DNA of 64,000 nucleotides from Thermoplasmata archaeon (GTDB lineage Archaea > Thermoplasmatota > E2 > JACPAO01 > JAHFTW01). Both the position numbers and the translations under genes were made by a program. Under the pieces are notes generated by a model, which saw only the letters and a program-made list of their open reading frames with translations, was not told the origin of the DNA and made no database searches. Shown here one piece after another: positions 1 through 64,000 of the stretch (within the stretch, counting starts at the first letter, position 1; the number at the start of each line of letters is the position of its first letter). The stretch is taken from contig JAHFTW010000002.1 of NCBI GenBank assembly GCA_023269235.1, forward strand, positions 119,294 through 183,293, read 5' to 3'.

Positions 1-109
1 CGGCGAGGCGCGCGTCACGCTCCCCGTCCCCCCGGGGGCAACCGGGCTGACGATTGGGTTCCTCGCGGACCGCTCGATTCGGCAGACCTCGGAGCAGCCG
101 CTGACGCCC

Positions 110-1750
110 GTGCTGCAGCAGCAGCTCGTCGTGTACGACGCCGCCGGCCTGCAGGCCTCCTCGTTCAGCGTCTACGACCCGTCGGCGCCCGCGCAGCTGA
201 CGCGCCTGCCGTTCGCGTTCACCGTCCCCCTCGCCCCCGGCCGCACCAACGTCAGCGCCGGATGGTCGTTCGCGGACCGCGGCGGCCCATCCGGCCAGGT
301 GCTCGTGAGCCCGCTCTCGGGCCAGGGCTTCGAAGCCGTGGTGGACCAGCCGACCTTCACCTTCACCGGGCTTCCCCTCGCGGTGGAGCGCGTCCACCAG
401 GAGCGCATCGGGGTGCGCGGCGACGCGGTCGCTTCCTTGACCACGGTGCAGGTCCGCCTGGAGCCTTGGATGCTCAGCCGTGGGGCCGCGGCCATCCTCG
501 TGCGCGTCCCCGCCACGCTGGCGCTCGACGGCGCCTCTGCCCCGGACGGGGTCGAACTTGCCAACGGTGACGTCGCCGCCCTCGACCAGGCGGGGGAGCG
601 CCAAGTGACCATCGCCGCCGCCGCGACGGTCGCGCACGGCCCCGGGACGTACACGCTTCGGTTCCTCTCTGCCTCCACGCTCCAACCCGTGGCGGCCCTC
701 TACCCCTTCGCGCTTCTGATCCTCTTCGTCCCGGTCGCCGCAGGGGGCGTCGCCTTGCACAACACCCGCAACTTCTTGCGCCAGGCGCCCACCGGGTTCC
801 GCCGCACGGCGCGCATCTTGGTCCGCAGCGTCCTCGCCCTGCTCCTGGGGTACCTCCTGCTGCCTGGTTCGGTCATCCTCTCCGGCGAGATGCCGCTCCT
901 GGCGTCTTGGCCGCTGGAGGGCGAGGCGGGCCTCATCTACATCCTGGTCGGCGTCGCCTTCCTCGCCTTCATCGGGTTCGACGTGGCGGGCCGGCGCAAC
1001 CTCGCGCGCCTTGCCGCCCTCGACACGGCGGCCCGGGAACGCTCGGCCCAAGCCCTGGCTCGCTCGAACCGCGACCTCGAGCAGTTCGCCTACGTCGCCT
1101 CCCATGACCTGCAGGAGCCGCTTCGCATGGTGGCCTCGTACACGGAGCTTTTGCGGCGGCGCTACGGCGGCAAGCTCGACGCAGAGGCCGACGAGTTCAT
1201 CGGCTACGCCGTGGACGGCGCCACGCGCATGCGCCGCCTCATAGACGACCTGCTCGCTTTCAGCCGCGTCGGCACCGGCGGCCGCCCCTTCGAGCCGGTC
1301 CGGCTGGACGGCGCGCTCGACGAGGCGCTCCTGAACCTTGAGGTGGCGCGGCGGGACTCAGGCGCCGTCCTCCAGCGCGACCCGCTGCCGACCGTGCCGG
1401 GCGACGCCGTCCAGCTCGCCCAGGTGTTCCAGAACCTCGTCGGCAACGCCATCAAGTTCGCCAAGCCCGGCCAGGCGCCGCGTGTGCGCGTCACGGCGCG
1501 CGACCTCGGGGAAGAGTGGGAGGTCGCCGTGGCCGACGAAGGCATCGGCATCGCACCGCAGCACATCGGGCGCCTCTTCGTCATCTTCCAGCGCCTCCAG
1601 CCGCGCGACGCGGCCCCCGGCAACGGCATCGGCCTCGCCCTCGTCAAGCGCATCCTGGAGCGCCACGGGGGGCGCGTCTGGGTGGAGTCCGTCCCAGGCG
1701 AAGGGTCCACATTCCACTTCACCCTCCCCAAACGGCCGAGGCCTGCATGA
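110..1750 (+). CDS. Sensor histidine kinase: N-terminal extracytoplasmic domain, TM helices, HisKA and HATPase_c. May extend upstream of the window.
   Basis: H-box motif FAYVASHDLQEPLRMV. G-box GIGLALVKRILERHGGRVWVESVPGEGSTFHFTLP. Hydrophobic segments around aa 200-290. First ATG is at 110 but the frame could continue 5' of the window. Confidence 0.85.
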   Translation: MLQQQLVVYDAAGLQASSFSVYDPSAPAQLTRLPFAFTVPLAPGRTNVSAGWSFADRGGPSGQVLVSPLSGQGFEAVVDQPTFTFTGLPLAVERVHQERIGVRGDAVASLTTVQVRLEPWMLSRGAAAILVRVPATLALDGASAPDGVELANGDVAALDQAGERQVTIAAAATVAHGPGTYTLRFLSASTLQPVAALYPFALLILFVPVAAGGVALHNTRNFLRQAPTGFRRTARILVRSVLALLLGYLLLPGSVILSGEMPLLASWPLEGEAGLIYILVGVAFLAFIGFDVAGRRNLARLAALDTAARERSAQALARSNRDLEQFAYVASHDLQEPLRMVASYTELLRRRYGGKLDAEADEFIGYAVDGATRMRRLIDDLLAFSRVGTGGRPFEPVRLDGALDEALLNLEVARRDSGAVLQRDPLPTVPGDAVQLAQVFQNLVGNAIKFAKPGQAPRVRVTARDLGEEWEVAVADEGIGIAPQHIGRLFVIFQRLQPRDAAPGNGIGLALVKRILERHGGRVWVESVPGEGSTFHFTLPKRPRPA

Positions 1751-2175
1751 CCGCCCAACGCCCCCGCATCCTCCTCGTCGAGGACAACGCCCGCGACGTC
1801 CGCCTCATGCAGATCGTCCTGAGCGAGCTCGACGACTTCCCGCACCTCCTGGAGACGGCGAACGACCTCGTCTCCGGCGTGGCGCGCGTGCGGGCCGGCG
1901 GCGTGGACCTGGTCCTCCTGGACCTCAACCTCCCCGAGTCGCAGGGCGTCGCCACCCTGGCCCGCTTCGTGCGCGAGGCCCCCGCGGTCCCCGTCATCGT
2001 CGTCACCACCCTGGCCGACCGCGAGCTGGCTGCGGAGGCCGTCGCGAAGGGCGCCCAGGATTACCTTGTCAAGGGCCGCATGCACGGTCCCCTTCTGCCC
2101 CATGTGCTGCGCGGCGGCATGGAGCGGCACCGCCTGACCGCCGAGCTGCGCGCGCTGCGCTCCCCGAAGGCGTAG
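1747..2175 (+). CDS. Stand-alone response regulator receiver (CheY-like) domain
   Basis: ILLVEDN ... LVLLDLNLP ... VIVVT ... DYLVKG motifs. ATGA overlap with the kinase stop, so an operonic pair. Confidence 0.85.
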   Translation: MTAQRPRILLVEDNARDVRLMQIVLSELDDFPHLLETANDLVSGVARVRAGGVDLVLLDLNLPESQGVATLARFVREAPAVPVIVVTTLADRELAAEAVAKGAQDYLVKGRMHGPLLPHVLRGGMERHRLTAELRALRSPKA

Positions 2176-2180
2176 CCGGC

Positions 2181-3041
2181 ATGGCGGGACGCGCCCTGGC
2201 CGTGACCGTCGTGCTCGCGGGCCTCGTCCTGGCGGGCTGCGTCTCCGGTCCCGTCCAGGCGCCCCCCAGCAAAGCCACGCTCCTCCCCGCGCCCATCACC
2301 CTCAACATTGGAGCACGGGATTGCCTGAACTTCATCCTGTTCCAGTTCCTCCCCTTCGCTGCCGCCGATGCGTTTCTTCCGCCCGGCTACCACGCCCGGG
2401 ACCCCAAGGATTTCCTGAACTCCCCGGCGGCCACGGGGCAGGCCGCCGCCGTGGTGTTCCTGCTCGACTGCGCAAGCCGCGACGCGGACGGCAAGCCGTG
2501 GGTGAGCGGGTACTCCGGCGTGTACGTCGAGCCGCCCGCCGTCCCCGACACTCCTGATGCGGTGCCCTTGAACTTCTACGAGGTCGAGCACTTCGGGGAG
2601 GAACTGAACGGGACGCTGGCCAGCCTGGGATGGCCGGTCCATGCCTCGAACGTCAGCGTGGCCCGGAACACCGTGAGCCAGGACACCGTCGGGAAATCGG
2701 GCAGCATCACGGACGCCAACGGGTTGCTGTTCCAGTTCTTCGCGACGGCCGCGGCCCCGTATCAGTTGGCCTTGGGCCCGGTCCGGTTGTGGCACGAAAC
2801 CCCCAAGGGAACAGGGTACTTCCAGTACAACGCGACGCTCGATGCCCAGTTCGGACCGGTCGTGTGCATCCTGCCGCAATACGGCACCGTGCTTGGGGCG
2901 CTCATCGGGGAACCGACCCGTCTTCCCAACGGAGGGAACCTGGTGGCTTGCGCCCCAGACCGCGCCCGGCTGGGCGCCACCTTCCCGAACCTGTCGTTCC
3001 TAGGAGAGTTCCGGTTCCTGCCCGGCGTCCACGCGCGGTAG
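2181..3041 (+). CDS. Secreted lipoprotein of unknown function (lipobox LAGC). Paralog of 29436..30275.
   Basis: Signal peptide MAGRALAVTVVLAGLVLAGC. In frame with long ORF 1338..3041, whose upstream part is spurious. Shares collinear motifs with the lipoprotein at 29436. Confidence 0.6.
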   Translation: MAGRALAVTVVLAGLVLAGCVSGPVQAPPSKATLLPAPITLNIGARDCLNFILFQFLPFAAADAFLPPGYHARDPKDFLNSPAATGQAAAVVFLLDCASRDADGKPWVSGYSGVYVEPPAVPDTPDAVPLNFYEVEHFGEELNGTLASLGWPVHASNVSVARNTVSQDTVGKSGSITDANGLLFQFFATAAAPYQLALGPVRLWHETPKGTGYFQYNATLDAQFGPVVCILPQYGTVLGALIGEPTRLPNGGNLVACAPDRARLGATFPNLSFLGEFRFLPGVHAR

Positions 3042-3083
3042 GCGAAGCGACGGCCGCTGCGCTCATCGCAGCAAGACGCATCA

Positions 3084-3120
3084 AAAGGAAGGGGAAGGAA
3101 GGGGAAGGGGAAAAGAAGAC
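3084..3120 (-). terminator. Poly-pyrimidine (C/T-rich) tract immediately 3' of rpl12 (purine GGAA-repeat on + strand). Putative archaeal oligo-T terminator.
   Basis: Plus strand aaaaggaaggggaaggaaggggaaggggaaaagaag. On the minus strand this is cttcttttcccc..., beginning about 15 nt after the L12 stop. Confidence 0.4.
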
Positions 3121-3133
3121 GGGGCGGACGGCG

Positions 3134-3436
3134 TTAGCCGAACAGGGCGCCGAGGCCAGCGGCGGCCTCTTCCTCGGAGACGCCCTTCTCCTCGGGCTTC
3201 TCCTCGGCCTTCGCGGCGGGGGCGGCGGCGCCCGCGGGGGCGGCCATCGCGACCGGCGCGGCGGTGGCGTTCTTGATCGCGGCGCCGATGTCGGCGCCCT
3301 CGAGGGCGGCGACCAGGGCCTTGACACGGCCGGCGTCGGCAGGGATGCCGGCGCCCTTCAGGACCGCGTTGACGTTCGCTTCGTTGATCTCTTTCTTGGC
3401 GCTGTGCAGGAGCAGCGCGCTGTAGACGTATTCCAT
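3134..3436 (-). CDS. rpl12: 50S ribosomal protein L12 (archaeal P1 stalk protein)
   Basis: [22 protein letters not shown] ... Ala-rich hinge ... acidic C-terminal [24 protein letters not shown] start 3 codons upstream (MNTM, 3445) is also possible. Confidence 0.9.
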
Positions 3437-3451
3437 GGTGTTCATTCCTCC

Positions 3452-4498
3452 TTAACCAAACAGCGCGCCTAGTCCGGCGGCCGCTTCCTCTTCGCTGACG
3501 CCCTTCTCCTCGGGCTTCTCCTCGGCTTGCGCCTTAGAGGAGCCGGCCGAGGCGGGCGCCGCCACGGCCACTTGGCTGAGGATCTTCAGGGAGTCGCCCA
3601 GGCGCTGCTTGAGCGCCTCGGACAGGTCGGACTCCTTCTTGCCGATGGAGGCGAGGACCTTCGCGTAGTCGGCCGTGATGGTCTTCTCGACCGCGGCGTC
3701 CACGCTCAGGTTCTGCTCCAAGACCAGGGCGATGGCCTGCTTGTAGGCACGGCCCAGGAGAGCGTCGGCCGTCTCGCTGGTGATGAAGCCAGTCTGGAGC
3801 GACAACTCGTGGGCGGTGCGCACGGCGAGGCCGAGCTGGCCGAAGATGACGGTCTCGTCCACGCCGAGGGCCTCGGGGCCGAAGACGGTCCCGGCCTCGA
3901 AGGCGGCCTTGAGGTCGATCTTCAGCTCGACGGGGCGGATCTCGAGCTTGGCGAGCAGGCCGGCCAGCTCGTTGGAGACGACCTGGCCCGCCTTGACGGG
4001 GGTGGCGTCCTTGGAGATGACGACCTTGCCGGCCTCGATCTTCGCCGGGATGCCGACCTTCTGCAGCTCACCGACGATGGGGCCGGGGCCGAAGGGCGTG
4101 TTGCCCTTGGGGATGAAGATGTCGTTGGGCGCAACCTGGCCGCCCTTGAGGGGGGCCATGGAGGCGCCGGCCTTCAGGCTCTTGAAGAGCTTGAAGGGGT
4201 TCTGCTTCGTGGCGAGGATGACGGACTGGCCGTGCATCTTGGCGGCGAGCGCCTCGATGCCGGGCTTGGCCTTGGCGGCCTCGGCGATGGCAATCTTCAG
4301 CAGGCTGTTCTTGCTGCCGACGACCGACACCTTGCCGCGCAGGCTGACGCGCATCTGCTGCATCTGCGGGGCGGGGATGCCGGAGACCTCGGCGATGGCG
4401 ACGACGGGGTTGTCCACGAGGAGCTTGGTCAGCATGGCGACCTCCTCCTTCTTCCAGGGGGCGACGTGGGCGTGGCCCTCGGTGGTGCCCTTCGTCAT
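3452..4498 (-). CDS. rpl10: 50S ribosomal protein L10 (acidic ribosomal protein P0)
   Basis: 348 aa. P0 N-domain. C-terminus is identical in style to the L12 tail ([23 protein letters not shown]). Confidence 0.9.
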   Translation of the reverse strand: MTKGTTEGHAHVAPWKKEEVAMLTKLLVDNPVVAIAEVSGIPAPQMQQMRVSLRGKVSVVGSKNSLLKIAIAEAAKAKPGIEALAAKMHGQSVILATKQNPFKLFKSLKAGASMAPLKGGQVAPNDIFIPKGNTPFGPGPIVGELQKVGIPAKIEAGKVVISKDATPVKAGQVVSNELAGLLAKLEIRPVELKIDLKAAFEAGTVFGPEALGVDETVIFGQLGLAVRTAHELSLQTGFITSETADALLGRAYKQAIALVLEQNLSVDAAVEKTITADYAKVLASIGKKESDLSEALKQRLGDSLKILSQVAVAAPASAGSSKAQAEEKPEEKGVSEEEAAAGLGALFG

Positions 4499-5134
4499 CT
4501 AGACCACCTTCACGGAGGGGCCCATGGTCGTCTTCACGTACACGGCGCTGACGTTCATGCGGCCGTGCTCGAGCTTGGACTCGACACGCTTGAGGACCGC
4601 GTCGATGTTGTCGGCGAGGTCGGCGGCGGACATGGTCTCGGCGCCCACCATGCAGTGGAACACGAGCTTGTCCTTGGAGCGGAGCTTGACGGTGTTGCGC
4701 AGGTTGTTGACCTGGGGCGTCGGGTCGGCGCCGGGGGGGACGGGGCGGGGCATCTTGCCGCGGGGGCCCAGCACGACACCGAGCGTCTTGCCGATGTTGG
4801 CCATCAGGGGGGCCTCGGCGAGGAAGTAGGTGGTGTTGTTGACGATGCGCTTGAAGTTGCGCTTGTTCTTCGTCAGGGAGTCGAACTCGTCGGGCTGGAT
4901 GACGGTGTCCGCGACCTTCTTGGCCTTGGCGGCGCCTTCACCCTGCGCGAACACGCCGACCTTGGCCGGCTTGCCGCGTCCCTTCGGGAGGATGATGTCC
5001 TCGTCGATGCGGTTCTTCGGGATGCTCAGGTCGACGTTCTTGAGCATGATGGCGAGGTCCACGCTCTGCGTGAACTTGCGCTCGAGGGACTTGGAGGCCT
5101 CGAGGGCCTTCGTGACAGCTTCCAGTGTGGTCAT
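4499..5134 (-). CDS. rpl1: 50S ribosomal protein L1
   Basis: MTTLEAVTKALEASK...FTQSVDLAIMLKNVD...GKTLGVVLGPRGKMP. L1 family. The upstream part of ORF 4499..6295 is spurious. Confidence 0.9.
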   Translation of the reverse strand: MTTLEAVTKALEASKSLERKFTQSVDLAIMLKNVDLSIPKNRIDEDIILPKGRGKPAKVGVFAQGEGAAKAKKVADTVIQPDEFDSLTKNKRNFKRIVNNTTYFLAEAPLMANIGKTLGVVLGPRGKMPRPVPPGADPTPQVNNLRNTVKLRSKDKLVFHCMVGAETMSAADLADNIDAVLKRVESKLEHGRMNVSAVYVKTTMGPSVKVV

Positions 5135-5172
5135 CTCGGCGATAGGAATCACCTGCGGCAGTATGGCGACCC

Positions 5173-5184
5173 GAGACGGGTCTC
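5173..5184 (-). promoter_or_regulatory. Perfect hairpin (gagacgggtctc) in the rpl1 5' leader/promoter region. Possible L1 autoregulatory element or divergent promoter element.
   Basis: 12-nt palindrome between rpl1 (minus) and the epimerase (plus). An A/T-rich ctaaatagg TATA-like box lies about 40 nt upstream of rpl1 on the minus strand. Confidence 0.25.
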
Positions 5185-5299
5185 CTGCCGGCTTTCGTTC
5201 CGACAAGCCCCCCCTATTTAGCCATTTTCGAGGCGAAGCGAGGGTCTCCCGAACAGGGCACACGCAACCGCCAAATGGGAAGGCCCCTGGTGCGCCGGC

Positions 5300-6346
5300 A
5301 TGAAGCAGTTGGAGTCCTACCTGGTCACCGGCGGGGCCGGGTTCCTCGGGCAGGCCCTCGTCAAGCGGCTGGCGGCGCAGGGCAAGCGCATCCGCGTCCT
5401 TGACAACGCACCGCGCCCGCCGGAGCTGGCCGGCATCGAGCTCGACTATGTCCAGGGCGACATCCGCGACCGGGTCGCCGTGGCCAAAGCCGTGGCTGGA
5501 GTGGACTGTGTTCTGCACGGCGCCGCGGCGCTGCCCATCCTGCGCGATGGGAAGTTCATCCACAGCGTGAACGTGGACGGCACCCGGAACCTTCTCGAGG
5601 CCTCCGTCGCCGCGAAGGTGCCCTCCTTCGTCTTCGTCTCGACGACCGCCGTGTACGGCCTGCACAAGGAGCACCCCATCACGGAGAAGAACCGGATGAT
5701 CCCCATCGGCCCCTACGGCGAATCCAAGGTCGCGGCCGAGCTCCTGTGCGCGCAGTTCCGCGACCGCCTCCATGTCGCCGTCGTGCGCCCCAAGACCTTC
5801 CTCGGCCAGGGCCGCCTCGGCGTCTTCGAGATCCTCTTCGACTGGATCCACGACGGCAAACGCATCCCGATGATCGGCAAGGGGCACAACAAGTACCAGC
5901 TCCTCGACGTCGAGGACCTCGTGGACATCCTGCTCCTGTCTGCCAGCCACCCGAAAGGCTCGGACACCTTCAACGCCGCCGCCAACCGGTTCGGCACCCT
6001 GCGCGAGGATCTCGCTCCGCTGTTTGCCGCCGCCGGCCACAAGCCGCGTTTCCTCACGACGCCGCGCAAGACCACCATCAGCGCACTCTGGGTGCTTGAC
6101 AAGCTCCGCCTGAGCCCCCTCACGCAGTGGCACTACGGCACGATGTCCTCCGACTCCTACGTCGAGACCGACAAGGCGCGCGAGCTCCTCGGCTGGAGCG
6201 CCAAGCGCAGCAACCAGGACACCTTGCTTGCCGCCTACACCTGGTACCACGCCCACCACGACGAGGTCAAGAAAGTGGGCGGCGGCACGACGCACACGGT
6301 GCCGTGGAACCAGAAGGCGCTCGGCTTCTTCAAGCGCTTCGCGTAG
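5300..6346 (+). CDS. NAD-dependent epimerase/dehydratase (extended SDR, GalE/UDP-sugar 4-epimerase family)
   Basis: N-terminal TGGAGFLGQALVKRL Rossmann motif. YxxxK region. 348 aa. Confidence 0.85.
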   Translation: MKQLESYLVTGGAGFLGQALVKRLAAQGKRIRVLDNAPRPPELAGIELDYVQGDIRDRVAVAKAVAGVDCVLHGAAALPILRDGKFIHSVNVDGTRNLLEASVAAKVPSFVFVSTTAVYGLHKEHPITEKNRMIPIGPYGESKVAAELLCAQFRDRLHVAVVRPKTFLGQGRLGVFEILFDWIHDGKRIPMIGKGHNKYQLLDVEDLVDILLLSASHPKGSDTFNAAANRFGTLREDLAPLFAAAGHKPRFLTTPRKTTISALWVLDKLRLSPLTQWHYGTMSSDSYVETDKARELLGWSAKRSNQDTLLAAYTWYHAHHDEVKKVGGGTTHTVPWNQKALGFFKRFA

Positions 6347-6370
6347 CGCGCGTAGAAGGTCGAGGGCGGA

Positions 6371-6434
6371 GCGCCTCCGGCTTTGCGCAGCAAGGCCGGA
6401 GGCAAAAGGCTCTCAGCTTCTTCAAGCGCTTCGC
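6371..6434. repeat. Convergent intergenic hairpin plus a 20-nt direct duplication of the epimerase 3' end
   Basis: IR gcgcctccggc...gccggaggc (6371-6403). gcttcttcaagcgcttcgc at 6324-6342 is repeated at 6415-6434, recreating a ...FFKRFA* reading frame. Confidence 0.6.
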
Positions 6435-6442
6435 CTGAGCGG

Positions 6443-9400
6443 TTACGGCTGGCATGCGGACGGCGCATCGGGCGCCGCGAACGCTGGCTCGAGGGCCTTG
6501 AGCGCGACGGCCATGCACTGGCCGTTGATGGTGTCGTGGCGGCCGCCGCCGGCGACGCTGAGCTCGGTGGCGACCCACGGCTTGACGGAGGTCGCCGCGT
6601 GCGCGCCGCACGACTGGCCGACGTGGAACGTTGCCCCGTTGCGCTCCAGCCAGAGGCCCCCGGCGCGGGCGGAGAGCCGGTCGCCGGGCACGAGCGTGTA
6701 CGGGCCCGGCACGGCGTCGAGGCCGGCAAGACAGGTGTCCCCCAAGGCCGCGTTGAGGGGCAGCGCGAGGTCGGGGCCGAAGGTGAGGACGGGGACCTTG
6801 GCGGCCGACCAGCTCGTGAGCTGGGCCGAGACGGCGGGGCCCGCCCGGTAGGGGCCGTAGCCGCCCTCGATGAGGACGAGGTCGGGGGCGCCGGAGACCG
6901 CGGGGCCGAAGACGTCGGCCGCGGCGACGCGGGTCTGGGGCAGGGCGCGGGGCAGGGCCGCCAAGGCGTCGATGCCCCAGAAGTGGCTCTCGCCCAATTC
7001 CGGCACGCTTGGATCCGTCATGGACGAGCGCTCATGGAGCAGGAAGAGGACGTTCTTCGCAGGGGCCGGGGCTGCCTGGAGCGCCTGCCGCTCGGCCAGG
7101 GTCTGCTCCAAGAAGCGCGCGCCGTACTCTTGGCTGGGCTCGATGCTGGAGCCTTCGAAGAACTCGTTGAAGGTCGCGATGACGGGGAAGGTCGGCGGGT
7201 GCGCGATGGTGGAGTCCCAGCTCCGCGAGTAGAACGACGCGCCGCCCGGACCGTCGGGGAACGCGGGGATGACAAACCCGTTCGGGCGGTTGACGGTGTC
7301 GTCGTACGAGGGCGCCACGCCAAACGAGCTCAGGCGGCCCGTCGCGTCGGCGAAGGCGGTGAGGCGGTGGTTGCGGTCCTCCCACAACGCGAAGGTGTCG
7401 TTGAAGGGCGCCTTCGGCTGGTTGCCCCACGTGAAGGACGGGCTGTAGATGAACGACCCGTCGAAGGCGGAGAGGCTCACGAGCGACTTGACGGTGCCCG
7501 CCTGGAAGTCGGCGCGCTCGTTGAGGGCGTCGCCGTTGACCATGAAGAGCGGCGTCCCGACGGCGGCCTCGAGGCGGGCGCGCAGGTCCTCCCAGAACGC
7601 GACGTGCTGCACCAAGTGGGCTGCGCGCCACAGGCCGTTGGCGCCAGGGTCGTTGAAGGACTTGTACGTCGTCGGGTAGTACTGCAGGACTGAGGGGACG
7701 GTGGCCTGGAGGCTGGAGTCGTTGAAGGCGGCGCGCAGCGTCTCGAGGGAGTGGAGGGAGAGGAGGGTGCGGGCCAGGCTCGCCTTGTCCTCAGGGTGGA
7801 AGCTGACCCCGCCGACATACGAGTCGTAGAAGAAGACCACCGGGCGGCCGCCCATGTGGAGCGCGGAGGGTTGGAGCAGCTGCGCCTTGAGGTCAACGAC
7901 GAACGCCGAGATGGCGTCCCGCGTGCCGTTGTCGAGGCGGTAGAAGGAGGCGGGGACCAGCTGCCCGAGCTCGTTCACGGGGTGGTGCTCCGCCTGGTCG
8001 TACACCTGGTTGAGCTCAATGAGGGGCGCGACGCGCAGGCCCGCCTTCGTCGCCTCATCCTGGAACGTGCGGTAGCGTTCGGCCTCGCCGCGGTGGTAAC
8101 TCACGACCGCGGTGTCAATGCCGGCCCCAATCATGGCGGCGACCTGGTCGCGGGCCACGCCCCGCGTGTTCGTGTAGTAGCCGATGGTGGGGACCTGGCT
8201 GACCACCTCCCAGTTGCCGTAGCGCACCGCGGGATCATGGGCCGGGTTCTGCCACCACAAGTAGGTGAAGGCGCCCACCAGCGGCTGAGCGGTGGCGGGG
8301 ATGAAGGCGGCGGGCGGGGCGGCCGCGCCGCCGAGTGCCGGCAGGAAGCCGACGCCGATGAGGAGGAGGCCGAGAACGCCCGTCGGGAGCAGGTGGCGGA
8401 CGCCCACGGGGGAGCGCGAACGCTGGCCGCTGAGGATGCGCAGCGCGAGCCACGCCATCGCGAACAGGGTGATGGACACCAGGGCCACAAGGATGGTTTG
8501 GAGCCACCACCAGAAGTCCGGCGAAAGGCTGCGCAACCGTTCGGCCGCAACGTCCACGGGCACGCCGCCCAAGACGACGTTGGCGACGTCTGGGGGCAGG
8601 AAGGTGAGGAAATGGAAGCCGCCGATGGCGATGACGAGCGCGAACAGCGTCGGCGTCCAGCGCGTCAGGAAATGGCCGAGGCGGTCGAGGACGTGGAGTT
8701 GGTCCAGGACGAGGATGGGCGCGACGAGGAGCACAAGGTACTGTTCGTTGACGACGCGGTTCCACACGAGGATGGCGATGCCGGCCATCAGGGTCAGCAT
8801 CAGGCTGGTGCCCTTGCCGCGCAGCCGCGTTGAGAGGTAGCCCACCGCGACGAGGGAGGCCACCATCAGGAGCGGGCTGAGGAGCTTGACGACGCCGTCG
8901 GAGAGGACCTCGCGCGGCACGAGCTGCCAGAGCGTCAGGCCCTGCACGCCGCGCGCCAGGTGCATTCCGACGACCTGCTGCCAGAAGCCGCCGGGGTCGG
9001 AGAGGAAGAAGGGGGCGCTCACGGCGGCGACGATGCCGGCGCCCGCGGCGCCGAAGCGGAACGCCGACTCCCAGCCGTGGCGCCGCACCAGGTACGGCAG
9101 CATCGGCAGGACGAGGAGGGCGGGGAAGGGCTTGACCAGAAAGGCGAGGCCGACGAGGACGCCAGCCTTGCCGGGCTTGCCGTTGCCGTAGGCGAGCAGG
9201 CCGCCGAGGTAGAGGGCCATGAGCGCGACGTCGGTCATGCCCCACGCGGCGGCCACGAGCAGGAGGAACGGGTTCCAGAGGAAGCGCCGTTCGACCTTGC
9301 GGGCCTCGTCTTCGTCGGAGCCGAAGCGGCGCGCCCAAGCCCCAGCGACCCAGGCGAGCGCCACAAGGGAGGCGATCATGGGGAGCTTCCACAGCACGCG

Positions 9401-9706
9401 CTCGGCGAAGGGGGGAAGATGGAACAGGAGGGCGGGCCAGTAGGTCATCGCCATGCCAAGCAGCATGAGGGGCGGGTAGGCCCACCACTGCGTCGTGGTG
9501 TCGGTGGGCCCGAGGAAAGCGTAGAACGGCTGCTGCGCCGCGATGCCGTACGGGGAATGGCCCTGCAGGAACTGCGTGACCACGGTGCGGAACACGTAGC
9601 CGTCCCAGTCGTGGTCGAGGAGGGCCGCGAGCAGCAGGGCGACCAGGAAGGGCATGCGGGCGTCCCGCAGGCGCACCCTCCAGGCCTCCGGCAGCCGCTC
9701 CAGCAT
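6443..9706 (-). CDS. Giant integral-membrane GT-C-type glycosyltransferase. N-terminal domain has about 10-12 TM helices (DUF2029/GT87/PMT-like). Large C-terminal extracytoplasmic domain.
   Basis: In-frame start MLERLPEAWRV at 9706 (alternative MPFLVALL 51 nt downstream). Dense hydrophobic helices through about aa 560, then about 520 aa soluble domain rich in W/Y/N. The rest of ORF 6443..10684 is a spurious extension. Confidence 0.65.
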   Translation of the reverse strand: MLERLPEAWRVRLRDARMPFLVALLLAALLDHDWDGYVFRTVVTQFLQGHSPYGIAAQQPFYAFLGPTDTTTQWWAYPPLMLLGMAMTYWPALLFHLPPFAERVLWKLPMIASLVALAWVAGAWARRFGSDEDEARKVERRFLWNPFLLLVAAAWGMTDVALMALYLGGLLAYGNGKPGKAGVLVGLAFLVKPFPALLVLPMLPYLVRRHGWESAFRFGAAGAGIVAAVSAPFFLSDPGGFWQQVVGMHLARGVQGLTLWQLVPREVLSDGVVKLLSPLLMVASLVAVGYLSTRLRGKGTSLMLTLMAGIAILVWNRVVNEQYLVLLVAPILVLDQLHVLDRLGHFLTRWTPTLFALVIAIGGFHFLTFLPPDVANVVLGGVPVDVAAERLRSLSPDFWWWLQTILVALVSITLFAMAWLALRILSGQRSRSPVGVRHLLPTGVLGLLLIGVGFLPALGGAAAPPAAFIPATAQPLVGAFTYLWWQNPAHDPAVRYGNWEVVSQVPTIGYYTNTRGVARDQVAAMIGAGIDTAVVSYHRGEAERYRTFQDEATKAGLRVAPLIELNQVYDQAEHHPVNELGQLVPASFYRLDNGTRDAISAFVVDLKAQLLQPSALHMGGRPVVFFYDSYVGGVSFHPEDKASLARTLLSLHSLETLRAAFNDSSLQATVPSVLQYYPTTYKSFNDPGANGLWRAAHLVQHVAFWEDLRARLEAAVGTPLFMVNGDALNERADFQAGTVKSLVSLSAFDGSFIYSPSFTWGNQPKAPFNDTFALWEDRNHRLTAFADATGRLSSFGVAPSYDDTVNRPNGFVIPAFPDGPGGASFYSRSWDSTIAHPPTFPVIATFNEFFEGSSIEPSQEYGARFLEQTLAERQALQAAPAPAKNVLFLLHERSSMTDPSVPELGESHFWGIDALAALPRALPQTRVAAADVFGPAVSGAPDLVLIEGGYGPYRAGPAVSAQLTSWSAAKVPVLTFGPDLALPLNAALGDTCLAGLDAVPGPYTLVPGDRLSARAGGLWLERNGATFHVGQSCGAHAATSVKPWVATELSVAGGGRHDTINGQCMAVALKALEPAFAAPDAPSACQP

Positions 9707-9792
9707 CTTGGCCACTTGACCCGACAGCGTGGTATAAGGTTCGTGGGCGCGGCCCTGAACTGATGGAGAGAGACCCCGGGGCGGGGGCGCGC

Positions 9793-10677
9793 TTAGAGGC
9801 GCTGCAGCCAGTCGAGGGCGTGCTGGGCAGCCCCGCCCTGGACCGCCACGACGAGGGCGACCCAGACGGCGCCGTTGAGCAGGGTGGCGCGGTCGCGGAA
9901 GAGCATCTGCGCCTCGTCGCGGCCGTCGCGGCGGTGGACAAGGTGGTTGTAGCGCAGCACGCCGTAGAACGCGAAGGGGAGCGTGAACATCATGGCCGGG
10001 TGGGGGCCGAAGAATGTGTAGAGGCTGTACGCGGCGAGGATGAGGGCCGTGGAGACCTGGAGCGTCTGCTCGACGAAGGCGACCGAGTACTCGGCGAGCA
10101 CGGCGCGATGCTCGGAGCCGGCGCCGACGAGCAGTTCGTGGCGGCGCTTGGCGAGGCCGAGGTGGAAGGCGAACAGGAAGGTGCAGACGATGAGCCACGG
10201 CGACGGCGGGACGGGGAGGACCGTGGTGCCGGCAAGCGCGCGCAGGACGAAGCCGAGCGCGATGGCGAGGAGGTCCCACAGGAAGACCTGCTTGAGGCCG
10301 AGGTTGTAGAGGACCTGGAGGGCGACGTAGGCGAGGCCGAGCGTGAACGTGACCGTGTTGGCGCGCCACAGCAGGGCGAGGCCGCAGGCGAGCAGGACGA
10401 CTGCGAGCAGGAGGGCGGCCGGGACGGAGACGGCGCCGGAGGCGACGGGGCGCGTGCGCTTGGTGGGATGCAGACGGTCCTTGGCGGCGTCGCGGGCGTC
10501 GTTGGCGCAGTACGCCGCAGAGCTGAGCATGATGAACGCGACGACGGCGAGGGCGGCGCGCGGCCAGAGAGTGGTGTTCCCGAGGTTGCCGCTGAACAGC
10601 AGCGGCACGAGCACGATGCCGTTCTTGTACCACTGGCGCGGGCGCAGCAGGGCAAGCAACGGAGGCAGGGTCACCAA
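9793..10677 (-). CDS. UbiA-family prenyltransferase, decaprenyl-phosphate 5-phosphoribosyltransferase (DPPR synthase, Rv3806c-like)
   Basis: RPRQWYKNGIVLVPLLFSG. NDARDAAKD matches the NDxxDxxxD motif. HPTKRTRPVASG. Nine TM helices. Confidence 0.8.
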   Translation of the reverse strand: MVTLPPLLALLRPRQWYKNGIVLVPLLFSGNLGNTTLWPRAALAVVAFIMLSSAAYCANDARDAAKDRLHPTKRTRPVASGAVSVPAALLLAVVLLACGLALLWRANTVTFTLGLAYVALQVLYNLGLKQVFLWDLLAIALGFVLRALAGTTVLPVPPSPWLIVCTFLFAFHLGLAKRRHELLVGAGSEHRAVLAEYSVAFVEQTLQVSTALILAAYSLYTFFGPHPAMMFTLPFAFYGVLRYNHLVHRRDGRDEAQMLFRDRATLLNGAVWVALVVAVQGGAAQHALDWLQRL

Positions 10678-10730
10678 CGCGCACAGACCGACGGCTTCCG
10701 GTTCAAGGTTGCGCCTGACCCCGGAGCCGG

Positions 10731-11285
10731 CTAGACTTCCCAGACGTCGGACTTGCGCTTGGCGCCGACGAGGTCGATGGCGCCCGGGGCGGACTCGGCG
10801 GCGTGCGGGTTGCGCCCTCCCCCGAGGCGGCGGGCGGGCTCGGCCTCGACGACCTTGCTAGCCCCCATGTTGTCCACGAGCGCCATCTCGCCCATGAACG
10901 TGAAGCGGATGGACTCCTTGGCAAGGCGGCCAAGGAACAGTTCGCACGCGGAGACGAACGCCTGCGCGTCGAGCTTACGCTGGCCGGGCGCGGCATCGGC
11001 GGGGTAACCGCCCATGTAGATGGTGAGGAAGGCGCGGCCGAGGCGGCGCACGAAGATGAGCGTCGCCGTGCCGCGCCCCAACCGGAGGTGCGTCCCCGAG
11101 CTGTGCAGGACGAAGCCGGTCTCGCCGCCGTCCTGGACCTCCCAGCCGTCGAGCCCCATCTCGCGTGCCTGGAGCGGGCCCCACATCGCCATCGCGGTGT
11201 GCTTGGGCACGGGCGCCTCCCATTTGCTGACGAAGACCCCCGCGTCCAGCACGTCCATGCCAAGGAATGCAAGGCGCGGGGTCAT
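10731..11285 (-). CDS. Hypothetical protein (184 aa), operonic with the DPPR-synthase-like and HAD genes
   Basis: High GC3 ORF in the same orientation, with short gaps to its neighbours. No recognisable motifs. Confidence 0.4.
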   Translation of the reverse strand: MTPRLAFLGMDVLDAGVFVSKWEAPVPKHTAMAMWGPLQAREMGLDGWEVQDGGETGFVLHSSGTHLRLGRGTATLIFVRRLGRAFLTIYMGGYPADAAPGQRKLDAQAFVSACELFLGRLAKESIRFTFMGEMALVDNMGASKVVEAEPARRLGGGRNPHAAESAPGAIDLVGAKRKSDVWEV

Positions 11286-11313
11286 GGCCCTTCTGCTTCG
11301 CGCCGGTGGGAAA

Positions 11314-11895
11314 TCAGGAGGCGGCGATGCGGCGAAGGATGAGGTCCACGGCCGCGGGGAGCCCGTCCACGACGGGGACGTCCCAGCCGCGCTTCGCCAT
11401 CGCGGCCTCGAGCTGGGGCCGGGAATGCGAGGTGGAGAGAAGGATCGCCTTGCAGCCGTAGGCGTGGGCCGCCTCGGCGTCCTTGACGTTGTCGCCCACC
11501 ATGACGGCCCGCTTCGGGTCGGCGCCGAGCGCGCGGCCGCCGTCCTCGAGCATGCCGGGGCGTGGCTTGTGGCGGCGCCCGAAGGGGACGGTGGCGGCCT
11601 CGATGCGGTCCAGGCGGCCGCCCGCGGCGCGCAGCTCCTCCATCATCCAGGCGTGGAGCTCCGCGAGCTTCGTGCGCCGGAGAAGGCCCGTGGCGACGAA
11701 GGGTTGGTTCGTGGCGAGGCACACATTGATGCCGGGTCGGTTGAGGCGCGCGACGGCCTCCTTCGCGCCGGGAAGCCACTCCCATTGGGCGATGCGGGAA
11801 AGGAACAGCACGGGCCTCGTCTTCGCGAGGACGCCGTCGCGGTCAAGGAAGACCGTGAACGACCGGGTGGGGGCGGTGGCCGTCTTGCCGCTCAT
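11314..11895 (-). CDS. HAD-superfamily phosphatase, GmhB (D,D-heptose 1,7-bisphosphate phosphatase)/histidinol-phosphatase-like
   Basis: FLDRDGVL motif I. ...ATNQ... and GDNVKD motifs. 4-nt overlap with the folE2 stop. Confidence 0.8.
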   Translation of the reverse strand: MSGKTATAPTRSFTVFLDRDGVLAKTRPVLFLSRIAQWEWLPGAKEAVARLNRPGINVCLATNQPFVATGLLRRTKLAELHAWMMEELRAAGGRLDRIEAATVPFGRRHKPRPGMLEDGGRALGADPKRAVMVGDNVKDAEAAHAYGCKAILLSTSHSRPQLEAAMAKRGWDVPVVDGLPAAVDLILRRIAAS

Positions 11896-12818
11896 TCCGC
11901 GGCCCCGAGGGTCGTGTGGCGCTCGGCGTAGGCGTTGTGCTTGTGGATGGACTCCTGCGCCTCGCTGGAGACGAAGACGCTGGCCCCGGCCAGTTTCTTG
12001 TTGCGCTTGGCGAGCAGGTGGATGGCCTCGCGCACGACGTCCTCCACGAAGCGCGGGTTGTCGTGGGCCTGAATGACGAGGGCGCCCTCGTCGCCGCGCT
12101 TGAGAAGCTCGAACGTTGGGGCCGACAGGGCCTCCTCGGCGACCCCGACGAGGTCCGCCGCCTCGACGTCGGCATCGCCCGGCAGGTCGAGCAGGAGGGT
12201 GACGACGTTGCGCTGGTTGTGCGTGATGAACGGGAGGTTCGCCGCCGGCTTGCGGCCCTTCTCCGTCATCTGGTGGCGCGCGGTCTCCATGGCGCACGGG
12301 CAGGCCGACATGCCGACGACTTGGACGCCGACGCGGCGCGTCGTCGTGGGCTTGGCCTTCCCCGTCCCCCGCAGCGCCTCGGCCTCGGTGAGGAGGCGGT
12401 ACACCTCGATCGTGGCCTTGCCGCCGGGGTTGGTGCGGGTGAGGAAGTAGTCGGCCTCCGCCTTGACGTGGGCGTGGCTCGCGTAGTCGTGCCGCTCCAG
12501 AAGCCGGAGGGCGAGGCGGCGGCACAGGTTCTCCAGGCTGGGGGCCTCGGTCGCGACCTCCTCGTCCAGGATGTCCGCGAGCGCCTCGAGGTTGCGGCTC
12601 ATGTGGGTGCCCTTCTGCGTCTTGGGCAGATCCACGAACAGGTCGAAGGTGGCCACGACGCCGGTCGGTTTTTGGCCCGGGCGGTGGACGGTGACGGGTT
12701 TCTTGACGCCGCGCACGCCGACGCGGGTCAGCTTGTAGGGGTGCGGGGAAGCCGCCGCCTGGACGTCGGGCGAAGCCGTTGGCTTCGATCGCGGTGCGGC
12801 CTTCGTTGCCCGGTGCAC
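11892..12818 (-). CDS. folE2: GTP cyclohydrolase FolE2/MptA family (type IB / archaeal Fe(II)-dependent GTP cyclohydrolase)
   Basis: YKLTRVGVRGVKKPV ... GMSACPCAMETAR. FolE2/MptA hallmark Cys-containing motif. Confidence 0.8.
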   Translation of the reverse strand: MHRATKAAPRSKPTASPDVQAAASPHPYKLTRVGVRGVKKPVTVHRPGQKPTGVVATFDLFVDLPKTQKGTHMSRNLEALADILDEEVATEAPSLENLCRRLALRLLERHDYASHAHVKAEADYFLTRTNPGGKATIEVYRLLTEAEALRGTGKAKPTTTRRVGVQVVGMSACPCAMETARHQMTEKGRKPAANLPFITHNQRNVVTLLLDLPGDADVEAADLVGVAEEALSAPTFELLKRGDEGALVIQAHDNPRFVEDVVREAIHLLAKRNKKLAGASVFVSSEAQESIHKHNAYAERHTTLGAAE

Positions 12819-12851
12819 GCGGCGGCCACCGTCGGCCCCGACTTGAAGTTG

Positions 12852-13136
12852 CTACCCGGGCCGCACGCCCAGCAGCCAGGCAAGGACAAGGCCGTTGACC
12901 AGGGCACACAGCACGAACGGCACGAGGAAGGCCGCCTTGCGCGTCTTGTGACGAACGACGAGAAACGCCACGAGTTCGCCGGGCCAGCCGCCAAGCAGCG
13001 CCAAGGCCAGGAGCGCCGCCTCCGGCACGCGGCCTAGGCCCCGTTGGGCCTGGCGCTTGTCGATGGCGGCAATGACGAGGCCGACGAGGCTGGCGGCGAT
13101 CAGCCAGGCGGCCATGGCCAGCCAAGGGGCGTCCAT
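12852..13136 (-). CDS. Small membrane protein, DUF1294-like
   Basis: 94 aa with three hydrophobic helices. IAAIDKRQAQRG motif is typical of DUF1294. Confidence 0.45.
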   Translation of the reverse strand: MDAPWLAMAAWLIAASLVGLVIAAIDKRQAQRGLGRVPEAALLALALLGGWPGELVAFLVVRHKTRKAAFLVPFVLCALVNGLVLAWLLGVRPG

Positions 13137-13186
13137 ACGGGGGGGAGGGCCGGCCGCCTTTTGACCCGGCGGCTCGTGGCCCGGTC

Positions 13187-13711
13187 GTGCTGGAACTGAA
13201 GATCGACGGCTGGCGCAAGGGGCTACGGTTCAGCAGCGCCCACATCACGCCGGAGCACAAGAAGTGCGGCCGCCTGCACGGGCACACCTACGCCATCCAC
13301 TTGCGCATGCAGGGAAAGCAGGACGAGTGGGGCATCGTGCTCGACTTCGGCGTCATCACGGACACCCTCAAGGCCATCGGCGACGAGATCGACCACCTCG
13401 TCCTGGTGCCGACCGAGAGCAACCACTACTCGAACCTCAAGGTGACGAAGAAGGACGTGAAGTTCCGCGTGACCGACCCCTACACGGGCGAGCCGAAGGA
13501 GTTCAGCTTCCCCCGCCAGGACTGCGCCCTGCTCCCGCTCCCCTCGACCACGGCGGAGGACTTGGCGAAGTACGTGTACCGCGAGTTCATGAAACGCACC
13601 AAGTTCACGACGGACACCGCTTTCGTCGAGGTCGGCGTGGACGAGGGCTACGGCAAGGGCGCGTGGTACTCCGACGCGAAGCCTGTGAAGGGCAAATCCA
13701 AGGTGAAGTAG
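13187..13711 (+). CDS. queD: 6-carboxy-5,6,7,8-tetrahydropterin synthase (QueD/PTPS family)
   Basis: GTG start. CGRLHGHTY (CxxxHGH) zinc motif. Confidence 0.85.
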
Positions 13712-14397
13712 TGGCGGGCGCACCCGCCAAACCCCGGGCCGTCGTCCTCCTCAGCGGCGGCCTCGACTCCACGACGGCGGCGGCGTGGGCCCAGAAACGC
13801 GGCTACGAGGTCGTGGCGCTCTCGTTCGACTACGGCCAGCGGCACAAGAAGGAACTCACGCAGGCCAAGGCTGTCGCGAAGGCGTTGGGCATCCGGGACC
13901 ACCGCGTCCTCAAGGTCCCCGTCGGCGACCTGGGCGGCTCCGCCCTCACCGACAGGCGCATCGCGGTCCCCAAGGCCGGCAAACGCATCGGCGCCTCCAT
14001 CCCGTCCACCTACGTCCCCGCCCGCAACACGGTCTTCCTCTCCCTTGCCCTTGGCCTCGCCGAGGTCACTGGCGCGTCGGCCATCGTCATCGGCGCCAAC
14101 GCGCTCGACTACTCCGGCTACCCCGACTGCCGCCCCGAATACCTGCGCGCCTTCGAACGCATGGCCAACCTCGCCACCAAGGCCGGCATCGAGGGCCGAA
14201 AGGTGAAGGTTAAGGCTCCCCTGCTCCGACTCTCCAAGCGGGACATCGTGCAGCTCGCTCTTCGTCTCAAGGCGCCCATCCACCTGTCGTGGAGTTGCTA
14301 CCGCGGTGGCGCCCGTGCGTGCGGGACCTGCGAGTCCTGCGTCCTGCGCGCCAAGGGCTTCGCCGCGGCGGGCGTAACGGACCCGGCGGGCGCCTGA
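13711..14397 (+). CDS. queC: 7-cyano-7-deazaguanine (preQ0) synthase QueC
   Basis: GTG start overlapping the queD stop. PP-loop [11 protein letters not shown]-terminal zinc cysteines [15 protein letters not shown]. Confidence 0.9.
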
Positions 14398-15234
14398 ATG
14401 CCCATCGACCTCGTCCAGGCTACCAGCATCGTGGTCACCCTGCTCCTGCTGGAGGCTGTCCTCTCCTTCGACAACGCCGCCATCCTCGCGGTCATGTCGC
14501 GCAAGCTCCCGCCCGGGGCAGGGCGCAAGCGGGCGCTCAACTACGGCCTCCTCATCGCCTACGTCCTTCGCATCCTTGCGATCCTTGCCGCGGTCGTGCT
14601 CGCCAGCACGCCATGGTTCCTCACCGTCGGCGGCGCCTACCTCGTCTTCCTGTTCATGAAGCACTTCCTCGGCATGGCGGGCGGGAAACCGCATGCCCAC
14701 GCGACCGCGCCGGACCAGTCGGCGACGAAGGGTTTCCTGGGCCTTTCGCCGCTCCAGTCCGTCGTCCTCCAGATCGGCCTCGTGGACCTCGCCTTCGCGC
14801 TCGACCAGGTCGTCGCCGCCGTCGCGTTCACGAAGAACGTCGAGCCTGTCACGTTCCTGGGCGGCCTTGTGACCTACCAGCAGGCGCTCATCCTGGTCGC
14901 GGCCACCGCGGGACTGGTGAGCCTGCGCGTCCTGGCGCCCTTCATCAGCCGCCTCATGGACTGGCTCCCCATCCTGGAGCATATGGCCTTCGTCGCGGTC
15001 GGCTTCGTCGGCGCGCTTCTCGTGCTGGAGCATCCGCTCGTGGTGCCGCCGCTGCACGTCATCACGGATCCGCTTGAGCCCGTCAAGATCCCCGTCACGC
15101 TGGGGCTCTTCGCCGTCCCCATCTTCATCAAGCTCGTCTTCAAGGTCCCGCGCGGCCGCAGCCACGTCCATGCCGCCTCGGAGAAGGCCATTGACGCCGC
15201 GCAGCCTGGGCCTCACCTCCCCAAGAAGCCTTGA
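14398..15234 (+). CDS. TerC/DUF475-family integral membrane protein
   Basis: LSFDNAAILAV motif. Multiple TM helices. Embedded between queC and queE. Confidence 0.7.
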   Translation: MPIDLVQATSIVVTLLLLEAVLSFDNAAILAVMSRKLPPGAGRKRALNYGLLIAYVLRILAILAAVVLASTPWFLTVGGAYLVFLFMKHFLGMAGGKPHAHATAPDQSATKGFLGLSPLQSVVLQIGLVDLAFALDQVVAAVAFTKNVEPVTFLGGLVTYQQALILVAATAGLVSLRVLAPFISRLMDWLPILEHMAFVAVGFVGALLVLEHPLVVPPLHVITDPLEPVKIPVTLGLFAVPIFIKLVFKVPRGRSHVHAASEKAIDAAQPGPHLPKKP

Positions 15235-15256
15235 ACCGGAACGGACTCGACCCAGC

Positions 15257-15910
15257 GTGCAGGTCACCGAGACGTTCCTCTCCATCCAGGGCGAGGGGCG
15301 GCGCATGGGGCTCCCGACGAGCTTCGTGCGCACCACCGGCTGCCACCTGCGCTGCGTCTGGTGCGACGCGGCCTACGCCTTCCATGGCGGCAAGCCGCAG
15401 ACCGTGGCCCAGCTCGTCGAATGGTGCCGAAGCCAGCCGACGAAGGAGGTCTGTTTCACGGGCGGCGAGCCGCTCTTGCAGAAAGACGCGTGGGCGTTCG
15501 TCGAGGCCCTGCTCGCCGACGGGTTCTCGGTGCTCATCGAGACCTCCGGCAATCTCTCGTTCGCGCACGCCAACACGCTCCCGCCAGAACACCGCGCCCG
15601 CCTGTGCGTGAGCATGGACGTGAAGTGCCCGGGCTCCAAGATGGCGGACAAGAACGACCTCACGCTGCTGGCCGACTTGCGCGCGCCGGACCAGCTCAAA
15701 TTCGTCATCGTGGACCGCGCCGACTACGACTTCTCCGCGCGCGTCGTGCGCGAGCACGGCCCGTTCCCGTGCCCCGTGTACTTCAACCCGGTCGGCGGCA
15801 CGGACGCGAAGGCCATCACGGAATGGCTCCTCGCCGAGACGAAGCCGCTGCCCGTCCACGCGGGGCTCCAAATGCACAAGCTGCTCTGGGGCGACGTGCC
15901 CGGACGCTAG
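15257..15910 (+). CDS. queE: 7-carboxy-7-deazaguanine synthase QueE (radical SAM)
   Basis: GTG start. ETFLSIQGEGRRMG ... TGCHLRCVWCD (CxxxCxxC-type radical SAM motif) ... FTGGEPLL. Confidence 0.85.
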   Translation: MQVTETFLSIQGEGRRMGLPTSFVRTTGCHLRCVWCDAAYAFHGGKPQTVAQLVEWCRSQPTKEVCFTGGEPLLQKDAWAFVEALLADGFSVLIETSGNLSFAHANTLPPEHRARLCVSMDVKCPGSKMADKNDLTLLADLRAPDQLKFVIVDRADYDFSARVVREHGPFPCPVYFNPVGGTDAKAITEWLLAETKPLPVHAGLQMHKLLWGDVPGR

Positions 15911-15911
15911 A

Positions 15912-16556
15912 CTACAGTTTCGGCGCGGCCGCCTTGGCGCGCTTGGCCTTGACGACCTCATAGACGACGTAGAGCACAAGCAGCAGGAGAAGTCCCACGC
16001 CGACGAGGTCGAGGTTGCCCTTCAGCGCCGCGACCGCGCCGTCGTTGCCGGCGAACGCGTAGCCGGCGTAGAGCAGGACGCAGTTCCAGAGCGTGGCGCC
16101 TGCGATGCTCGCGAGCAGGAACGGGGCGAGCGGCATGCGCGCGGCGCCGGCAGGGATGCTGCTGACGTGCCGCACGCCGGGGATGAAACGGCACAGGAAC
16201 ACGGCGACGGCGCCGCGGCGCGCGAAGAACTCCTGGGCCTTTGTGATGTGGTGGTCGTGCACCAGCACGTACTTGCCGTAGCGGCGCACGAGCGGCAGGA
16301 GCCCATGCTGGCCAAGCAGGTAGCTCAGGTAGGAGCCGAGGGCAGAGCCGGCGCTCGAGGCGAGGATGGCGCCCGCCCAGCTGAACGTCCCGTCGTGGAC
16401 GAGCACGCCCGCGAACGGCATGACGGCCTCGCTGGGCACGGGGAAGACCATGCTCTCGGCGGCCATCAGGAGCAGCAGGCCAGCGTAGCCGGTCGTCTGG
16501 AGCGTGTGGATGGCGAAGGCGCTGAGCCAGGCAAGGGCGTCGCCGACGAAGGACAC
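15912..16556 (-). CDS. dedA: DedA-family membrane protein (SNARE-associated/VTT domain)
   Basis: ESMVFPVPSEAVMPFAG ... RFIPGVRHVSSIPAG. Confidence 0.8.
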   Translation of the reverse strand: MSFVGDALAWLSAFAIHTLQTTGYAGLLLLMAAESMVFPVPSEAVMPFAGVLVHDGTFSWAGAILASSAGSALGSYLSYLLGQHGLLPLVRRYGKYVLVHDHHITKAQEFFARRGAVAVFLCRFIPGVRHVSSIPAGAARMPLAPFLLASIAGATLWNCVLLYAGYAFAGNDGAVAALKGNLDLVGVGLLLLLVLYVVYEVVKAKRAKAAAPKL

Positions 16557-16586
16557 GAACGCCGGAGGCGGAGCGAGGGTTTGAGG

Positions 16587-17147
16587 CTACGCGAACGCGC
16601 GCACGGCGAGCAGGAGTGCGAACGCAAGGAGGCCGTCGGCAGAGAGAAGGCCCACGAGGGGGCCGAACCACGGCCAGCGCGCGGCGCCGTGCGCCATGAG
16701 GAAACTGAATCCGGCCACCCATCCGAAGATGGCGACCAGGAAGCCGACGACGCCCCAGCCTCCCGTGGCGGCCAGGAACGCCGCGCCCACCGAGGGCCAC
16801 CAAGCGTAGAAGAACGGATTGCTCAGCGTGACCGCCCACACCGCGCCCTGCGCGAGCGGCTTCGGCTCCGGCCGAGGACGCACCGTGTCCCAGGCGAGGT
16901 AGAGCATGAGCAGGGCCCCGACGCCCGCGAGGAAAGGCGCCCAGCGCGCGACGTCCAGGACGCGGGGCAGTCCGAACAGCACGAGCAGCATCGCGACGGT
17001 GTCCATGAGGGGCGCCGGGTAGCCCGCGCGGACGCCCGCCCACGCTCCGCCGCGGACCGCTTCGCGCGCGATGAGGGCGTTCACTGGCCCAGGCGGGCCT
17101 GCCAGGCTGAGGCCCAACGCGAGGCCGGCGGCGGCTTCGCCGAGCAT
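16587..17147 (-). CDS. LysE/RhtB-family amino-acid exporter-like membrane protein
   Basis: GPPGPVNALIAREA motif. Six TM segments. Confidence 0.6.
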   Translation of the reverse strand: MLGEAAAGLALGLSLAGPPGPVNALIAREAVRGGAWAGVRAGYPAPLMDTVAMLLVLFGLPRVLDVARWAPFLAGVGALLMLYLAWDTVRPRPEPKPLAQGAVWAVTLSNPFFYAWWPSVGAAFLAATGGWGVVGFLVAIFGWVAGFSFLMAHGAARWPWFGPLVGLLSADGLLAFALLLAVRAFA

Positions 17148-17701
17148 CAGTAGTGGTAGTCGCGTTCGCCGTCGGGCTCCAGCTCGACGCCGAGGCCGAC
17201 CGCGATGCGGTTAGCGAACGTGAAGTAGCCGACGACCTGGGCGGCCTGGAGGATCTCTTCGTCGCGCAGGCCGTTCTTGCGCAGCGCCTCGACCTGGGGC
17301 TTGACTCCCTTCGCGGGGTGCGCGGCCAAGATGGTGGCGTACTCGACGAGGGCGCGCTCGCGGCCCGTGGTGGCCTTGGCGGGGTCCTTCGCGACCGCCT
17401 CGACCCAGGCGGCGTCCTTGGCGTAGCGGCCAAGGGCGTCCTTGTGGTGGGAGAGGCTGTACGCGTCGCCGTTGGCGGCGGAGACCGTCACCGCGATGAC
17501 CTCGACCTCGCGCCGGCTCAGGCCACCCTTGCTGAAGCAGGTGGCCATGTAGAGGTCGAGGTGGGCGCGCATCGCCTTGGGCTCAAGGCTCTGGGCGCGC
17601 AGGATGTTGCTGACGCGGCCGCGGTTGCGCTGGATCTCGTCGTACAGCTCGAAGAGCTTGCCGTCCGCCTCGTCCTCGTGGATGACGCGAATGTAGGCCA
17701 C
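17147..17701 (-). CDS. Carboxymuconolactone decarboxylase-family protein (AhpD-like / peroxidase-related enzyme)
   Basis: CMD-family region LSRREVEVIAVTVSAANGDAYSLSHH. Confidence 0.7.
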   Translation of the reverse strand: MAYIRVIHEDEADGKLFELYDEIQRNRGRVSNILRAQSLEPKAMRAHLDLYMATCFSKGGLSRREVEVIAVTVSAANGDAYSLSHHKDALGRYAKDAAWVEAVAKDPAKATTGRERALVEYATILAAHPAKGVKPQVEALRKNGLRDEEILQAAQVVGYFTFANRIAVGLGVELEPDGERDYHY

Positions 17702-17762
17702 GCCGCTCCGACCTGGGCGGGGGGTGATAAGGCGGGCGGGTCGCGGCGTCGGGCCGGGACGC

Positions 17763-18017
17763 TCAGGCGGCGCGGCGCTTCTGCTGCGTGAAGAGCATCA
17801 TGACGCCGGCGAAGACGAGCGCGATGGGGCCCACCATGGACCAGTTGAACACCCACCACTTCATGTTGTCCCCGAGCCAGGCGACGCCGAGGACGACGAT
17901 GAAGAGGCCCCACCAGTTGATGTTGGCCCAGTCGAAGGCGGGCTTCGCGGAGCCGAGGTAGCGCGGGTCGTTGTCCATGGACCAGAACCCCCTGAGGAGG
18001 AGCATAAGGGTGTCCAT
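17763..18017 (-). CDS. Small Trp-rich membrane protein, hypothetical
   Basis: 84 aa with two hydrophobic helices. High-GC3 ORF. Confidence 0.35.
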   Translation of the reverse strand: MDTLMLLLRGFWSMDNDPRYLGSAKPAFDWANINWWGLFIVVLGVAWLGDNMKWWVFNWSMVGPIALVFAGVMMLFTQQKRRAA

Positions 18018-18134
18018 TCGGTTCCGGGGCCGCCGCTAGGGCGTGGGCGGGCGGAGGCTCGTCCAGCACGGCTGGCTCCGTGCACACGCCGGGTGGGGCC
18101 TTCGGCCCCACGCACTGGTCGGGTGGCCTCGCAA

Positions 18135-18755
18135 TCAGGTGGCCACCCGCAGACTCGTCCAGAGCACGCGGGCGGCGACCGAGTTGTAGGGCGACCAGTA
18201 TGCGCGGTGGGACTCCATGACCGCTTTCGCCTTGGGCTCCGGGACGCCGTAGGCGCGCGCGACGCCCATGCGGAGGCCGAGGTCCTCGGGGGCGAAGACG
18301 TCGGGGCGGTGGAGGTGGAAGAGGAGGAACATCTTCGCCGTCCAGGTGCCGATGCCCTTGACGGCAGTGAGCTCCTCCAGGATGGCTTCGTCGGCCATCG
18401 CGGGGAAGCGGTGGAACTCGACTTCCTTGCGCAGCGTCTTGTCGGCGAGGTCGAGGACGTACTCCGTCTTGCCCCGCGACAGGCCCGCCGACCGCAACTG
18501 CTCCGGCGTGCGGTTGAGGACGCGACGCGGCGTGACCTTGCCGCCGAGGACCTTGACGAGACGGCCATGGATGGTGCGCGCCGCGGCCATGCTGACCTGC
18601 TGGTGCGTGATGGACTGCACGAGCGTCGCGAACCCGTCGGGGGACTGGATGGGCGGCTCGCCTTCGAGGGGGTGCGCGCGGCTGAGTTTCCACATCACGG
18701 GGTCGGAGGCCTTCCACCGCGCCTCGGCTTTCTTCTGGAGGGCGTCCACGCTCAT
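18135..18755 (-). CDS. HhH-GPD base-excision DNA glycosylase (DNA-3-methyladenine glycosylase II/AlkA-like)
   Basis: HhH-GPD motif LTAVKGIGTWTAKMFLLFHLHRPDVFAPEDLGLR. Confidence 0.8.
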   Translation of the reverse strand: MSVDALQKKAEARWKASDPVMWKLSRAHPLEGEPPIQSPDGFATLVQSITHQQVSMAAARTIHGRLVKVLGGKVTPRRVLNRTPEQLRSAGLSRGKTEYVLDLADKTLRKEVEFHRFPAMADEAILEELTAVKGIGTWTAKMFLLFHLHRPDVFAPEDLGLRMGVARAYGVPEPKAKAVMESHRAYWSPYNSVAARVLWTSLRVAT

Positions 18756-20527
18756 GCGGTCTTCCAGGCATCACCGGGGCGGAACTGGGTCTCGTACGTG
18801 CCCTCGAAGAGCGGCGCGAAGCGGAGGCGTTGGTCCTTGCCGGTCGCGGTCTTTGGGATGGCGTCGACGAACTTGACGAGCTTGGGGGACTTCTCCCAGG
18901 GCACGCCCTTTCGCTTGAACCACGCCTGCACGGCGGCCTCCGTGAGTGCGGCGCCCTCGGGGCCCGGTTTGCGCTCGACGACGGCGCCGATCTCCTGGCC
19001 CAGTTTCTGCGACTTGAAGCCGTACGCGAGCGCGTTCTCGACGCCCGGGATGGAGCGCAGGAGCTGGTCGATCTCGAAGGTGCTGTACTTCTCGCCGCCG
19101 CGCTCGACGAGCTCCTTGATGCGGCCGACGATGAAGAAAAACGGGCGCCCTTTCTTGTCGAGGGCCATGAAGCCCTCGTCGCCGGTCTGCAGCACGCCGT
19201 GCGCAAACGTCTTGGCGTTGGCCTCCGGGTTGCGGAAGTACTCTTTCATGACGTTGCGGCCCGAGACGACGATTTCTCCCCAGCACTCCTTGCCGACTGG
19301 TTCGCCGAGGCGGCCGGCGGGGCGGGCCTTGCCGGTGTCGGGGTCGAGGATGCCCATCTGGTTGTGCGCGATGGGGACGCCGATGCTGGGAAAACCGTGT
19401 TCCGCGATGGCGATGCGGTAGTCTGCGTCGGTGAGGTCGCCGGGGAGGAAGCAGGAGTAGCAGGTCGTCTCCGACATGCCCCACCCGTGCGCGACGCGCA
19501 GGCCGAACTTGCTGGTGAAGCCCTCCGCCACGTCCACGTAGAGTTGCCCCGCTCCGCAGATGATGGTGCGGAACCGCTCGCGCAGGCGGGGATGTTTCGT
19601 GATGTCCTCGCCGAGGTCGGTGAGCGACTTCAGCATCGCCGGGACGACGGAGGTGGCGCTGACGTTCTCCGCGGAGACGCGGTCCCAGAACAGGGCCGGC
19701 TTCCACTTGCGGTTGAGGACGACGGTGGCGCCGCACCAGAGAGCGGTGAGGCAGGTGGTGACGATGGCGTTGACGTGGAACAACGGCATCGCCGTCATGA
19801 AGACGTCCGAGGCATCGAAGCCGTGGTGGCGCGCGATGCCGTGCGCGTCGTAGAGCATCTCGTGCGTCAGGATGACGCCCTTCGGGTTGCCCGTGGTGCC
19901 CGAGGTGTAGATGTTGATGGCGTCCGTGGCGAGGCGGCGCGGCGGGAGGTCCGCCTCGTCGGTGACGCTGTACATCATCTCGCCCCACTCCGCATCGTAC
20001 GTGGTGCGCACACAGTTCTCGCCGAACGCGATGACGGTGGTGGCGCCCGCCTTGCGGGCGATGGGGGCGACCCGCGTCGCGCAGCCGTCCCGCACGAAGA
20101 GCGCCTTCACTTGCGCATGGCCCATGATGTAGGCAAGCCGCTCATCGTCCTCCTTGAGATTGAGGGGAACGGTGAGGATGCCGGACGCCCACGCGGCGTA
20201 GAGGACGACGAGGGTGTCGCTGTGGTTGAACTCGTCCGCCGTCGCGATGGCGTCGCCCTCGACGAGGCCCAGGTCGGCCATGACCTTCGCGGCCTGGCGG
20301 ACCTCCACCAAGAACTCTTGCCGCGTCCAGTCGGCGCGGGTGCGCTCGTCGTCATCGTAGAAGACCAGGAACGGCGCGTCCGGGGCCTCGCGGGCACGAC
20401 GCTCCAAGAGGTCACCGATGCCGTCCACGCCCAGGTCGAAGCTGGGCAGGACATCGCCGTGGAGGTCGGGATGGTCTACGCGGTGCGCCTGCGTGATGAG
20501 GCCCTCGACGGGGGCGGCCTTCTGCAC
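18752..20527 (-). CDS. AMP-dependent synthetase/ligase (acyl-CoA synthetase family)
   Basis: YTSGTTGNPKGV AMP-binding motif. ...GWGMSET... About 590 aa. 4-nt overlap with the downstream glycosylase. Confidence 0.85.
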   Translation of the reverse strand: MQKAAPVEGLITQAHRVDHPDLHGDVLPSFDLGVDGIGDLLERRAREAPDAPFLVFYDDDERTRADWTRQEFLVEVRQAAKVMADLGLVEGDAIATADEFNHSDTLVVLYAAWASGILTVPLNLKEDDERLAYIMGHAQVKALFVRDGCATRVAPIARKAGATTVIAFGENCVRTTYDAEWGEMMYSVTDEADLPPRRLATDAINIYTSGTTGNPKGVILTHEMLYDAHGIARHHGFDASDVFMTAMPLFHVNAIVTTCLTALWCGATVVLNRKWKPALFWDRVSAENVSATSVVPAMLKSLTDLGEDITKHPRLRERFRTIICGAGQLYVDVAEGFTSKFGLRVAHGWGMSETTCYSCFLPGDLTDADYRIAIAEHGFPSIGVPIAHNQMGILDPDTGKARPAGRLGEPVGKECWGEIVVSGRNVMKEYFRNPEANAKTFAHGVLQTGDEGFMALDKKGRPFFFIVGRIKELVERGGEKYSTFEIDQLLRSIPGVENALAYGFKSQKLGQEIGAVVERKPGPEGAALTEAAVQAWFKRKGVPWEKSPKLVKFVDAIPKTATGKDQRLRFAPLFEGTYETQFRPGDAWKTA

Positions 20528-20637
20528 GGAAGCGCCAGAGGGAGGACCCGCTTGAAGCTGGCGGGCAAGGCCAACGAGCGACCGAGTTCACCGTACCCAC
20601 CAAATCGCAGAAATGTGGGTAAGGCTTATCGGGTCGC

Positions 20638-20919
20638 GTGCCCCATCTCACCCTCGTGAACCAGGAACTTGTCGCTGACGACCGTGGCCGCGTCACGCTT
20701 CCCCCGGACATGCGCAGGCGGCACGGCCAGCGCTACATGGCCATTGACACCCCCGACGGAATCCACCTGTTCCCCATCCCGAAGCGCGGCGACACCCAAT
20801 GGCTCGGCAAGCCGATCCCGTCGTCCGAGTACCGCCGCGTCGCCATGGAAGCGGCCGAGAAAGAAGTGGAGGACGAGCTCCGCACCATCCATGGGGTGAA
20901 ACGTGGTCGGAAGCGCTGA
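20638..20919 (+). CDS. vapB: AbrB/SpoVT/MazE-fold antitoxin (VapB-like)
   Basis: GRVTLPPDMRRRHG swapped-hairpin motif. Overlaps the downstream PIN gene. Confidence 0.65.
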   Translation: MPHLTLVNQELVADDRGRVTLPPDMRRRHGQRYMAIDTPDGIHLFPIPKRGDTQWLGKPIPSSEYRRVAMEAAEKEVEDELRTIHGVKRGRKR

Positions 20920-21271
20920 CGCAAACCTGCTGCTTGCCGCCGTGGACCCGCAGGACGCCCTCCACGCGCGAGCCCGCAGCCACATCCATGCGCATGGACG
21001 CCTGCGCGCCTCCGTTCCCGCCGTCCTCGAGGCGTTCATCGTGCTGCGCCGTCGTGGCGCGAGCCTGCAAGCCCTGGTCGCCCGCCTCAATGAGCACTTT
21101 GACCTGGACGACGCCGGCAGCCTCCAAACGGCCGCATGGGCCCTCGACAAAGGCCTCCTCCGAACGCCCTTCGACGCCTACCACGCCGCCGACGCCCACC
21201 GACGCGGCGAGCCTCTCCACACCGCCGACCAGGAACTCCTCGCCTCGGCGTTCCCGACCATCGCCTACTGA
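20903..21271 (+). CDS. vapC: PIN-domain toxin (VapC-like)
   Basis: Acidic residues in a PIN-like arrangement (LLLAAVDPQD ... D...). 17-nt overlap with vapB. Confidence 0.6.
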   Translation: MVGSADANLLLAAVDPQDALHARARSHIHAHGRLRASVPAVLEAFIVLRRRGASLQALVARLNEHFDLDDAGSLQTAAWALDKGLLRTPFDAYHAADAHRRGEPLHTADQELLASAFPTIAY

Positions 21272-21389
21272 CCCGCCCCCCGACGGAGTTAAAGAGCCCC
21301 CGCCGGCATGGAACCCCCGATGAACGGCTTGGGCTCCGACGCCCGCGAGTCATCACCGTAGGCCGCGCAGCTAGCGTGGCCCCGCATCT

Positions 21390-21473
21390 GCCAACGTCGC
21401 TCAATCCGGTAGAGCAGCGGTCTTGAAAACCGCCGTCCGCAAGGATTTCCAGGTTCAAATCCTGGCGTTGGCG
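21390..21473 (+). tRNA. tRNA-Ser (anticodon TGA), class II with long variable arm
   Basis: Manual fold: acceptor GCCAACG/CGTTGGC. D stem GCTC/GAGC. Anticodon stem GCGGT/ACCGC with loop CTTGAAA. Long variable arm. T arm CCAGG-TTCAAAT-CCTGG. Discriminator G. Confidence 0.8.
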
Positions 21474-21522
21474 CTTGGGTTGATCGGCAGATCTATGGAT
21501 CTCGGCACCATCGTTTTGGACG

Positions 21523-22047
21523 ATGAGTCGCCGGGCTTCTTACCAGAAGACTCGGTCGAACAATCAAACTGAAGATGAGGCGTTGTTGGTTGTCTTACGC
21601 GCCGACCCCAGAATGCAACTGGTGAATTCCAAGACGCGCAATCGTCTCCTCGACCTTCTGGGACTTCGACCGGGTTTCAGTAGCCGCGTGTTTGACCTCA
21701 TCCGAACCAACTCTGTAGCTCCGGCGCTTGACGAATCTAACATTCACGAACATTTGGACGGCCTTGTTCTTGTTGAGGTCAAAGCCACTCAAGCGCCCAT
21801 CGTCGATTCGTCTCTTCATGGGTTCTTTTTTGGGGCAACCGAGAATGAGTACAAAATTGCGAAGCAACTTGGAGCGGCCTATTGTTTCGCGTTCGTGGTC
21901 CTTCGACCTGCGGGGGGCGGCAAACCTTTCCACGTTCTCTTGGACCTCGATGAAGTTGAGCGCCGCACACAGACCAAGCGAACGCAGTTTCAGGTGAATT
22001 TCAAGTCGGCCCGTCAAGGTGGTGTTCCCCCTGGACCTAAGCCTTGA
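21523..22047 (+). CDS. DUF3883-like PD-(D/E)xK nuclease-fold protein (low-GC islet gene 1)
   Basis: HEHLDGLVLVEVKAT ... FFFGATENEYKIAKQLGAAYCFAFVV resembles the DUF3883 core and C-terminal helix. Codon usage is markedly lower in GC than its surroundings. Confidence 0.5.
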   Translation: MSRRASYQKTRSNNQTEDEALLVVLRADPRMQLVNSKTRNRLLDLLGLRPGFSSRVFDLIRTNSVAPALDESNIHEHLDGLVLVEVKATQAPIVDSSLHGFFFGATENEYKIAKQLGAAYCFAFVVLRPAGGGKPFHVLLDLDEVERRTQTKRTQFQVNFKSARQGGVPPGPKP

Positions 22048-22807
22048 CCCCCGCCCCGGTGAAGGATACCGAAGCGCCAGCCAATGGGCCCGTCGCGTAA
22101 CTGAGAATTGGGCCGCGCGTGAATTGTACTGTTGGGGATGCCAGTCCCCACATCTTTCCGCGCACGCGACCAACACCAGCGTCGAGGATTACCGTTGTCC
22201 GTCTTGCTCTCGACGCGTTCAAGTCAAGGCGAAAAACGGGCCAATCGGGAAGACGGTTGCCAACTCAGGCTACGAAGTAAAACTTCAGGCCATCCGGAAA
22301 AATGTCGCACCAGACTATGCGTTCATGTCGTACAGCCGAACCGATTTGGCCGTCGAATCATTGTTCGTTGTTCCCGGTTCGTTTCTCTCTCAATCTGTAA
22401 TTTCTCCGCGTACGCCTTTGAGCGCGACTGCTCGGCGTGCTGGCTGGGTCGGCTCGAATATTCATCTGGACCGCATTCCGGCGTTTGGGAAAATCGTCGT
22501 GATTGCCGACGGAGCCGCACGTCCCAAGGTGCAGGTCCGCAAAGATTTCTCACAGATTGGATTTGTCGGGTCCTTCCCTCAAGAGCAGCGTGGTTGGCTT
22601 GGGGATGTCCTTTCTTGTTTGGAGAAGCTTGACCTCACGTCCGGAAGTTCATTCCATCTTGGCGACCTCTACGCATTCGAGGATTCCCTGCGTCGCCTGC
22701 ATCCAACGAACAACAACATTCAGCCAAAAATTCGGCAGCAACTCCAAGTGTTGGAACGGCAAGGAATTGTTCGCCGTCTCCGCCCGGGACTGTTCCAAAA
22801 GGTTTGA
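22019..22807 (+). CDS. DpnI-like (Dam-replacing family) methyl-directed type IIM restriction endonuclease: Zn-ribbon + PD-(D/E)xK + C-terminal winged helix
   Basis: YCWGCQSP...YRCPSC zinc ribbon. GYEVKLQAI (ExK). SATARRAGWVGSNIHLDRIP and KIRQQLQVLERQGIVRRL closely recall DpnI segments (TARRAGWIG..., IRQQLQIL...). Low-GC codon usage. Confidence 0.6.
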   Translation: MVFPLDLSLDPRPGEGYRSASQWARRVTENWAARELYCWGCQSPHLSAHATNTSVEDYRCPSCSRRVQVKAKNGPIGKTVANSGYEVKLQAIRKNVAPDYAFMSYSRTDLAVESLFVVPGSFLSQSVISPRTPLSATARRAGWVGSNIHLDRIPAFGKIVVIADGAARPKVQVRKDFSQIGFVGSFPQEQRGWLGDVLSCLEKLDLTSGSSFHLGDLYAFEDSLRRLHPTNNNIQPKIRQQLQVLERQGIVRRLRPGLFQKV

Positions 22808-23035
22808 CTCCACCCCGGCAAAGCGATTTCGTTGCCGTTTCCATCTGAGTCGCATGAGCTACCGGCCGCTGGTGCCGCAGGTTGTTTGTCCGTGTGGGAG
22901 AAAAATTCCTCGTCGAAGTCTTGCGTTGACGGAGCCTGATACGGGGAGTTACCGGGGCGCCATATGGCAATCAGGTTGCTCCTGCGGACGTTCCCTGACG
23001 ATTGAAATTGCGGACGACCCCGAATATCCTTCCGA

Positions 23036-23659
23036 CTAGTCGCCCTGCTTCTTCGCCCTTGGTCCCGGCACAAAATTCCACACGGCGACCTGCGCGAACT
23101 CTTCCTCGTTCCAACCGACCGCGGACACGTTGCCGTAGTCCTGCGCGAACGCGAACGTCTGGACGTAGGGCAGTCCAAGGGAGTGGGCAAGGATCGCGCG
23201 GCTCACGCCCGCGTGACCGAACAGCGCAATCGTGCGTCCCTTGAACTCGTCCCGCAGTTTGTCCAAGCCGTCGGCGACGCGCTTCTGGAACACGCTGCCG
23301 GATTCTCCGCCGGGGGCCGCGTGGGCCATGACGTCACCCTGCCAGGCCTCTGCGTGGCCGGGGGAGTGCGCGAGGATTTGGGGCCAGAACAGGCCGTCCC
23401 ATTGGCCGAAGTCCATCTCCGCGAAGGCGGGCCGGACGGTGAGCGTCATGCCCTTGGCCTTGGCGAGGGGGGCGGCGGTGTCGAGGGCGCGGCGGCGCGG
23501 GCTCGCCACGATGGCGTCCAGCTCCGCCTCCTCGAGGTAGGCGGCGATGGCTTGGCCCTGGTGGCGCCCCAGGTCGGAGAGGGCGACGTCGGTGCGGCCG
23601 ATGAAGGCGCCGACGAACTTCGCCTCCACCTCGCCGTGTCGCATGAAGAACAGCCGCAC
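23036..23659 (-). CDS. Histidine phosphatase-family protein (phosphoglycerate mutase-like)
   Basis: FFMRHGE catalytic RHG motif. ...LFGHAGV... second His. Confidence 0.8.
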   Translation of the reverse strand: MRLFFMRHGEVEAKFVGAFIGRTDVALSDLGRHQGQAIAAYLEEAELDAIVASPRRRALDTAAPLAKAKGMTLTVRPAFAEMDFGQWDGLFWPQILAHSPGHAEAWQGDVMAHAAPGGESGSVFQKRVADGLDKLRDEFKGRTIALFGHAGVSRAILAHSLGLPYVQTFAFAQDYGNVSAVGWNEEEFAQVAVWNFVPGPRAKKQGD

Positions 23660-23703
23660 GCGTCGCCCAGCGGCAGGGGGCTCATCATGGTGCCGACGGC
23701 CTT

Positions 23704-24054
23704 TTGGGCAAGCCCCGTCTTGGAGCGGCCGTGGCTCCCCTCGCCTTGCCGCGCTTCCTGCGCTACGGCGAGTCGGAGCTGGACCCCGCCGTCCACGCCG
23801 AGATCCTGCTGGAGTCGGCGCGCAACGAAGCCCGCGTCGCCATCCTGGAGCTGGTGCTCGCCATTGGGTTCGGGCTCTGGTACGGTTTCCGCGGCGACGC
23901 GTTCCGCGCCGTGACGGTCTTCTCTCTCATCACCGTGCTGCCGTTGCTGCTCGACGCCCTGCTGCGGCGCATGGCAGCCAAGCGCCTCGCGGGCACGGGC
24001 CCGCACCCGGCGCCACGCGTGGGCCAGGGCGAGTTCGCGTACCGGCGCCGCTAG
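23704..24054 (+). CDS. Hypothetical small membrane protein
   Basis: 116 aa with two hydrophobic helices. High GC3. No known motif. Confidence 0.3.
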   Translation: MGKPRLGAAVAPLALPRFLRYGESELDPAVHAEILLESARNEARVAILELVLAIGFGLWYGFRGDAFRAVTVFSLITVLPLLLDALLRRMAAKRLAGTGPHPAPRVGQGEFAYRRR

Positions 24055-24057
24055 CGA

Positions 24058-24459
24058 CTACAGGCTGCGTTCGTGGCCGGCGCGCGAGCCGGAGCCTGCG
24101 CCCATCCACGCGAGGCGGCCGGGGCCGCGCGCGACGATGACGCGCAAGCCGCTCTTCACGGCCTCCGCCTGGATGCGGCGGTCGTTGGTGAAGACGACGC
24201 CCTGCAGGCGGCGCGCGACCTCGAGGAGGCCATCATCGCCGGGCAAGGTCGTGGGCGCGACGGTGCTGCGCGCGGTGAGCTTGAGGGCCAGCTTGGCGGC
24301 GCGGCCGGGGGCGCCGCCGTTCTTGGCGAGGCCGGAGAGCTCGTTGGCGACGCTTTGCGGGACGACGAGCTCGATGATGCCGGCGAGCTGCTCGAGGCGC
24401 GTCAGGATGTCCCCCTCCGCGACGAGCAGGAGCGCGTTGGTGTCGGCGACGATCTGCAT
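24058..24459 (-). CDS. PIN-domain protein immediately downstream of aIF2-gamma (conserved archaeal pairing)
   Basis: MQIVADTNALLL ... TNDRR. PIN acidic residues. Confidence 0.75.
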   Translation of the reverse strand: MQIVADTNALLLVAEGDILTRLEQLAGIIELVVPQSVANELSGLAKNGGAPGRAAKLALKLTARSTVAPTTLPGDDGLLEVARRLQGVVFTNDRRIQAEAVKSGLRVIVARGPGRLAWMGAGSGSRAGHERSL

Positions 24460-24464
24460 GGTGC

Positions 24465-25760
24465 TCAGGCGGCCTTGGGGACGCCGTAGCCGATGAGGCG
24501 CCAGCGGCCGCCGACGCGACGGCTGATGGCGATGCGGCTGTCGGCCTCGATGGCGACGGGCAGCTTGAGGACCGACTCGACGACGTTGTTGGCCGACTTG
24601 AGGACCATGCCGACGGTGGTGGCGGTGCCGACGTTGAGCATGAGGGGCTCCTTCACCTTGATGGGCTCGACGGCCGCCTCGTCCTCGGCGCCGACGACGC
24701 GCTCCAGGAGGGTGACGGCCATGTTGAGGCGGTCCACGGTCTTGGGGAGCTTGCCGGGGTGGCCGACGGCGCGGCCGACGAGGTTGTCGGCCTTCGTGAC
24801 GCTGGGGTCCAGCTCGGTGCCGATGGCGATGAGGCCGCCGGGGCCCGCCGACTCGACGGGTTCGCTGCCGCAGAAGAGGCTGACGATCTTCGACTTGAGG
24901 GGCTTCGTGGTGGACTTGCCGTCCGGGGTCTCGACGCGCAGGCCGGGGCTGATCTCGATCTCGTCGCCGACGCGCAGCGTGCCGCGGCTGAGGGAGCCGC
25001 CCATGACGCCGCCGCGCAGCTTGTCGGGGCGGGTGCCAGGGCGGTTGATGTCGAAGCTGCGCGCCACGAGCATGACGGGCTCATCCTTGGCGCTGTGCGG
25101 CTTCGTGGGGATGGTGGCCTCGATGGCCTCGATGAGGGCGCTGAGGTTGACGTCGTGGTGCGCGGAGATGGGGATGACGGGGGCAGTCTCGGCGACGGTG
25201 CCCTTGACGAACGCCTGGATCTCCTTGTAGTTCTCCAGGGCGCGCTTCTCGTCCACGAGGTCGATCTTGTTCTGGACGATGACGATGTTCTTCGCGCCGG
25301 CGATCTGCAGGGCCATGAGGTGCTCGCGCGTCTGCGGCTGCGGGCATTTCTCGTTCGCGGCGACCAGCAACAAGGCACCGTCCATGAGGGCGGCGCCGGA
25401 GAGCATGGTGGCCATGAGCGTCTCGTGGCCGGGGGCGTCCACGAAGCTGACGCGGCGCAGCTTGGCGGGCGCGGCGGCGAAGCGGGGGTCGTCCTTCTTG
25501 GTGCTGAAGACCGCCTGGCCCTCCGCGTCGGCGCCCTTGTAGAACGTCGAGTCGGCGTAGCCGAGCTTGATGCTGATGCCGCGCTTGATCTCCTCGGAGT
25601 GCACGTCGGTCCAGACGCCGGAGAGCGCCTTCGTGAGCGTGGTCTTGCCGTGGTCGACGTGGCCGATGAGGCCGATGTTGACCTCGGGCTGCTCGAACGG
25701 CGTGCTGCCCGCCGCTCCGGAGGTTTCGGCCTTCTTGGGGGCGGGGGCTTTCACGGCCAT
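24465..25760 (-). CDS. eif2g: Translation initiation factor 2 subunit gamma (aIF2-gamma)
   Basis: VNIGLIGHVDHGKTTLTKALSG G1 motif ... zinc knuckle ... Starts MAVKAPAPKK. The remaining upstream part of ORF 24465..26252 is spurious. Confidence 0.9.
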   Translation of the reverse strand: MAVKAPAPKKAETSGAAGSTPFEQPEVNIGLIGHVDHGKTTLTKALSGVWTDVHSEEIKRGISIKLGYADSTFYKGADAEGQAVFSTKKDDPRFAAAPAKLRRVSFVDAPGHETLMATMLSGAALMDGALLLVAANEKCPQPQTREHLMALQIAGAKNIVIVQNKIDLVDEKRALENYKEIQAFVKGTVAETAPVIPISAHHDVNLSALIEAIEATIPTKPHSAKDEPVMLVARSFDINRPGTRPDKLRGGVMGGSLSRGTLRVGDEIEISPGLRVETPDGKSTTKPLKSKIVSLFCGSEPVESAGPGGLIAIGTELDPSVTKADNLVGRAVGHPGKLPKTVDRLNMAVTLLERVVGAEDEAAVEPIKVKEPLMLNVGTATTVGMVLKSANNVVESVLKLPVAIEADSRIAISRRVGGRWRLIGYGVPKAA

Positions 25761-25828
25761 GAGGGCGCCCAGGAGGGTCTCCTTCAAAAAGGGGCGTGCC
25801 GGGAGAACGCTCTGGAGAAGACGGGCTC

Positions 25829-26242
25829 CTAGGGTTTCCCGCCTTTGCCCTCGAAGTCCAGGCTCGCCGAGTTGATGCAGTAGCGCTGCCCCGTCGGCGT
25901 CGGTCCGTCGTCGAAGAGGTGGCCCAGGTGGGCATCGCAGGCGGCGCAGCGGACCTCCGTGCGCTCCATCCCGTACGCGCGGTCCACGACCTCCTTGATC
26001 TTCGTCTTGTCCACGCTCTCCCAGAAGCTCGGCCAGCCGGTGCCGGAGTCGAACTTGGTGTCGGACTTGAACAGGCCGGCGCCGCAGCAGACGCACTTGT
26101 ACATCCCGACGCCCTTGTGGTTCCAGTACTTCCCCGAGAACGGCCGCTCCGTCGCGGAGCAGCGCGTCACCTCGTACTGCTCCTCGGTGAGCTTGCCTTT
26201 CCACTCGGCGTCGCGGGTCGTGTCCGGCATCGCTTTGGCCAT
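25829..26242 (-). CDS. msrB: Peptide-methionine (R)-S-oxide reductase MsrB
   Basis: CxxC...CxxC zinc site ([19 protein letters not shown]). RYCINSASL catalytic Cys region. Confidence 0.9.
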
Positions 26243-26250
26243 GCTGGTCC

Positions 26251-27426
26251 ATGACCCTTGGACCTGTTCAGGTTTCCCCTGTTGGCAAAGGCTATCCCCA
26301 GGCCAGCCGGTGGCGAAGCGTGCCCTTCACGCTCTCCGACGACGAGGCGCTCATGCGCGACACGGTGCGCCAGTTCGCGCGTCAATGGGGCCTCGAGAAG
26401 GCGGCCGACGCGGACCGCCACGACCGCTACCCCGTGCAGGCGATGGCGGACGCCGCGGCCCTCGGCCTCACCGGCCTCGCCGCGCGGGACGGCCCGGGAG
26501 CGACCGCGTACGTCCTTGCCCTCGACGAGGTCGCCCAGGTGGACCCGACGCTCGCCGCCTGCCTCGCCGCCCACAACGCAGCCCTCGCCGCAGCCTCCAC
26601 CGCGAACCACCCGGTCGCCGGCCCGCTCGCCGCCGGAGAGATTGGGGCCCTGCTCGTCGCCGAGGAGGCCGCGGGCTCGGATGCCCTCCACCCCGGCACC
26701 GCCCTCGCCGGCGACGCCGCGCTCACGGTGAGCGGCCAGAAGGTGTGGGGCATCAACGCCCTCGCCGCGCGCCACCTCCTTGTCCTCGCCAAGCACGGCA
26801 CAAGCCTGAGCCTGCTCGCCCTCCCCCGCGACGCAGTCGGCGTCAGCGTCGGCGCCAACGAGCCCCTCATGGGCCTGCGAGCCGCCGGCATCCGCACGGT
26901 CTATCTTTCCAAGGTCGCCGTCCCGCCTGCGGCCTTCGTCGGCGCGTCGGGCCAGGGCGCCGCGGCGGTCGCCGCGGGACGGGCTTGGCTCACGCTCGGG
27001 TCGGCGGCCGCGCTGTGCGGCGCGGTCGCCGGCGGCCTCGCCGCGGCGGCCACGTTCGCGCAGAACCGGGTCCAGTTCGGCGCCCCCATCGCCACCTACC
27101 AGGCCGTCTCTGACGGCCTCACCACGATGGATGTCCAGCTCGCCGCCGCGCGCGCCCTCGTGCTGCAGGCAGCCGCCCGCCTCAGCGAGCCCGACGGCGC
27201 CGTGTGGGCGGCGCGCGCCAAGGCGTTCGCCGCCGAGATGGCCATCCCGATGACGCGGCAGGCCATCCGTGTCCAGGGCGGCACGGGCTTCATGCGCGAG
27301 GGGGGCACCGAGCGCTTCGCCCGCGACGCGCGCGCCCTGCAGTTCGTGGGCGAGACCGTGCAGATCCAGCGCGACATCCTGAAGCGCGCCCTCCTGCCCG
27401 ACGTCGCGTTCGCGCCCGAGCCGTAG
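26251..27426 (+). CDS. Acyl-CoA dehydrogenase-family protein
   Basis: [17 protein letters not shown]-terminus ... C-terminal [24 protein letters not shown]. True start may be GTG at 26320. Confidence 0.75.
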
Positions 27427-27471
27427 GGGCCTGGAGCATAGATTTAGGTACGCCAAACCGGTCGGCTTGGC

Positions 27472-27900
27472 GTGGACGGCGCGGTCTCCGACCAGATGCA
27501 GGAGTACCTGGAGACCATCTATCGTCTCGAGGCGGAGTCCGTCATCGCGCGCACCGGCGAGATCGCGCGCCACCTCAAGGTCGCACCGCCCTCCGTCACC
27601 GACATGATCCAGAAGCTCGAGAAGGCGGGCCTCGTCGAGTATGAGCCGTACAAGGGCGTCGTGCTGACCCCGGCGGGACGCGCCGTCGGCAAGAGGCAGC
27701 TCGAGAAACACCGCATCATGCAGGCGTTCCTGCAGGAGGTGTGCGGCATGGGCCACGACGAGGCGCACGAGGCCGCCTGCGACATGGAGCACACGCTTCC
27801 CGCGCAGCTGGAGCAGTGGTGCGCCGCCTTCCTCGCCAAAAAGATGGGCAAACCCTTCGACACGACGCGCAAGGTCAAGGAACAGATCGTGAGCCGGTAG
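27472..27900 (+). CDS. DtxR/MntR-family metal-dependent transcriptional repressor
   Basis: MQEYLETIYRL...IARTGEIARHLKVAPPSVTDMIQKLEKAGLV HTH. Metal-binding H/E/C residues in the dimerisation domain. Confidence 0.85.
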   Translation: MDGAVSDQMQEYLETIYRLEAESVIARTGEIARHLKVAPPSVTDMIQKLEKAGLVEYEPYKGVVLTPAGRAVGKRQLEKHRIMQAFLQEVCGMGHDEAHEAACDMEHTLPAQLEQWCAAFLAKKMGKPFDTTRKVKEQIVSR

Positions 27901-27954
27901 TGCCCTAGCTGCACCACCCCCACGTCTTCGTTCGACGCGCCTCGACCGCGTGGA

Positions 27955-28015
27955 TTTCGACTCGTCGAAAATCGTTAATACCCCTCGCCCGTCGCTGATT
28001 TCGAGGCCCCGAAAT
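27955..28015. promoter_or_regulatory. Putative metal-repressor operators and TATA box in the FTR1 promoter
   Basis: IR1 TTTCGAC-tc-GTCGAAA (27955-27970). TATA-like ttaata (27975-27980). IR2 ATTTCG-aggcccc-CGAAAT (27998-28015) overlapping the ATG. Both IRs share a GATTTCGA core. Confidence 0.45.
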
Positions 28016-28877
28016 GGCGTTCCTGGACACCACCCTCGTCTCCCTGCGCGAATCGCTCGAGGCGTTCTTGCTTGTCGGCATCCTCAGCGGCCTCGTCGTC
28101 AAGCTCGGCCATCCCAAGGCGCGCGCGCCCATCCTGTGGGGCGCCCTCGCCGGCCTGCTTGCCGCGACCTTGCTTGGCATCCTCGCCAACGGCGTGGCCG
28201 CCGAGCTGTACGGCAACAACGCCGCGCTCTTCGAGGGCCTCGCGAGCCTGCTTGCCGTGGGCATCCTGAGCTACATGGTCGTCTGGATGTACAAGCACAC
28301 GCGCACCATGATGGGCACGCTGCACACCAAGGCCAAGGAGGCGCTTGGGGCCGGCCGCCCCGCGCTCCTCTTCGGCCTCGCCTTCGTCGCCGTCGTGCGC
28401 GAGGGCATCGAGACTGTCCTCTTCATCGCCGGCAAACTCCCCGAGGACGGCGCCGGCCCCACCAGCCTCGCGGTCCTCGTCGGCGTCGCCCTCTCCGCGC
28501 TCCTCGCCTTCGCGCTCTTCGCCGGCGTCGTGAAGCTGAACGTCCAGGGCTTCTTCGCGGTCACGGGCGCCCTCCTCGTCGTCGTCGGCGCCGGCCTCAT
28601 GATCACCGTCGTCCACGAGCTCTCCGAGCCCAAGGACGAGGGCGGACCCGGATGGTTCCCAGAGACCCCCGTCGCCTTCGACCTCTCCGGCTCCCTGCCC
28701 ACCGAGTGCGCTGCGACCACGGGCGCGGCTTGCACCACCGGCGGCATCCTGCATGCGGCCTTCGGCTACCGCGCCGACTTGCGCTGGGCCGAGCTCGCCG
28801 CGTGGGCCGCCTACCTCGGGGCCTTCGGCGTCGGCTACGGCCTCTCCCGCCGCGCCCCGGCCTCTCCCGCCGCCTGA
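28014..28877 (+). CDS. FTR1/EfeU-family high-affinity iron permease
   Basis: Two RExxE motifs (RESLEAF, REGIETV). Seven TM helices. Confidence 0.85.
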   Translation: MAFLDTTLVSLRESLEAFLLVGILSGLVVKLGHPKARAPILWGALAGLLAATLLGILANGVAAELYGNNAALFEGLASLLAVGILSYMVVWMYKHTRTMMGTLHTKAKEALGAGRPALLFGLAFVAVVREGIETVLFIAGKLPEDGAGPTSLAVLVGVALSALLAFALFAGVVKLNVQGFFAVTGALLVVVGAGLMITVVHELSEPKDEGGPGWFPETPVAFDLSGSLPTECAATTGAACTTGGILHAAFGYRADLRWAELAAWAAYLGAFGVGYGLSRRAPASPAA

Positions 28878-28979
28878 GCCGGGTTTAAGTAGCGGAAAGG
28901 GTCACGACGAATTGCTCCCGAAGCCCCACATGGTGAACTGAGCCCGCCGCGAGGCAGGCTCGGAATACCGGGAGCAGAG

Positions 28980-29393
28980 TTGACACCCATGGCGAACTTC
29001 AAACTGGTCATCAACGACCCCAGCACCGGCAAGTCCTACAACTTCGAGGTCACCGGCCACCACGCGCAGAGCTTCCTCAGCAAGAAGATCGGCGACCAGA
29101 TCGACGGCATCAACGCGAACCTGCCCGGCTACAAGCTGCAGATCACGGGCGGCTCCGACAAGGCCGGCTTCCCGATGCGCGCCGACTTCGAGGGCTCCGC
29201 CCGCCGCCGCCTGCTCCTCACCGAGGGCACCGGCTACCACCCGAAGGACTACCCCGGCAAGCGCAAGCGCGTCTCTGTGCGCGGCAACCGCGTCAGCAAC
29301 GACATCCTCCAAGTCAACCTCAAGGTCGCCAAGGCCGGCTCGAAGCCCGTCGGCGACCACTTCTCCGCCCTGCCCGCGCAGGACAAGAAGTAA
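28980..29393 (+). CDS. rps6e: 30S ribosomal protein S6e
   Basis: MANFKLVINDPSTGKSYNFEV ... GFPMRAD. Start possibly at the MANFK codon (28989). Confidence 0.85.
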   Translation: MTPMANFKLVINDPSTGKSYNFEVTGHHAQSFLSKKIGDQIDGINANLPGYKLQITGGSDKAGFPMRADFEGSARRRLLLTEGTGYHPKDYPGKRKRVSVRGNRVSNDILQVNLKVAKAGSKPVGDHFSALPAQDKK

Positions 29394-29435
29394 GACGAGG
29401 GAAACCTCCATCACGCCCCTGGACTCTAAAGGCGC

Positions 29436-30275
29436 GTGAGCGGTTCAGCCCTTGCCCTGTTCGTCCTGATGGTGGCCGTCGGCCTAGCGGGCTGCGCCTC
29501 CAACCATAGCCTGCCGTCCGCGACCCACTCGTCCACGACGTCGGTCCCAACCCCGGGCGTTCAACCGGTAAGCGTCATGGGTCCCGTGCTTGGGCCATCG
29601 TTCGAGCTCAGCGATTGCCGCAACCGGGGCGGCTCCTTCAGCGTCCCACGCAGCAACCTCGACGGCATCCTGCCCGAAGGCTTCGAGGCAGTCGCTTCCA
29701 CCGATCCGACGGCCCCACCGGACAGCGTCGTCGTGTACGCCATCGCGGTGTCGTGCGCCGCGTTCCGCGTGAACGGCACCGAGGGAAAGGCCGTCGAATT
29801 GGCGTACGCAGAGGTCGCGGTGACGCCGTCGACGAAGGAGTCGGTGCCTGGCATCACGGACTGCACGATGCCGCTCTTCTTCGTCGCGACCGACGAGGCC
29901 CTTGGCGCCGCCCTGCACGCGCACGGTCTTGGATTGGCCGGGACCGGGACCCTTGGAACGACGGCCATCGAGACTTCCCCAGGGGCCCGCACGGACTCCT
30001 ACACCCTCGGCGACGGGTCGTTGCAGTTCATCTTCGGAGAAACCACGCCGGACACGCTGGGCGTGACGGGCGGGGACTTCATGCTCTACGGAGTCCAAGG
30101 CGGCCACGTGGTGTCGCGCTTGCAGGGGACCTCCGAGGGCGGAACGGCCCACTACGCTTCCGCGATGGTCCAGTCGACTGGAGTGCCCGGCCTCACGGGG
30201 TTCCGGGATGCCGCCCTTGGGTTCGGCGCCTCTGGCTTCTCCCTTCACTTCCGACCCCTCGCGCCCGCGCCCTGA
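29436..30275 (+). CDS. Secreted lipoprotein of unknown function (lipobox LAGC). Paralog of 2181..3041.
   Basis: MSGSALALFVLMVAVGLAGC signal peptide. Conserved blocks shared with the 2181 protein (DC...LPxGF/Y...D, VVxxxxxxCA, VxVxP). Confidence 0.6.
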   Translation: MSGSALALFVLMVAVGLAGCASNHSLPSATHSSTTSVPTPGVQPVSVMGPVLGPSFELSDCRNRGGSFSVPRSNLDGILPEGFEAVASTDPTAPPDSVVVYAIAVSCAAFRVNGTEGKAVELAYAEVAVTPSTKESVPGITDCTMPLFFVATDEALGAALHAHGLGLAGTGTLGTTAIETSPGARTDSYTLGDGSLQFIFGETTPDTLGVTGGDFMLYGVQGGHVVSRLQGTSEGGTAHYASAMVQSTGVPGLTGFRDAALGFGASGFSLHFRPLAPAP

Positions 30276-30300
30276 AATCCCCGCCCGCCCTGCCGGCACC

Positions 30301-30705
30301 ATGGCCCTGCCGCCCGCCGCCGAGGTCATCCAGGCGACTCTTGCCCCCGCGTTTCTCATCTCGGGCACGAGCGTGTTCCTGAACTTCAGCCAGCAGCGCC
30401 TGTTCCGCGTCGTGGACCGGGCCCGCGCCATCGCCAAAACGGAGGGGCACGACCCCGAGGACCTGCGCCGGCAGCAGAAACGGGCCCGCATCCTGCGCAA
30501 CGGCATCGCGTTCGGCGTCCTCACCGTGGCGTTCACCGTCGCGACGGCCATCCTCGTCATGGCGAGCGAGCTCCTCGTCATCGAACGCTTCGCGAGCTGG
30601 GCGCCCTACTGCTTCGCGCTCGCGCTGCTCTCGCTCTTCGCGGCGCTCGTCTTCATCTTCGCGGACACCGTCATCTCTGTGGCCTCCGTCGAGCAGGCGC
30701 GCTAA
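30301..30705 (+). CDS. Small two-TM membrane protein (DUF2721-like)
   Basis: Start MALPPAAEV chosen within ORF 30208..30705. Two long hydrophobic helices separated by a basic loop. Confidence 0.4.
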   Translation: MALPPAAEVIQATLAPAFLISGTSVFLNFSQQRLFRVVDRARAIAKTEGHDPEDLRRQQKRARILRNGIAFGVLTVAFTVATAILVMASELLVIERFASWAPYCFALALLSLFAALVFIFADTVISVASVEQAR

Positions 30706-30729
30706 GCGCCCGGTGGCCGCAAACCCCAT

Positions 30730-32184
30730 GTGCCAGGGCCCTTGCTTCGGTGCGTGCGCGTCACGGCCTTCGCCCTGCTGAGCCTCGTCCTGTTCGTCGC
30801 CGGTTGCGCCTTGCCCGCGACCACCACGACGGGAACGTCCTCCCTCCCGGTTGCCGCGCCGCCGCGCTTCGCCGACGCCGTGGGGATGCCCGACGTTGGC
30901 GGCGGCGAGCCAAACCTCGCCATCCTCCCCGACGGGACGCTGTTCGTCACTTCCCCCGCCGGCGCCGCGCAGAAGCCGAACGTGCGCGAGGGCTCCGCGT
31001 TCCTGTGGCGCTCCAGCGACGGCGGGAAGACCTGGCAGACCCTGCGCAGCCCCGACGTCGTCCCGACTCCGGTCGAGGGCCAGCGCGTCCCCGGCGCCTT
31101 CTGCTCCTGCGACGCCGACGTCACCACCAGCAGCGACGGCTGGGTGTACTACGCCGACTGGTGGATCGCCGGCCTCGTCGGCCCCGGCAACTACATCGTC
31201 GAGGCCTCGCACGACAAGGGCGCGACCTGGACCTCCGCCTCCGTGACCATCCCGGAGAACCTTGTCGCCTCCGTGGACCGCGAATGGCTTGTCGCCGGCT
31301 CCGACGGCTTCCTCGGCCTGTTCTACTCCTTCTTCGGCCCCACGGCGGTCGGAGGCCTTCCCGTCCCCGCCTTCGGGCTGGACCGCCCCGGGCAGGCCAT
31401 CGAGGCCGTGTTCAGCCACGACCATGGCGCAACCTGGAGCAATCCCACCGCGGTCGTCGCCGCGAACGGCGACAGCCTGCAGATCGGCCATCCGTTCATG
31501 GCGCCCAACGGCACGCTGATGATGGCGTACGGCCGCGTCCACTCCCCGCCCTCCGGGACGTTCTGGTACGACCCCTCCGAGGTGGACCTCGCCTACTCCA
31601 CGGACAAGGGAACGACATGGAAGAGCATGAAGCTCGCCGACGTCCCGCTTGGGTTCGACAACCTGTGGGCCGTGCAGGGCGCCGTGGACGCGAGCACCGG
31701 CCAGTCCACCGTCGTCTGGGCGGGCCGTCTCGACGATGTCGCCGACGGCAAGGCGGGCAAGGAGTCCCGCATGGGCCTCTGGGTCAAGCAGTTCGGCCCG
31801 CAAGGCGACTTCGACCCCGTCCTGGTGCGCGGCGACGGACAGAATTTCCTTCCGTGGGCGACGGCGCGCGACGGCCGCGCCGCGGTTGGTTGGTACGGCG
31901 GCGACGCCCGGGGCCACATGATGGAGGCGCCCGCCGGCGCAAACTGGTTCGCCTACGCCGCGGTGGCGGAGGACGGCCACTTCACGAACCGCACCGCCTC
32001 CGTGCCCGTCGTCGAGGAGCCGGTCAAGGTCGGCCCCATCTGCCCGAAGGGGTCCGCCTGCAACGGGAACCGCGAACTCTTGGACTACGTCAGCCTCGTC
32101 CTCGACGGGGCGGGCAAGGTGCACTACGCCTACACCCGCTCGGAGCAGGGCAACCCGCACGTCGCCGTCGTCGGCCAAGAATGA
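30730..32184 (+). CDS. Secreted BNR/Asp-box repeat protein (sialidase/glycosyl-hydrolase-like beta-propeller), lipoprotein
   Basis: Lipobox LFVAGC. Four Asp-box motifs SxDxGxTW (SSDGGKTW, SHDKGATW, SHDHGATW, STDKGTTW). Confidence 0.8.
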   Translation: MPGPLLRCVRVTAFALLSLVLFVAGCALPATTTTGTSSLPVAAPPRFADAVGMPDVGGGEPNLAILPDGTLFVTSPAGAAQKPNVREGSAFLWRSSDGGKTWQTLRSPDVVPTPVEGQRVPGAFCSCDADVTTSSDGWVYYADWWIAGLVGPGNYIVEASHDKGATWTSASVTIPENLVASVDREWLVAGSDGFLGLFYSFFGPTAVGGLPVPAFGLDRPGQAIEAVFSHDHGATWSNPTAVVAANGDSLQIGHPFMAPNGTLMMAYGRVHSPPSGTFWYDPSEVDLAYSTDKGTTWKSMKLADVPLGFDNLWAVQGAVDASTGQSTVVWAGRLDDVADGKAGKESRMGLWVKQFGPQGDFDPVLVRGDGQNFLPWATARDGRAAVGWYGGDARGHMMEAPAGANWFAYAAVAEDGHFTNRTASVPVVEEPVKVGPICPKGSACNGNRELLDYVSLVLDGAGKVHYAYTRSEQGNPHVAVVGQE

Positions 32185-32191
32185 TCGCGCG

Positions 32192-32656
32192 CTAGCCGAG
32201 CTCGGCGACGACTTCCACTTCGAAGGGGACGTTGAGCGGCAGGCCCGGGGCGCCGACGGCGCTGCGGGCGTGCATCGTCCCGAAGGCGAGCATGAAGAGC
32301 TCCGAGGCGCCGTTGGCGACCAGGTGCATGTCGGTGAAGCCGGGCGCGCTCGCCACGAAGTTCATCGTGCGCAGGATGCGGACCTGGTCGAGCGTCTTGC
32401 CGTTGGCCTCCGCCGCGGCCTTGAGGGCGGCGATGACGTTCAGGGCCGCGACCTCGGCCACTTTCTTGGCCTGCTCGAGGGTGTGGTCTTTGCCGACGAG
32501 GCCGGTGGCGACCGGCTTGCCGTCGCGGCTTGGAATCTGGCCCGCCGTGAAGATGAGCTTGCCGTGCTGCGTCCAGTGGATGTAGGCGGCGGCCGGCTTC
32601 GGGCTGGGCGGCACGGTGTGTCCGGCGGCGGCGAGGCGGGCTTCGACCTGGCTCAT
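32192..32656 (-). CDS. RidA/YjgF/TdcF-family protein (reactive-intermediate deaminase-like)
   Basis: PAAAYIHWTQHGKLIFTAGQIP ... C-terminal EVEVVAELG. Start taken at MSQVEARL. An upstream M (32683) is possible. Confidence 0.75.
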   Translation of the reverse strand: MSQVEARLAAAGHTVPPSPKPAAAYIHWTQHGKLIFTAGQIPSRDGKPVATGLVGKDHTLEQAKKVAEVAALNVIAALKAAAEANGKTLDQVRILRTMNFVASAPGFTDMHLVANGASELFMLAFGTMHARSAVGAPGLPLNVPFEVEVVAELG

Positions 32657-32714
32657 GCCTGCCGCACCCAGACACCCGCTCATGAAGGCACCTGCTGCGA
32701 CGAGGGCTGCAGAC

Positions 32715-33194
32715 CTACTCGTGCAGGCCGAGCCAGCCGAACACGGTCGCCGGAAGCCAGAGCGCCGTGTTGACCCACATGAACGGCGGCACGTCGCCCA
32801 GGCCAAAGTCCGAGCCGGCCGCAACGTAGGCGCGCAGGATAAGAAGCCAGAATGGAAGGACGACGGCGCCGGCGGCCGCGAGAGTCCAAAACGCCCAGGG
32901 CGCTTTCGAGGGGAGGGCGAACCACGCCACGGCGGCGACCAGGAGGCCGCCGGCGACGAGAAGCCCGGCCACGGCGGTGAGCAGGAGGTTGCGCAGGGTG
33001 TGCAGCGCGGGGTCGCGCGCCATCAGGTCCGCCGGTGCGCCCCCAAACGTGGCGTTGTCGGCGCGGGCCGTGAAAAAGAGGCCGCCCGTTCCCAGCTTGG
33101 CGTCCAACGCGAAGGGGGTGAGCGTGCCAATCAGGAACCAGAAGGCGCCGAACAGCACGAAGAGGACGCGGGACAGCGCCAACAGGTTGGCCAT
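32715..33194 (-). CDS. Hypothetical integral membrane protein
   Basis: 159 aa with four hydrophobic helices. Confidence 0.4.
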   Translation of the reverse strand: MANLLALSRVLFVLFGAFWFLIGTLTPFALDAKLGTGGLFFTARADNATFGGAPADLMARDPALHTLRNLLLTAVAGLLVAGGLLVAAVAWFALPSKAPWAFWTLAAAGAVVLPFWLLILRAYVAAGSDFGLGDVPPFMWVNTALWLPATVFGWLGLHE

Positions 33195-33204
33195 GCCGCC
33201 ACCG

Positions 33205-33693
33205 TTATCCCGATTTGGACGTCGCTTGGCTGGTCTTGACCGCCCGCACGACCACCCAGGTGACGTAGGCGGTGGCCGCGATGAGCGTCACATGGAAGGC
33301 GTAGTCAATGACGAGCAAGCCATCGAGGTTCATGCCGTTGGTCTTGTGCACCGAGTCGTGCACCCACCAGTTGGCAAGCAACCAAAAGATGCACGCCGAG
33401 AACAGCGCCCCAGAACCGACGCGTGCCTGCGCGCTGCGGCGGCCGAAGGCGAGGTAGCTCACGGCGAGCCCGAACGCCAAGGCTTCGACGATGGCGAGGA
33501 CGATGAACAACGGAATCTGGACGCTCGTCGGCTCGGGGGACGCGTCCGGATTCTTGAACGGCCACGCCGACGTCCAGAGGCCCGCGCCCACCGGGGACCC
33601 GGCGGCGAGGACGAAGGCGGGGAGGGCGGCGACAAGCGTGGTGAGGATGACCTTGGTCTTGGTGTTCATGCGGAACTCCAGCCCAGAACGCAA
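33205..33693 (-). CDS. Hypothetical integral membrane protein
   Basis: 162 aa with four hydrophobic helices. Tandem with the previous gene. Confidence 0.4.
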   Translation of the reverse strand: MRSGLEFRMNTKTKVILTTLVAALPAFVLAAGSPVGAGLWTSAWPFKNPDASPEPTSVQIPLFIVLAIVEALAFGLAVSYLAFGRRSAQARVGSGALFSACIFWLLANWWVHDSVHKTNGMNLDGLLVIDYAFHVTLIAATAYVTWVVVRAVKTSQATSKSG

Positions 33694-33767
33694 CTCCCCG
33701 GGTTTGAGGGTGCCGGCGCCACCGGGGGCGGCTAAGGCGTTTTCAACCCCCCTCCCGTCGCGAGCGC

Positions 33768-34532
33768 ATGGTGAAGATTGCGGTCCTCGTCAAGATGGCG
33801 CCCGACGTGACGCAGCTCAAGATCGACCCCACGACGCTCGCGCCCCGCATGGAGGGCCTGCCATGGAAGGTCAGCGACTTCGACAAGAACGCCATCGAGG
33901 CCGCCGTCAAGCTGAAGGAGAAGGGCCAGGCCACCAAGATCACGGCCTACACGTTCAACGGCGGCCCCAACGCCCTCAACCTCATCAAGGAGCCCCTCGC
34001 GATGGGCTGCGACGAAGCGGTCGTGCTCACCGGCCCCGACACGGACGGCTCCGGCATCGCGCGTGTCCTCGCCGAGGCCATCAAGAAGGACGGCGCGGAC
34101 CTTGTCTTCGCGGGCGAGATGAGCATTGACCGCATCGCCGGTGAGGTCGGCCCCCGCGTCGCGGCCCTGCTCGGGATGCCAAGCCTCGTCAACACCCAAG
34201 AGGTCCTCGGCGTCGAGGGCGGCAAGCTGAAGGCCACACGCGACGGCGAACCCGCCGAGACCGTCGAGGTCGCGCTCCCTTGCGCCGCCACGTTCAACGA
34301 CGAGGCGAACAAACCCCGTCTCCCCGCCCTCATGCAGATTCTTGGCGCCGGCAAGAAGCCCATCCGCCAGGTCAAGACCAGCGACCTTGGCATCGCCGAC
34401 GCAACCCTTGCTCGCAAGATGGCGATGACGGGCAACAAGGCGCCCAAGCAGGAGCGCAAGAACATCCTCTTCACCGGCACGGACGCCGCTGAGCAGCTTG
34501 CCGCGGCCCTCAAGAAGGAGGGCGTTGCATGA
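33768..34532 (+). CDS. etfB: Electron transfer flavoprotein beta subunit
   Basis: MVKIAVLVKMAPDV ... AAVKLKEKG ... canonical EtfB. Confidence 0.9.
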   Translation: MVKIAVLVKMAPDVTQLKIDPTTLAPRMEGLPWKVSDFDKNAIEAAVKLKEKGQATKITAYTFNGGPNALNLIKEPLAMGCDEAVVLTGPDTDGSGIARVLAEAIKKDGADLVFAGEMSIDRIAGEVGPRVAALLGMPSLVNTQEVLGVEGGKLKATRDGEPAETVEVALPCAATFNDEANKPRLPALMQILGAGKKPIRQVKTSDLGIADATLARKMAMTGNKAPKQERKNILFTGTDAAEQLAAALKKEGVA

Positions 34533-35371
34533 CGACCGTCCTCGTCTATTCGGACGACGCCAAGCTCCAAGCCGAGCTCGCCGGCAAGGCCGCCACCCTT
34601 GGCACCGCACAGGCGTTCGACCCCGCTGGCCTCCCGGACACCGACTCCGCGACGCTCGCCCTCGGCCTTGCCGCAGCCGCCAAATCCTCCGGCGCCGCGC
34701 TCGTGATGGTCGGCGCCACGAAGAAGGGCAAGGACATCGGTCCTCGCCTCGCAGCTCACCTCGACTGGCCGTACGCCTCGGAGGTGCAGTCCATTGTCAA
34801 CGCGGGTGGCTGGACCGTCGAGCGCATGGTGCTCTCCGGCAACTCGAAGGCGACCTACACGATGGGCGCCAACGCCGTGTGCACTGCGACGCCCAAGACC
34901 TTCGAGGCGGGCCAAGCGTCCGGCAAGGCGAGCGCGTCGGGAACCCCTGCCAGCCCGGTCAAGGTCGTCGCCAAGAAGGAGGAAAAGCACAGCAGCTTCG
35001 ACCTCGGCTCCGCCCCCGTCGTCGTCGGCGTCGGCCGCGGCTTCAAGCAGCAAGCGGACCTCAAGCTCGCCGAGGATCTCGCGAAGGCCTTCCCCGGCGG
35101 CGCCGTCGGCTGCAGCCGTCCCATCGCGGCCGACCTGAAGTGGCTCGGCGAAGAGCACTGGATTGGCCTGAGCGGCCACCAGATCAAGCCGAAGGCGTAC
35201 ATCGCGTGCGGCGTGTCGGGCCAGATCCAGCACATCGCCGGCATCCGCGGCTCGAAGCTCATCATCGCCATCAACACGAACAAGGACGCGCCCATTTTCC
35301 AGATCGCGGACTACGGCGTCGTGGGCGACCTGTACCAGGTCATCCCGAAGCTCGTCGCGGCGCTGAAGTAG
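34529..35371 (+). CDS. etfA: Electron transfer flavoprotein alpha subunit
   Basis: FAD-binding C-terminal IACGVSGQIQHIAGIRGSKLIIAINTNKDAPIF. 4-nt overlap with etfB. Confidence 0.9.
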   Translation: MTTVLVYSDDAKLQAELAGKAATLGTAQAFDPAGLPDTDSATLALGLAAAAKSSGAALVMVGATKKGKDIGPRLAAHLDWPYASEVQSIVNAGGWTVERMVLSGNSKATYTMGANAVCTATPKTFEAGQASGKASASGTPASPVKVVAKKEEKHSSFDLGSAPVVVGVGRGFKQQADLKLAEDLAKAFPGGAVGCSRPIAADLKWLGEEHWIGLSGHQIKPKAYIACGVSGQIQHIAGIRGSKLIIAINTNKDAPIFQIADYGVVGDLYQVIPKLVAALK

Positions 35372-35415
35372 CCCCACGCACAAACGCTAAGTCGCAGGGA
35401 CGGGAGTCCACCCCC

Positions 35416-36153
35416 ATGCGTTCTTGGCTCGTGGCGGCCCTCGTCATCGCGGTCGCGTTGCCTGGCTGCCTCAACGGGGTCTTCAGCGGCGGCGTGGGCC
35501 CGCGAGACTACCTGTCCAGCTCGACGTACCGCAAGCTGGTCGTGGAAATCGACTACGCGACCGGCCACAAGCCCGCGGACGAGCTCCTGAATTTCCTGAA
35601 GGGACGCTTGCAAGGCGTCGTGGACAAGCCCGACGGCGTGGAGTTCCAGGTCGGGGAATCCCTCACGGACGCCGGCCGAACGTGGAGCGATGGAGACCTG
35701 CAGTCGTATGCGGCGGACCACGCCTCGCTCAAGACCGAAGGGACCACGGTCGTGATGCACGTCCTGTTTGTCGCAGGGCATTCCGCGAAAGACGACGGCG
35801 ACTCCAAAGTGCTCGGCATCACGTTCGGGGCCGGCCCGATTGCCATCTTCAGCGAGCAAGTCGACGGCCTGTGCAACAGCGCGCTCATCCCAGGGACCTG
35901 CAGCACCACCCCGTTCTACCACAGCGTCGTCCTGCACGAGATGGGCCACGCGCTCGGCCTGGTCGCCCATGGCATCCCGATGGTCCAGCCGCATGAGGAC
36001 AGCGGCCACTCCGGGCACTCGTCGAACAGCAAGTCCGTCATGTACTGGGCCGTGGACAGCTCGAGCGCGTTCCTCCAGCTCCTGGGCAACAACCCCCCTA
36101 GCGACTTCGACGGCGACGACCGGGCGGACATGCACGCGGCGGGCGGGAAGTAG
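35416..36153 (+). CDS. Secreted zinc metalloprotease-like lipoprotein (HExxH metzincin-like)
   Basis: Lipobox ALPGC. HEMGHALGLVAHG zinc-binding motif. Confidence 0.6.
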   Translation: MRSWLVAALVIAVALPGCLNGVFSGGVGPRDYLSSSTYRKLVVEIDYATGHKPADELLNFLKGRLQGVVDKPDGVEFQVGESLTDAGRTWSDGDLQSYAADHASLKTEGTTVVMHVLFVAGHSAKDDGDSKVLGITFGAGPIAIFSEQVDGLCNSALIPGTCSTTPFYHSVVLHEMGHALGLVAHGIPMVQPHEDSGHSGHSSNSKSVMYWAVDSSSAFLQLLGNNPPSDFDGDDRADMHAAGGK

Positions 36154-36185
36154 GCCCTTAAGCCCTCCAGGGGCCTCGCGCCCTC

Positions 36186-38402
36186 GTGGCGGAGTGCATC
36201 CCGACCTCGGACCTGCCGTGCCGGGCGAATCTTGACTTGATGCCGGCGGGCACGCCGCTCTGGATGTACGCCCTCACCGCCCTCGCGTTCCTCGTCTTCG
36301 CGTACGGCGTCTACGAGATGGTGAAGGTCTGGCGTCTAGGCAAGGCGTGGAAGCCGGGCGACTGGAAGGTCGGCCTGAAGCGCCTCATCGTGGGACTCGC
36401 CTCCCACCGCAAGTTCCGCCAGGACAAGAAGCCGGGCACGATGCACGCCTGGATCTTCTTCGGGTTCGTGATGCTGTTCATCGGCACCACCATCGTCGCC
36501 ATTGACTACGACCTGTTCGAGCACATCCTTGGCTCCAAGCTCCTCATCGGGAGCAAGTATCTCCTCTTCGAGGCCGTCCTTGACCTGTTCGGCGTCGTCT
36601 TCCTCGCCGGCCTCACGGTCGCCTTCCTTCGCCGCGCCCGCAACCGTCCTGCCCACCTGCACGACACCAAGGTTCCTGAGGCGCGTGGTCTCCTCGGCAA
36701 GCTCGACGCAGACGCGGTCGCGCTCCAGTCGCTGTTCCTCATCGGCATCACCGGGTTCTTGCTCGAGGCGCTGCGTCTGCGCTACCAGGTCCTGCACGAC
36801 GGCATCACGTACGCGAGCTGGAGCTTCGTCGGCAACACCCTCGGCCTCCTGTTCAAAGGCTGGTCGCAGCAGCAGCTCCTCGGCATCTATCCGTATCTGT
36901 GGTACACGCACTTCCTGCTCTGGTCCACGGTGCTCGCCATCCTCCCCTGGACAAAGCTCAAGCACATCGTCACGAGCAGCCTGAACCTGTACTTCCACGA
37001 CCCGAAGCGCCAGAGCCTGCCGCAGCTTCCGACGCCGTTCTCGCTCCAGAAGGTCCTCGAGTCCGGAACGACCGACATCCCGAGCGTCGGGTATGCGACG
37101 ATTCGCGACCTGACGTGGAAGGACCGTCTCAGCCTCGACGCCTGCACCAACTGCGGCCGCTGCGAGGCGCAATGCCCCGCCCACGCCGCGGGCCGTCCCC
37201 TGTCGCCGCGCAAACTCATCCAGGATCTCAAGGCGGAGATGTGGAACGACTACCGCGCTGGGAATGGCAAGGCCGACCACCAACCGCGCAAACTGGCTCA
37301 GGCGGACGGTGTCGGCGCCGCGCTCTCGGAGGCGACTCTCTGGAGCTGCACGACCTGCCGCGCCTGCGTCACCGCGTGCCCCGTGGACATCGAGCACGTG
37401 GACCTCATCACGGAGATGCGGCGCGGCCTCGTCATGGAGTCGCGCCTCGACGAACACCAGCAGAAACTGCTCGTCAACCTCACCAACGCCGGCAACCCGT
37501 ACGGCTTCCCGGCCTCGGACCGCCCGAACTGGATGGCCCAACTGCCCCCCGGCGTCGTCGTGCCCACGGCCGCCGAGAAAGTCGCCGCGGGCCAATCGTT
37601 CGAGTACCTCTGGTGGGTCGGCTGCTCCGGCTCCTATGACCCGCGCAACCAGCAAGTGACGCGCTCCATCGCGACACTGCTCAACGCCGCCAAAGTGGAT
37701 TTCGCCATCCTCGGCGCGGAGGAGCGCTGCAACGGCGACCCCGCGCGCCGCCTCGGCGAGGAGGGCCGCTTCCAGCAGTCCGTCATGGAGAACCTCGCAG
37801 TGCTCCAGAAGTACAACGTGACGAAGGTCATCGCGCAGTGCCCACACTGCTTCAACACGCTGCGCAACGAGTACCCCGAGTTCGGCGCCAAGCTGGAGGT
37901 CGTCCACCACACGCAGCTCCTGGAGCAACTGCTGGAGGCCAAGCGCATTCCGCTCAAGGACGGCAAGCCGCTCGCGGTCACGTACCACGACTCGTGCTAC
38001 CTCATGCGACACAACGGCGTGGCCGACGCGCCGCGCAACGTCCTCAAGCAGGCCAACAACGGCCTCCCCGTGCTGGAGATGGCGCAGAACCGCGAGCAGG
38101 GCCTGTGCTGCGGCGCTGGCGGCTCGAACATGTGGTTCGAGGTCAAGCAAGAGACGGAGCGCATCAACGTGATTCGCGCCAAGCAGGCCATCGCCACCGG
38201 CGCCGACACGGTTGCCACCGCCTGCCCGTTCTGCCTTACCATGATGAGCGACGGCCTCAGCCTCACCGGCCAAGAGGGCAAGATGATGGCGCGCGACCTG
38301 GCCGAGATCGTCGCGGATCACCTGGACTGGACTCCCCCTGCGCCTCCTGCCCCGCCCGCGTCGGCTCCCGTCGAGGCCGCGTCCGGCGGATGGTCTGGAT
38401 AA
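36186..38402 (+). CDS. Fused membrane cytochrome-b-like (HdrE/NarI/DsrM-like) + HdrD-like Fe-S oxidoreductase: 2x[4Fe-4S] ferredoxin motifs + 2 CCG domains. Candidate Etf:quinone oxidoreductase.
   Basis: N-terminal 5-6 TM helices with conserved His. CTNCGRCEAQCP and CTTCRACVTACP. CCG motifs CPHCFNTLRNEY... and ...CCGAGG.../CPFC. Confidence 0.75.
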   Translation: MAECIPTSDLPCRANLDLMPAGTPLWMYALTALAFLVFAYGVYEMVKVWRLGKAWKPGDWKVGLKRLIVGLASHRKFRQDKKPGTMHAWIFFGFVMLFIGTTIVAIDYDLFEHILGSKLLIGSKYLLFEAVLDLFGVVFLAGLTVAFLRRARNRPAHLHDTKVPEARGLLGKLDADAVALQSLFLIGITGFLLEALRLRYQVLHDGITYASWSFVGNTLGLLFKGWSQQQLLGIYPYLWYTHFLLWSTVLAILPWTKLKHIVTSSLNLYFHDPKRQSLPQLPTPFSLQKVLESGTTDIPSVGYATIRDLTWKDRLSLDACTNCGRCEAQCPAHAAGRPLSPRKLIQDLKAEMWNDYRAGNGKADHQPRKLAQADGVGAALSEATLWSCTTCRACVTACPVDIEHVDLITEMRRGLVMESRLDEHQQKLLVNLTNAGNPYGFPASDRPNWMAQLPPGVVVPTAAEKVAAGQSFEYLWWVGCSGSYDPRNQQVTRSIATLLNAAKVDFAILGAEERCNGDPARRLGEEGRFQQSVMENLAVLQKYNVTKVIAQCPHCFNTLRNEYPEFGAKLEVVHHTQLLEQLLEAKRIPLKDGKPLAVTYHDSCYLMRHNGVADAPRNVLKQANNGLPVLEMAQNREQGLCCGAGGSNMWFEVKQETERINVIRAKQAIATGADTVATACPFCLTMMSDGLSLTGQEGKMMARDLAEIVADHLDWTPPAPPAPPASAPVEAASGGWSG

Positions 38403-38476
38403 AACGGCCCTTTTCGTTGGGGGTTTGCAGGAAACGGCCAGAGGGTTTATCGGCCCAGGATGCCCAAGCTGACCTG

Positions 38477-39799
38477 ATGCGTCCGCTGACCGTGCTGCCT
38501 CTCATTCTGGGCTTGGCCTTGGCTCTCCCGCTCGCCTCGCCGACGGTGGCCGCCGCGTCCACGCCGACGACGCTCTACTTCCACCTCTTCGACACGTTCA
38601 CGGCGTTCCCCATCAACACGCAGCCGCCGAAGGTCTCCTTCTTCGAGGTGGGCGGCACCAGCTTTCCCACCATCGCGAGCCAGGGGTTCCAGTTCAACAC
38701 GGTGCGCGGCTTCGCGACGCCCGGCCCCGTCGAATACGACTTCATCGAGTCGGGCCGGCCGCGCTTCCATTTCGAGCATGGCATCGCCGCCCCCGTCCAG
38801 CTTGACCGGGCGGCCGGCGCGACGGCCTACCTCTACCTCGACGTGCGCGACCTCACCGGCCTCGGCAACGCCCCGAACGCGCTGCCCAGCTTCACCTTCC
38901 ACGTCGCGATGCGAGAGGGCAACGACCTCGGGAACGACGCCCTGCTCGATGGCGGTGCCCTCATCCTGGAGAACTCCATGACCGCCCACGTCGTGGATGC
39001 GACGGCGTGCGTCCCCGACCCCACCACGGACAACCTGGACCCGCTCGTGTGCCAGAGCCTGAACGACGTCCTGCGCGGCCAGGCGTCCCCCGACGGAACC
39101 CCGATTCTTGTGCCGGACGCCGACGGCGTTGTCGAGTTCGCCCTCCCGCTCGACATCGCCTCCGCGACCATCCCGAAGAGCGCCTACAACGTGCGCGTGG
39201 ACTGGTGGCAGAACCCGACAGGAGACGCCCAGCAGGACGGCCAACTCGCCGAGGGCTTCGTCCGCCTCGTCTCCGATGCGACTCACCACCCGCGCATCCA
39301 GCTCAGCGTGCTCAACCCCGTGTACATCGAGTACATCCATCCCGAGGTGGCCGCCGGCATCCTGCTCATCCACACCGCCGTCAACTCCCCGTTCGGGACC
39401 TACGACGTGGACGTGCGCAACATGACCGTCAGCGTCACCGGGCCCAGCACACCGGCCAAGCTGCAACAGGTCGTGAGCCAAGGCGCCCACGTGCACAATC
39501 TGCACGACAAGCCCGCCGAGGTGACCTGGCTGTGGCGGTACCGCGAAGAGGGCGCCAAGCTCGGCGACTACAAAGTCGAGCTCAAGGTCCCCAACCTCGC
39601 GGGCACCGCCACCATCGTGGACAGCGCCGGCTTCACCGTGCAGGCCGACAAGGCGTTCGGCGTGGACCAGAACGGCAACGTCGTCACCAACACGAACGCC
39701 CCCACCGACTCCAAGAGCTCTCCCGCCGCCGGCATCCTGGTCGTGGCCGTGCTCGCCGGATGCGCCCTGCTTGCCCGCCGCAAAGGGGGCCCCGCATGA
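38477..39799 (+). CDS. Secreted cell-surface protein with C-terminal TM anchor (…VLAGCALLARRKGGPA)
   Basis: Signal peptide MRPLTVLPLILGLALALPLASP. About 410-aa beta-rich ectodomain. C-terminal hydrophobic helix followed by basic residues. In frame within ORF 37838..39799. Confidence 0.55.
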   Translation: MRPLTVLPLILGLALALPLASPTVAAASTPTTLYFHLFDTFTAFPINTQPPKVSFFEVGGTSFPTIASQGFQFNTVRGFATPGPVEYDFIESGRPRFHFEHGIAAPVQLDRAAGATAYLYLDVRDLTGLGNAPNALPSFTFHVAMREGNDLGNDALLDGGALILENSMTAHVVDATACVPDPTTDNLDPLVCQSLNDVLRGQASPDGTPILVPDADGVVEFALPLDIASATIPKSAYNVRVDWWQNPTGDAQQDGQLAEGFVRLVSDATHHPRIQLSVLNPVYIEYIHPEVAAGILLIHTAVNSPFGTYDVDVRNMTVSVTGPSTPAKLQQVVSQGAHVHNLHDKPAEVTWLWRYREEGAKLGDYKVELKVPNLAGTATIVDSAGFTVQADKAFGVDQNGNVVTNTNAPTDSKSSPAAGILVVAVLAGCALLARRKGGPA

Positions 39800-40677
39800 G
39801 CCGCCTCCTGGTCGTGGCACTCCTCGCCGGGATGCTCCTCGCCGGGTGCGGGAGCCCCGACAACCCCCAGGCAACCAACGGCAGCCAACCGCCCATCGAG
39901 GCCGGCAAGGGCGCCATCAGCGGCCTCCTCATCGACGACGTGTACCGCCCCATCGCGAAGGCGCTCATCCTCGTCCAGGGCGCCGGCCTCACCGCCACCA
40001 CCGACGACGCCGGCCAGTTCACCCTCCTCAACCTCAACCCCGGCGCCTACATCCTCGTGATGCAGGCCGACGGCTTCGAGGCCGCGCCCAAGAACGTGGA
40101 CGTCAAGGAGGGCCTCTACAATCCCGTGGAGTACCAGGCCCGCCGCATCGTCAACCAGGGCAGCCAGATCCTCACGGAAGAATACTCGGTCTTCATCCCC
40201 TGCACGTTCGCCGTGCCCGTGGCGGGCTGGGTGACGTTCAACTGCGTTCTGGACCTGTCCGGCGACTCCTTCCGCTCCAGCACCGACCCGCTCAACTACA
40301 GCGCGTTCCCGGATCTGACCTATCTCGTGGCCGAGGCCAAGATGAACCGCGTGGGCAGCTACAACTTCGTCGTGCGTCCCCCCGGTTCAGACGTCAACGG
40401 CACCTCCTACGGGGACGCCGTCGTGCAGGACACGGACTACGCAAAGGTCATCCTGAAGAAGAACGAGTTGAACCCGGGCGGGAACATCCCGTGGTACAAC
40501 CACAAGACGCTCGAGGCCGCCCTCTTCGTGAGCGGCCAGATCCCCGTCAGCCCTGACCCGGGTTTCCCCAACGGCGGCCCTGGCCTGGGGGCCAACGTCG
40601 CCGTGCGGGCGACCATCATCGTGTCGGTCTTCCTCGGCCTGCCGACGGTGGACGTCGAGAGTTATCACCTCCTGTAG
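39796..40677 (+). CDS. Lipoprotein with carboxypeptidase-regulatory-like (CarD-like) beta-sandwich domain
   Basis: Lipobox LLAGC. ISGLLIDDVYRPIAKALILVQGAGLTATTDDAGQFTLLNLNPGAYILVMQADGFE (CarboxypepD_reg-like). ATGA overlap with the upstream gene. Confidence 0.6.
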   Translation: MSRLLVVALLAGMLLAGCGSPDNPQATNGSQPPIEAGKGAISGLLIDDVYRPIAKALILVQGAGLTATTDDAGQFTLLNLNPGAYILVMQADGFEAAPKNVDVKEGLYNPVEYQARRIVNQGSQILTEEYSVFIPCTFAVPVAGWVTFNCVLDLSGDSFRSSTDPLNYSAFPDLTYLVAEAKMNRVGSYNFVVRPPGSDVNGTSYGDAVVQDTDYAKVILKKNELNPGGNIPWYNHKTLEAALFVSGQIPVSPDPGFPNGGPGLGANVAVRATIIVSVFLGLPTVDVESYHLL

Positions 40678-40793
40678 GACCGCCCCCGCGGCGGCGCCAG
40701 GTTCAAAGACCCCCCGGAAGTCGGCCGGTCGTCAAGGGGGACCGGGACACATCGGCCCGGCAGGCAATGCCACCCCGGGCACCGGCGCGTTCC

Positions 40794-40866
40794 GGGGAGA
40801 TACCAAAGCGGCTATGGGCGGGACTGCAGATCCCGTTTTACGGGGGTTCGAATCCCTCTCTCCCCT
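40794..40866 (+). tRNA. tRNA-Cys (anticodon GCA)
   Basis: Acceptor GGGGAGA/TCTCCCC. Anticodon stem CGGGA/TCCCG with loop CTGCAGA. T arm GGGGG-TTCGAAT-CCCTC. Discriminator U (Cys identity element). D arm is irregular. Confidence 0.6.
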
Positions 40867-40871
40867 CTGCC

Positions 40872-41681
40872 ATGCTTGGCCAATGCCGCACCCATGGATA
40901 CTACCGCGGGGAGTCGTGCCCCCTCTGCGACCAGCCTGGTCGTCTCCTGATGAAGGACTTCGAGATTGACCGCGTCGGCCGCATGATGGCCGGCATCCTG
41001 CGCCATTTCCCGGAGCGCTTCGGCCTCCAGATGGACGGCCGCGGCTGGGTGGACCTCGACGGCTTCGTCGCCTCCATCCAGCAGAGCCGCGACAACTACC
41101 GCCGCTGGCTGCGCCGCGAGCACATCGAGGCCCTCGTCGAGACCGACGAGAAAGGCCGCTACCAGATCGACGGCGGCATGGTGCGCGCCACCTACGCCCA
41201 CTCCGTCAAGGTCAACCTCGACGACCTGCCCGAGTGCACCCTGGAGACCCTCTACTTCCCTGTCAGCGAAGAGGAGATGGACTTGGTCCTCGAGACCGGC
41301 CTGCGCCCGTCGGACCGCGACAAGATCCACCTCTCCAGCACGCCCGACAAGGCGTACTCGGCCGGGCGCGTCCACATCGCGGACCCCATCCTGCTCGCCA
41401 TCAACGTCAAGAAGGCCTCGGACGCGGGGAACTTCATCTTCCGCGCCGGAAAGACCGTCTACATCACGGACGCCGTCGAGCCCGAGCACCTCAGCAAGTT
41501 CGACGACGCCGAGGCCATGGCCAAACTCCAGGAGGAGTTCGGCACCTCGAAGTCCGACGACGAGAAGAAGGCCCGCGAAGACGCTGCGCGCAAGGAGGAA
41601 GACGCCAAGATGGCGGCGCGCAGCGAGGAAGAGGGCGGCCCCGCGAAGGCCGACTCCGACGACGACGCGGACGACGAATAG
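40872..41681 (+). CDS. kptA: RNA 2'-phosphotransferase KptA/Tpt1 with possible N-terminal Zn-ribbon extension and acidic/Lys-rich C-terminal tail
   Basis: KDFEIDRVGRMMAGILRHFPERFGLQMDGRGWVDL matches the Tpt1 core. CRTHGYYRGESCPLCDQ lies upstream, in frame. Alternative start MKDFEID (40950). Confidence 0.75.
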   Translation: MLGQCRTHGYYRGESCPLCDQPGRLLMKDFEIDRVGRMMAGILRHFPERFGLQMDGRGWVDLDGFVASIQQSRDNYRRWLRREHIEALVETDEKGRYQIDGGMVRATYAHSVKVNLDDLPECTLETLYFPVSEEEMDLVLETGLRPSDRDKIHLSSTPDKAYSAGRVHIADPILLAINVKKASDAGNFIFRAGKTVYITDAVEPEHLSKFDDAEAMAKLQEEFGTSKSDDEKKAREDAARKEEDAKMAARSEEEGGPAKADSDDDADDE

Positions 41682-41760
41682 AATCCCCTTCTGGCGAACC
41701 GCCGGCGCGACCCTAGCCCTTATCTAGAAGTCGTTTGTCGCGCGGTTCGCCGCAAGGCAT

Positions 41761-41836
41761 GGGCGATTAGCCGAGACAGGTAAATGGCAGCGGACTCTTA
41801 ATCCGCTATCCACCGGTTCGAATCCGGTATCGCCCG
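41761..41836 (+). tRNA. tRNA-Lys (anticodon CTT)
   Basis: Acceptor GGGCGAT/ATCGCCC. D stem GCCG/TGGC. Anticodon stem GCGGA/TCCGC with loop CTCTTAA. T arm ACCGG-TTCGAAT-CCGGT. Discriminator G. Confidence 0.8.
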
Positions 41837-41991
41837 CTCGCACAAGTGCGAGCTGCCGAGCGCCACGAGCGCTTGTGCGCTCGTGGCTATCGCCCGCTCA
41901 TTCGCTCACGCACGAAGCGGCCGAGCGCCTGGAGCCGCCGTCGCGCCGCTCCTCTGCTCCCGGCTATCGCCCGCCAGGGGCCCGCCCCTGG
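41828..41991 (+). repeat. Three tandem copies of the tRNA-Lys 3' acceptor segment (TATCGCCCGC), each followed by a GC-rich hairpin
   Basis: Copies at 41828, 41888 and 41965. Hairpins ctcgcacaagtgcgag, gccacgagcgcttgtgcgctcgtggc and ccaggggcccgcccctgg. Confidence 0.6.
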
Positions 41992-43193
41992 ACCCCATTG
42001 TATTTGTGGGCGAACAGGCACGCGGCGTCGTGGCCTTCACGAAGACCGAGCGCGGCCTCATCGCGGGCGCGTCGTTCCTGGTGTTCACCCGCGTCTTCGC
42101 GTTCAGCCTCACCACGCTGGGGTTCACGGAGTACGCGCGCGGCCTCGTCCCCGCCGGCACTGATGCGGCCACGGCGAGCCTGTGGGCCGGCGTCGCGTTG
42201 GGCGCCTACGGAGTCACGATGGCCCTCGCCCAGCTCGCCGCGGGCTGGCTCTCCGACCGCGTCGGCCGCCGCACCGTCCTCCTGGGCGGTTCCCTGCTGT
42301 TCGTGCTGGGGGGCGTCCTCTGTGCGACCGCCACTACGGTTCCCTTCCTCGTCCTCGGCCGCCTCGTCGCGGGTCTCGGCGGGGTGTCGAGCGTCGCGAT
42401 GGCCGCCGTCGGCGAGACCGTCCCCGACGAGCGCCGCACGCGCGCCATGGCGATGGTGGGTGTCCCCGCCGGCCTCGGCGTCTTCCTCGGCTTCATCGTC
42501 GGCCCCCCCGTCGCGGCCGCGTTCGGGTTCACGACCCTGTTCTGGTGCACGGCGGCCCTCGGCCTGCTGGCGGCCCTCCCGTCGATGCGCGCGATGCCCG
42601 CCCCACTGCCCGGCCTCGCCACGCCGAACCGCAGCTTGAGCGCCCCGGTTCTCGCCCTCGGGCTGGCGGGCTTCAGCATCAACTTCGCCATGAACACCGT
42701 CATGTTCGACTTCCAGAGCGGCGTCCTCACACGCATCGGGGAGACCGCCCTGGCGCTCATCCTGGTCGCGGCCCTCGTCATCATGGGTGGCATCAGCCGC
42801 CGCATGGACAAAGGCGGCCTGGCCCACGTCGCCATCGCCTCCGCACTGGCCCTGCTCGCCCTCGCGGCGCCGACGTTCCGGCTCGCGGGCACCTGGTGGA
42901 TCGTGGTGGCGGCCGGCGTGGCCTTCTTCGCCGCCCACGCCACCCTCTCCGCCGTCCTGCCGAGCCAGGTGAGCCGCCTCGCCGGCCGTTCCGGAGGCCT
43001 CGGCCACGGCATCCAGCTCGTGATGGCCTACTTGGGCTCCGCCGTGGGTGGCCTCGTCGCCGGCCGCTTCGCGGGCGGCCTCGCCCCCGCCTTCGAGGGG
43101 CTCGCGGTCCTCGCCGGCCTCGCCGCCGTCCTGGCCCTCCGGACCCTGGCCCGCCGGGAACCGTCCCCCGCGAGCGCGGTTCCCCAACCTTGA
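41883..43193 (+). CDS. MFS transporter. True start probably about 42006 (GTG).
   Basis: Twelve TM helices. WLSDRVGRRTVLLGGS (MFS motif A-like). The ATG at 41883 lies in the repeat array. Confidence 0.75.
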   Translation: MAIARSFAHARSGRAPGAAVAPLLCSRLSPARGPPLDPIVFVGEQARGVVAFTKTERGLIAGASFLVFTRVFAFSLTTLGFTEYARGLVPAGTDAATASLWAGVALGAYGVTMALAQLAAGWLSDRVGRRTVLLGGSLLFVLGGVLCATATTVPFLVLGRLVAGLGGVSSVAMAAVGETVPDERRTRAMAMVGVPAGLGVFLGFIVGPPVAAAFGFTTLFWCTAALGLLAALPSMRAMPAPLPGLATPNRSLSAPVLALGLAGFSINFAMNTVMFDFQSGVLTRIGETALALILVAALVIMGGISRRMDKGGLAHVAIASALALLALAAPTFRLAGTWWIVVAAGVAFFAAHATLSAVLPSQVSRLAGRSGGLGHGIQLVMAYLGSAVGGLVAGRFAGGLAPAFEGLAVLAGLAAVLALRTLARREPSPASAVPQP

Positions 43194-43218
43194 AATCAAC
43201 GGGGGACTGGACCCGGCC

Positions 43219-43827
43219 ATGGAGCAGCGCATTCCCCTGCTGCGGCGCCTCGGACTGCTCAGCGTGGGCCTGACCATCCTCCTCATGGTGCTGGGTGCCT
43301 GGGTGAAGGCCAACGGGGCCGGACTCTCCTGCCCGGACTGGCCTGCCTGCTACGGCAAGCTCCTCCCCCCGTTCCCGAGCTACGAGAACGGCGGAACCTG
43401 GCACGGCCAGCCCGTCCTCTACTCACAGGCCCAGGAGCTCTACGAGTGGGGCCACCGCGCCGTCGTGAGCCTACTGTTTGTCCCGCTCGCGGCCTTCGCC
43501 CTCGTCGCCGCGTTCGGCAAGACGCTGCGCCCTGCTCTGCGCTGGCTCCCGCTCGCGGCGCTCGGCCTCTACTTCTTCCAGGCCTTCCTTGGAGCCGTCA
43601 CCGTCCTGACGGGCAACCCGCCGTGGGCGACGACGTTCCACCTGGCCACCGCGGTCGCGTTCCTGACGACGCAGCTCGTCGCGACCTGCGCCGCCTACTT
43701 CGCGCCCACCGCCCCGACCCGCCTGGAGCCCACGACGCCGACGGCGGCCGCCCCCGGCCTGGTGCAGCCGCGCGCCTTCACCGGCTACACGTGGGCCGAC
43801 TCTCGCCCGCCGGAGAAGAATGGCTAG
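43219..43827 (+). CDS. ctaA: Heme A synthase (CtaA/COX15, short type)
   Basis: CPDWPAC motif. Conserved His in TM helices (EWGHR, TFHLA). Confidence 0.8.
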   Translation: MEQRIPLLRRLGLLSVGLTILLMVLGAWVKANGAGLSCPDWPACYGKLLPPFPSYENGGTWHGQPVLYSQAQELYEWGHRAVVSLLFVPLAAFALVAAFGKTLRPALRWLPLAALGLYFFQAFLGAVTVLTGNPPWATTFHLATAVAFLTTQLVATCAAYFAPTAPTRLEPTTPTAAAPGLVQPRAFTGYTWADSRPPEKNG

Positions 43828-44707
43828 CCGCGCCGCGGATCTCTGGGCCATCAGCAAGCCCCGCATCCTCTACCTCCTGCTCGTCGTGGCCTGGAGCGCC
43901 ATGTTCGTCGCCGCGCGCGGCTGGCCCGACGGGAAGGCCTTCCTGGCCGTCACGCTCGCCGGCGCCTTCTCGGTCGCCTCCTCGGGCGCCTTCAACCACG
44001 TCCTCGAGCGCCACCGCGACGCGCGCATGAAGCGCACCGCCGACCGCCCGGTCGCATCCGGCCGCCTCGCGGTCCGCCACGCGGTCGCGTACGGCCTCGT
44101 CACGGGCGCGCTCTCGTTCGCGAGCCTCGCTGTCCTCCAGCTCTGGGTCGCTGCGGCCCTCACCGTCGCGGCGATTCTCTACTACGTGGTCATCTACACG
44201 ATCCTCCTCAAGCCAGCGACGCCGCAGAACATCGTCATCGGCGGCCTCGCCGGCTCCTTCCCCGCCCTCATCGGCTGGGCCGCGCAGACCGGCGGCCTTG
44301 GCTGGCCCGCCGTGCTCCCGGCCCTCGTCCTCGCCCTGCTCGTCTTCCTCTGGACGCCTGCCCACTTCTGGGCGCTCGCGCTGCTGTACAAGGAGGACTA
44401 CGCCGCCGCGGAGTACCCGATGATGCCCAACGTGCGCGGCGAGACGAGCACGCGCCGCCAGGTCGTCGTGTACGCCATCCTCACCGCCCTGTGCAGCGGC
44501 GCGGTCCTGGTCGTCTACCGCGGCGGTTGGACCTACCTCGTCGCGGCCGCGGCGCTTGGAGCCTGGCTCGTGGCGCGCGCCGTGCGGATGCACCAGGCGC
44601 CCTCGCCGAAGGCGTACCGCTCGTTCTTCTTCCTCACCATTCAGTACCTCGGCCTCCTGCTGGTCGCCCTGATGGTGGACCAGGCGGGCCCGCGCCTTCC
44701 GTTCTGA
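43820..44707 (+). CDS. ctaB: Protoheme IX farnesyltransferase (heme O synthase, UbiA family)
   Basis: NHVLERHRDARMKRTADRPVASGR UbiA motif. 8-nt overlap with ctaA. Confidence 0.85.
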   Translation: MASRAADLWAISKPRILYLLLVVAWSAMFVAARGWPDGKAFLAVTLAGAFSVASSGAFNHVLERHRDARMKRTADRPVASGRLAVRHAVAYGLVTGALSFASLAVLQLWVAAALTVAAILYYVVIYTILLKPATPQNIVIGGLAGSFPALIGWAAQTGGLGWPAVLPALVLALLVFLWTPAHFWALALLYKEDYAAAEYPMMPNVRGETSTRRQVVVYAILTALCSGAVLVVYRGGWTYLVAAAALGAWLVARAVRMHQAPSPKAYRSFFFLTIQYLGLLLVALMVDQAGPRLPF

Positions 44708-44728
44708 AGCCTCGCCGCTTTTGAGGGG

Positions 44729-45289
44729 ATGGCTGCATGGGCGCGCATGGCCCGCATCGACGCCGCGGAGGACAGCATCGTGGTTGCACGCTCCCTCATC
44801 GAGGAGGGGCGAGTGGACCTCGTGGTGCCCCGCCTTGCCCCGGTGCGCGTCGCCGTCGGCCAGCGCCTTGTCCTGGCGCACGTCTACGACCTGGTCGAGG
44901 CGAGCCCAAAACACGAGACGTTCGGGTTCGGCATCGCCGCCACGACGCCAGGCGAGCCGCCAAAGAAGGGACGCTCCATCGTGCAGGATCGTCCCATGGT
45001 CCACGATGACATCAAAGGCGCCGTCAGTGTCGCGTACCGGTTCGCTGAGCCCGGGCGCCGCACGGTGCGCCTCACGTTCTGGACTGAGTACCGCATCGGA
45101 GCGTGGGCGCGCGCGCCCGCGACGGGCGAGCGCCGCGAGGCGTCCGGAAGCCTGACCGTGGTCGTCGAGGGTCCGACCAAGGCCGCCCCGGCCCGGCCCG
45201 CGAAGAAGGCGGCGAAGGCCAAACCGGCCAAGACGACGCGCAAGGCGGCCCGGAAGCCGGCACGCACAACCAGCCGCAAGCGGACCTAA
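44729..45289 (+). CDS. Hypothetical protein with C-terminal Ala/Lys-rich basic tail. Tandem paralog of 45347..45820.
   Basis: Conserved blocks with the neighbour: RID..AA.VVVR..IEEG, FGFG/FAFG, SV.VA.RF.EPGR, GxLTVxV. Tail KKAAKAKPAKTTRKAARKPARTTSRKRT. Confidence 0.5.
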   Translation: MAAWARMARIDAAEDSIVVARSLIEEGRVDLVVPRLAPVRVAVGQRLVLAHVYDLVEASPKHETFGFGIAATTPGEPPKKGRSIVQDRPMVHDDIKGAVSVAYRFAEPGRRTVRLTFWTEYRIGAWARAPATGERREASGSLTVVVEGPTKAAPARPAKKAAKAKPAKTTRKAARKPARTTSRKRT

Positions 45290-45346
45290 ACCGGTTCACC
45301 TTTGACCCGCCGACAAACCTAGTCAGATGGGAACCTTCCCCCGCGC

Positions 45347-45820
45347 TTGAAGAGGGGCGCGACGGCATTCCTGCCCATGCCTCGCATCGACATGGACGCG
45401 GCGGCGGTCGTCGTCGTCCGCACCCGGATTGAGGAAGGGGCGGTCAAGATGGAGCACGGCCCCGCGGAGCCGTTGCATCTCCAGCCCGGCCAGAAACTCA
45501 TCGTGTACCACACCTACGAGTTCGACGAGGGCGCCTGGCGTCGCGAGGCGTTCGCCTTCGGCCTGGACGCGCGCCCCGACAAGGAGGACGCCCACCACGC
45601 CGAGACCATCCTGCACAACCATCTGTTCCTCGCCTCGCACGGCAAGGGCTCCGTCAGCGTCGCGCACCGGTTCCAGGAGCCGGGTCGCCACGTCCTCGCC
45701 TTCTCCGCGCTGGCGGAGTACCATGGTGGCTCATGGTCGCGCACCGACACGCCGACCGAGCGCAAGACGGCGACCGGTCGCCTCACCGTAATCGTCGCGA
45801 AACGACCGACTAACGGCTGA
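45347..45820 (+). CDS. Hypothetical protein, tandem paralog of 44729..45289 (no basic tail)
   Basis: See the paralog entry at 44729..45289. Confidence 0.5.
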   Translation: MKRGATAFLPMPRIDMDAAAVVVVRTRIEEGAVKMEHGPAEPLHLQPGQKLIVYHTYEFDEGAWRREAFAFGLDARPDKEDAHHAETILHNHLFLASHGKGSVSVAHRFQEPGRHVLAFSALAEYHGGSWSRTDTPTERKTATGRLTVIVAKRPTNG

Positions 45821-46043
45821 GCGCCGCGACGTGGCGGCAGATGGCCGCGAGGTCGTTGCTGACGAACGCGCCGTCCTCGAGGACGGGGACGGACTCCGAC
45901 TTGAACTTCTGCCGGACCAGGGTCTTGTCTCCGACGGGGAGCGTCACGACCTCGAACGGGGTGTCGGCCTGCCGCAGGAGCCGGCGCACCAGGCCGCACT
46001 CGTGGCACTCGGCGAACTGGTAGAGCTTCATGGCCGCCGGCAC
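45810..46043 (-). CDS. Glutaredoxin/NrdH-like small thioredoxin-fold protein
   Basis: MKLYQFAECHECGLVRRLL (CxxC). ...SVPVLEDGAF... Probable start MKLYQ (46031). Confidence 0.6.
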   Translation of the reverse strand: MPAAMKLYQFAECHECGLVRRLLRQADTPFEVVTLPVGDKTLVRQKFKSESVPVLEDGAFVSNDLAAICRHVAALSR

Positions 46044-46052
46044 GCGCAGGGG

Positions 46053-46730
46053 CTACTTGGGTTCTGTGCGCCACGCCCCGACGACCCAGGTGGCCCGGCT
46101 CGCGGTCGCCTCGACCTGGGCCGTCTCCACCACGAGGCGGCGGCGGAAACAGGGGGCATCGAGGACGAGCGTCTCGTACTCGCCTCCTTCTCCGGCGACG
46201 TGGGGGCGCGCCTTGTGGGCCGCCATCGCGAGGAGCTTCGCCTCGTCCAGCCGCTCGCCGCACCATGCATTGGGGACGCCCTCTGCGGCAGTGCGGCTGA
46301 ACCGGATGTCCCAGCCTCCGCGCACGAGGGAGCGGACGTAGCCGGCGGGCTCCTTGTGCCAAAGCGGCATGAACGACTTGAGCCCAAGGCGGTGCCCGAT
46401 GGCCTCGAGGCGCGTGCGCTGGTACTCGCTGGCAATGGCTCCTGATACGAAGCCGTCGAGACGCCACTCCGTCTTGAGGCGGGCGAGGGCGGCCTCCAGG
46501 TCCTGGACTTCTTCCACGGCGCCCGAACGGACGGGGACGGCGACGACAGGGAGCCCAAGGCACTGCGCGACCCCTTCCGCGGCGCCGAGGGCCGGCGTGT
46601 GGAACATCCAGGCGTCGTCCTGGGCGGGCTTCACAATGAGGGCGCCGACGACGTCCCAGCCGTGGCCGCGCGCAGTCTCGACGGCGCAGACCGAGTCCTT
46701 GCCCCCGGAGAGGAGGGCGGCGACACGCAT
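46053..46730 (-). CDS. dph6: Diphthine--ammonia ligase (Dph6, MJ0570-family PP-loop ATPase)
   Basis: MRVAALLSGGKDS PP-loop. ...EGGEYETLVLDAP... C-terminal motif. Confidence 0.75.
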   Translation of the reverse strand: MRVAALLSGGKDSVCAVETARGHGWDVVGALIVKPAQDDAWMFHTPALGAAEGVAQCLGLPVVAVPVRSGAVEEVQDLEAALARLKTEWRLDGFVSGAIASEYQRTRLEAIGHRLGLKSFMPLWHKEPAGYVRSLVRGGWDIRFSRTAAEGVPNAWCGERLDEAKLLAMAAHKARPHVAGEGGEYETLVLDAPCFRRRLVVETAQVEATASRATWVVGAWRTEPK

Positions 46731-47551
46731 CAGCGCGCCTTCTTCCCCTTCGTCTTCGCGGCGACCGGCAGCGTGGCGAGGGCTCCGTCGCGCAGGGTGG
46801 GGCGGAACTCGCGGGCGGGGGCGAGGTCGTCCCAGTCGAGCTCGACGAGGGTGCGGCCTTCCTTGAGCGCCTCCATGCGGCCAAGCAGCGTGCCGCGCGG
46901 GCCCCACGCCTGGGAGCCGCCCCAGAAGACGACGCCGTCTTGCGGCCCGACGACGTTGCAGTAGGCGGCGAAGCTGGCGTTCTCGATGGCGCGCGCCGGC
47001 ATGAGCGCCTCGAAGAAACGCTGGCTCGTCGTCGGGCTCGCGCTGATGTTGAGGAGCAAGTCGGCGCCGGCGAGCGCCTGGGCGCGCGGGAACTCGGGGA
47101 AGAACCAGTCGTAGCAGATCGTGATGCCGATGCGGCCAACGCCGGTGTCGAAGACGGGGCTCGTCGTCCCGGGCTTGAAGAAGAGGCCCTCCTGGAACGT
47201 CGTGAAGGTGGCGGGCTCACGCTTGTCGTAGGCGGCCGTCTCGCCGCCGGGGCCGAACAGGAGCGCGCTGTTGTACATGATGCCCTTGCGCGGCGTGCGG
47301 GGCGCGCCGACGACGCAGTGCGCCTTCGCGGCCGCGCAGGCCTTGCGGATGGGCTCCAACCGGTCGTCGCCGTCCTTGAACGCGAGACGCTGGGCGTCGT
47401 CGCCGATGGCATAGCCTGTGAGGAACATCTCGGGGAACACCACGAGGTCCGCCTCGCGCGACGCGACGGCCTTGGCGACGGCGGCGACGTTGGCCTCGAC
47501 GTTGCCGAGCTTGGGGGCCGCGCTGTGCAAGGCGAGCCGGGTGGGCTTCAC
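46730..47551 (-). CDS. Carbon-nitrogen hydrolase (nitrilase/amidase superfamily)
   Basis: VVFPEMFLTGY (catalytic Glu) ... ITICYDWFFPE (catalytic Cys). Shares one nucleotide with dph6 (TGATG). Confidence 0.8.
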   Translation of the reverse strand: MKPTRLALHSAAPKLGNVEANVAAVAKAVASREADLVVFPEMFLTGYAIGDDAQRLAFKDGDDRLEPIRKACAAAKAHCVVGAPRTPRKGIMYNSALLFGPGGETAAYDKREPATFTTFQEGLFFKPGTTSPVFDTGVGRIGITICYDWFFPEFPRAQALAGADLLLNISASPTTSQRFFEALMPARAIENASFAAYCNVVGPQDGVVFWGGSQAWGPRGTLLGRMEALKEGRTLVELDWDDLAPAREFRPTLRDGALATLPVAAKTKGKKAR

Positions 47552-47586
47552 GCGCCGTTCAAATCCGGGGCCGCCTTGGACGTTTC

Positions 47587-48462
47587 GTGCCGAAAGCCGC
47601 CTCCGGTCCCGCCTCCGACCCGGTCGGGCCGGAGGGCGCCGTCACCGTCACGGAGGGCCCCGCCCGCTGGGAGGCGGTCCTCCAGGCGTTCCTGCGCCAC
47701 GCGGTGGAGGCCGCGGGGGCGAAGGGGCTCGTCGTCGGCGTCTCCGGGGGCCTCGACTCCGCCGTGGTCGCGGGCCTCGCCGCGCGGGCGTTGGGGCGGG
47801 AGCGCGTGCTCGCCATCATGCTCCCCTCTCCCGACTCGAACCCGCTGGACGCGGAGCACGCCAAGCTCGGCTGCGCCGCCTTCGGCCTCACGCCGGTCCT
47901 GCACGGCATCGGCCCCATCGTGGCCGGCCTGGAGTCCACCTTGGGGTACACGCCGGCGGCGCGCGAGCGTGGCAACGCCAAGGCGCGCGCCCGCATGCTC
48001 CTCCTGTACGCGGAGGCTGCCCGGCGCGATTTCCTCGTCTGCGGCACGGGCAACAAGTCGGAGCTTCTCACCGGCTACTTCACGAAGCACGGCGACGGCG
48101 GAGTGGACCTCCAGCCCATCGGCGACCTCTACAAGACGCAGGTGCGCGAGCTGGCCCGCCACCTCGGCGTCCCCAAGCCCATCATCGAGAAGGCGCCCTC
48201 CGCCGGCCTCTACCCGGGCCAGACGGACGAAGGCGACATGGGTCTCACCTACGACCAGCTCGACAGCGTCCTGCGCCAGCTGGAGCTGAACCACGGCCTC
48301 GACGTCGTGGCGCGCAAGACGGGGCTCACGCTCGCGATGGTCGAGAAGGTGGACGGGATGGTCCGCCGCACGGAGCACAAGCGCCGGACAGCGCTCGTGC
48401 CGAAGCTGGGCTCGCGCACCGTGGGAATCGACTGGCGCCGCAGCGTGCAGTGGGACGCGTAG
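47587..48462 (+). CDS. nadE: NH3-dependent NAD+ synthetase
   Basis: VVGVSGGLDSAVV PP-loop ... canonical NadE C-terminal half. Confidence 0.85.
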   Translation: MPKAASGPASDPVGPEGAVTVTEGPARWEAVLQAFLRHAVEAAGAKGLVVGVSGGLDSAVVAGLAARALGRERVLAIMLPSPDSNPLDAEHAKLGCAAFGLTPVLHGIGPIVAGLESTLGYTPAARERGNAKARARMLLLYAEAARRDFLVCGTGNKSELLTGYFTKHGDGGVDLQPIGDLYKTQVRELARHLGVPKPIIEKAPSAGLYPGQTDEGDMGLTYDQLDSVLRQLELNHGLDVVARKTGLTLAMVEKVDGMVRRTEHKRRTALVPKLGSRTVGIDWRRSVQWDA

Positions 48463-48469
48463 GGCGGGC

Positions 48470-48757
48470 TTAGGCCGCGATTAGGCCGGGGCTCGGCGTG
48501 GAGCCGACTTCAGCGGGCGTCGCGGGGGAGACGACCCAGAAGTAGGTCTGCCGGGTGTCGCGCAGGCTGGCGCGCTCCTTCAGGATGCCCAGCGCCTTGA
48601 GGGTCTTCAGGGCGGCGTACACCGTGCGGCGGGGCAGGCCGGTGGAGGCGCGGATCTCGGCGCCGGTCATGGGGGTGTGCTCGACCAGGGTGCAGAGCAC
48701 GGTCTGGACGGAGGGGGCGATGTGCGGGAGCGAGCGGACGGTGTCAGCGCAGGGCAT
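48470..48757 (-). CDS. Small winged-helix transcriptional regulator (TrmB/ArsR-like)
   Basis: TGAEIRASTGLPRRTVYAALKTLKALGIL HTH. Divergent from the HxlR gene across an AT-rich spacer. Confidence 0.55.
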   Translation of the reverse strand: MPCADTVRSLPHIAPSVQTVLCTLVEHTPMTGAEIRASTGLPRRTVYAALKTLKALGILKERASLRDTRQTYFWVVSPATPAEVGSTPSPGLIAA

Positions 48758-48829
48758 GATTCCTACTATGCGAGGTGGAGTATTAGAGGTGAAAAGTTCA
48801 TACCGGTTAACTGTCTATACTGGATTGCC

Positions 48830-49180
48830 ATGAGCATGAAACCTGAGGCCGACCTCGAGGGCTGCTGCCCCTTCCAGGAGGCCATCGACCTCCTGTCCAG
48901 GCGCCACGCCATGACCCTCGTCTGGCTCCTCCAGGACGGCAAGCCCCGCCGCTTCAACGACATCAAGCGCGCCCTCGGCGTCAACCCCGTCAGCCTGAGC
49001 CAGCGCCTGGGGGAGCTCGAAGGCGCCGGCGTCGTGGACCGCAAGACGTTCAAGCAGGTCCCCCCGCGCGTCGAGTACTGGCTCACCGACAAGGGCCGCG
49101 AGCTCGTGCCCCTCATGGACCAGCTCGGCGTCTGGAGCAGCAAGCACCACGCGACGCCGCCCGCGCCGGTCCCGGCGTGA
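48830..49180 (+). CDS. HxlR-family transcriptional regulator
   Basis: CPFQEAIDLLSRRHAMTLVWLL..RRFNDIKRALGVNPVSLSQRLGELEGAGVVDRK...EYWLTDKG. Confidence 0.8.
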   Translation: MSMKPEADLEGCCPFQEAIDLLSRRHAMTLVWLLQDGKPRRFNDIKRALGVNPVSLSQRLGELEGAGVVDRKTFKQVPPRVEYWLTDKGRELVPLMDQLGVWSSKHHATPPAPVPA

Positions 49181-49187
49181 CGCCCCC

Positions 49188-50153
49188 GTGAAGCGCGTCC
49201 TCGGCCTGCACCAGCCCCTGGTCCTCTCCCCCATGGTGGACGTCACGGACCCCGCCTTCCGCGGCCTCGCCAAGGCGCACGGCGCCGACGTCACCTGCAG
49301 CGAGATGATCGCCGCCGTCGGCCTCGTGCACGGCAACCGCACCGCCTGGAGCCTCGTCGAGCGCGCCCCCAATGAATCCCCGTATGGCGTCCAGTTCATG
49401 TCGGCGGACCCCGCCACCATCCGGGACGCGGTGCGGCAGCTCGCCGAGCGCGTGAAGGTCGAGTTCGTGGACGTGAACCTGGGCTGTCCCGCCCCGAACA
49501 TCCTCAAGTCCTGCGCCGGCGGGTTCCTCATGCGCGACCCAGCACTCGCCGGCAAGGTGGTCGCCGCCGCCCGCGCCGCCGCCGACGAGGCCGGCATCCC
49601 GCACGTCTCCGCCAAGATGCGCCTCGGCCCCGATGCCAGCCGGCTGACCTACCTCGAGGTCGGCCAGGCCGTGACGGACGCCGGCGCCGACTGGGTGACG
49701 TTGCACGCCCGCACGGTGGCGCAGGGCTACTCCGGCGACGCCGAGTGGGGCCACATCGCGCGCCTCGTCGAGCACCTCGACGCCCCGGTGCTCGGCAACG
49801 GCGACCTGCGCACCCCCGAGGACGTCGTACGCATGCGCGACACGACCGGTTGCGCCGGGTTCTTCGTGGCGCGCGCCGCGATGCGCGACCCCACCGTCTT
49901 CTCCCGCATGCGCAAAGCCCTCGACGGGAAGCCCCCTGGCCCCGAGCCGACGATGCCGGAGCGCATGGCCACGCTGCTCGACTACCTGGACCGCTCCGGG
50001 CCCGATGCTCCCATTGGCGACCTGCGCCGCATGGGAACCCGCCTCGTGGCAGGCTCCCCCGGCGCGGCCCGGCTGCGGTCGCAGTTCAACGCTGCCGCGG
50101 ACGCCGCCACCCTGCGTGTGCTGGCCGAGACTACTCGAAATTCCGCCGCTTGA
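49188..50153 (+). CDS. dus: tRNA-dihydrouridine synthase
   Basis: LSPMVDVTDPAFR ... VDVNLGCPAPNILKSCAGGFLM (catalytic Cys). Confidence 0.85.
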   Translation: MKRVLGLHQPLVLSPMVDVTDPAFRGLAKAHGADVTCSEMIAAVGLVHGNRTAWSLVERAPNESPYGVQFMSADPATIRDAVRQLAERVKVEFVDVNLGCPAPNILKSCAGGFLMRDPALAGKVVAAARAAADEAGIPHVSAKMRLGPDASRLTYLEVGQAVTDAGADWVTLHARTVAQGYSGDAEWGHIARLVEHLDAPVLGNGDLRTPEDVVRMRDTTGCAGFFVARAAMRDPTVFSRMRKALDGKPPGPEPTMPERMATLLDYLDRSGPDAPIGDLRRMGTRLVAGSPGAARLRSQFNAAADAATLRVLAETTRNSAA

Positions 50154-51059
50154 CGACGAGCACGCTGAGGCCGTAGAAGATCAGCGTGTACACGACGAGC
50201 ATGAGCGCGGCGAGGCCGGAGTCGTTGGGGGCCCCGTTGAAGAAGTTCAGGAGGCGCAGGAACTGCGCCGTGTCGCCCGTGTCGTGGGGAAGCAGCGCGC
50301 GCAGCCCCGCCTGCATGTCGGCCACCGGGTTGAGGTAGAGCCACGCCTGCACCTGCGGGAGGTCGTAGAAGTTCTGCACGGTGCCGTCGCGGGCGGCGTC
50401 GCGCAGGCTCGTGAAGACGCCGATTGAGCCCAGGATGGGGAACCCGATGAGCCACACGCCCAACGTGTAGAGGAAGCTCATCAGCGTGGACTTCGTGATG
50501 GTGGAGAAGAACAGGCTGATGGAGGCGAACGCGGCGCAGCCGAGCAGGATGAACACGAGCATCAGGAAGAAGCCCGCGACCTCGGCGCCGTCCGGCGACC
50601 CCGCGTAGAAGAACTGCATGAGGCCGTAGTCCAGGATGAACAGGCCCCCGATGGTGACGAAGACCGTCGTGAGGTTGCCCAGCAGCTTGCCGGTCACGAA
50701 CGCCACGCGGCTCACCGGCTTCGACAGCAGCAGGAAGATGGTGCGGTTCGACCACTCGCTGCACACGGCGTCGCCTGTGAGCACGATGGCTAGCAGCTGC
50801 GTGAACTGCAACCCACCCACCAGGCTCACGCCGAAGTACACCGTGAGGACCATGTTCTCCAGGGCGTTCGTGAACGGGTGGTCGCTGTTGCCGGTGCCGC
50901 CCCCCACGTTCGCGTCCTTGGTGACCTGCGGGCCGAAGACCAGCGTCACCATGACCAGGAGGAACAGCATGATGCCGGCGATGATGAGGAGGCGCTTGGT
51001 GCGGATGTGCTGCAGCACCTCTTTGCGGGCGACCTCGTAGGTGGCGCGCAGGAAATCGC

Positions 51060-51063
<4 letters not shown>
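50131..51063 (-). CDS. ABC-2 family transporter permease
   Basis: Start MSDFLRATYEVARKEV. Six TM helices. The rest of ORF 50131..52029 is out of frame and spurious. Confidence 0.7.
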
Positions 51064-51986
<923 letters not shown>

Positions 51987-52079
51987 GACGACGCCAGCCT
52001 CCAGGGCCTATGAAGCCTGACTGGTTCACCGATTGAACCGTGGAGAAACGGTTTCACGTCGCGACCAGTCGCCGACCTT

Positions 52080-53363
52080 GTGCTGGTGGGGCTGGACGAC
52101 ACGGATTCCTTGACCGGCGGGTGCACGACCCACCTCACGCTCCGCCTCCTGGCGGCCGTCCCGGAGCTCGCCCTCGCCGGACCGCCGCGCCTGGTGCGCC
52201 TGAACCCCAACAACCCCCGCAAGACGCGCGGCAACGGCGCCGTCGCCTTCACGCTGGTACGGCCGCAAGGCCCGCCCCGCGTCGTCGGGGCGTGGCACGG
52301 CGAGCGTGTCCTTGCCTACCCGCAGGGGGCTCCTGTGGCCGCGACGGAAGCGCTCCTCGACCTTCTCTGGGCCGCCGTGGAGGCGCACGCCGAACCTGAC
52401 GCCGGAACCGGCCTTGTGGTGGCCGATGCCCCCCCGCCAGCCCTGGCGTACTGGAAGGCCGTGCGCGGCCAGGCCGCCGCCCCGGACGCGGGCGGTCTGG
52501 CCCATCGGCGCCGCGGCGACGGCTGGGGCCTTGTCGGCGCCTACGCCGCCCTCGCTTGGCCCGGTCCGGCCGCAAGTTGGGAGCTCATCGCGTACCGCGC
52601 CCCCCAACGGGTCGGAACGCCGCGCGCCGTGGAGCCCGCGCCGCTTGCCGCGCTGGACCGCGCCGTGACCTTCCACACGTTCGACACCGCCGCTCGACGG
52701 CTCGCCTGCGTCCCGCACACGCCTTGTCCAGTGCTTGCGGGCCTGCGCGGCCGCGACGCCGCGTCGCTCCTGGCCCAAGGACTACCCGCGCTGCGCTCGG
52801 CCGCGGAGCCGTTCGACACGTGGCTTCTCTGGGAGACGAACCAGGCCTCGGGCGACCATGTCACCCCGGTCCAGTCGCTCGCGCAGGCCCCGCCGTGGGG
52901 GACCATCGAGGCGGACGCCGTCGTCCTGGACCGCCCCATCCGCCGAGCCGGGGGGCATCTCTTCGTCTCCTGCAAGGACCGCACGGGCGCCCGCTTCACC
53001 GCTGCCGCCTTCGAGCCGACGAAGGGGTTCCGCGACGCGGTCGGAGCCCTGCGGGCAGGCGACCGCATCACCGTCGTCGGCCCCGTCGAGGACGGGACCG
53101 TCCGGCTCGAGAAACTGCGCGTCGTCGCGCTCGCCAACGTGCTCGTCAAGGAGGCCAACCCCGTCTGCCCCGAGTGCGGCAAGCGCATGAAGTCGGCCGG
53201 GGCGGGCGCCGGCTACCGCTGCCGCACCTGCGGGACCGAGGCGCCCCCGGACGCGGCGGACCTGCACGACGAGGCGCGCACCCTCAAGCCAGGCTGGCTC
53301 GAAGTGCCCGTCGGGGCGCGCCGCCACCTGCACCGCCCGGTGGCGTGGACGATGGGTCTTTGA
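52080..53363 (+). CDS. tiaS: tRNA(Ile2) 2-agmatinylcytidine synthetase TiaS
   Basis: GTG start. LVGLDDTDSLTGGCTTHL N-terminal hallmark. C-terminal Zn ribbon CPECGKRMK...CRTCG. Confidence 0.8.
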   Translation: MLVGLDDTDSLTGGCTTHLTLRLLAAVPELALAGPPRLVRLNPNNPRKTRGNGAVAFTLVRPQGPPRVVGAWHGERVLAYPQGAPVAATEALLDLLWAAVEAHAEPDAGTGLVVADAPPPALAYWKAVRGQAAAPDAGGLAHRRRGDGWGLVGAYAALAWPGPAASWELIAYRAPQRVGTPRAVEPAPLAALDRAVTFHTFDTAARRLACVPHTPCPVLAGLRGRDAASLLAQGLPALRSAAEPFDTWLLWETNQASGDHVTPVQSLAQAPPWGTIEADAVVLDRPIRRAGGHLFVSCKDRTGARFTAAAFEPTKGFRDAVGALRAGDRITVVGPVEDGTVRLEKLRVVALANVLVKEANPVCPECGKRMKSAGAGAGYRCRTCGTEAPPDAADLHDEARTLKPGWLEVPVGARRHLHRPVAWTMGL

Positions 53364-53376
53364 CGGGCTGGCCAGG

Positions 53377-53814
53377 TTGGCCCGCATGCGCTGGTTCGCC
53401 TTCGCCGCCCTTCCCCTGCTTGCCGTGGTCTTCGCCGGATGCGAAAGCAATGAGGGGTCCGCCTGCGGCGAGGCCGAGGCCGGCGTCACCACGCTGACGG
53501 TCCACCTGGGCACGAACGCGGACGGCTCGATGTACATGACGCCGTCCGGCTTGCAAGCCGCCCAGGGGGCCAAGGTCCGTTTCCAGGTCGTCAACGACGA
53601 CGCCAAGGTGTTCCACGACTTTGCGGTCCTGAACCTCCTGGGCGACGGCAAGAACCTCGAGCATGAGGTGGACGGCGGCGCCACGGTCTGCACCACGCAC
53701 GAAGGCAAGCCCTACGTCGTCCTTGACAAGAGGGGATCGTTCACCGTCGTCTGCGAGGTGTCCGGCCACAAGGAACTCGGCATGAAGATGAAGGACGGCT
53801 TCAAGGTGGTCTGA
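53377..53814 (+). CDS. Blue copper (cupredoxin/halocyanin-like) lipoprotein
   Basis: Lipobox VFAGC. Type-1 Cu ligands FHDFAV (His) ... CEVSGHKELGM (Cys-x3-His-x4-Met). Confidence 0.7.
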   Translation: MARMRWFAFAALPLLAVVFAGCESNEGSACGEAEAGVTTLTVHLGTNADGSMYMTPSGLQAAQGAKVRFQVVNDDAKVFHDFAVLNLLGDGKNLEHEVDGGATVCTTHEGKPYVVLDKRGSFTVVCEVSGHKELGMKMKDGFKVV

Positions 53815-53826
53815 GGACGCCCCGGG

Positions 53827-55863
53827 TTACATTCCCCAGAACTTGTCCTCTTTGCGCTTGACGCGCAGGAGCTCGAGGAGCGTGTCCTTCTCCTCGGGGC
53901 TGATTTTTCCTTCGGTGAGGAGCCATTTGGCGTCGCCCTCGGGGATGTCCATGTGGAACAGGTCGCCTTCCATGATCTGGCGCCCGATGGTGGGACCGTG
54001 CACCGAGATGGCGACCTCGTCGCCGAGCTTTGCCTCCTCCACGGTCTTCTTGTCCTTCTGGATGCTCTTGACGCGACCGATGGGCTTGCCGTCTTCTTTC
54101 ATCAGCATGCGGCCCGCAAGCAGCGTGCCGGCCAGCACGCGGACGCCGAAGACGGCGGGGTCGCGGCCGCGAAACGCGTTGCCGGGCAGGAAGCGAATCT
54201 TACAGGGGTGGACGTGCGTCTGGCGGTTGGCCGCCTCGAGCTTCCGCTTCTCGTCGGCGAGCCACTTGTCGTGGTTGTCGAGGAGCCCGTAGATGACGCG
54301 GTCGGTGAAGACGGTGAGCTCGCGCGCCTGGGCCTCGGCCTCGACGTCGGGGAGCATCTTGACGTTGAAGCCCAGCAAGATCCGCTGCAGCGGGTCCGTC
54401 ATGGCGGCGGCCTCGACGACGTCGCGGCGGCTGATGTCCCCGACCTCCGCTTTGCGGATGGAGACTTGGCGCTCCTTCAGAAGATTGGCGAGCGCCTCCA
54501 GGCCGCCGATGGTATCGGATTTGACGTAGATGCCCGTGTCGCGCAGCTCGACTTGCGGCTTGCTGGCAGCGGCGACCGCCTCGTAGGCGGCCTTGTTCTG
54601 CTCGGCGTCCTGGCGCACGACGCGCATGGGCGCCCCGGCGACGACCCCTTCGGCGTCGGGGATGAGGAGCTTGATGCCGGCCGCGGCGACGACCTCGTCG
54701 GCGGCGGTGAACGCCTTGCGGGCGTCGCGCATCTCGTCGAGCGGCGCGGGGCGCAGGAGGCCCTTGACCTTGCTGATGAGCGGCTCATTCTTGGTGCCGA
54801 GGAGGATGGTGTCCGACTTGCGGATTTTCCCTGCGTACAGGATGACGTCGAGGACGGTGCCGAGGCCCTTGTCCTGCTTGACTTCGAGGACGGTGCCTTC
54901 GCCGGGCAGCTCCTCGTCGGTCTCGAGGCGCGCCTCGAGGAACTTCTGCGCCAGGCCCACCAGCATCGCGAGGAGGTCTTGGATGCCTTCGCCCGAGCGC
55001 GCGCAGGTCGGGACGATGGCGATGTTCTTCGTGAAATCCGAGATGCGGTCGTAGCGCTCCGCGTTGAGGCCCTGCTCGTAGAGGGCGGCGATGAGGCGGT
55101 AGAATTTCTCGTCGAAGTTCGCCTGCGCGCTCGGGCCCTGGTCGCGGACGTTCAGGATGAACGGCTTGTCGGCCGTGACCCAGCCTTGGCAGCGGTCCAC
55201 CTTGTTCGCGGCCACGATGAACGGCGTCTTCGTGGAGCGCAGGATCTGGATGGCCTCCACGGTCTGCGGCATGAGGCCCTCGGTCATGTCCACGACGAGG
55301 ATGGCGATGTCGGCGAGTTGGCCGCCGCGGCGGCGCAGGCTGCTGAACGCGTGGTGGCCCGGCGTGTCAATGAAGAGAAGGCCGGGGACGGTGAACTTCT
55401 TGCCCTTCAGGACGGGGCCGCAGCGCTCGTAGATGGTGGCGAGCGGGACCTCGGAGGCGCCGATGTGCTGCGTGATGGCGCCCGCCTCGCGGTCGAACAC
55501 TTTCGTGCCGCGCACCTTGTCGAGAAGGCTCGTCTTGCCGTGGTCGACGTGCCCGAGGACGGACACGATGGGGTGGCGCGTGTAGGCGGTCGCGGACTTC
55601 GCGGTCAGGGACCCGAGCGCCTTCTCGACGTCGCCCTCGACGGCGGCCTTGGCCTGCTCCCTGGCCCGGGCGATGGACTCCTCGGAGGGCACGAGCGCGG
55701 CCGGCTGGGGCTCCTCCCGCTTGGGGGCCTCGGTAGGCTTTCCTTCGACCTTGGCCGGGGCGGGCGCCTCCGGCGCATCTTCGACCTGGTCGCCGAACTC
55801 CGCCTCCAGTTCCGCGGCGAGCTGATCCGCCAGCTTCTCCTCGGCTGTGCGGTCGTCGCCCAT
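53827..55863 (-). CDS. infB: Translation initiation factor aIF5B (IF2 homolog)
   Basis: IVSVLGHVDHGKTSLLDKVRGT G1 ... DTPGH ... AANKVD. About 678 aa. Confidence 0.9.
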   Translation of the reverse strand: MGDDRTAEEKLADQLAAELEAEFGDQVEDAPEAPAPAKVEGKPTEAPKREEPQPAALVPSEESIARAREQAKAAVEGDVEKALGSLTAKSATAYTRHPIVSVLGHVDHGKTSLLDKVRGTKVFDREAGAITQHIGASEVPLATIYERCGPVLKGKKFTVPGLLFIDTPGHHAFSSLRRRGGQLADIAILVVDMTEGLMPQTVEAIQILRSTKTPFIVAANKVDRCQGWVTADKPFILNVRDQGPSAQANFDEKFYRLIAALYEQGLNAERYDRISDFTKNIAIVPTCARSGEGIQDLLAMLVGLAQKFLEARLETDEELPGEGTVLEVKQDKGLGTVLDVILYAGKIRKSDTILLGTKNEPLISKVKGLLRPAPLDEMRDARKAFTAADEVVAAAGIKLLIPDAEGVVAGAPMRVVRQDAEQNKAAYEAVAAASKPQVELRDTGIYVKSDTIGGLEALANLLKERQVSIRKAEVGDISRRDVVEAAAMTDPLQRILLGFNVKMLPDVEAEAQARELTVFTDRVIYGLLDNHDKWLADEKRKLEAANRQTHVHPCKIRFLPGNAFRGRDPAVFGVRVLAGTLLAGRMLMKEDGKPIGRVKSIQKDKKTVEEAKLGDEVAISVHGPTIGRQIMEGDLFHMDIPEGDAKWLLTEGKISPEEKDTLLELLRVKRKEDKFWGM

Positions 55864-55884
55864 GCCGTGGCCGACTTGGGACCG

Positions 55885-56919
55885 CTATTTGCGGGTTTTG
55901 GGAACTCCCAAGTCCCGAACAAGAGGCGCGACCTCGGTTCCAAGGAGCTCGATGGACCGCCGTAGCCTGGCCTCCGGCATCCCGGCGATGTCCAGAGAAA
56001 CGAGCGTGCGCGAACTCCCGAACCATGTGTGCTGGAGGCGCAGCTTCGCCGCGACCTCACGGGGAGACCCGACGTAGAGCCCGCCGCGCGGGCCGGCCTC
56101 ATAGGCGTACTGTTCATGCGTCACCTCAAACCCTGCCATGCGGTTGCGTAGACCGCGCCTCCACTGCGCCACGTACAGCGGCTCGTGCAGGGCGCGCGCT
56201 TCTGTTCCATCGTCGGCCAAGAATCCCAACCCGGCAACCGCGACAGCCGGCGGCGCGTGCCCGGCCCGCACGGCCGCCGCGCGGTGCATGGCCGCGAAAG
56301 GGATGAACCGCTCCGGCCCGCCCAGGATGGCCAACGCCATCGGCAACCCCATGCGGCCGGCCCGTTCGGCGCTCGACGGCGTGCCGCCGACGCCGACCCA
56401 CACCGGCAGCGCCCCCTCGGCGCGCGGGGCGATCTCGGCCGCGTCGAGCGGGGAACGAAAACGGCCGCGCCACGACACAATGGGGGCGCCGTTGAGTTGT
56501 TGGAACAGTTCCAGGCCTTCGATGAACAGGTCATCCGAGTCGTCGAGGTCGCGCCCGAACAGTTGGAAACTCTCGATGAACGAGGCTCGGCCCATGATGA
56601 GCTCGGCCCGGCCCCCGGAGAGCAGGTCGAGGGTCGCGAAATCCTCGTAGACGCGAACGGGGTCAAGGGTGCCAATCAGGGTGGTCGCGCTCGTGAGGCG
56701 GATGCGTTGCGTCGCCGCGGCGATGGCGGCTAGCACGACGGCGGGGGATGAGATGGCCATGTCCAGGCGGTGGTGCTCCCCTGCCGCGAAGAGGTCGAGT
56801 CCGACCTCGTCGGCAAGGCGGGCCAACCGGACGGTGCGGTCCAGGACTTGGCGCGCGGTCGGAATCTCGCCGTCGGGGCCGGGGCCTTGCATGCCAAACG
56901 TCGAGACGCCCAGTTCCAT
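55885..56919 (-). CDS. Luciferase-like (LLM) flavin/F420-dependent oxidoreductase
   Basis: MELGVSTFGM...LFAAGEHH. LLM TIM-barrel family. Confidence 0.75.
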   Translation of the reverse strand: MELGVSTFGMQGPGPDGEIPTARQVLDRTVRLARLADEVGLDLFAAGEHHRLDMAISSPAVVLAAIAAATQRIRLTSATTLIGTLDPVRVYEDFATLDLLSGGRAELIMGRASFIESFQLFGRDLDDSDDLFIEGLELFQQLNGAPIVSWRGRFRSPLDAAEIAPRAEGALPVWVGVGGTPSSAERAGRMGLPMALAILGGPERFIPFAAMHRAAAVRAGHAPPAVAVAGLGFLADDGTEARALHEPLYVAQWRRGLRNRMAGFEVTHEQYAYEAGPRGGLYVGSPREVAAKLRLQHTWFGSSRTLVSLDIAGMPEARLRRSIELLGTEVAPLVRDLGVPKTRK

Positions 56920-57128
56920 CGTGGCGCCGAGGGGCCCCCACGTTCAAAGCGTTCGGCCCCCGGGCAGACCGGCAAGACGAGGGCCAGGAACTGTCCTAAA
57001 ACTCGAGGAGAGAATGCGCCCCCTCCATCGCGCCACGTCTTGCGCCGAGACGATGGATGCGGTCGTCGTGGCCGCTGTGGAATCCGTGCCTTGGGCAGTC
57101 GCTTGCCCGTCCTGCCAGGACCCCGCAA

Positions 57129-57150
57129 GAGGGGAGCTTTCACTCCCCTC
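57129..57150. other. Strong 8-bp-stem hairpin (gaggggag-ctttca-ctcccctc) in a 270-bp intergenic spacer
   Basis: Lies between the divergent LLM oxidoreductase and DUF488 genes. No coding capacity. No flanking T-tract. Confidence 0.3.
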
Positions 57151-57188
57151 CTGACAACCCACTTGGGCTTCGTGCCGGTGTTTGTCGC

Positions 57189-57689
57189 ATGAACGGACCC
57201 GGCCTCTACAGCATCGGCTACGGCAACCGCACGATGGGCGATTTCCTGGCCCTCCTGGAGGACCACGGCATCGGCACCGTCGTGGACGTGCGCTCCGTCC
57301 CATTCTCCTCATTCCACCCGGAGTTCGCCCGCGACCCGTTGCGCGCCACCCTCCAGGAGAGCGGCGTCGTGTACGCCTGGATGGGCGACACGTTGGGCGG
57401 CCGCTGCGGCGGGGCCGCTCCCTCCAACATTGCGTTCCGTTCCAGCCTGCGTCGCCTCGCGCTCATGGGCACCGACCGCCGCGTTGCGTTCCTGTGCGCC
57501 GAACTGCGCCCGGAGTCCTGCCACCGCGTCCGCATCGTCGGCGCGGCGCTCGAAGAGAACGGCGTCGCCGTTCGCCACATTGACGAGCATGGCCGCCTCC
57601 GCTCTCAGCGCGAGGTCGTGCACCGCCTCACGGGCGGGCAGGTCACGCTAGGCGCGGTGGTGGCGGAGCTGGCGGCTGTGGCGGCCTAG
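57189..57689 (+). CDS. DUF488-family protein
   Basis: LYSIGYGNRTMGDFLALLEDHGIGTVVDVRSVPFS matches the DUF488 N-terminal signature. Confidence 0.7.
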   Translation: MNGPGLYSIGYGNRTMGDFLALLEDHGIGTVVDVRSVPFSSFHPEFARDPLRATLQESGVVYAWMGDTLGGRCGGAAPSNIAFRSSLRRLALMGTDRRVAFLCAELRPESCHRVRIVGAALEENGVAVRHIDEHGRLRSQREVVHRLTGGQVTLGAVVAELAAVAA

Positions 57690-58024
57690 ACGCCGGGGCG
57701 GCGGCTGGCGAGCGAAGCCAGGTCGTCGTTCCATCCCTTGCGGATCCGAGCGAGCCCTTGTTGGACCGGGAGGGCGGCGACGATCCGCTTGACGCCGTCT
57801 GCCTTGCTCCACACCTCGAGTCGCACGCGGGCTCCTCCGTCTGTGCCTGGGACGACGGTCCATTTGCCGTGGAACCACCAGGCGCCCTCGACCCAGAGGG
57901 CACGCTCGGCATCGTCGTGGTGGACGATGGTGACCCCGTCGCTCTTGGTCTCGGAGGCGAGCTTGGCGAAGACAGCGTCGGGCTCGGACGGGACGTCGCC
58001 CTCGAAGGTCCGCACGAGGCGCAT
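57686..58024 (-). CDS. SRPBCC-superfamily (polyketide cyclase/AHSA1-like) small protein
   Basis: 112 aa, beta-rich, with Trp-rich WVEGAWWFHGKW segment. Convergent 4-nt overlap with the DUF488 gene. Confidence 0.4.
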   Translation of the reverse strand: MRLVRTFEGDVPSEPDAVFAKLASETKSDGVTIVHHDDAERALWVEGAWWFHGKWTVVPGTDGGARVRLEVWSKADGVKRIVAALPVQQGLARIRKGWNDDLASLASRRPGV

Positions 58025-58026
58025 GG

Positions 58027-58479
58027 TTACTCGAAGAGGAACTCGTCGCCGGCGCGCTTGTACTGGGCGCCGCCCTTGGGGAACCAGAGGCCAAGCTCGA
58101 AGGCGGCGGTCTCGGCGGAGTCGGAGCCGTGGATGATGTTGCGGCCGATGTGCTGGCCGAAGTCGAAGCGGATCTCGCCGGGCTTGCCCGCGACCGGGTT
58201 CGTGGCGCCCATGAGGGCGCGGCTGACGGCGATGGCGGACTCGCCCTCGACCATCATGGGGACGACGGGGCCGCTCGTCATGTACTTCACGAGGCCGGGG
58301 TAGAAGGGGCGGGCCTTGTGGACCTCGTAGTGCTTCTCGATGGTGGCCGGGTTCGGCATCTCGAGGCGCATCGCCTTGATCTTGAGGCCCTTCTGCTCGA
58401 AGCGCTGCACGATGGCGCCGACGAGGCCGCGCTGGACCGCATCCGGCTTGATCATGACGAAGGTCGTTTCGAGGGCCAT
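58027..58479 (-). CDS. ndk: Nucleoside diphosphate kinase
   Basis: ETTFVMIKPDAVQRGLVG ... NIIHGSDS (active His). Confidence 0.9.
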   Translation of the reverse strand: MALETTFVMIKPDAVQRGLVGAIVQRFEQKGLKIKAMRLEMPNPATIEKHYEVHKARPFYPGLVKYMTSGPVVPMMVEGESAIAVSRALMGATNPVAGKPGEIRFDFGQHIGRNIIHGSDSAETAAFELGLWFPKGGAQYKRAGDEFLFE

Positions 58480-58534
58480 GGCGGCGCCGACTTGGGGCCT
58501 CCCTTTGAGGCTTGTGCCGACGCAGGCGATTCGC

Positions 58535-58861
58535 TCAGAAGGAACGGTAGAGGGCGAAATGGCTCCCGGCCCATCCGGCCATGCCGATGACCACGTCGGC
58601 GGCGATGTTGAGCCGGGACTCGTGCTCGAAGATGCCGGCACCATGCCGGACGCGGCGTAATCCCGCCTCGAAGACCTCGTACCCTGCCAAGAGAATCAAC
58701 GCGACCCACCACGGAAATGGAAGAAGACCGAGGCCCAGGCCGGAGGCGGTGTGGACCAAGCTCCACGCATCCAAGGGCCCGACGCCGGGCTTCGGGCGCC
58801 ACCACGGCCGGTCCGGCGCGACCTGGCTGGACGTCCTTTGCGTCGCTGAGGTCTTCACCAC
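58535..58861 (-). CDS. Hypothetical small membrane protein
   Basis: Two or three hydrophobic helices. High GC3. Start uncertain. Confidence 0.3.
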   Translation of the reverse strand: MVKTSATQRTSSQVAPDRPWWRPKPGVGPLDAWSLVHTASGLGLGLLPFPWWVALILLAGYEVFEAGLRRVRHGAGIFEHESRLNIAADVVIGMAGWAGSHFALYRSF

Positions 58862-58897
58862 GACCGCTAGAAGGGCGCGCCGCGCATCAACGTTCCG

Positions 58898-59170
58898 TCA
58901 CCGGATGACTCGGAACCCGACGGCGCCTTCCCCGGCCTCTTCTCGGCAGTCCAACCGGATGACCACCGCGTCGGGCGGCCCGCGCCGGCACCACTCCTCC
59001 ACGGCCTGCACCGCCGGGCTGAGGCCTTCCAGCACGGCCTCGACGCGCCCGTCCGGAAGGTTGCGCGTCCACCCCGCGACCCCCCGCCGCTCCGCCTCGC
59101 GCCGCAAGGACTCGCGGAACATCACGCCCTGCACTGTGCCGGAGACCCACAGATGGAGCCGAAGGGTCAC
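58898..59170 (-). CDS. acyP: Acylphosphatase
   Basis: VSGTVQGVMFR signature ... GWTRNLPDGRVE. Likely GTG start at 59170. The ATG-defined ORF extends to 59311. Confidence 0.75.
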   Translation of the reverse strand: MTLRLHLWVSGTVQGVMFRESLRREAERRGVAGWTRNLPDGRVEAVLEGLSPAVQAVEEWCRRGPPDAVVIRLDCREEAGEGAVGFRVIR

Positions 59171-59304
59171 GCGGCGCCGACCGCCCCGGTCCTGATAGGG
59201 CCGACGGAGCCTCCGGTGCTTCGCGTGGCCAGGTCCAACCAACCCGAACCGGTCCACCCTATCCTTGAACACGCTCGGGAATAGCTTGATGCGCAAAGAG
59301 GCGG

Positions 59305-60897
59305 ATGCCAAGGCGCCCTATGGCTGACCTGGCCCGCCCAGCCATCGTGGCGCCCCCCACGCCGCGGCAAGCCGAGGTCCTGACCCCCGCCGCCCTCGAC
59401 CTCCTCGGCGCGCTGCATGCGCGCTTCGAGCCCGACCGCCAACGCTGCCTCGCCGCGCGCTCCGCCGCGCAGGCGCGCTTCGACCGCGGCGAGCTTCCCA
59501 CGTTCCTGGAGGAGACACGCGAGGTGCGCGAGGCGAGCTGGACCGTCCGCCCCGCGCCCGCCGACCTCACCCGCCGCATCGTGGAGATCACCGGCCCCTG
59601 CGACCGCAAGATGATGGTCAACGCCCTCAACTCCGGCGCCGACTGCTTCATGGCGGACCTCGAGGACGCCACGAGCCCAACGTGGACGAACCTGGTCTCC
59701 GGGCAAGCGAACCTGATGGACGCGGTGCGCGGCCGCCTCGAACACACGAGCCCCGAGGGCCGCCGCTACACCGTCGGCGCGACGCCTGCTGTCCTGTTGG
59801 TACGGCCGCGCGGATGGCACTTGCCCGAACCGCATGCGCGCGTCGCAGGCGAACCGATGTCGGGGAGCCTCTTCGATGCCGGCCTGTTCCTCGTCCACAA
59901 CGCCGCGGCCCTCGTCGCCCAAGAAACCGGGCCCTACCTCTACCTCCCGAAACTGGAGAGCCACGACGAGGCCAGCCTGTGGGACGCCGTGCTTGCCTTC
60001 TGCGAAGAACGGCTCGGTCTCCCCGTGGGCACCGTCCGCGTCACCGTCCTCGTCGAGACGCTGCCCGCCGCGTTCCAGATGGAGGAAATCCTGTGGGCGC
60101 TGCGCGGCCGCTGCGTCGCCCTCAACGCGGGCCGCTGGGACTACCTCTTCTCCGCGCTCAAGGTCCACCGCGCCCACCCTGTCGCGTTGCCCGACCGCGA
60201 CCGCGTCACGATGGAGGCGCCGTTCCTGCGCGCCTACGCCCGCCTGCTCGTCGCGACCTGCCACAAGCGCGGCGCCCATGCCCTGGGCGGCATGGCCGCG
60301 TTCCTCCCGAACCGCCGTGACCCTGACGCGACCGTCGCCGCGGTGCGCAAGGTCCGCGAGGACAAGGAGCGCGAAGCGGAGGATGGTTTCGACGGCACCT
60401 GGGTCGCGCACCCCGACCTCGTCCCCGTCGCGCGCGCCGCCTTCGAACGCCGCCTGCGCGGCGCACCCAATCAACTTGAGCGCACCCCGACCGTGGTGCG
60501 CGACGCGGCCGCCCTGCTGGACCTGCGCGTCCCCGGCGCCGCGACCGAGGCGGGCGTCCGCCACAACCTGCGCGCGGCGCTCCTGTACCTCGCGGCCTGG
60601 CTCGACGGCACTGGCGCGGTCGCGCTGGACAACCGCATGGAGGACGCCGCCACCGCCGAGATCTCGCGCACGCAGCTCTGGCATTGGCGCCATCACGCCG
60701 CACGCCTCGCGGACGGTCGCACGGTGGACCCCCCGCTCCTGCTCGCTTGGCTCGAGGACGAAGAGGAGTCAGCACGCATGGCGGGCGCGCCGCACCGCCT
60801 CGCCGACGCGGTGGCCCTGCTGCGCCAGGCCCTCCTCGCCCCAGAGCTTCCCCCCTTCCTCACCCTCCTCGCCCTAGACCAGTTGGAGACCCCATGA
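59305..60897 (+). CDS. aceB: Malate synthase (A-type)
   Basis: ...[14 protein letters not shown]... and C-terminal catalytic region. 530 aa. Confidence 0.85.
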
Positions 60898-62228
60898 CCG
60901 ACCTCGCCCCCGAGATGACCAAGCAAGCCGAGCAACTGCGCCGCGACTGGGAGACGAACCCGCGCTGGACCGGCGCCCGCCGCGACCACTCGGCCAACGA
61001 CGTCGTGCGCCTGCGCGGAAGCCTGCAGTTCGACTACCCCGTGGCTCGGCACGGCGCAAAGCGGTTGTGGGACCTCGTCACGAAGGAGCCCTATGTCCCA
61101 GCGCTAGGCGCGGTGACCGGGAACCAGGCCATCCAGATGGCGCGCGCCGGCCTCAAGGCCATCTACCTCTCGGGCTGGCAGGTCGCCGCCGACAACAATC
61201 TCGCCGAGCAGATGTACCCCGACCAGAGCCTATACCCCGCGAACTCGGTGCCTGCCGTCATCCGCCGCATCAACAACTCCTTGCGCCGCGCCGACCAGAT
61301 CGAGTGGTCCGAGGGCAAGCTGACGCGCGACTGGTTCATCCCCATCCTCGCGGACGCGGAGGCCGGCTTCGGGGGCCCGCTCAACGCCTTCGAGCTCATG
61401 AAGGCCATGATCGAAGCGGGCGCCGCCGGCGTCCACTGGGAAGACCAGCTCGCGTCCGAGAAGAAGTGCGGCCACCTCGGCGGCAAGGTCCTCATCCCGA
61501 CGAACCAGCACATCCGCACCCTCAAGGCCGCGCGCCTCGCCGCCGACGTCATGGGCGTCCCGACGCTTATCGTGGCGCGCACCGACGCCCGCGCCGCGAC
61601 ACTCCTGACCTCCGACGTGGACCCCAACGACCACGCCCATGTCACCGGCGAGAAGACCCCCGAAGGCTACCTGCGCGTCAAGCCGGGGCTGGAGCACGCC
61701 ATCGCGCGCAGCAACCTCTACGCGCCCTACGCGGACCTGCTGTGGTGCGAGACCTCCACGCCCGACATGGACGAGGCGCGCGCCTTCGCCGACGCGGTCC
61801 GCCGCAAGCACCCCGGAAAGATGCTGGCGTACAACTGCAGTCCATCGTTCAACTGGAAGAAGCACCTCTCGGACGCGCAGATCGCGCGCTTCCAGGACGA
61901 GCTGGCCGCGATGGGCTACAAGTTCCAGTTTGTGACCCTCGCCGGCTTCCACGCCCTCAACGAGTCCATGTTCGAGCTCGCGCACGGCTACGCGCGCGAG
62001 GGCATGACCGCGTACGTGCGCCTCCAGGAGGCCGAGTTCGCCCTCGAGAAGAAGGGCTACACGGCCACGAAGCACCAGCGCGAGGTGGGCACAGGCTACT
62101 TCGACGAAGTGTACACCGCCATCTCGGGCGGCTTGCACTCCACGAAGGCGATGCACGGCTCGACGGAGAGCGAGCAGTTCCACGTTGACCCGAAGGCCAA
62201 GGTGCCCGCGAAGAACGGCCACGCCTGA
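60894..62228 (+). CDS. aceA: Isocitrate lyase
   Basis: KKCGHLGGK signature (K-[KR]-C-G-H). ATGA overlap with aceB. Confidence 0.9.
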
Positions 62229-62231
62229 GCG

Positions 62232-63008
62232 CTAATTCGGCGCGCGGTGGACTTGCCCGACGTGGGCCTGGTCGGTCGGGTAGAGCACCAGTTCCTGGAC
62301 ATTGACGTGCGGCGGGCGGCTGCACGCCCACAGGATGGTGTCGGCGACGTCCTCGGGCCTCAGGGGGCGCGTGTCCGCGTAGACGGCCTTCGCCTTTGCG
62401 GCGTCGCCCTTGTGGCGCACCAGGCTGAACTCGGTCTCCACCATGCCGGGCTCGATGTTCGTCACGCGGATGTTCTTGCCGAGGAGGTCCATGCGCAAGC
62501 CCTCGGTGAGCTTGACGACGGCGGCCTTCGTGGCCGCGTAGACGCCGCCGCCGGGGTAGGTCCAGCGCCCCGCGACGGAGCCCAGGTTGACGATGTGGCC
62601 GGAGCCCTTCTGGAGCATGTGCGGCACGACGGCCCGCGTCATGTACAGGAGGCCCATGACGTTGGTCTGCACCATCGCCTCCCAGTCGTCCAGCTCGCCT
62701 TCCTGGAGCGGGTCGCGGCCTAGGGCGAGGCCGGCGTTGTTGACGAGGATGTCCACGTCGAAGAGGTTCGGATGGTCCACCGTGATGCCCTCGATGTCGG
62801 GGCGGCTGCCCACGTCGAGCACGACGGCGGCGACGTCGCAACCGTACTTGTCCGACCAGGCCTTCGCCTTCTCCTGCAGCAGGTCCTCGCGCCGCCCCAC
62901 GACGATCAGTTCGGCGCAGCCGGCGCGGCAGAACGCCTCCGCGGTGGCGGCGCCGATGCCCGAGGTGGCGCCCGTTACCAGGATGCGCTTGCCGTCGAAG
63001 TCTCCCAT
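62232..63008 (-). CDS. Short-chain dehydrogenase/reductase (SDR)
   Basis: VTGATSGIG ... NNAG ... YAATKAA (YxxxK). Starts MGDFDGKRILV. Upstream ORF extension is spurious. Confidence 0.85.
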   Translation of the reverse strand: MGDFDGKRILVTGATSGIGAATAEAFCRAGCAELIVVGRREDLLQEKAKAWSDKYGCDVAAVVLDVGSRPDIEGITVDHPNLFDVDILVNNAGLALGRDPLQEGELDDWEAMVQTNVMGLLYMTRAVVPHMLQKGSGHIVNLGSVAGRWTYPGGGVYAATKAAVVKLTEGLRMDLLGKNIRVTNIEPGMVETEFSLVRHKGDAAKAKAVYADTRPLRPEDVADTILWACSRPPHVNVQELVLYPTDQAHVGQVHRAPN

Positions 63009-63080
63009 GGCCGCGCCGACGCGCGGGGGTTGGAAAACTGCGACGGTCGGTGGCCCGGCCGCGCCTCCCAGGTCGGCTTC

Positions 63081-64000
63081 ATGTGGCAGGAGGGAGTGGC
63101 CGCCGCGTTGGGCGTCAAACTGGGGGACCTGTTCCCCGCGCACCCGGTCCCGGCCGGCTGGTACGAGGGCAAGCGCATCGCCGTGGACGGCCACAACGTC
63201 GCGTTCCGCTACCTCACCTCGTTTCGCGGCAAAGACGGCGACGTGCTGCGCAACAAGGAGGGCAAGGCCATCGCCCACCTCGTCGGGTTCGTCAACCTCG
63301 TGCGGCACCTGCGCGAGCGCGGCGCGGAACCCATCGTCATCTGGGACGGCGACATCCACCCCAAGAAGCGCGCCACCGTGGAGGAGCGCATCGCCAAACG
63401 CGTCGAGGCCGCCCTCAACGCCCAGGACGCGCTCGAAGCGGGCGACAAGGACGCGTACGCGAAGTACCAGCGCATGACCACGTACCTGGATGGCGCCATG
63501 ATCCGCGACGCCACCTCCGTCCTCGAGGCGCTCGGGGTCGCCGTCGTGCGCGCCCCCCATGACGGGGAGCGCTACGCTGCCGCCTTGTGCCTTGCCGGCC
63601 ACGCCCACGCCGTGGCCACCGAGGACTACGACGCCCTCGTCGCGGGCGCCCCCACCGTCTTGCGCAAGGCGGGCTCGCAAGACCCCTGGCTTCACCACTT
63701 CAGCGATCTCGCCGCGCACGGCCTCACGCAGGAGCAGTTGCGCGCCGTCGCCATCCTGAGCGGCACCGACTGGCACCCCGGTGTCACGGGCTTTGGCGCC
63801 AAGACCGCCGCCAAGCTCGTCAAGGCACACGACCTGCGCTCCCTCCTGCGGGACGCCGACGCTGGGGCGGCGGGCAAGCACGCGGAGCGCTTCCGGGCGG
63901 ACGGCTTCACGCTGGCGCTCTTCGACGAACTCGACATCTACATCCGCGACCTCCCCCCGGCGCACGGGCCCCTCGCCCCCCGCCCCGACCCGGAACGGGC
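63081..64000 (+). CDS. fen1: Flap endonuclease FEN-1 (3'-truncated by window end)
   Basis: Translated by hand: GKRIAVDGHNVAFRYLTSFRGKDGDVLRNKEGKAIAHLVGFVN...IVIWDGDIHPKKRATVEER...SGTDWHPGVTGFGAKTAAKLV. Absent from the ORF track because it has no in-window stop. Confidence 0.8.
   Translation, partial: MWQEGVAAALGVKLGDLFPAHPVPAGWYEGKRIAVDGHNVAFRYLTSFRGKDGDVLRNKEGKAIAHLVGFVNLVRHLRERGAEPIVIWDGDIHPKKRATVEERIAKRVEAALNAQDALEAGDKDAYAKYQRMTTYLDGAMIRDATSVLEALGVAVVRAPHDGERYAAALCLAGHAHAVATEDYDALVAGAPTVLRKAGSQDPWLHHFSDLAAHGLTQEQLRAVAILSGTDWHPGVTGFGAKTAAKLVKAHDLRSLLRDADAGAAGKHAERFRADGFTLALFDELDIYIRDLPPAHGPLAPRPDPER

Follow-up and report, generated by a model that had tools for sequence, protein, structure and literature searches.

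Predicted operators of a DtxR-family regulator bracket the promoter of an FTR1-type iron permease gene in an uncultured Thermoplasmatota archaeon

In the window (the whole stretch of 64,000 nucleotides analysed here, with a G+C content of 69%, from an uncultured Thermoplasmatota archaeon), a dtxR gene is followed by a gene for an FTR1/EfeU-family iron permease. The gap between the two genes is 113 bp long, and it houses two palindromes and a TATA-like box as shown in Table 1. Both palindromes are present far beyond chance. It is likely that these two palindromes, together with a third one upstream of dtxR, are operators of the regulator encoded by dtxR, and that its holo-form represses the FTR1 gene. 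The dual-site promoter is very probably an ordinary metal-repressor switch that controls the uptake of iron, in a lineage-specific version of a known motif.

Table 1. Genes and predicted regulatory elements at the dtxR-FTR1 locus, in order of position in the window.
Feature	Position	Strand	Description
Candidate operator TTTAGGTACGCCAAAC	27443..27458		Third, weaker site, dtxR promoter; 14.2 bits
dtxR	27472..27900	+	DtxR/MntR-family metalloregulator, 142 aa, two domains
Predicted distal operator TTTCGACTCGTCGAAA	27955..27970		Perfect 7-bp arms; 23.5 bits
TATA-like box TTAATA	27975..27980	+	FTR1 promoter; conserved AT-rich peak in 28 promoters
Predicted proximal operator TTTCGAGGCCCCGAAA	27999..28014		24.4 bits, top match in the window
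FTR1/EfeU-family iron permease gene	28014..28877	+	Predicted regulated gene; Pfam FTR1

The identities that the initial annotation had given to the two genes were borne out by Pfam. The dtxR product matches PF01325 (Fe_dep_repress; 1.9e-23, 82.9 bits against a cut-off of 26) and PF02742 (Fe_dep_repr_C; 2.7e-14, 53.4 bits against a cut-off of 27), and the permease matches PF03239 (1.2e-38, 133.4 bits against a cut-off of 25.3). The two domains of the dtxR product are a winged-helix DNA-binding domain at the N-terminus and a domain for metal binding and dimerisation. The permease has two REXXE motifs, RESLE at residues 12–16 and REGIE at residues 129–133. According to the alignment of orthologues, the residues R12-E13-x-x-E16 and R129-E130-G131-x-E133 are unchanged in all eight of the eight sequences. 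The score of the permease against the NCBIfam EfeU equivalog is 174.9 bits, which is under the cut-off of 255.

The distal palindrome (IR1) reads TTTCGAC-tc-GTCGAAA, and its arms occupy positions 27955–27961 and 27964–27970. The right arm ends 4 nt before the TATA-like TTAATA and directly adjoins the BRE position. The proximal palindrome (IR2) consists of ATTTCG (27998–28003) and CGAAAT (28010–28015), and it overlaps the ATG of FTR1 (28014–28016); the 3' edge of the proximal operator is the A of this ATG. Written as ATTTCGAGG followed by CCCCGAAAT, IR2 forms an 18-bp palindrome that has a single mismatch. IR1 and IR2 are two copies of the same 16-bp pattern, TTTCGA-N4-TCGAAA, and their centres are 44 bp apart, with TTAATA flanked by the two copies. 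IR1 with its 7-bp arms and the ttaata box between the repeats had been described in the initial annotation, and both are present. For IR2, the arms and the overlap with the start codon were described correctly, but the spacer is 6 nt (AGGCCC) and not 7 nt. The core proposed to be shared by the two repeats, GATTTCGA, is indeed found at both sites, and only at these two places in 64 kb (27953 and 27997). The conserved unit, however, is the 16-bp motif TTMGR-N4-YCKAA, and the leading G and A of the core are unconserved.

The conservation of this arrangement was analysed in related genomes. The scan was performed with one genome per species and an alignment of 40 DtxR homologues, and 37 loci were obtained, about 32 of them from Thermoplasmatota metagenome-assembled genomes (MAGs); the lineage is represented here by MAG records only. 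Further loci were added by a metagenome scan using an alignment of eight FTR1 orthologues. About 28 related Thermoplasmatota promoters have a common layout, in which the distal palindrome is followed by 4–5 nt, an AT-rich TATA-like peak, 18–20 nt, the proximal palindrome and the start codon. In the 28 promoters, the AT fraction is 0.64–0.96 at +5 to +10 past the distal site, versus 0.07–0.36 over the next eight positions. Counted from the proximal site, the start codon is found at +5 in four loci and otherwise at +15 to +18. The distal and proximal sites are 43–46 bp apart in 23 of 26 loci for which the distance was tallied. In a set of ten equally spaced loci, the distal arms have a pairwise identity of 0.81 and the proximal arms one of 0.93, versus 0.35–0.41 for the flanks and spacer. 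The difference between arms and flanks is a clear phylogenetic footprint. In the matrix of 76 sites collected from these genomes, T2, T3, G5, C12, A14 and A15 of the motif are invariant or nearly so.

The gene neighbourhood is also kept. The order is MsrB on the minus strand, then acyl-CoA dehydrogenase, DtxR, a cargo slot and ribosomal protein S6e, the named genes all on the plus strand except MsrB. In eight loci, that of the window among them, the cargo slot is filled by FTR1, and in about sixteen it is filled by an ABC operon that encodes a binding protein, an ATPase and a permease; in a few loci, it is empty. Loci with a transporter gene behind dtxR have the dual-operator promoter, and loci lacking one do not. 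The binding protein of the ABC operon is a genuine transferrin homologue and a lipoprotein. The solved structures closest to it are those of melanotransferrin (7.7e-31) and serotransferrin (1e-22). A search for the palindromes at other metal genes, which had been suggested at the outset, was run in the related genomes, and the pair was found before FTR1 or the transferrin-like ABC importer in 28 promoters. FTR1 homologues that were found in metagenomes independently of dtxR have the same sites (L039, L041, L042, L045 and L050), and more distant FTR1 homologues have TTAGG-type sites (L040, L043, L044, L046 and L054).

In most of the related genomes, the gene after dtxR is that of the transferrin-like binding protein and not FTR1. 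The lipoprotein encoded at 8488–9429 of L014 matches both Pfam Transferrin and Phosphonate-bd, and the gene is also present in L009, L010, L012, L013, L018–L021, L023, L024, L026–L029 and L031. An archaeal transferrin-like iron-binding protein is perhaps of interest in its own right.

The third site, which was absent from the initial annotation, lies on the promoter of dtxR itself. It is located in the 45-bp gap after the stop codon of the acyl-CoA dehydrogenase gene and ends 14 nt before the GTG of dtxR. It overlaps the only AT-rich, TATA-like stretch there (approximately 27438–27447). Its matrix score is within the genome-wide null range, and a 65-nt control window would reach such a score with p of about 0.0015. 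A dtxR-upstream site is present at the same relative position in 23 of 33 loci. The site is therefore credible because its position is conserved, and not by its score alone. This position suggests that the site mediates negative autoregulation of dtxR.

The regulator has more than 120 homologues at 67–89% identity in Thermoplasmatota MAGs, and an identical protein on an identical contig is found in the ENA sample ERZ27279977. Its 33 homologues in the PDB are led by MntR, DR2539, DtxR and IdeR. The scores against the NCBIfam equivalogs are all under the cut-offs (90.7 versus 350, 88.3 versus 138 and 63.4 versus 290), and on these scores the regulator was assigned to neither of the named equivalogs, MntR and actinobacterial DtxR. 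The regulator is without an SH3-like domain. According to an ungapped alignment with Corynebacterium diphtheriae DtxR, in which the aligned range agrees with the PDB match table, the regulator keeps H79, H98, C102, E105 and H106 of DtxR, while M10 is replaced by Glu (E11) and E83 by Gln (Q84). All of the aligned metal-ligand positions are invariant in 40 homologues. The ligand set is a hybrid of a DtxR-like Cys and an MntR-like Glu, the latter corresponding to Asp8 of MntR. The best solved homologues of the regulator are Mn sensors. The residues alone leave both Fe and Mn, and would be compatible with Mn2+ or mixed sensing.

Two experimentally defined operators of the DtxR family have the same geometry as the sites described here. 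TroR of Haloferax volcanii binds TTTAGGC-NNN-CCTAAAANAN (that is, TTTAGGC-NNN-CCTAAA) in tandem copies and represses iron-uptake genes under iron-replete conditions, as determined by ChIP-seq, RNA-seq and reporter mutagenesis (PMC10783522). The 16-bp register is the same, with a 6-bp arm, N4, a 6-bp arm and invariant TT...AA, and tandem copies are located at iron-uptake promoters in both cases. TroR is likewise a DtxR-family regulator, compared here by family and operator. The TTAGG half-site of TroR also appears at orthologous positions in the present lineage, including the dtxR-upstream site of the window. The FTR1 sites, on the other hand, have TTCGA/TCGAA and not TTAGG/CCTAA, a difference of two positions per half-site. 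The spacing of 43–46 bp exceeds that in Haloferax, which is about 30 bp. The sites described here bracket the TATA-like box and cover the start codon, whereas the TroR sites are reported to be about 100 nt upstream of start codons. On this comparison, the FTR1-site motif is readily described as a variant of the TroR type that is best written TTMGR.

DR2539 of Deinococcus radiodurans is the second-closest solved homologue of the regulator (4.5e-19). In the crystal, one DR2539 dimer binds the dr1709 operator ATTTTAGTCGCGCCTAAAAT, metal is required, and the Ala-Pro turn contacts thymine methyl groups (PDB 8PVT/8PVZ; bioRxiv 10.1101/2024.02.12.579695). This operator has the TTTAG-N6-CTAAA geometry, the same as that found here. 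The DNA-contacting turn with Ala-Pro is kept, as VAPASVT in DR2539 and VAPPSVT in the regulator. DR2539 differs in that it is bacterial, senses Mn, has an additional ancillary domain and regulates the gene of an NRAMP Mn transporter. Position 4 of its half-site is A, the mutation of which weakens binding, whereas C dominates at this position in the transporter promoters here.

These comparisons bear on which protein binds the palindromes. Another factor, such as a DtxR paralogue or an unrelated winged-helix protein, might be served by them, and the neighbouring dtxR would then be a bystander. Archaea often have several DtxR paralogues, 1–5 per genome (PMC10783522), and in L020 and L029 the operator pair is not directly beside dtxR. 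However, the pair is directly behind dtxR in more than 20 loci whatever the cargo is, the matching site on the dtxR promoter is the usual signature of autoregulation, and the geometry equals that of the TroR and DR2539 operators. Binding by another factor is accordingly very unlikely, and the protein encoded by the adjacent dtxR gene is probably the binder.

The classical DtxR/IdeR iron box of Corynebacterium and Mycobacterium is the 19-bp TTAGGTTAGCCTAACCTAA, which is bound by two overlapping dimers. The likeness to the present system consists of a DtxR-family repressor, a TTAGG-like half-site, overlap with promoter elements of iron-uptake genes, and Cys/Glu/His ligands in the primary site. 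The differences are that the regulator here is without the SH3-like third domain and has Glu in place of M10. The classical 19-bp box TWAGGTWAGSCTWACCTWA gave no match in the window with up to three mismatches. Among archaea, the DtxR homologue MDR1 of Archaeoglobus fulgidus reportedly has multiple operators and blocks polymerase recruitment at its own operon or a metal-transport operon, and Leyn and Rodionov are said to have reconstructed archaeal DtxR regulons comparatively in 2015, with palindromic lineage-specific motifs upstream of iron transporters. Several operators at one promoter of an archaeal DtxR homologue are a feature shared with MDR1. The MDR1 consensus GTT-N8,9-AAC and the Idr motif WCGAS[C/A]TCGW (PMC3074139) differ in spacing from TTMGR-N4-YCKAA. 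As judged from the motif and its placement, the FTR1-promoter element belongs, as a lineage-specific version, to the well-known class of DtxR-family operators on iron-uptake promoters.

That a DtxR repressor acts both at its own promoter and at the core promoter of a neighbouring importer gene is textbook knowledge, and the present locus extends known biology. What it adds is the 16-bp motif, the layout of two operators with the TATA-like box, the candidate autoregulatory site, and the exchange of FTR1 and the transferrin-like ABC system behind one promoter. The regulator of this lineage is thereby tied to the operator class of TroR and DR2539. The motif and the promoter layout offer a testable basis for iron control in a widespread uncultured group of Thermoplasmatota, and the weight matrix is usable to predict iron regulons from MAGs.

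The positions of the sites suggest the following mechanism. When metal, most likely Fe2+, is sufficient, one metal-loaded dimer would bind to each 16-bp site. With the distal site directly beside the BRE/TATA and the start covered by the proximal site, recruitment of TFB/TBP and RNA polymerase would be blocked, and FTR1 would be off. When iron is scarce, the apo-protein would depart and FTR1 would be transcribed. The weaker site over the TATA region of dtxR would result in negative autoregulation. The proximal site is centred 26–27 nt downstream of the TATA centre. In the window, TATA and ATG are about 36 nt apart, more than is normal for a leaderless transcript. Four loci have the ATG at position 6 of the proximal palindrome, 27–28 nt from the TATA centre, which is the usual archaeal leaderless geometry. 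By analogy with the other loci, FTR1 transcription would start at about 28004 with a leader of about 10 nt, and the proximal operator would have its centre at this start.

The initial annotation had proposed that the operators are placed so as to occlude TFB/TBP and the transcription start site. The geometry agrees with this placement, and the start site itself is deduced from the other loci only. It had also proposed iron-responsive repression by the adjacent DtxR protein. The conserved pair beside dtxR and iron importers agrees with this proposal, while we infer the repression, and iron instead of manganese as the metal. Taken as a whole, the interpretation is supported by the sequence comparisons. 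Two unrelated kinds of iron importer are located behind the same operators, and therefore iron is indicated as the physiological signal. The regulator probably senses iron, and its binding to the palindromes is presumed to be metal-dependent and repressive.

The regulator might instead bind to the palindromes and activate FTR1, or it might be a dual regulator. DtxR-family factors can activate, as TroR does at dpsA (PMC10783522), and Idr1 and Idr2 are described as bifunctional (PMC3074139). However, the overlap with the edge of the BRE/TATA and with the start is the classical layout for an archaeal repressor, and metal-bound activation of an iron importer would oppose homeostasis. TroR represses uptake genes via tandem sites (PMC10783522). 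Activation is thus highly improbable, and repression is the preferred reading of the two FTR1-promoter sites.

The half-sites of the motif were compared in the 76 sites. The motif is two-fold degenerate at four positions, with C or A at 4, G or T at 13, A or G at 6, and T or C at 11. TTAGG and TTCGA swap at orthologous positions across loci, and the half-site types mix freely, so that 38 of the 76 sites are non-complementary at 4/13. Such mixed half-sites would be expected if two monomers each read one half-site. In the window, both FTR1-promoter sites have TTCGA/TCGAA arms, and the dtxR-upstream site has a TTAGG left arm. Across the loci, TTCGA dominates at the start-site operator and TTCGG at the BRE-side operator, and the dtxR-upstream sites are typically TTAGG...CCGAA hybrids.

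These features also bear on whether the repeats act as nucleic-acid hairpins, namely as a terminator of dtxR or as a translation-controlling structure in the leader of the FTR1 mRNA. IR1 is located 55 nt past the stop codon of dtxR, and IR2 spans the start codon and could form a 6-bp stem. The predicted RNA folding, however, is no better than that of shuffled sequences (z = +0.47, −0.93 and +0.69), there is no T-run after IR1, and the Rfam search with these repeats was empty. If transcription starts within IR2 as deduced above, its left arm would be untranscribed. The half-site identity is kept in the 76 sites and the pairing is not, which is therefore incompatible with selection for a hairpin. 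The RNA hairpin or terminator was excluded by the folding z-scores near zero, the empty Rfam search and the broken complementarity in half of the sites, and such a role for the repeats is hardly credible.

With the palindromes regarded as operators, a further possibility can be considered tentatively. A single clade of regulators whose recognition helix is invariant may accept TTCGA, TTCGG, TTAGG and TTAGA in a position-specific manner, which would give graded affinities, and the dual-operator promoter may be a conserved socket for exchanged iron importers. We regard this idea as somewhat less than an even prospect. If it is true, iron import and the regulator would switch at different iron levels, and FTR1 or the transferrin-like ABC system would have been swapped into the socket beside dtxR during evolution.

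The significance of the two FTR1-promoter palindromes was evaluated within the window. Two copies of the 8-mer GATTTCGA alone are unremarkable, as at least two copies were found in 34 of 100 shuffles. The 16-bp pattern with up to one mismatch has two matches versus 0.05 expected, and two matches were reached in none of 100 shuffles. The test of the 16-bp pattern is post hoc, because the pattern was taken from the tested sites themselves. Therefore, the weight matrix was built from the 76 sites, from other genomes only, and the window was scanned with it. The proximal and distal sites rank first and second in 64 kb. The maximum in simulated 64-kb sequences is 13.2±2.6 bits, and the top of 200 simulations is 23.1 bits. 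That the palindromes are AT-rich inverted repeats paired by chance in a GC-rich intergenic region, as the frequency of the 8-mer in shuffles might suggest, is a negligible prospect in view of the expectation for the full 16-bp pattern, the first two ranks in the independently trained matrix and the layout kept in 28 promoters.

The sole other exact match to TTMGR-N4-YCKAA in the window is TTCGGCACCTCGAA at 41538–41551 (14.7 bits). As this match is inside a coding ORF (40767–41681, 304 aa), it was rejected as an operator and is taken as chance. Neither a transferrin-like binding protein gene nor a VOC gene is present within the 64-kb window. In related genomes, the operator motif is also observed ahead of a small VOC/glyoxalase-family gene (about 150 aa), at 7818–7850 of L004 and 10881–10896 of L030. 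At 10882–10943 of L018, the motif is ahead of a gene for a 164-aa protein without a Pfam match, and a VOC gene follows. These VOC-associated genes are possible extra members of the regulon. At 2610–2641 of L046, 2915–2952 of L054 and 7818–7850 of L004, two TTAGG-type sites are 14–20 bp apart and some of them overlap, in comparison with about 44 bp at the promoters described above. Some of the more distant FTR1 or VOC loci thus arrange the same motif differently, with a spacing of 14–20 bp.

Two other features of the window were observed away from the dtxR-FTR1 locus. A PIN-domain (PIN_9) gene on the minus strand (24058–24459) adjoins the eIF2-gamma gene and has no relation to the operators. 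At 21390–23000, the G+C content falls from about 69% to 56–60% right after a tRNA-Ser gene (21390–21474), and low-G+C ORFs follow the tRNA gene at 21523–22047 and 22019–22807. This stretch may be a small integrated island.

Follow-up and report, generated by a model that had tools for sequence, protein, structure and literature searches.

A zinc-ribbon KptA gene directly behind tRNA-Cys in a Thermoplasmata archaeon, and its proposed expression through tRNA 3′ processing

The locus and the identity of its enzyme

The window analysed here, a stretch of 64,000 nucleotides from a Thermoplasmata archaeon, contains tRNA-Cys, kptA and tRNA-Lys in close succession, all three on the + strand. The gene for tRNA-Cys (GCA) occupies positions 40794–40866 and was identified by ARAGORN and by Rfam (RF00005, 53.7 bits). 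Its discriminator is U at 40866, CCA is not encoded, and the 3′ boundary is placed at 40866 by Rfam and at 40867 by ARAGORN. A 5-nt spacer, CTGCC (40867–40871, + strand), leads from the discriminator to the kptA/tpt1 coding sequence (40872–41681; 269 amino acids plus stop), which runs from ATG at 40872 to TAG at 41679–41681 and was assigned from its translation, its Pfam, NCBIfam and PDB matches, and an AlphaFold model. The A at 40872 is thus the sixth base past the discriminator, as given in the preliminary description of this DNA, and the gap of 79 nt reported there between kptA and tRNA-Lys is also correct, with the stop codon ending at 41681 and tRNA-Lys (CUU; ARAGORN; Rfam, 61.8 bits) occupying 41761–41836. 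An Rfam search of positions 40000–42600, the tRNA-Cys leader included, returned these two tRNAs and no other match. One open reading frame on the ORF list, starting from an ATG at 40767 and reading through tRNA-Cys, is mechanical, its upstream and tRNA part being non-coding.

Judged from sequence comparison and a structural model, the gene product is a genuine archaeal Tpt1/KptA, a putative NAD+-dependent RNA 2′-phosphotransferase with an intact catalytic tetrad. The Pfam family PF01885 was matched over residues 34–200 with 88.3 bits (cutoff 26; E = 8e-25); together with the coordinates, this match bears out the placement of kptA between the two tRNAs with an in-frame N-terminal extension. A sequence search of the PDB returned Tpt1 structures at E = 1e-27. 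The AlphaFold model of the protein (pLDDT 93.2) was found by Foldseek to resemble the entries 8tfi, 9ldg and 8tg3 (E = 1e-17; target-normalised TM 0.81–0.90), with the two-lobe fold of an RNA lobe and an NAD+ lobe in a catalytic core that is predicted to span residues 27–208 (40950–41495, + strand). The solved archaeal Tpt1 proteins, from Aeropyrum pernix, Pyrococcus horikoshii and Thermococcus kodakarensis, share this fold (target-normalised TM 0.86–0.90, rmsd about 2 Å, 33–36% identity) and the same Arg-His-Arg-Arg tetrad. However, they are 177–186 residues long and have neither an N-terminal zinc ribbon nor an acidic tail, both of which are present in this KptA.

The essential tetrad of A. 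pernix Tpt1 is R14-H15-R63-R116 (PMC10622864), and R44, H45, R105 and R149 of the window protein were observed to align with it. Among 245 aligned sequences, the four columns hold the tetrad residue in 241 (Arg), 242 (His), 241 (Arg) and 229 (Arg) cases. An auxiliary arginine that contacts the ADP phosphates and the 2′-PO4 is replaced in this KptA: the site (R134 in A. pernix, R133 in P. horikoshii) is occupied by V167, with R166 adjoining, and the corresponding column contains Val in 123 and Arg in 90 of the 245 sequences. The solved archaeal proteins carry this arginine in a GRRHG motif, whereas the window protein reads GRVH. Loss of the fourth tetrad arginine, suspected from that motif, was rejected on mapping to the A. 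pernix enzyme, by which R149 is intact and only the R134 site is altered.

A zinc ribbon and an acidic tail around the core

The N-terminal extension, residues 1–26 (40872–40949, + strand), contains C5-R-T-H8 and C16-P-L-C19; the knuckle described earlier as CxH..CxxC is therefore present and is, more exactly, C-x2-H-x7-C-x2-C, with C5, H8, C16 and C19 as predicted zinc ligands. In the AlphaFold model, the ribbon is three-stranded (strands 2–5, 9–12 and 24–27, pLDDT 96). As a small module, it would pack onto the RNA-binding lobe.

In all 80 species-level loci examined from related genomes, the match to the extension begins at residue 1. Among the 120 closest database homologs, the motif ML[AG][QE]C..HG opens nearly all of those not called short or truncated, and about 24 have a gene call that starts at or after an internal Met, or are fragments. 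The four ligand residues are unchanged in all 27 close loci, each of which also starts with ATG. At invariant residues, two to five different codons are used across these loci, for example four at L2, five at R12 and four at G9. The match in all 80 loci, together with the synonymous variation at invariant residues, argues that the extension is coding; on these comparisons it is real coding sequence under codon-level purifying selection.

A start at Met27 (MKDF...), by which 40872–40949 would be an untranslated leader, is the choice of some automatic gene calls in relatives (e.g. P0045, P0064 and P0071), and Met27 is invariant within the clade. Next to no likelihood is left to this reading, because codons 1–26 are conserved in coding fashion, the upstream segment is matched at every one of the species-level loci and folds confidently in the model, and the NCBIfam profile NF002015 spans it. 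Moreover, distant zinc-ribbon homologs carry Leu, Ile or Val at site 27, which is therefore a core residue rather than a start signal. Met27 can thus be set aside as the start, given the conservation of the upstream codons, the confident fold and the reach of the profile. The alignment with homologs also answers the idea that they might universally start at MKDF: they do not, as conservation of the zinc knuckle extends through Thermoplasmatota and to lineages outside it.

Sequence comparison indicates that the ribbon is an old and widespread feature of euryarchaeal KptA. Across 39 diverse ribbon homologs, C5 never varies, and conservation of C16 and of C19 reaches at least 90%. All 39 match NF002015 (PRK00819.1-5), as does this KptA, for which it is the best of four NCBIfam KptA models, with a score of 225.6 bits over residues 2–210 that lies below the curated cutoff of 279. 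Since the alignment begins at residue 2, the profile includes the ribbon. Ribbon variants were also found in Archaeoglobaceae and Methanopyrus, and are probably present in halophile-like lineages. The Archaeoglobaceae cluster named for Archaeoglobus fulgidus starts MEDIRFCPVHGFYRGEFCGCG; the Archaeoglobus-type protein has C-x-C where the window protein has C-x2-C. Tpt1 of A. fulgidus has in vitro activity (PMC6182162), and the assayed protein is a putative member of this cluster. Unlike the kptA of the window, none of the genes of the NF002015 and Archaeoglobus types is fused to tRNA-Cys.

At the level of the whole family, the ribbon resembles that of archaeal Nop10 in the H/ACA ribonucleoprotein, a short ribbon of the same type (I-R-x-C-x2-[CH]-G-x-[FY]-x3-C-P-x-C-G). 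In profile comparison, the family-wide profile matched Nop10 chains at E = 2e-6, and the profile built from Thermoplasmatota only was not significant (E = 0.07). The four putative ligands of KptA lie in two knuckles, as expected of a Nop10-type ribbon. In contrast to Nop10, the second ligand is His, and the ribbon is fused to Tpt1, whereas Nop10 stands alone as a subunit and docks on Cbf5. Being ancient, well conserved and Nop10-like at the family level, the ribbon points to a putative module for RNA recognition or stability; most likely it stabilises or extends the RNA-binding surface. In the literature consulted, neither a description nor a solved structure of a Tpt1/KptA with a zinc ribbon was found, although the curated NCBIfam model already covers the extension. 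Although Tpt1/KptA has been studied intensively, every archaeal Tpt1 that has been solved or kinetically dissected is a version without the ribbon seen in many euryarchaeal ones, and the module could help to explain what KptA acts on in organisms without 2′-phosphate-forming tRNA ligases.

At the other end, residues 209–269 (41496–41678, + strand) form the acidic/Lys-rich tail that had been called unusual, and its composition agrees with that description: 25 Asp/Glu and 11 Lys/Arg are found in the 69 residues after the core. Within the clade, the tail shares a conserved segment, KF[ED]D.E.M.KL..EFG, and then a low-complexity acidic tract, variable in length, that ends in ..SEE or ..EEE in most homologs and in ..DDE in the window protein. 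AlphaFold predicts a helix over residues 213–254. More distant relatives have a short tail or none, and by this comparison it appears as a clade-specific part of KptA.

Proposed expression from the tRNA-Cys junction

In 27 of 28 species-level relatives (65–92% identity), only 2–5 nt separate the end of tRNA-Cys from the kptA ATG, the exception being one locus (L011) with a spacer of 28 nt. The spacers are pyrimidine-rich and contain no Shine-Dalgarno-like run. Over the same 28 relatives, the leader of tRNA-Cys ranges in length from about 10 to 70 nt. Upstream of tRNA-Cys, a motif composed of an AT-rich 8-mer, a gap of 9–12 nt and GTCG was found in 21 of the 28 loci; shuffles of these tRNA upstream regions put the expectation at 0.96. 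In the other 7 the strict motif is missing. In the window this promoter-like motif lies at 40702–40723 (+ strand), with the TATA-like TTCAAAGA at 40702–40709, 10 nt, and GTCG at 40720–40723. Its assignment as a promoter is an analogy from motif and spacing. What is presumably the 5′ leader of precursor tRNA-Cys follows at 40724–40793 (+ strand); it is conserved in the window locus and at L006, L007, L009 and L011, with a hairpin whose two sides both change, and its fold alone was no better than shuffles (z −0.75).

The clade's promoter motif was found in none of the 28 stretches from tRNA to ATG. A separate kptA promoter in the upstream segment, which the preliminary description had considered as a counter-argument, thus has no room and left no sign. 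With a spacer that is too short and a stretch that lacks the motif, co-transcription with tRNA-Cys is well supported by comparison. Most likely, kptA shares the transcript of tRNA-Cys, and tRNA 3′ processing sets it free as a near-leaderless mRNA.

A promoter hidden inside tRNA-Cys could instead place the transcription start on the ATG or immediately ahead of it; the leaderless mRNA would then be a primary transcript, made independently of the transcription of tRNA-Cys. The tight, conserved distance from tRNA to ATG would be in keeping with a constant promoter-to-start distance as well, and about 34 nt ahead of the ATG the variable loop of the window tRNA-Cys has the sequence TTTTA. However, the search that gave 0 of 28 covered this stretch as well, the TTTTA is not conserved (relatives read TTTAC, TCAC, ATAC or TGAC), and the T-loop TTCGAAT, 16–25 nt from the ATG, is nearer than the usual spacing of an archaeal TATA box allows. 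An internal promoter was rejected as a candidate on these three points and is considered quite improbable. In lineages without the tRNA-Cys fusion (e.g. L048 and the low-GC clade), a TATA box was observed about 28–36 nt before the ATG, a distance which implies a very short leader there too.

Release by tRNA processing would proceed as follows. The gene kptA would have no promoter of its own, and the tRNA-Cys promoter would drive a precursor consisting of leader, tRNA-Cys and kptA. Cleavage after the tRNA discriminator is the normal RNase Z step, and here it would yield a kptA mRNA with a 5′ end of only 5 nt, so that the CTGCC spacer would be its entire 5′ UTR. The product would bear a 5′-monophosphate and would presumably be translated as a leaderless message.

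Processing at tRNAs also defines mRNA ends in mitochondrial transcripts, where tRNAs punctuate the transcript. An archaeal precedent is the co-transcript of Thermococcus kodakarensis in which tRNA-Lys lies within the 5′ UTR of TK0306 (PMC4247193); as proposed here, the tRNA is upstream of the coding sequence and its processing defines the mRNA end. The kptA arrangement differs from both in that the tRNA 3′ end lies 2–5 nt from the start codon, so that processing would create a leaderless mRNA, and in that it is predicted from genome comparison. Conserved in 27 species-level genomes, the tRNA-Cys/ATG junction offers a natural test case for translatable leaderless mRNAs made by tRNA 3′ processing in archaea.

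A further idea would hard-wire kptA expression to the synthesis and processing of tRNA-Cys, with KptA modifying and stabilising its own message or other products of RNase Z or RNase P. Since the Tpt1 family can cap 5′-monophosphate RNA ends with ADP-ribose, KptA could modify its own message, and if so, tRNA processing and an RNA-end-modifying enzyme would form a self-referential loop; this is thought very improbable.

On the tRNA-Lys side, a promoter-like motif (41719–41740, + strand) was found in the 79-nt spacer, with CTTATCTA at 41719–41726, 10 nt, and GTCG at 41737–41740. The motif precedes tRNA-Lys in 11 of 11 related loci (0.6 expected) and is kept even where another gene lies between kptA and tRNA-Lys. 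These observations suggest that tRNA-Lys has its own conserved promoter in this spacer, from which it would be transcribed. Hence the case for co-transcription holds only on the 5′ side: the earlier suggestion that the cluster is co-transcribed stands for tRNA-Cys, by spacer length and by the lack of a motif between tRNA and ATG, and does not extend to tRNA-Lys. Since kptA and tRNA-Lys are not separated by an oligo-T terminator, read-through from the former into the latter is possible. As a separate observation, a loose regular expression of the promoter motif, run over the whole window, matched mostly coding sequences and was uninformative.

Taken as a whole, a full-length zinc-ribbon Tpt1/KptA expressed from the tRNA-Cys promoter as a leaderless mRNA made by RNase Z, with tRNA-Lys transcribed separately, is given a probability of roughly two in three.

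Neighbourhood, substrates and chemistry

What does the tRNA neighbourhood mean for KptA itself? Possibly nothing: the order may be frozen synteny, in which tight packing, with promoters that overlap gene ends, keeps rearrangement from pulling the genes apart. Among loci of the low-GC clade, the stop of kptA (TAATA...) occupies the expected TATA site of tRNA-Lys, 30–57 nt before the tRNA, and the rpiA block upstream is conserved as well (47 loci), which weakens the case for special selection on the kptA–tRNA-Lys pair within that clade. Elsewhere, kptA lies behind a protein gene (L030, L031 and L057) or amid protein genes with no tRNA (L086 and L087), and the flanking tRNAs have no conserved U47. 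Against this, kptA stays paired with tRNA-Lys where the other side changes, over a span of roughly 50% protein identity and 30–67% GC. Frozen synteny, rated at somewhat short of even odds, can hold alongside co-transcription and is no substitute for it, as the 2–5-nt spacer would still leave the expression of kptA to be explained. Linkage to tRNA as a general feature of KptA was rejected, the Archaeoglobaceae and Methanopyrus loci having no tRNA nearby.

The role of archaeal Tpt1 had been called unresolved, which is partly outdated: archaeal KptA erases the tRNA 2′-phospho-U47 that is written by the kinase ArkI, the only natural substrate of archaeal KptA shown so far (PMC9095486). The eraser of that pair belongs to the same enzyme family as the protein described here, but was a ribbon-less KptA from a hyperthermophile. 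By analogy, the job of this KptA is likely to be the removal of RNA 2′-phosphates, for example from tRNA 2′-phospho-U47 if the organism has ArkI. The flanking tRNAs themselves are unsupported as U47 substrates: the variable loop of tRNA-Lys is UAUCC, which gives C47, and that of tRNA-Cys is UUUUAC here and 4–5 nt long in relatives, a range of 4 to 6 nt. The suggestion of a tRNA-related function drawn from the embedding therefore holds only in part, since nothing marks these tRNAs as substrates and kptA of other lineages has no tRNA nearby. The tRNA link is expression architecture and does not speak for either of the two tRNAs as a substrate.

Could KptA have drifted to other Tpt1 chemistry, such as ADP-ribose capping of 5′-phosphates or dephosphorylation of NADP(H), with the ribbon and tail setting specificity? 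Archaeal Tpt1, including the Archaeoglobus enzyme, caps 5′-phosphate ends in vitro (PMC6182162), and Tpt1 transfers the 2′-phosphate of NADP(H) (PMC10622864). ArkI is found mainly in thermophiles, whereas the host lineage (67% GC) is known from sand, sediment and groundwater genomes, and the auxiliary arginine (A. pernix R134) is replaced by Val in the clade. Such a drift is nevertheless held to be unlikely: the essential tetrad is intact, and the counterpart of R134, which lies outside that tetrad, is dispensable in yeast (PMC10622864), with R166 adjoining V167 in the window protein.

A Tpt1/KptA gene between two tRNA genes

The RNA 2'-phosphotransferase gene kptA lies on the forward strand between two tRNA genes of the same orientation, tRNA-Cys(GCA) (40794-40866; ARAGORN, Rfam 53.7 bits) and tRNA-Lys(CUU) (41761-41836; ARAGORN, Rfam 61.8 bits). 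Its reading frame of 269 amino acids runs from the ATG at 40872 to the TAG at 41679-41681; five bases (CTGCC) separate the tRNA-Cys discriminator U (40866) from the ATG, and 79 nt separate the stop codon from tRNA-Lys. The layout and coordinates in the preliminary description were found to be correct by ARAGORN, Rfam and ORF translation. A longer mechanical reading frame, starting at 40767 and passing through tRNA-Cys, was rejected as non-coding.

The protein matches Pfam PF01885 (Tpt1/KptA) over residues 34-200 (88.3 bits, cutoff 26), and solved archaeal Tpt1 chains were matched at E ~1e-27. An AlphaFold model with 58 homologs as input (mean pLDDT 93.2, pTM 0.80) was observed to share the fold of Tpt1 from P. 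horikoshii, T. kodakarensis and A. pernix (target-normalised TM 0.81-0.90, rmsd ~2 Å). The catalytic tetrad of the A. pernix enzyme, ApeTpt1, is R14-H15-R63-R116 (PMC10622864), and its counterparts here are R44, H45, R105 and R149, in columns that are near-invariant in a 245-sequence alignment. Loss of a catalytic arginine, suspected from the sequence AGRVH versus GRRHG elsewhere, was ruled out: the position is that of an auxiliary arginine (R134 in ApeTpt1), which is dispensable in yeast (PMC10622864). Of the aligned sequences, 123 have Val in this column and 90 have Arg; the clade of the window has Val, adjoined in the window protein by R166. The protein is a true Tpt1/KptA enzyme by family, from a subfamily bearing a zinc ribbon.

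The N-terminal ribbon and the acidic tail

Residues 1-26 form the in-frame zinc-type extension claimed earlier, with putative ligands C5, H8, C16 and C19, and the claim held: in comparison with archaeal homologs, the match extends from residue 1 in 80 of 80 species-level loci (the 80 best-matching of 418 genomes that have a relative). Short or truncated calls aside (about 24 are fragments or begin at or after an internal Met), the 120 closest homologs start with ML[AG][QE]C..HGY[YF]R[GA]..CP.C...G[RK]F.M; two gene calls continue upstream through in-frame translation of the tRNA. The gene opens with ATG in all 27 close loci compared, and the four ligand residues are unchanged among them. Invariant ribbon residues are nonetheless encoded by several codons (four for L2, four for G9, five for R12), which argues that the extension is a translated, selected segment. 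AlphaFold predicts a three-stranded ribbon (residues 2-5, 9-12 and 24-27; pLDDT 96). As read from the alignments, the N-extension is genuine and old.

Variant ribbons were found as CPVHGFYRGEFCGCG in Archaeoglobaceae, in a cluster that holds a sequence named for A. fulgidus, and as CPRCGRYTEEDVCERCG in Methanopyrus. Two further forms occur in other sequences: C.DHGYF....CP.CG, a form known from haloarchaeal KptA, and C.VCG.FTE...HCG. The A. fulgidus Tpt1, active in vitro (PMC6182162), probably bears the ribbon. NCBIfam NF002015, matched by 39 of 39 diverse ribbon-bearing homologs, aligns to the window protein from residue 2 (225.6 bits, cutoff 279), and this curated model therefore already includes the ribbon. 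The ribbon is absent from all solved Tpt1 structures matched by sequence and fold comparison, including the three archaeal enzymes of common fold. The subfamily is thus captured by databases, and neither a description of it nor any mention of a ribbon on Tpt1/KptA was found in the literature searched. An all-lineage ribbon profile matched the archaeal Nop10 zinc ribbon (E 2e-6) and the aIF2-gamma knuckle (E near 1e-3); since a Thermoplasmatota-only profile reached only E 0.07 against Nop10, the likeness is a family-level resemblance, short of established homology.

The tail, described earlier as unusual and acidic/Lys-rich, has 25 D/E and 11 K/R among its 69 post-core residues. Tails of close relatives share the segment KF[ED]D.E.M.KL..EFG followed by an acidic tract of variable length; most have ..SEE or ..EEE at the C-terminus, the window protein has ..DDE, and distant relatives have only ~20 residues beyond the core. 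AlphaFold predicts helices at 213-223 and 226-254, a common outcome for charged stretches. A role as an autoinhibitory nucleic-acid mimic is only a guess.

Proposed expression from the tRNA-Cys transcript

The tRNA-Cys end lies 2-5 nt from the kptA ATG in 27 of the 28 loci of the clade (65-92% protein identity), the exception being L011 (28 nt). Spacers remain minimal in length while varying in sequence (CTGCC, CTC, TCC, TT and others). The stretch ahead of tRNA-Cys differs widely in length. This arrangement is clade-specific and conserved across 27 species-level genomes. An AT-rich 8-mer (e.g., TTCAAAGA or CTTAAGAA), 9-12 nt and GTCG precede tRNA-Cys in 21 of the 28 loci (0.96 expected from shuffles), in the window as a putative promoter at 40702-40723 on the forward strand. 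Because this motif occurs upstream of the tRNA and never between its 5' end and the ATG (0 occurrences, 28 loci), kptA would depend on the tRNA-Cys promoter. Normal tRNA 3' maturation, cutting after the discriminator, would leave a kptA mRNA with a 5-nt 5' end; such a message would be leaderless, with an obligatory AUG, upstream pyrimidines and no Shine-Dalgarno-like sequence. Production of a leaderless mRNA via tRNA processing is the most likely reading of the arrangement. Similarly, tRNA-Lys lies inside the 5' UTR of archaeal TK0306 (PMC4247193), with tRNA and mRNA on one transcript.

Support for this logic comes from relatives that lack the fusion. In L048 (57% identity, 66% GC; 2765-3001), the tRNA-Cys gene lies 164 nt ahead of kptA and is oriented the opposite way, and kptA has its own TATA-like box 28 nt ahead of the ATG; this arrangement may represent an intermediate state preceding head-to-tail fusion. 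In a low-GC Thermoplasmata clade, a near-invariant ACAAAAAyTTATAC box lies ~30 nt ahead of the ATG. As these promoters also give very short leaders, the mRNA appears to keep the same type of 5' end however it is made.

The ~60-70 nt between the promoter motif and tRNA-Cys (40724-40793), conserved in five loci, contain a hairpin whose two sides co-vary; it has no Rfam match, and its fold alone is no better than shuffles. In low-GC Thermoplasmata (L033-L085), the divergent rpiA-kptA intergenic region, ~70 nt ahead of kptA, hardly varies among genomes with a GC content of 30-55%; it reads GTAAT ... ACAAAAAyTTATAC ... ATTAC, which looks like a strong promoter within an inverted repeat; the repeat could be a regulator site.

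The tRNA neighbourhood and cellular function

Co-transcription, suggested earlier from the tight embedding, is thus favored on the tRNA-Cys side only. All 11 loci compared for tRNA-Lys carry the 8-mer/GTCG motif ahead of this tRNA, among them loci with a gene intervening after kptA; in the window the motif lies at 41719-41740 (forward strand), within the 79-nt spacer. We infer that tRNA-Lys is transcribed on its own. Most close relatives (L001, L002 and L006 among them) carry between kptA and tRNA-Lys an opposite-strand gene of ~540 aa, with only a faint BNR-repeat Pfam match (L001, L002). The window lacks it, showing direct adjacency as in distant clades, and several close loci have tRNA-Lys within ~2.6 kb of kptA. 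As tRNA-Lys follows kptA by 30-134 nt in about half of 55 more distant loci, this pairing is older than the tRNA-Cys fusion.

Several comparisons speak against reading the embedding as a hint at the substrates. In the low-GC clade, the kptA stop codon (TAATA) occupies the expected site of the tRNA-Lys TATA box and the upstream rpiA block is conserved in 47 loci, so tight packing alone could keep the gene order. In other lineages, kptA follows a protein gene or lies among protein genes without a tRNA; position 47 is a C in the window's tRNA-Lys, and relatives differ in the length of the tRNA-Cys variable loop. For these reasons, the embedding is read as expression architecture instead. With these adjustments, the earlier interpretation of the locus is largely upheld.

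The role of Tpt1 in archaea, previously considered unsettled, is partly explained: T. kodakarensis KptA removes the tRNA U47 2'-phosphate put on by the kinase ArkI (Ohira et al., PMC9095486). ArkI is distributed mainly in thermophiles; genome bins of the host lineage (67% GC) come from sand, sediment and groundwater. Two other chemistries documented for Tpt1 are possible as well, 5'-phosphate ADP-ribose capping (PMC6182162) and 2'-phosphate transfer from NADP(H) (PMC10622864).

Elsewhere (L086 and L087), kptA lies ~2 kb from NAD kinase and inositol-phosphatase-family genes in Archaeoglobaceae, and endonuclease V directly follows it in Methanopyrus. Three copies of the final 10-12 nt of tRNA-Lys (TATCGCCCGC[TC]C) are present, at 41828, 41888 and 41964 (within 41828-41975), with strong hairpins between them, and partial duplicates of the tRNA-Lys 3' end lie downstream in L006, L016 and L023; these repeats look like integration scars. 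Immediately after tRNA-Ser(TGA) (21390-21474), GC falls to 0.56-0.60 at 21480-23000 against a background of ~0.69, which may mark a small integrated islet.

Follow-up and report, generated by a model that had tools for sequence, protein, structure and literature searches.

Probable reduced copies of a tRNA-linked repeat in the 3′ trailer of a tRNA-Lys(CTT) gene of a Thermoplasmata archaeon

In a 64,000-nt stretch of DNA from an uncultured, high-GC Thermoplasmata archaeon, which as a whole is called the window here, the end of a tRNA-Lys(CTT) gene recurs twice directly downstream of the gene itself, interspersed with hairpins. We consider it probable, though far from assured, that this region is the 3′ trailer of the tRNA, in which a clade-specific repeat linked to this tRNA is present as two copies in tandem, both of them reduced and diverged. 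A wider proposal, which is tentative and on the doubtful side, is that high-GC Thermoplasmatota possess an undescribed class of structured RNA in the tRNA-Lys(CTT) 3′ trailer, i.e., an archaeal counterpart of the bacterial RtT RNA. Members of such a class would form a three-way junction with a basal helix that reproduces the acceptor and T helix of the adjacent tRNA, and they would be freed by tRNA-processing enzymes. The features of the window on which the argument is built are the following (D, direct copy of the tRNA end; I, inverted copy; P, hairpin):

41761–41837, + strand: tRNA-Lys(CTT) gene (ARAGORN; Rfam RF00005, 61.8 bits)
41828–41839, + strand: D1, the tRNA's own 3′ end (TATCGCCCGC plus TC), first copy of the motif
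41836–41853, + strand: P0a, perfect 8-bp hairpin GCTCGCAC-AA-GTGCGAGC
41838–41897, + strand: unit U1, 60-nt period
41850–41859, + strand: I1, GAGCTGCCGA, imperfect inverted copy of the tRNA end
41862–41887, + strand: P3a, perfect 11-bp hairpin with a TTGT loop
41888–41899, + strand: D2, second copy of the tRNA 3′ end (TATCGCCCGCTC), the core of which closes unit 1
41894–41920, + strand: P0b, imperfect hairpin CCGC-TCA-TTCG...CGAA-GCGG
41898–41974, + strand: unit U2, 77-nt period
41917–41924, + strand: I2, GCGGCCGA, inverted copy of TCGCCCGC with one mismatch
41927–41964, + strand: P3b, imperfect hairpin GCCTGGAGC...GCTCCCGGC
41965–41974, + strand: D3, third copy of the tRNA 3′ end, closing unit 2
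41974–41991, + strand: terminal perfect hairpin CCAGGGGC-CC-GCCCCTGG, followed by ACCCC
41997–42006, + strand: T-rich tract ATTGTATTTG, 3′ of the last hairpin and the sole T-rich tract
42030–43193, + strand: MFS transporter gene, most likely start GTG 42030, alternative call GTG 42006

The motif TATCGCCCGC represents the last ten bases of the tRNA gene and comprises the 3′ strand of the acceptor stem plus two bases, namely the discriminator G at position 41836 and one more; CCA is not encoded. The 64-kb window contains three instances of it and no more (at 41828, 41888, and 41965), with a spacing of 60 and 77 nt; the original prediction had given three copies at roughly this spacing. The same prediction had named shuffled background as a test of significance, and here 0.17 matches are expected, with none of 100 shuffles reaching three. 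A longer string that combines T-arm and acceptor of tRNA-Lys has a single occurrence in the window. Copies 1 and 2 match over 12 nt (TATCGCCCGCTC), GGCTATCGCCCGC is common to copies 2 and 3, and the direct copies of the window altogether extend over 10–12 nt if exact, or 13–15 nt if one gap is allowed. The presence of the copies outside of the first assembly could be verified as well: run SRR14366791, which Logan assembled independently, has base-for-base the same sequence at positions 41700–42100, so that the array is not an artefact of one assembly. The identical second assembly and the clear motif statistics together rule out an assembly artefact or chance.

Three perfect palindromes accompany the motif, at 41836–41853 (8-bp stem, 18 nt), 41862–41887 (11-bp stem, 26 nt), and 41974–41991 (8-bp stem, 18 nt). 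They had been predicted with lengths of 16, 26, and 18 nt, of which the latter two are right and the first is 2 nt too short. The accompanying assertion that each motif copy is followed by a perfect palindrome does not hold, since two palindromes lie between copies 1 and 2 and one after copy 3; downstream of copy 2, only imperfect hairpins are present. Perfect hairpins with a stem of at least 8 bp are not enriched across the window (21 entries, about 17 of them distinct, versus 24 in shuffles). Three of the roughly 17 distinct ones cluster within 156 nt at the array, however, and the hairpin at 41862–41887 is the longest perfect one in the 64-kb window.

Each unit of the window is a long imperfect palindrome, the 3′ arm of which finishes in a copy of the tRNA end. 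P0a and its flanks form a palindrome with 14-nt arms (41830–41843 and 41846–41859, 12 of 14 positions paired) that joins D1 to I1, and P3a is the tip of a palindrome with 23-nt arms (41850–41872 and 41877–41899, 19 of 23 paired). In unit 2, positions 41917–41935 pair with 41956–41974 (15 of 19). As a unit consists of a hairpin, then an inverted copy, and ends in a direct copy, the order of the array is D1-P0a-I1-P3a-D2-P0b-I2-P3b-D3. I1 is complementary to both D1 and D2, and I2 can pair with D2 or D3; each inverted copy is thus able to pair with the direct copy on either side, resulting in mutually exclusive hairpins. U1 and U2 share blocks of 79–85% identity, and P3b is a paralogue of P3a, with TG/CA changed to AC/GT on both arms. 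Judged by their sequence, the two units are a tandem pair of diverged paralogues.

On the downstream side, the original prediction had the array overlap an annotated ATG of the MFS gene and placed the real start further downstream. There is no such annotated ATG, but the gene does begin only past the array, at GTG 42006 according to the ENA record (ERZ27279977 k141_5319206) or at GTG 42030 according to NCBI and Logan (387 aa). The gene most likely starts at GTG 42030, and the N-terminus VAFTK(T/A)ERGL, encoded from 42030 on, is conserved in relatives. The longest open reading frame opens at GTG 41883, inside the array, and the MFS gene is therefore liable to a wrong upstream extension by 147 nt. 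More generally, arrays of this kind might be mistaken for att-site scars, for tRNA fragments, or for 5′ extensions of the downstream gene. The T-rich tract ATTGTATTTG could be a TATA-like element of the MFS gene and would also be the one plausible site at which oligo-T could end the tRNA transcript. Relatives have TTTT(T) at the same place upstream of the MFS gene, regardless of whether the tRNA is present or absent.

Related loci were gathered via three anchors, i.e., the upstream Tpt1 gene, the tRNA itself, and the downstream MFS gene; all of them come from Thermoplasmatota MAGs, and a tRNA-anchored scan of metagenomes contributed five short contigs only. A direct copy of the tRNA end lies within 300 nt 3′ of the tRNA in 11 of the 15 high-GC tRNA-Lys(CTT) loci (alignment score 11–24), and a twelfth locus, L039, has a weaker copy (score 9). 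Such copies were not found downstream of 16 tRNA-Cys loci and one tRNA-Ser locus of the same genomes (score 9 at most), nor at 16 low-GC tRNA-Lys loci (score 8 at most); in low-GC Thermoplasmatales, a T-rich sequence follows right behind tRNA-Lys, without a repeat. The number of units at the tRNA is zero in L010 and L055, one in L002, L044, L041, L042, L049, L014, and L039, one plus a remnant in L045 and L050, two in the window and in L033, and four in L011, where they form near-identical pairs (A1/A2 and B1/B2). Unit lengths range from 60 to 233 nt. This variation between zero and four units supports the view that the tRNA-Lys(CTT) locus is recombinationally dynamic.

The direct copies follow the tRNA of their own genome (ATCGCCC, CATCGCCC, ATCTCCC, ATGGCCC, ACGGCCC, or GCAGCCC), and the inverted copy reads GGAGAT where the tRNA carries ATCTCC. 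The order D1-I-D2 recurs in L002, L044, L045, L050, L041, L042, L033, and L011, and the array is flanked by the tRNA and the MFS gene in the window, L002, L044, L045, L050, L041, and L039. The lineages with arrays have MFS proteins that are only about 55–75% identical, yet their direct copies of 16–23 nt are exact or nearly so. The genomes with exactly the tRNA of the window indicate how its array came about: L002 and L044 carry a unit of the U2 type only, while in L045 a fuller first unit precedes a hairpin of the U2 type. When the four sequences are aligned, U2 corresponds to the single unit of L002 and L044, and U1 to the first unit of L045, with deletions. Moreover, P3b is the orthologue of hairpins in L002 and L044, the counterparts of P0b in these two loci are hairpins of 9–10 bp directly 3′ of the tRNA, and the terminal hairpin is kept in both, with a similar one in L042.

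The fuller units (L045, L050, L033, L011, L041, and L042) are 85–120 nt long. Their direct copy, 16–23 nt in length, begins within the T-loop (GAATCC... or GGTTCGAATCC...), and their inverted copy is located 14–41 nt past the tRNA (e.g., GGGCGATGCCGGATT or GGAGATACCGGATTC), scoring 13–15 against a shuffle maximum of 10–13 in L045, L050, L041, L042, and L033. These units are predicted to fold into a three-way junction of P1, P2, and P3. P1 is the helix of about 15 bp between inverted and direct copy; its sequence is that of the acceptor stem stacked on the T stem, and its end is at the discriminator base. P2, a small hairpin, contains a tandem GA/GA internal loop (CC-GA-GC-GAA-GC-GA-GG and variants), and P3 is a GC-rich hairpin. 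The RNAalifold consensus of six units contains 30 pairs, nine of which have changed on both sides, and 89% of its cells are paired, compared to 30–55% when the partners are slid against each other. The covariation score is 0.327 versus 0.201 in shuffles, and 0.327 is reached by none of 500 shuffles; the fuller units represent only about four independent lineages. Within the consensus, 17 G-U cells stand against two A-C cells, a hint that it is the sense strand that folds, although part of this excess comes from the method, as RNAalifold accepts G-U pairs. Mismatches between the D and I arms show no wobble bias (three G-T versus four A-C). In addition, the small hairpin modules with the GA/GA loop are present in both orientations in the trailers, which is more in keeping with a process at the DNA level than with a single fixed RNA.

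The six units of the consensus also served to build a covariance model (R1), which picks up the independent unit of L042 with 25.7 bits (E = 0.006), but yields no match to U1 and U2 of the window at E values up to 10. The link between the window and the fuller units is one of position, the direct copy, the CCGAGCG motif, and one alignment. In the window, the inverted copies are only 8–10 nt long and imperfect, and there is one inner hairpin per unit. Since I pairs through the discriminator base here, the units of the window are poor mimics of an acceptor stem. The two units have probably lost most of the basal helix and are either decaying or merely structural copies. The possibility that the units are decayed whole tRNA-Lys pseudogenes was considered as well, but in four of six cases the middles of the units align globally to the tRNA no better than shuffles do.

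Repeats with a comparable build have been known from work on E. coli tyrT since 1978–1991, in which the tRNA gene is followed by a 178-bp repeat that opens with the end of tRNA-Tyr. To our knowledge, there is no accepted function or origin for these RtT repeats, and they are treated as an enterobacterial oddity. In the E. coli genome (NC_000913), the terminal 19 nt of tRNA-Tyr reappear with a 178-nt period downstream of tyrV, and one further copy lies between tyrT and tyrV; four matches to the RtT model RF00391 are obtained (133–137 bits), one per unit. In the RtT consensus, an inverted partial copy, GgGaaGGAU, and the tRNA-end copy, AUCCuuCcC, together form the basal stem, which encloses an AGCGAAGCG hairpin (AGCGaAGcg) and a GC hairpin; the unit ends with ...CCACCA. 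The annotated rtT RNA of E. coli (rttR, b4425) ends exactly at the last base of the tRNA-end copy.

The archaeal units resemble RtT in that they are arranged in tandem directly 3′ of a tRNA gene and on the same strand, and in that each unit closes with a copy of the tRNA 3′ end, which in E. coli is 19 nt long (AATCCTTCCCCCACCACCA) and starts in the T-loop. Likewise, an inverted partial copy and a direct copy form the basal helix (in L045, L050, L033, L011, L041, and L042), and this helix encloses, in the fuller archaeal units, a small hairpin of the AGCGAAGCG type and then a GC-rich hairpin. The differences are the archaeal host, the tRNA concerned, i.e., tRNA-Lys(CTT) without encoded CCA, and the units themselves, which are shorter (60–110 nt versus 178) and far more variable. 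Moreover, the archaeal basal helix spans the whole acceptor strand, whereas that of RtT includes only its first four bases, and the inner GA-loop hairpin is absent from the copies in the window. On the unit of L045, the RtT model gives an end-to-end alignment with these elements in register, but at only 12 bits, and this best score stays below the gathering threshold of RF00391 (45 bits); L050, L033, and the window have no match. Apart from this alignment, Rfam scans of the region of the window and of the units of relatives yielded an 18-bit tRNA-Sec-like alignment on L050 and otherwise only tRNA and generic, miRNA-like hairpin noise. Conversely, the archaeal model R1 has no match on E. coli RtT, and a shared 11-mer, GAGCGAAGCGA, could be due to chance, given the number of comparisons made. 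As RF00391 does not exceed 12 bits and R1 misses RtT, the archaeal element is RtT-like in build and not a member of RF00391. We regard it as an analogue of RtT, with membership not demonstrated; the case for homology draws on position, the direct copy, the CCGAGCG motif, and one alignment.

How a repeat of this kind could arise and persist may be pictured as follows. Unequal recombination or slippage between the direct copies would shift the number of units, while gene conversion would keep the direct copies identical to the tRNA. Transcription of the tRNA would continue through the array as far as the T-rich tract (41997–42006). In the fuller units, the tRNA-like end could allow tRNase Z, and possibly RNase P, to release a discrete trailer RNA. 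The annotated end of the E. coli rtT RNA likewise coincides exactly with a copy of the tRNA end.

The original prediction had offered, as one of two readings, a different origin, namely stacked attachment sites left behind by repeated integration and excision at tRNA-Lys. In this scenario, or in a variant with integrase-mobilised mini-elements that resemble cis-mobilisable ones, the direct copies would be att cores, and what is left of attP arms would be seen in the hairpins and inverted copies; a folded single-stranded attP, as in the CTX phage or in integron attC sites, would produce the order D-loop-I-body-D. We consider this explanation unlikely, but parts of it are supported. The copies are indeed derived from the 3′ end of tRNA-Lys, the locus is dynamic with its 0–4 units, and the tRNA is a target of integration: in L053, a gene for a tyrosine integrase (PF00589, E = 2.4e-17) lies 139 nt after tRNA-Lys(CTT), within a region with a GC content of 0.65–0.68, compared to 0.75–0.77 in the host, which makes tRNA-Lys(CTT) a real integration target in the clade. 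The far end (attR) of this element was not found within the L053 DNA examined, beyond which lies more than 7.7 kb. It is also in keeping with att sites that the direct copies often begin in the T-loop, a usual crossover zone of tRNA-targeting integrases, that the copies in the window match the 3′ part of the tRNA exactly, with the left boundary in the T-loop in relatives, that the repeat continues 18–29 nt past the tRNA end in L014 and L039, and that hairpin modules occur in both orientations, as would result from inversion between D and I. In L053, moreover, the orientation of the tRNA to the MFS gene is reversed.

However, the serial integration and excision that this explanation requires finds no support. 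L053 has the integrase element but no repeat unit, and in all 12 loci with units, no integrase, cargo gene, or pseudogene lies between the copies; in the window, they are separated by only 50–67 nt of hairpin sequence. A homologue of the L053 integrase is encoded neither in the 64-kb window nor in any other locus, and among viral_contigs there was no relative of this integrase and no exact match to GGTTCGAATCCGGTAYSGCCCGC, the T-arm/acceptor sequence of tRNA-Lys. Units of 60–233 nt are too short for recombination as a circle, the left half-site of the T-arm is absent from most direct copies, and the units are aligned by position between genomes and retain a covarying structure. A simple att duplication predicts neither the inverted copy nor the covarying hairpins. 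Known archaeal attL/attR pairs, i.e., partial tRNA gene copies at the borders of integrated elements, are among the closest known systems. In both cases, the 3′ portion of a tRNA gene is repeated in direct orientation behind the intact gene, and the integrase-bearing element of L053 uses the same tRNA. Yet repeats of 44 bp flank the 21.4-kb PYG1 island of Pyrococcus yayanosii, and elements of 9–23 kb are found in Thermococcaceae (PMC9897764), whereas the copies of the array are 10–23 nt rather than about 44 nt long, lie 60–233 nt apart with nothing mobile in between, and belong to units that are shared by position between genomes and each include an inverted copy and conserved hairpins.

Alternatively, the array could be debris without function, generated by fold-back or template-switch errors at a highly transcribed and structured tRNA gene and homogenised by gene conversion, which we hold to be quite unlikely. 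The order D-I-D with a hairpin at each turn is the outcome to be expected from two template switches, the changes on both arms that distinguish P3a and P3b (TG/CA to AC/GT) are possible by hairpin-templated correction, and the degenerate units of the window escape the structural model. On the other hand, the arrays are specific for tRNA-Lys(CTT) and absent behind the tRNA-Cys and tRNA-Ser genes mentioned above, they persist with exact or nearly exact direct copies across lineages with MFS proteins of only about 55–75% identity, and the fuller units have a conserved, covarying three-way junction.

Even less probable, in our estimate, is a functional array of terminators, attenuators, or insulators between the tRNA and the MFS gene, in which alternative pairings of I would regulate maturation or read-through. 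The mutually exclusive hairpins are suited for such a switch, the array is placed between the two genes in the window and six relatives, and the 163-nt stretch of the array folds at −78.3 kcal/mol (z = −2.41), a modest z-score, as six of 200 shuffles fold as well. Archaeal RNA polymerase, however, terminates at oligo-T tracts rather than at hairpins, and the sole T-rich tract (41997–42006) follows after the last hairpin, which renders the tandem terminator array of the original prediction unlikely. Furthermore, the MFS gene has its own T-rich, TATA-like tract about 25–30 nt upstream of its start even without the tRNA (L047, L048, and L051), the tRNA does without a unit in L010 and L055, and units without a subsequent MFS gene are found in L047 and L049.

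A casposon is known to reside at tRNA-Pro in Aciduliprofundum, another member of the Thermoplasmatota (PMC5137440), and repeated short duplications at the 3′ end of a tRNA can build arrays. Casposon duplications, however, have a fixed length of 15 bp, overlap the tRNA by 5 bp, and flank kilobase elements with terminal inverted repeats, while the repeats of the array vary from 10 to about 40 nt and start inside the T-loop or the acceptor strand. No casposase, polymerase, or cas gene was detected near the array among the selected open reading frames scanned; the varying repeat lengths and the lack of a cas or casposase gene among these neighbors led us to reject a casposon- or CRISPR-like duplication. 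A genome-wide REP- or MITE-like family was discarded because TATCGCCCGC is confined to the array and neither GCCGAGCGCC nor the GA/GA hairpin module is enriched in the window, and a retroelement primer-binding site because no TGG(C), which would complement CCA together with the discriminator base, precedes the inverted copies.

The feature of the window is, then, a tRNA-linked repeat in two worn-down copies, and not evidence of a mobile element. Its own message is modest, and the structured element found across the clade is of greater interest. An archaeal locus that follows the logic of RtT, i.e., tandem units behind a tRNA, each closed by an inverted and a direct copy of the tRNA 3′ end, with covarying hairpins inside, would turn a one-off into a class. 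Such a class would allow for a comparative study of which tRNAs, which clades, and which processing enzymes are involved. If the proposal is true, trailer RNAs that mimic the end of a tRNA would be a cross-domain class, ancient or convergent, with a shared function.

Upstream of the array, the window carries a tRNA-Cys(GCA) gene paired with a Tpt1/KptA gene, and this pairing is kept in 16 high-GC Thermoplasmatota loci (window; L002-L015). The two genes are separated by only 4 nt, from the tRNA end to the Tpt1/KptA start, and the longest Tpt1/KptA ORF, from 40767, is a wrong extension that reads through the tRNA. At its N-terminus the protein is extended by a Cys-rich stretch (CRTHGYYRGESCPLCDQPG), and its tail is very acidic.

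Features of the window
40794-41681, tRNA-Cys(GCA) and Tpt1/KptA pair
40872-41681, Tpt1/KptA RNA 2'-phosphotransferase gene
21390-21474, tRNA-Ser(TGA)
21523-22047, 174-aa ORF without assignment
22019-22807, DpnI-like methyl-directed restriction endonuclease gene (PF06044, E 1.7e-49, plus DpnI_C)

Between Tpt1 and tRNA-Lys, two related loci (L002 4930-6597; L044 1086-2678) encode a secreted BNR-like protein of 530-555 aa on the minus strand, whereas the window lacks this gene and has only 79 nt (41682-41760) in its place. Presence or absence of the BNR-like gene is a gene-content difference directly adjoining the array. In another relative (L033 619-640), a 22-nt piece of the tRNA-Lys 5' end (GGGCCGTTGGCTTAGTCAGGTA) lies 165 nt upstream of the intact gene with the same ACCT directly upstream, suggesting that the tRNA gene itself was duplicated or rearranged at an earlier time.

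In two relatives (L011 7608-8010; L033 968-1133), the first unit type is followed by another, "B", of 170-233 nt. It starts with CTTC(C/T)TCCTCCACTTTTGATCGC and continues with GTCCCGTCGGGGGCGGAGCCCCCAGGG (1-3 copies in tandem) and then a tRNA-end copy. Because they lie beyond a TTTT tract, "B" units may not be co-transcribed with tRNA-Lys.

The tRNA-Lys trailers contain, in both orientations, recurrent small hairpins whose internal loop is a conserved tandem GA/GA and whose tip is GAA or GNRA-like (e.g., GA-GC-GAA-GC-GA); E. coli RtT units likewise contain them.

GA/GA-loop hairpins in related loci and in E. coli
L045 1342-1358, 1400-1418 and 1494-1514
L050 2253-2272
L002 6721-6751, minus strand
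L044 2875-2903, minus strand
L041 1331-1347
L047 1035-1058, minus strand
L054, E. coli tyrT-tyrV spacer

Elsewhere in the window these hairpins are not enriched (4 found, ~3 expected), and the 11-mer that also occurs in E. coli could be due to chance.

At one further locus (L053 1-7767, contig Ga0613609_000192), the tRNA-Lys(CTT) 3' end is occupied by an integrated, lower-GC element whose size of >7.7 kb is a lower bound. It carries a tyrosine-integrase gene (6659-7630, minus strand) among ORFs mostly without annotation, and tRNA-Lys(CTT) and the MFS gene are in opposite orientations at this locus.

Within the window, GC content drops directly after tRNA-Ser(TGA), to 0.56-0.60 vs. ~0.70 (21390-23000). 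Neither a tRNA-Ser end copy nor an integrase was found in this patch, which includes the DpnI-like gene and the unassigned ORF and may represent a small acquired defence islet.
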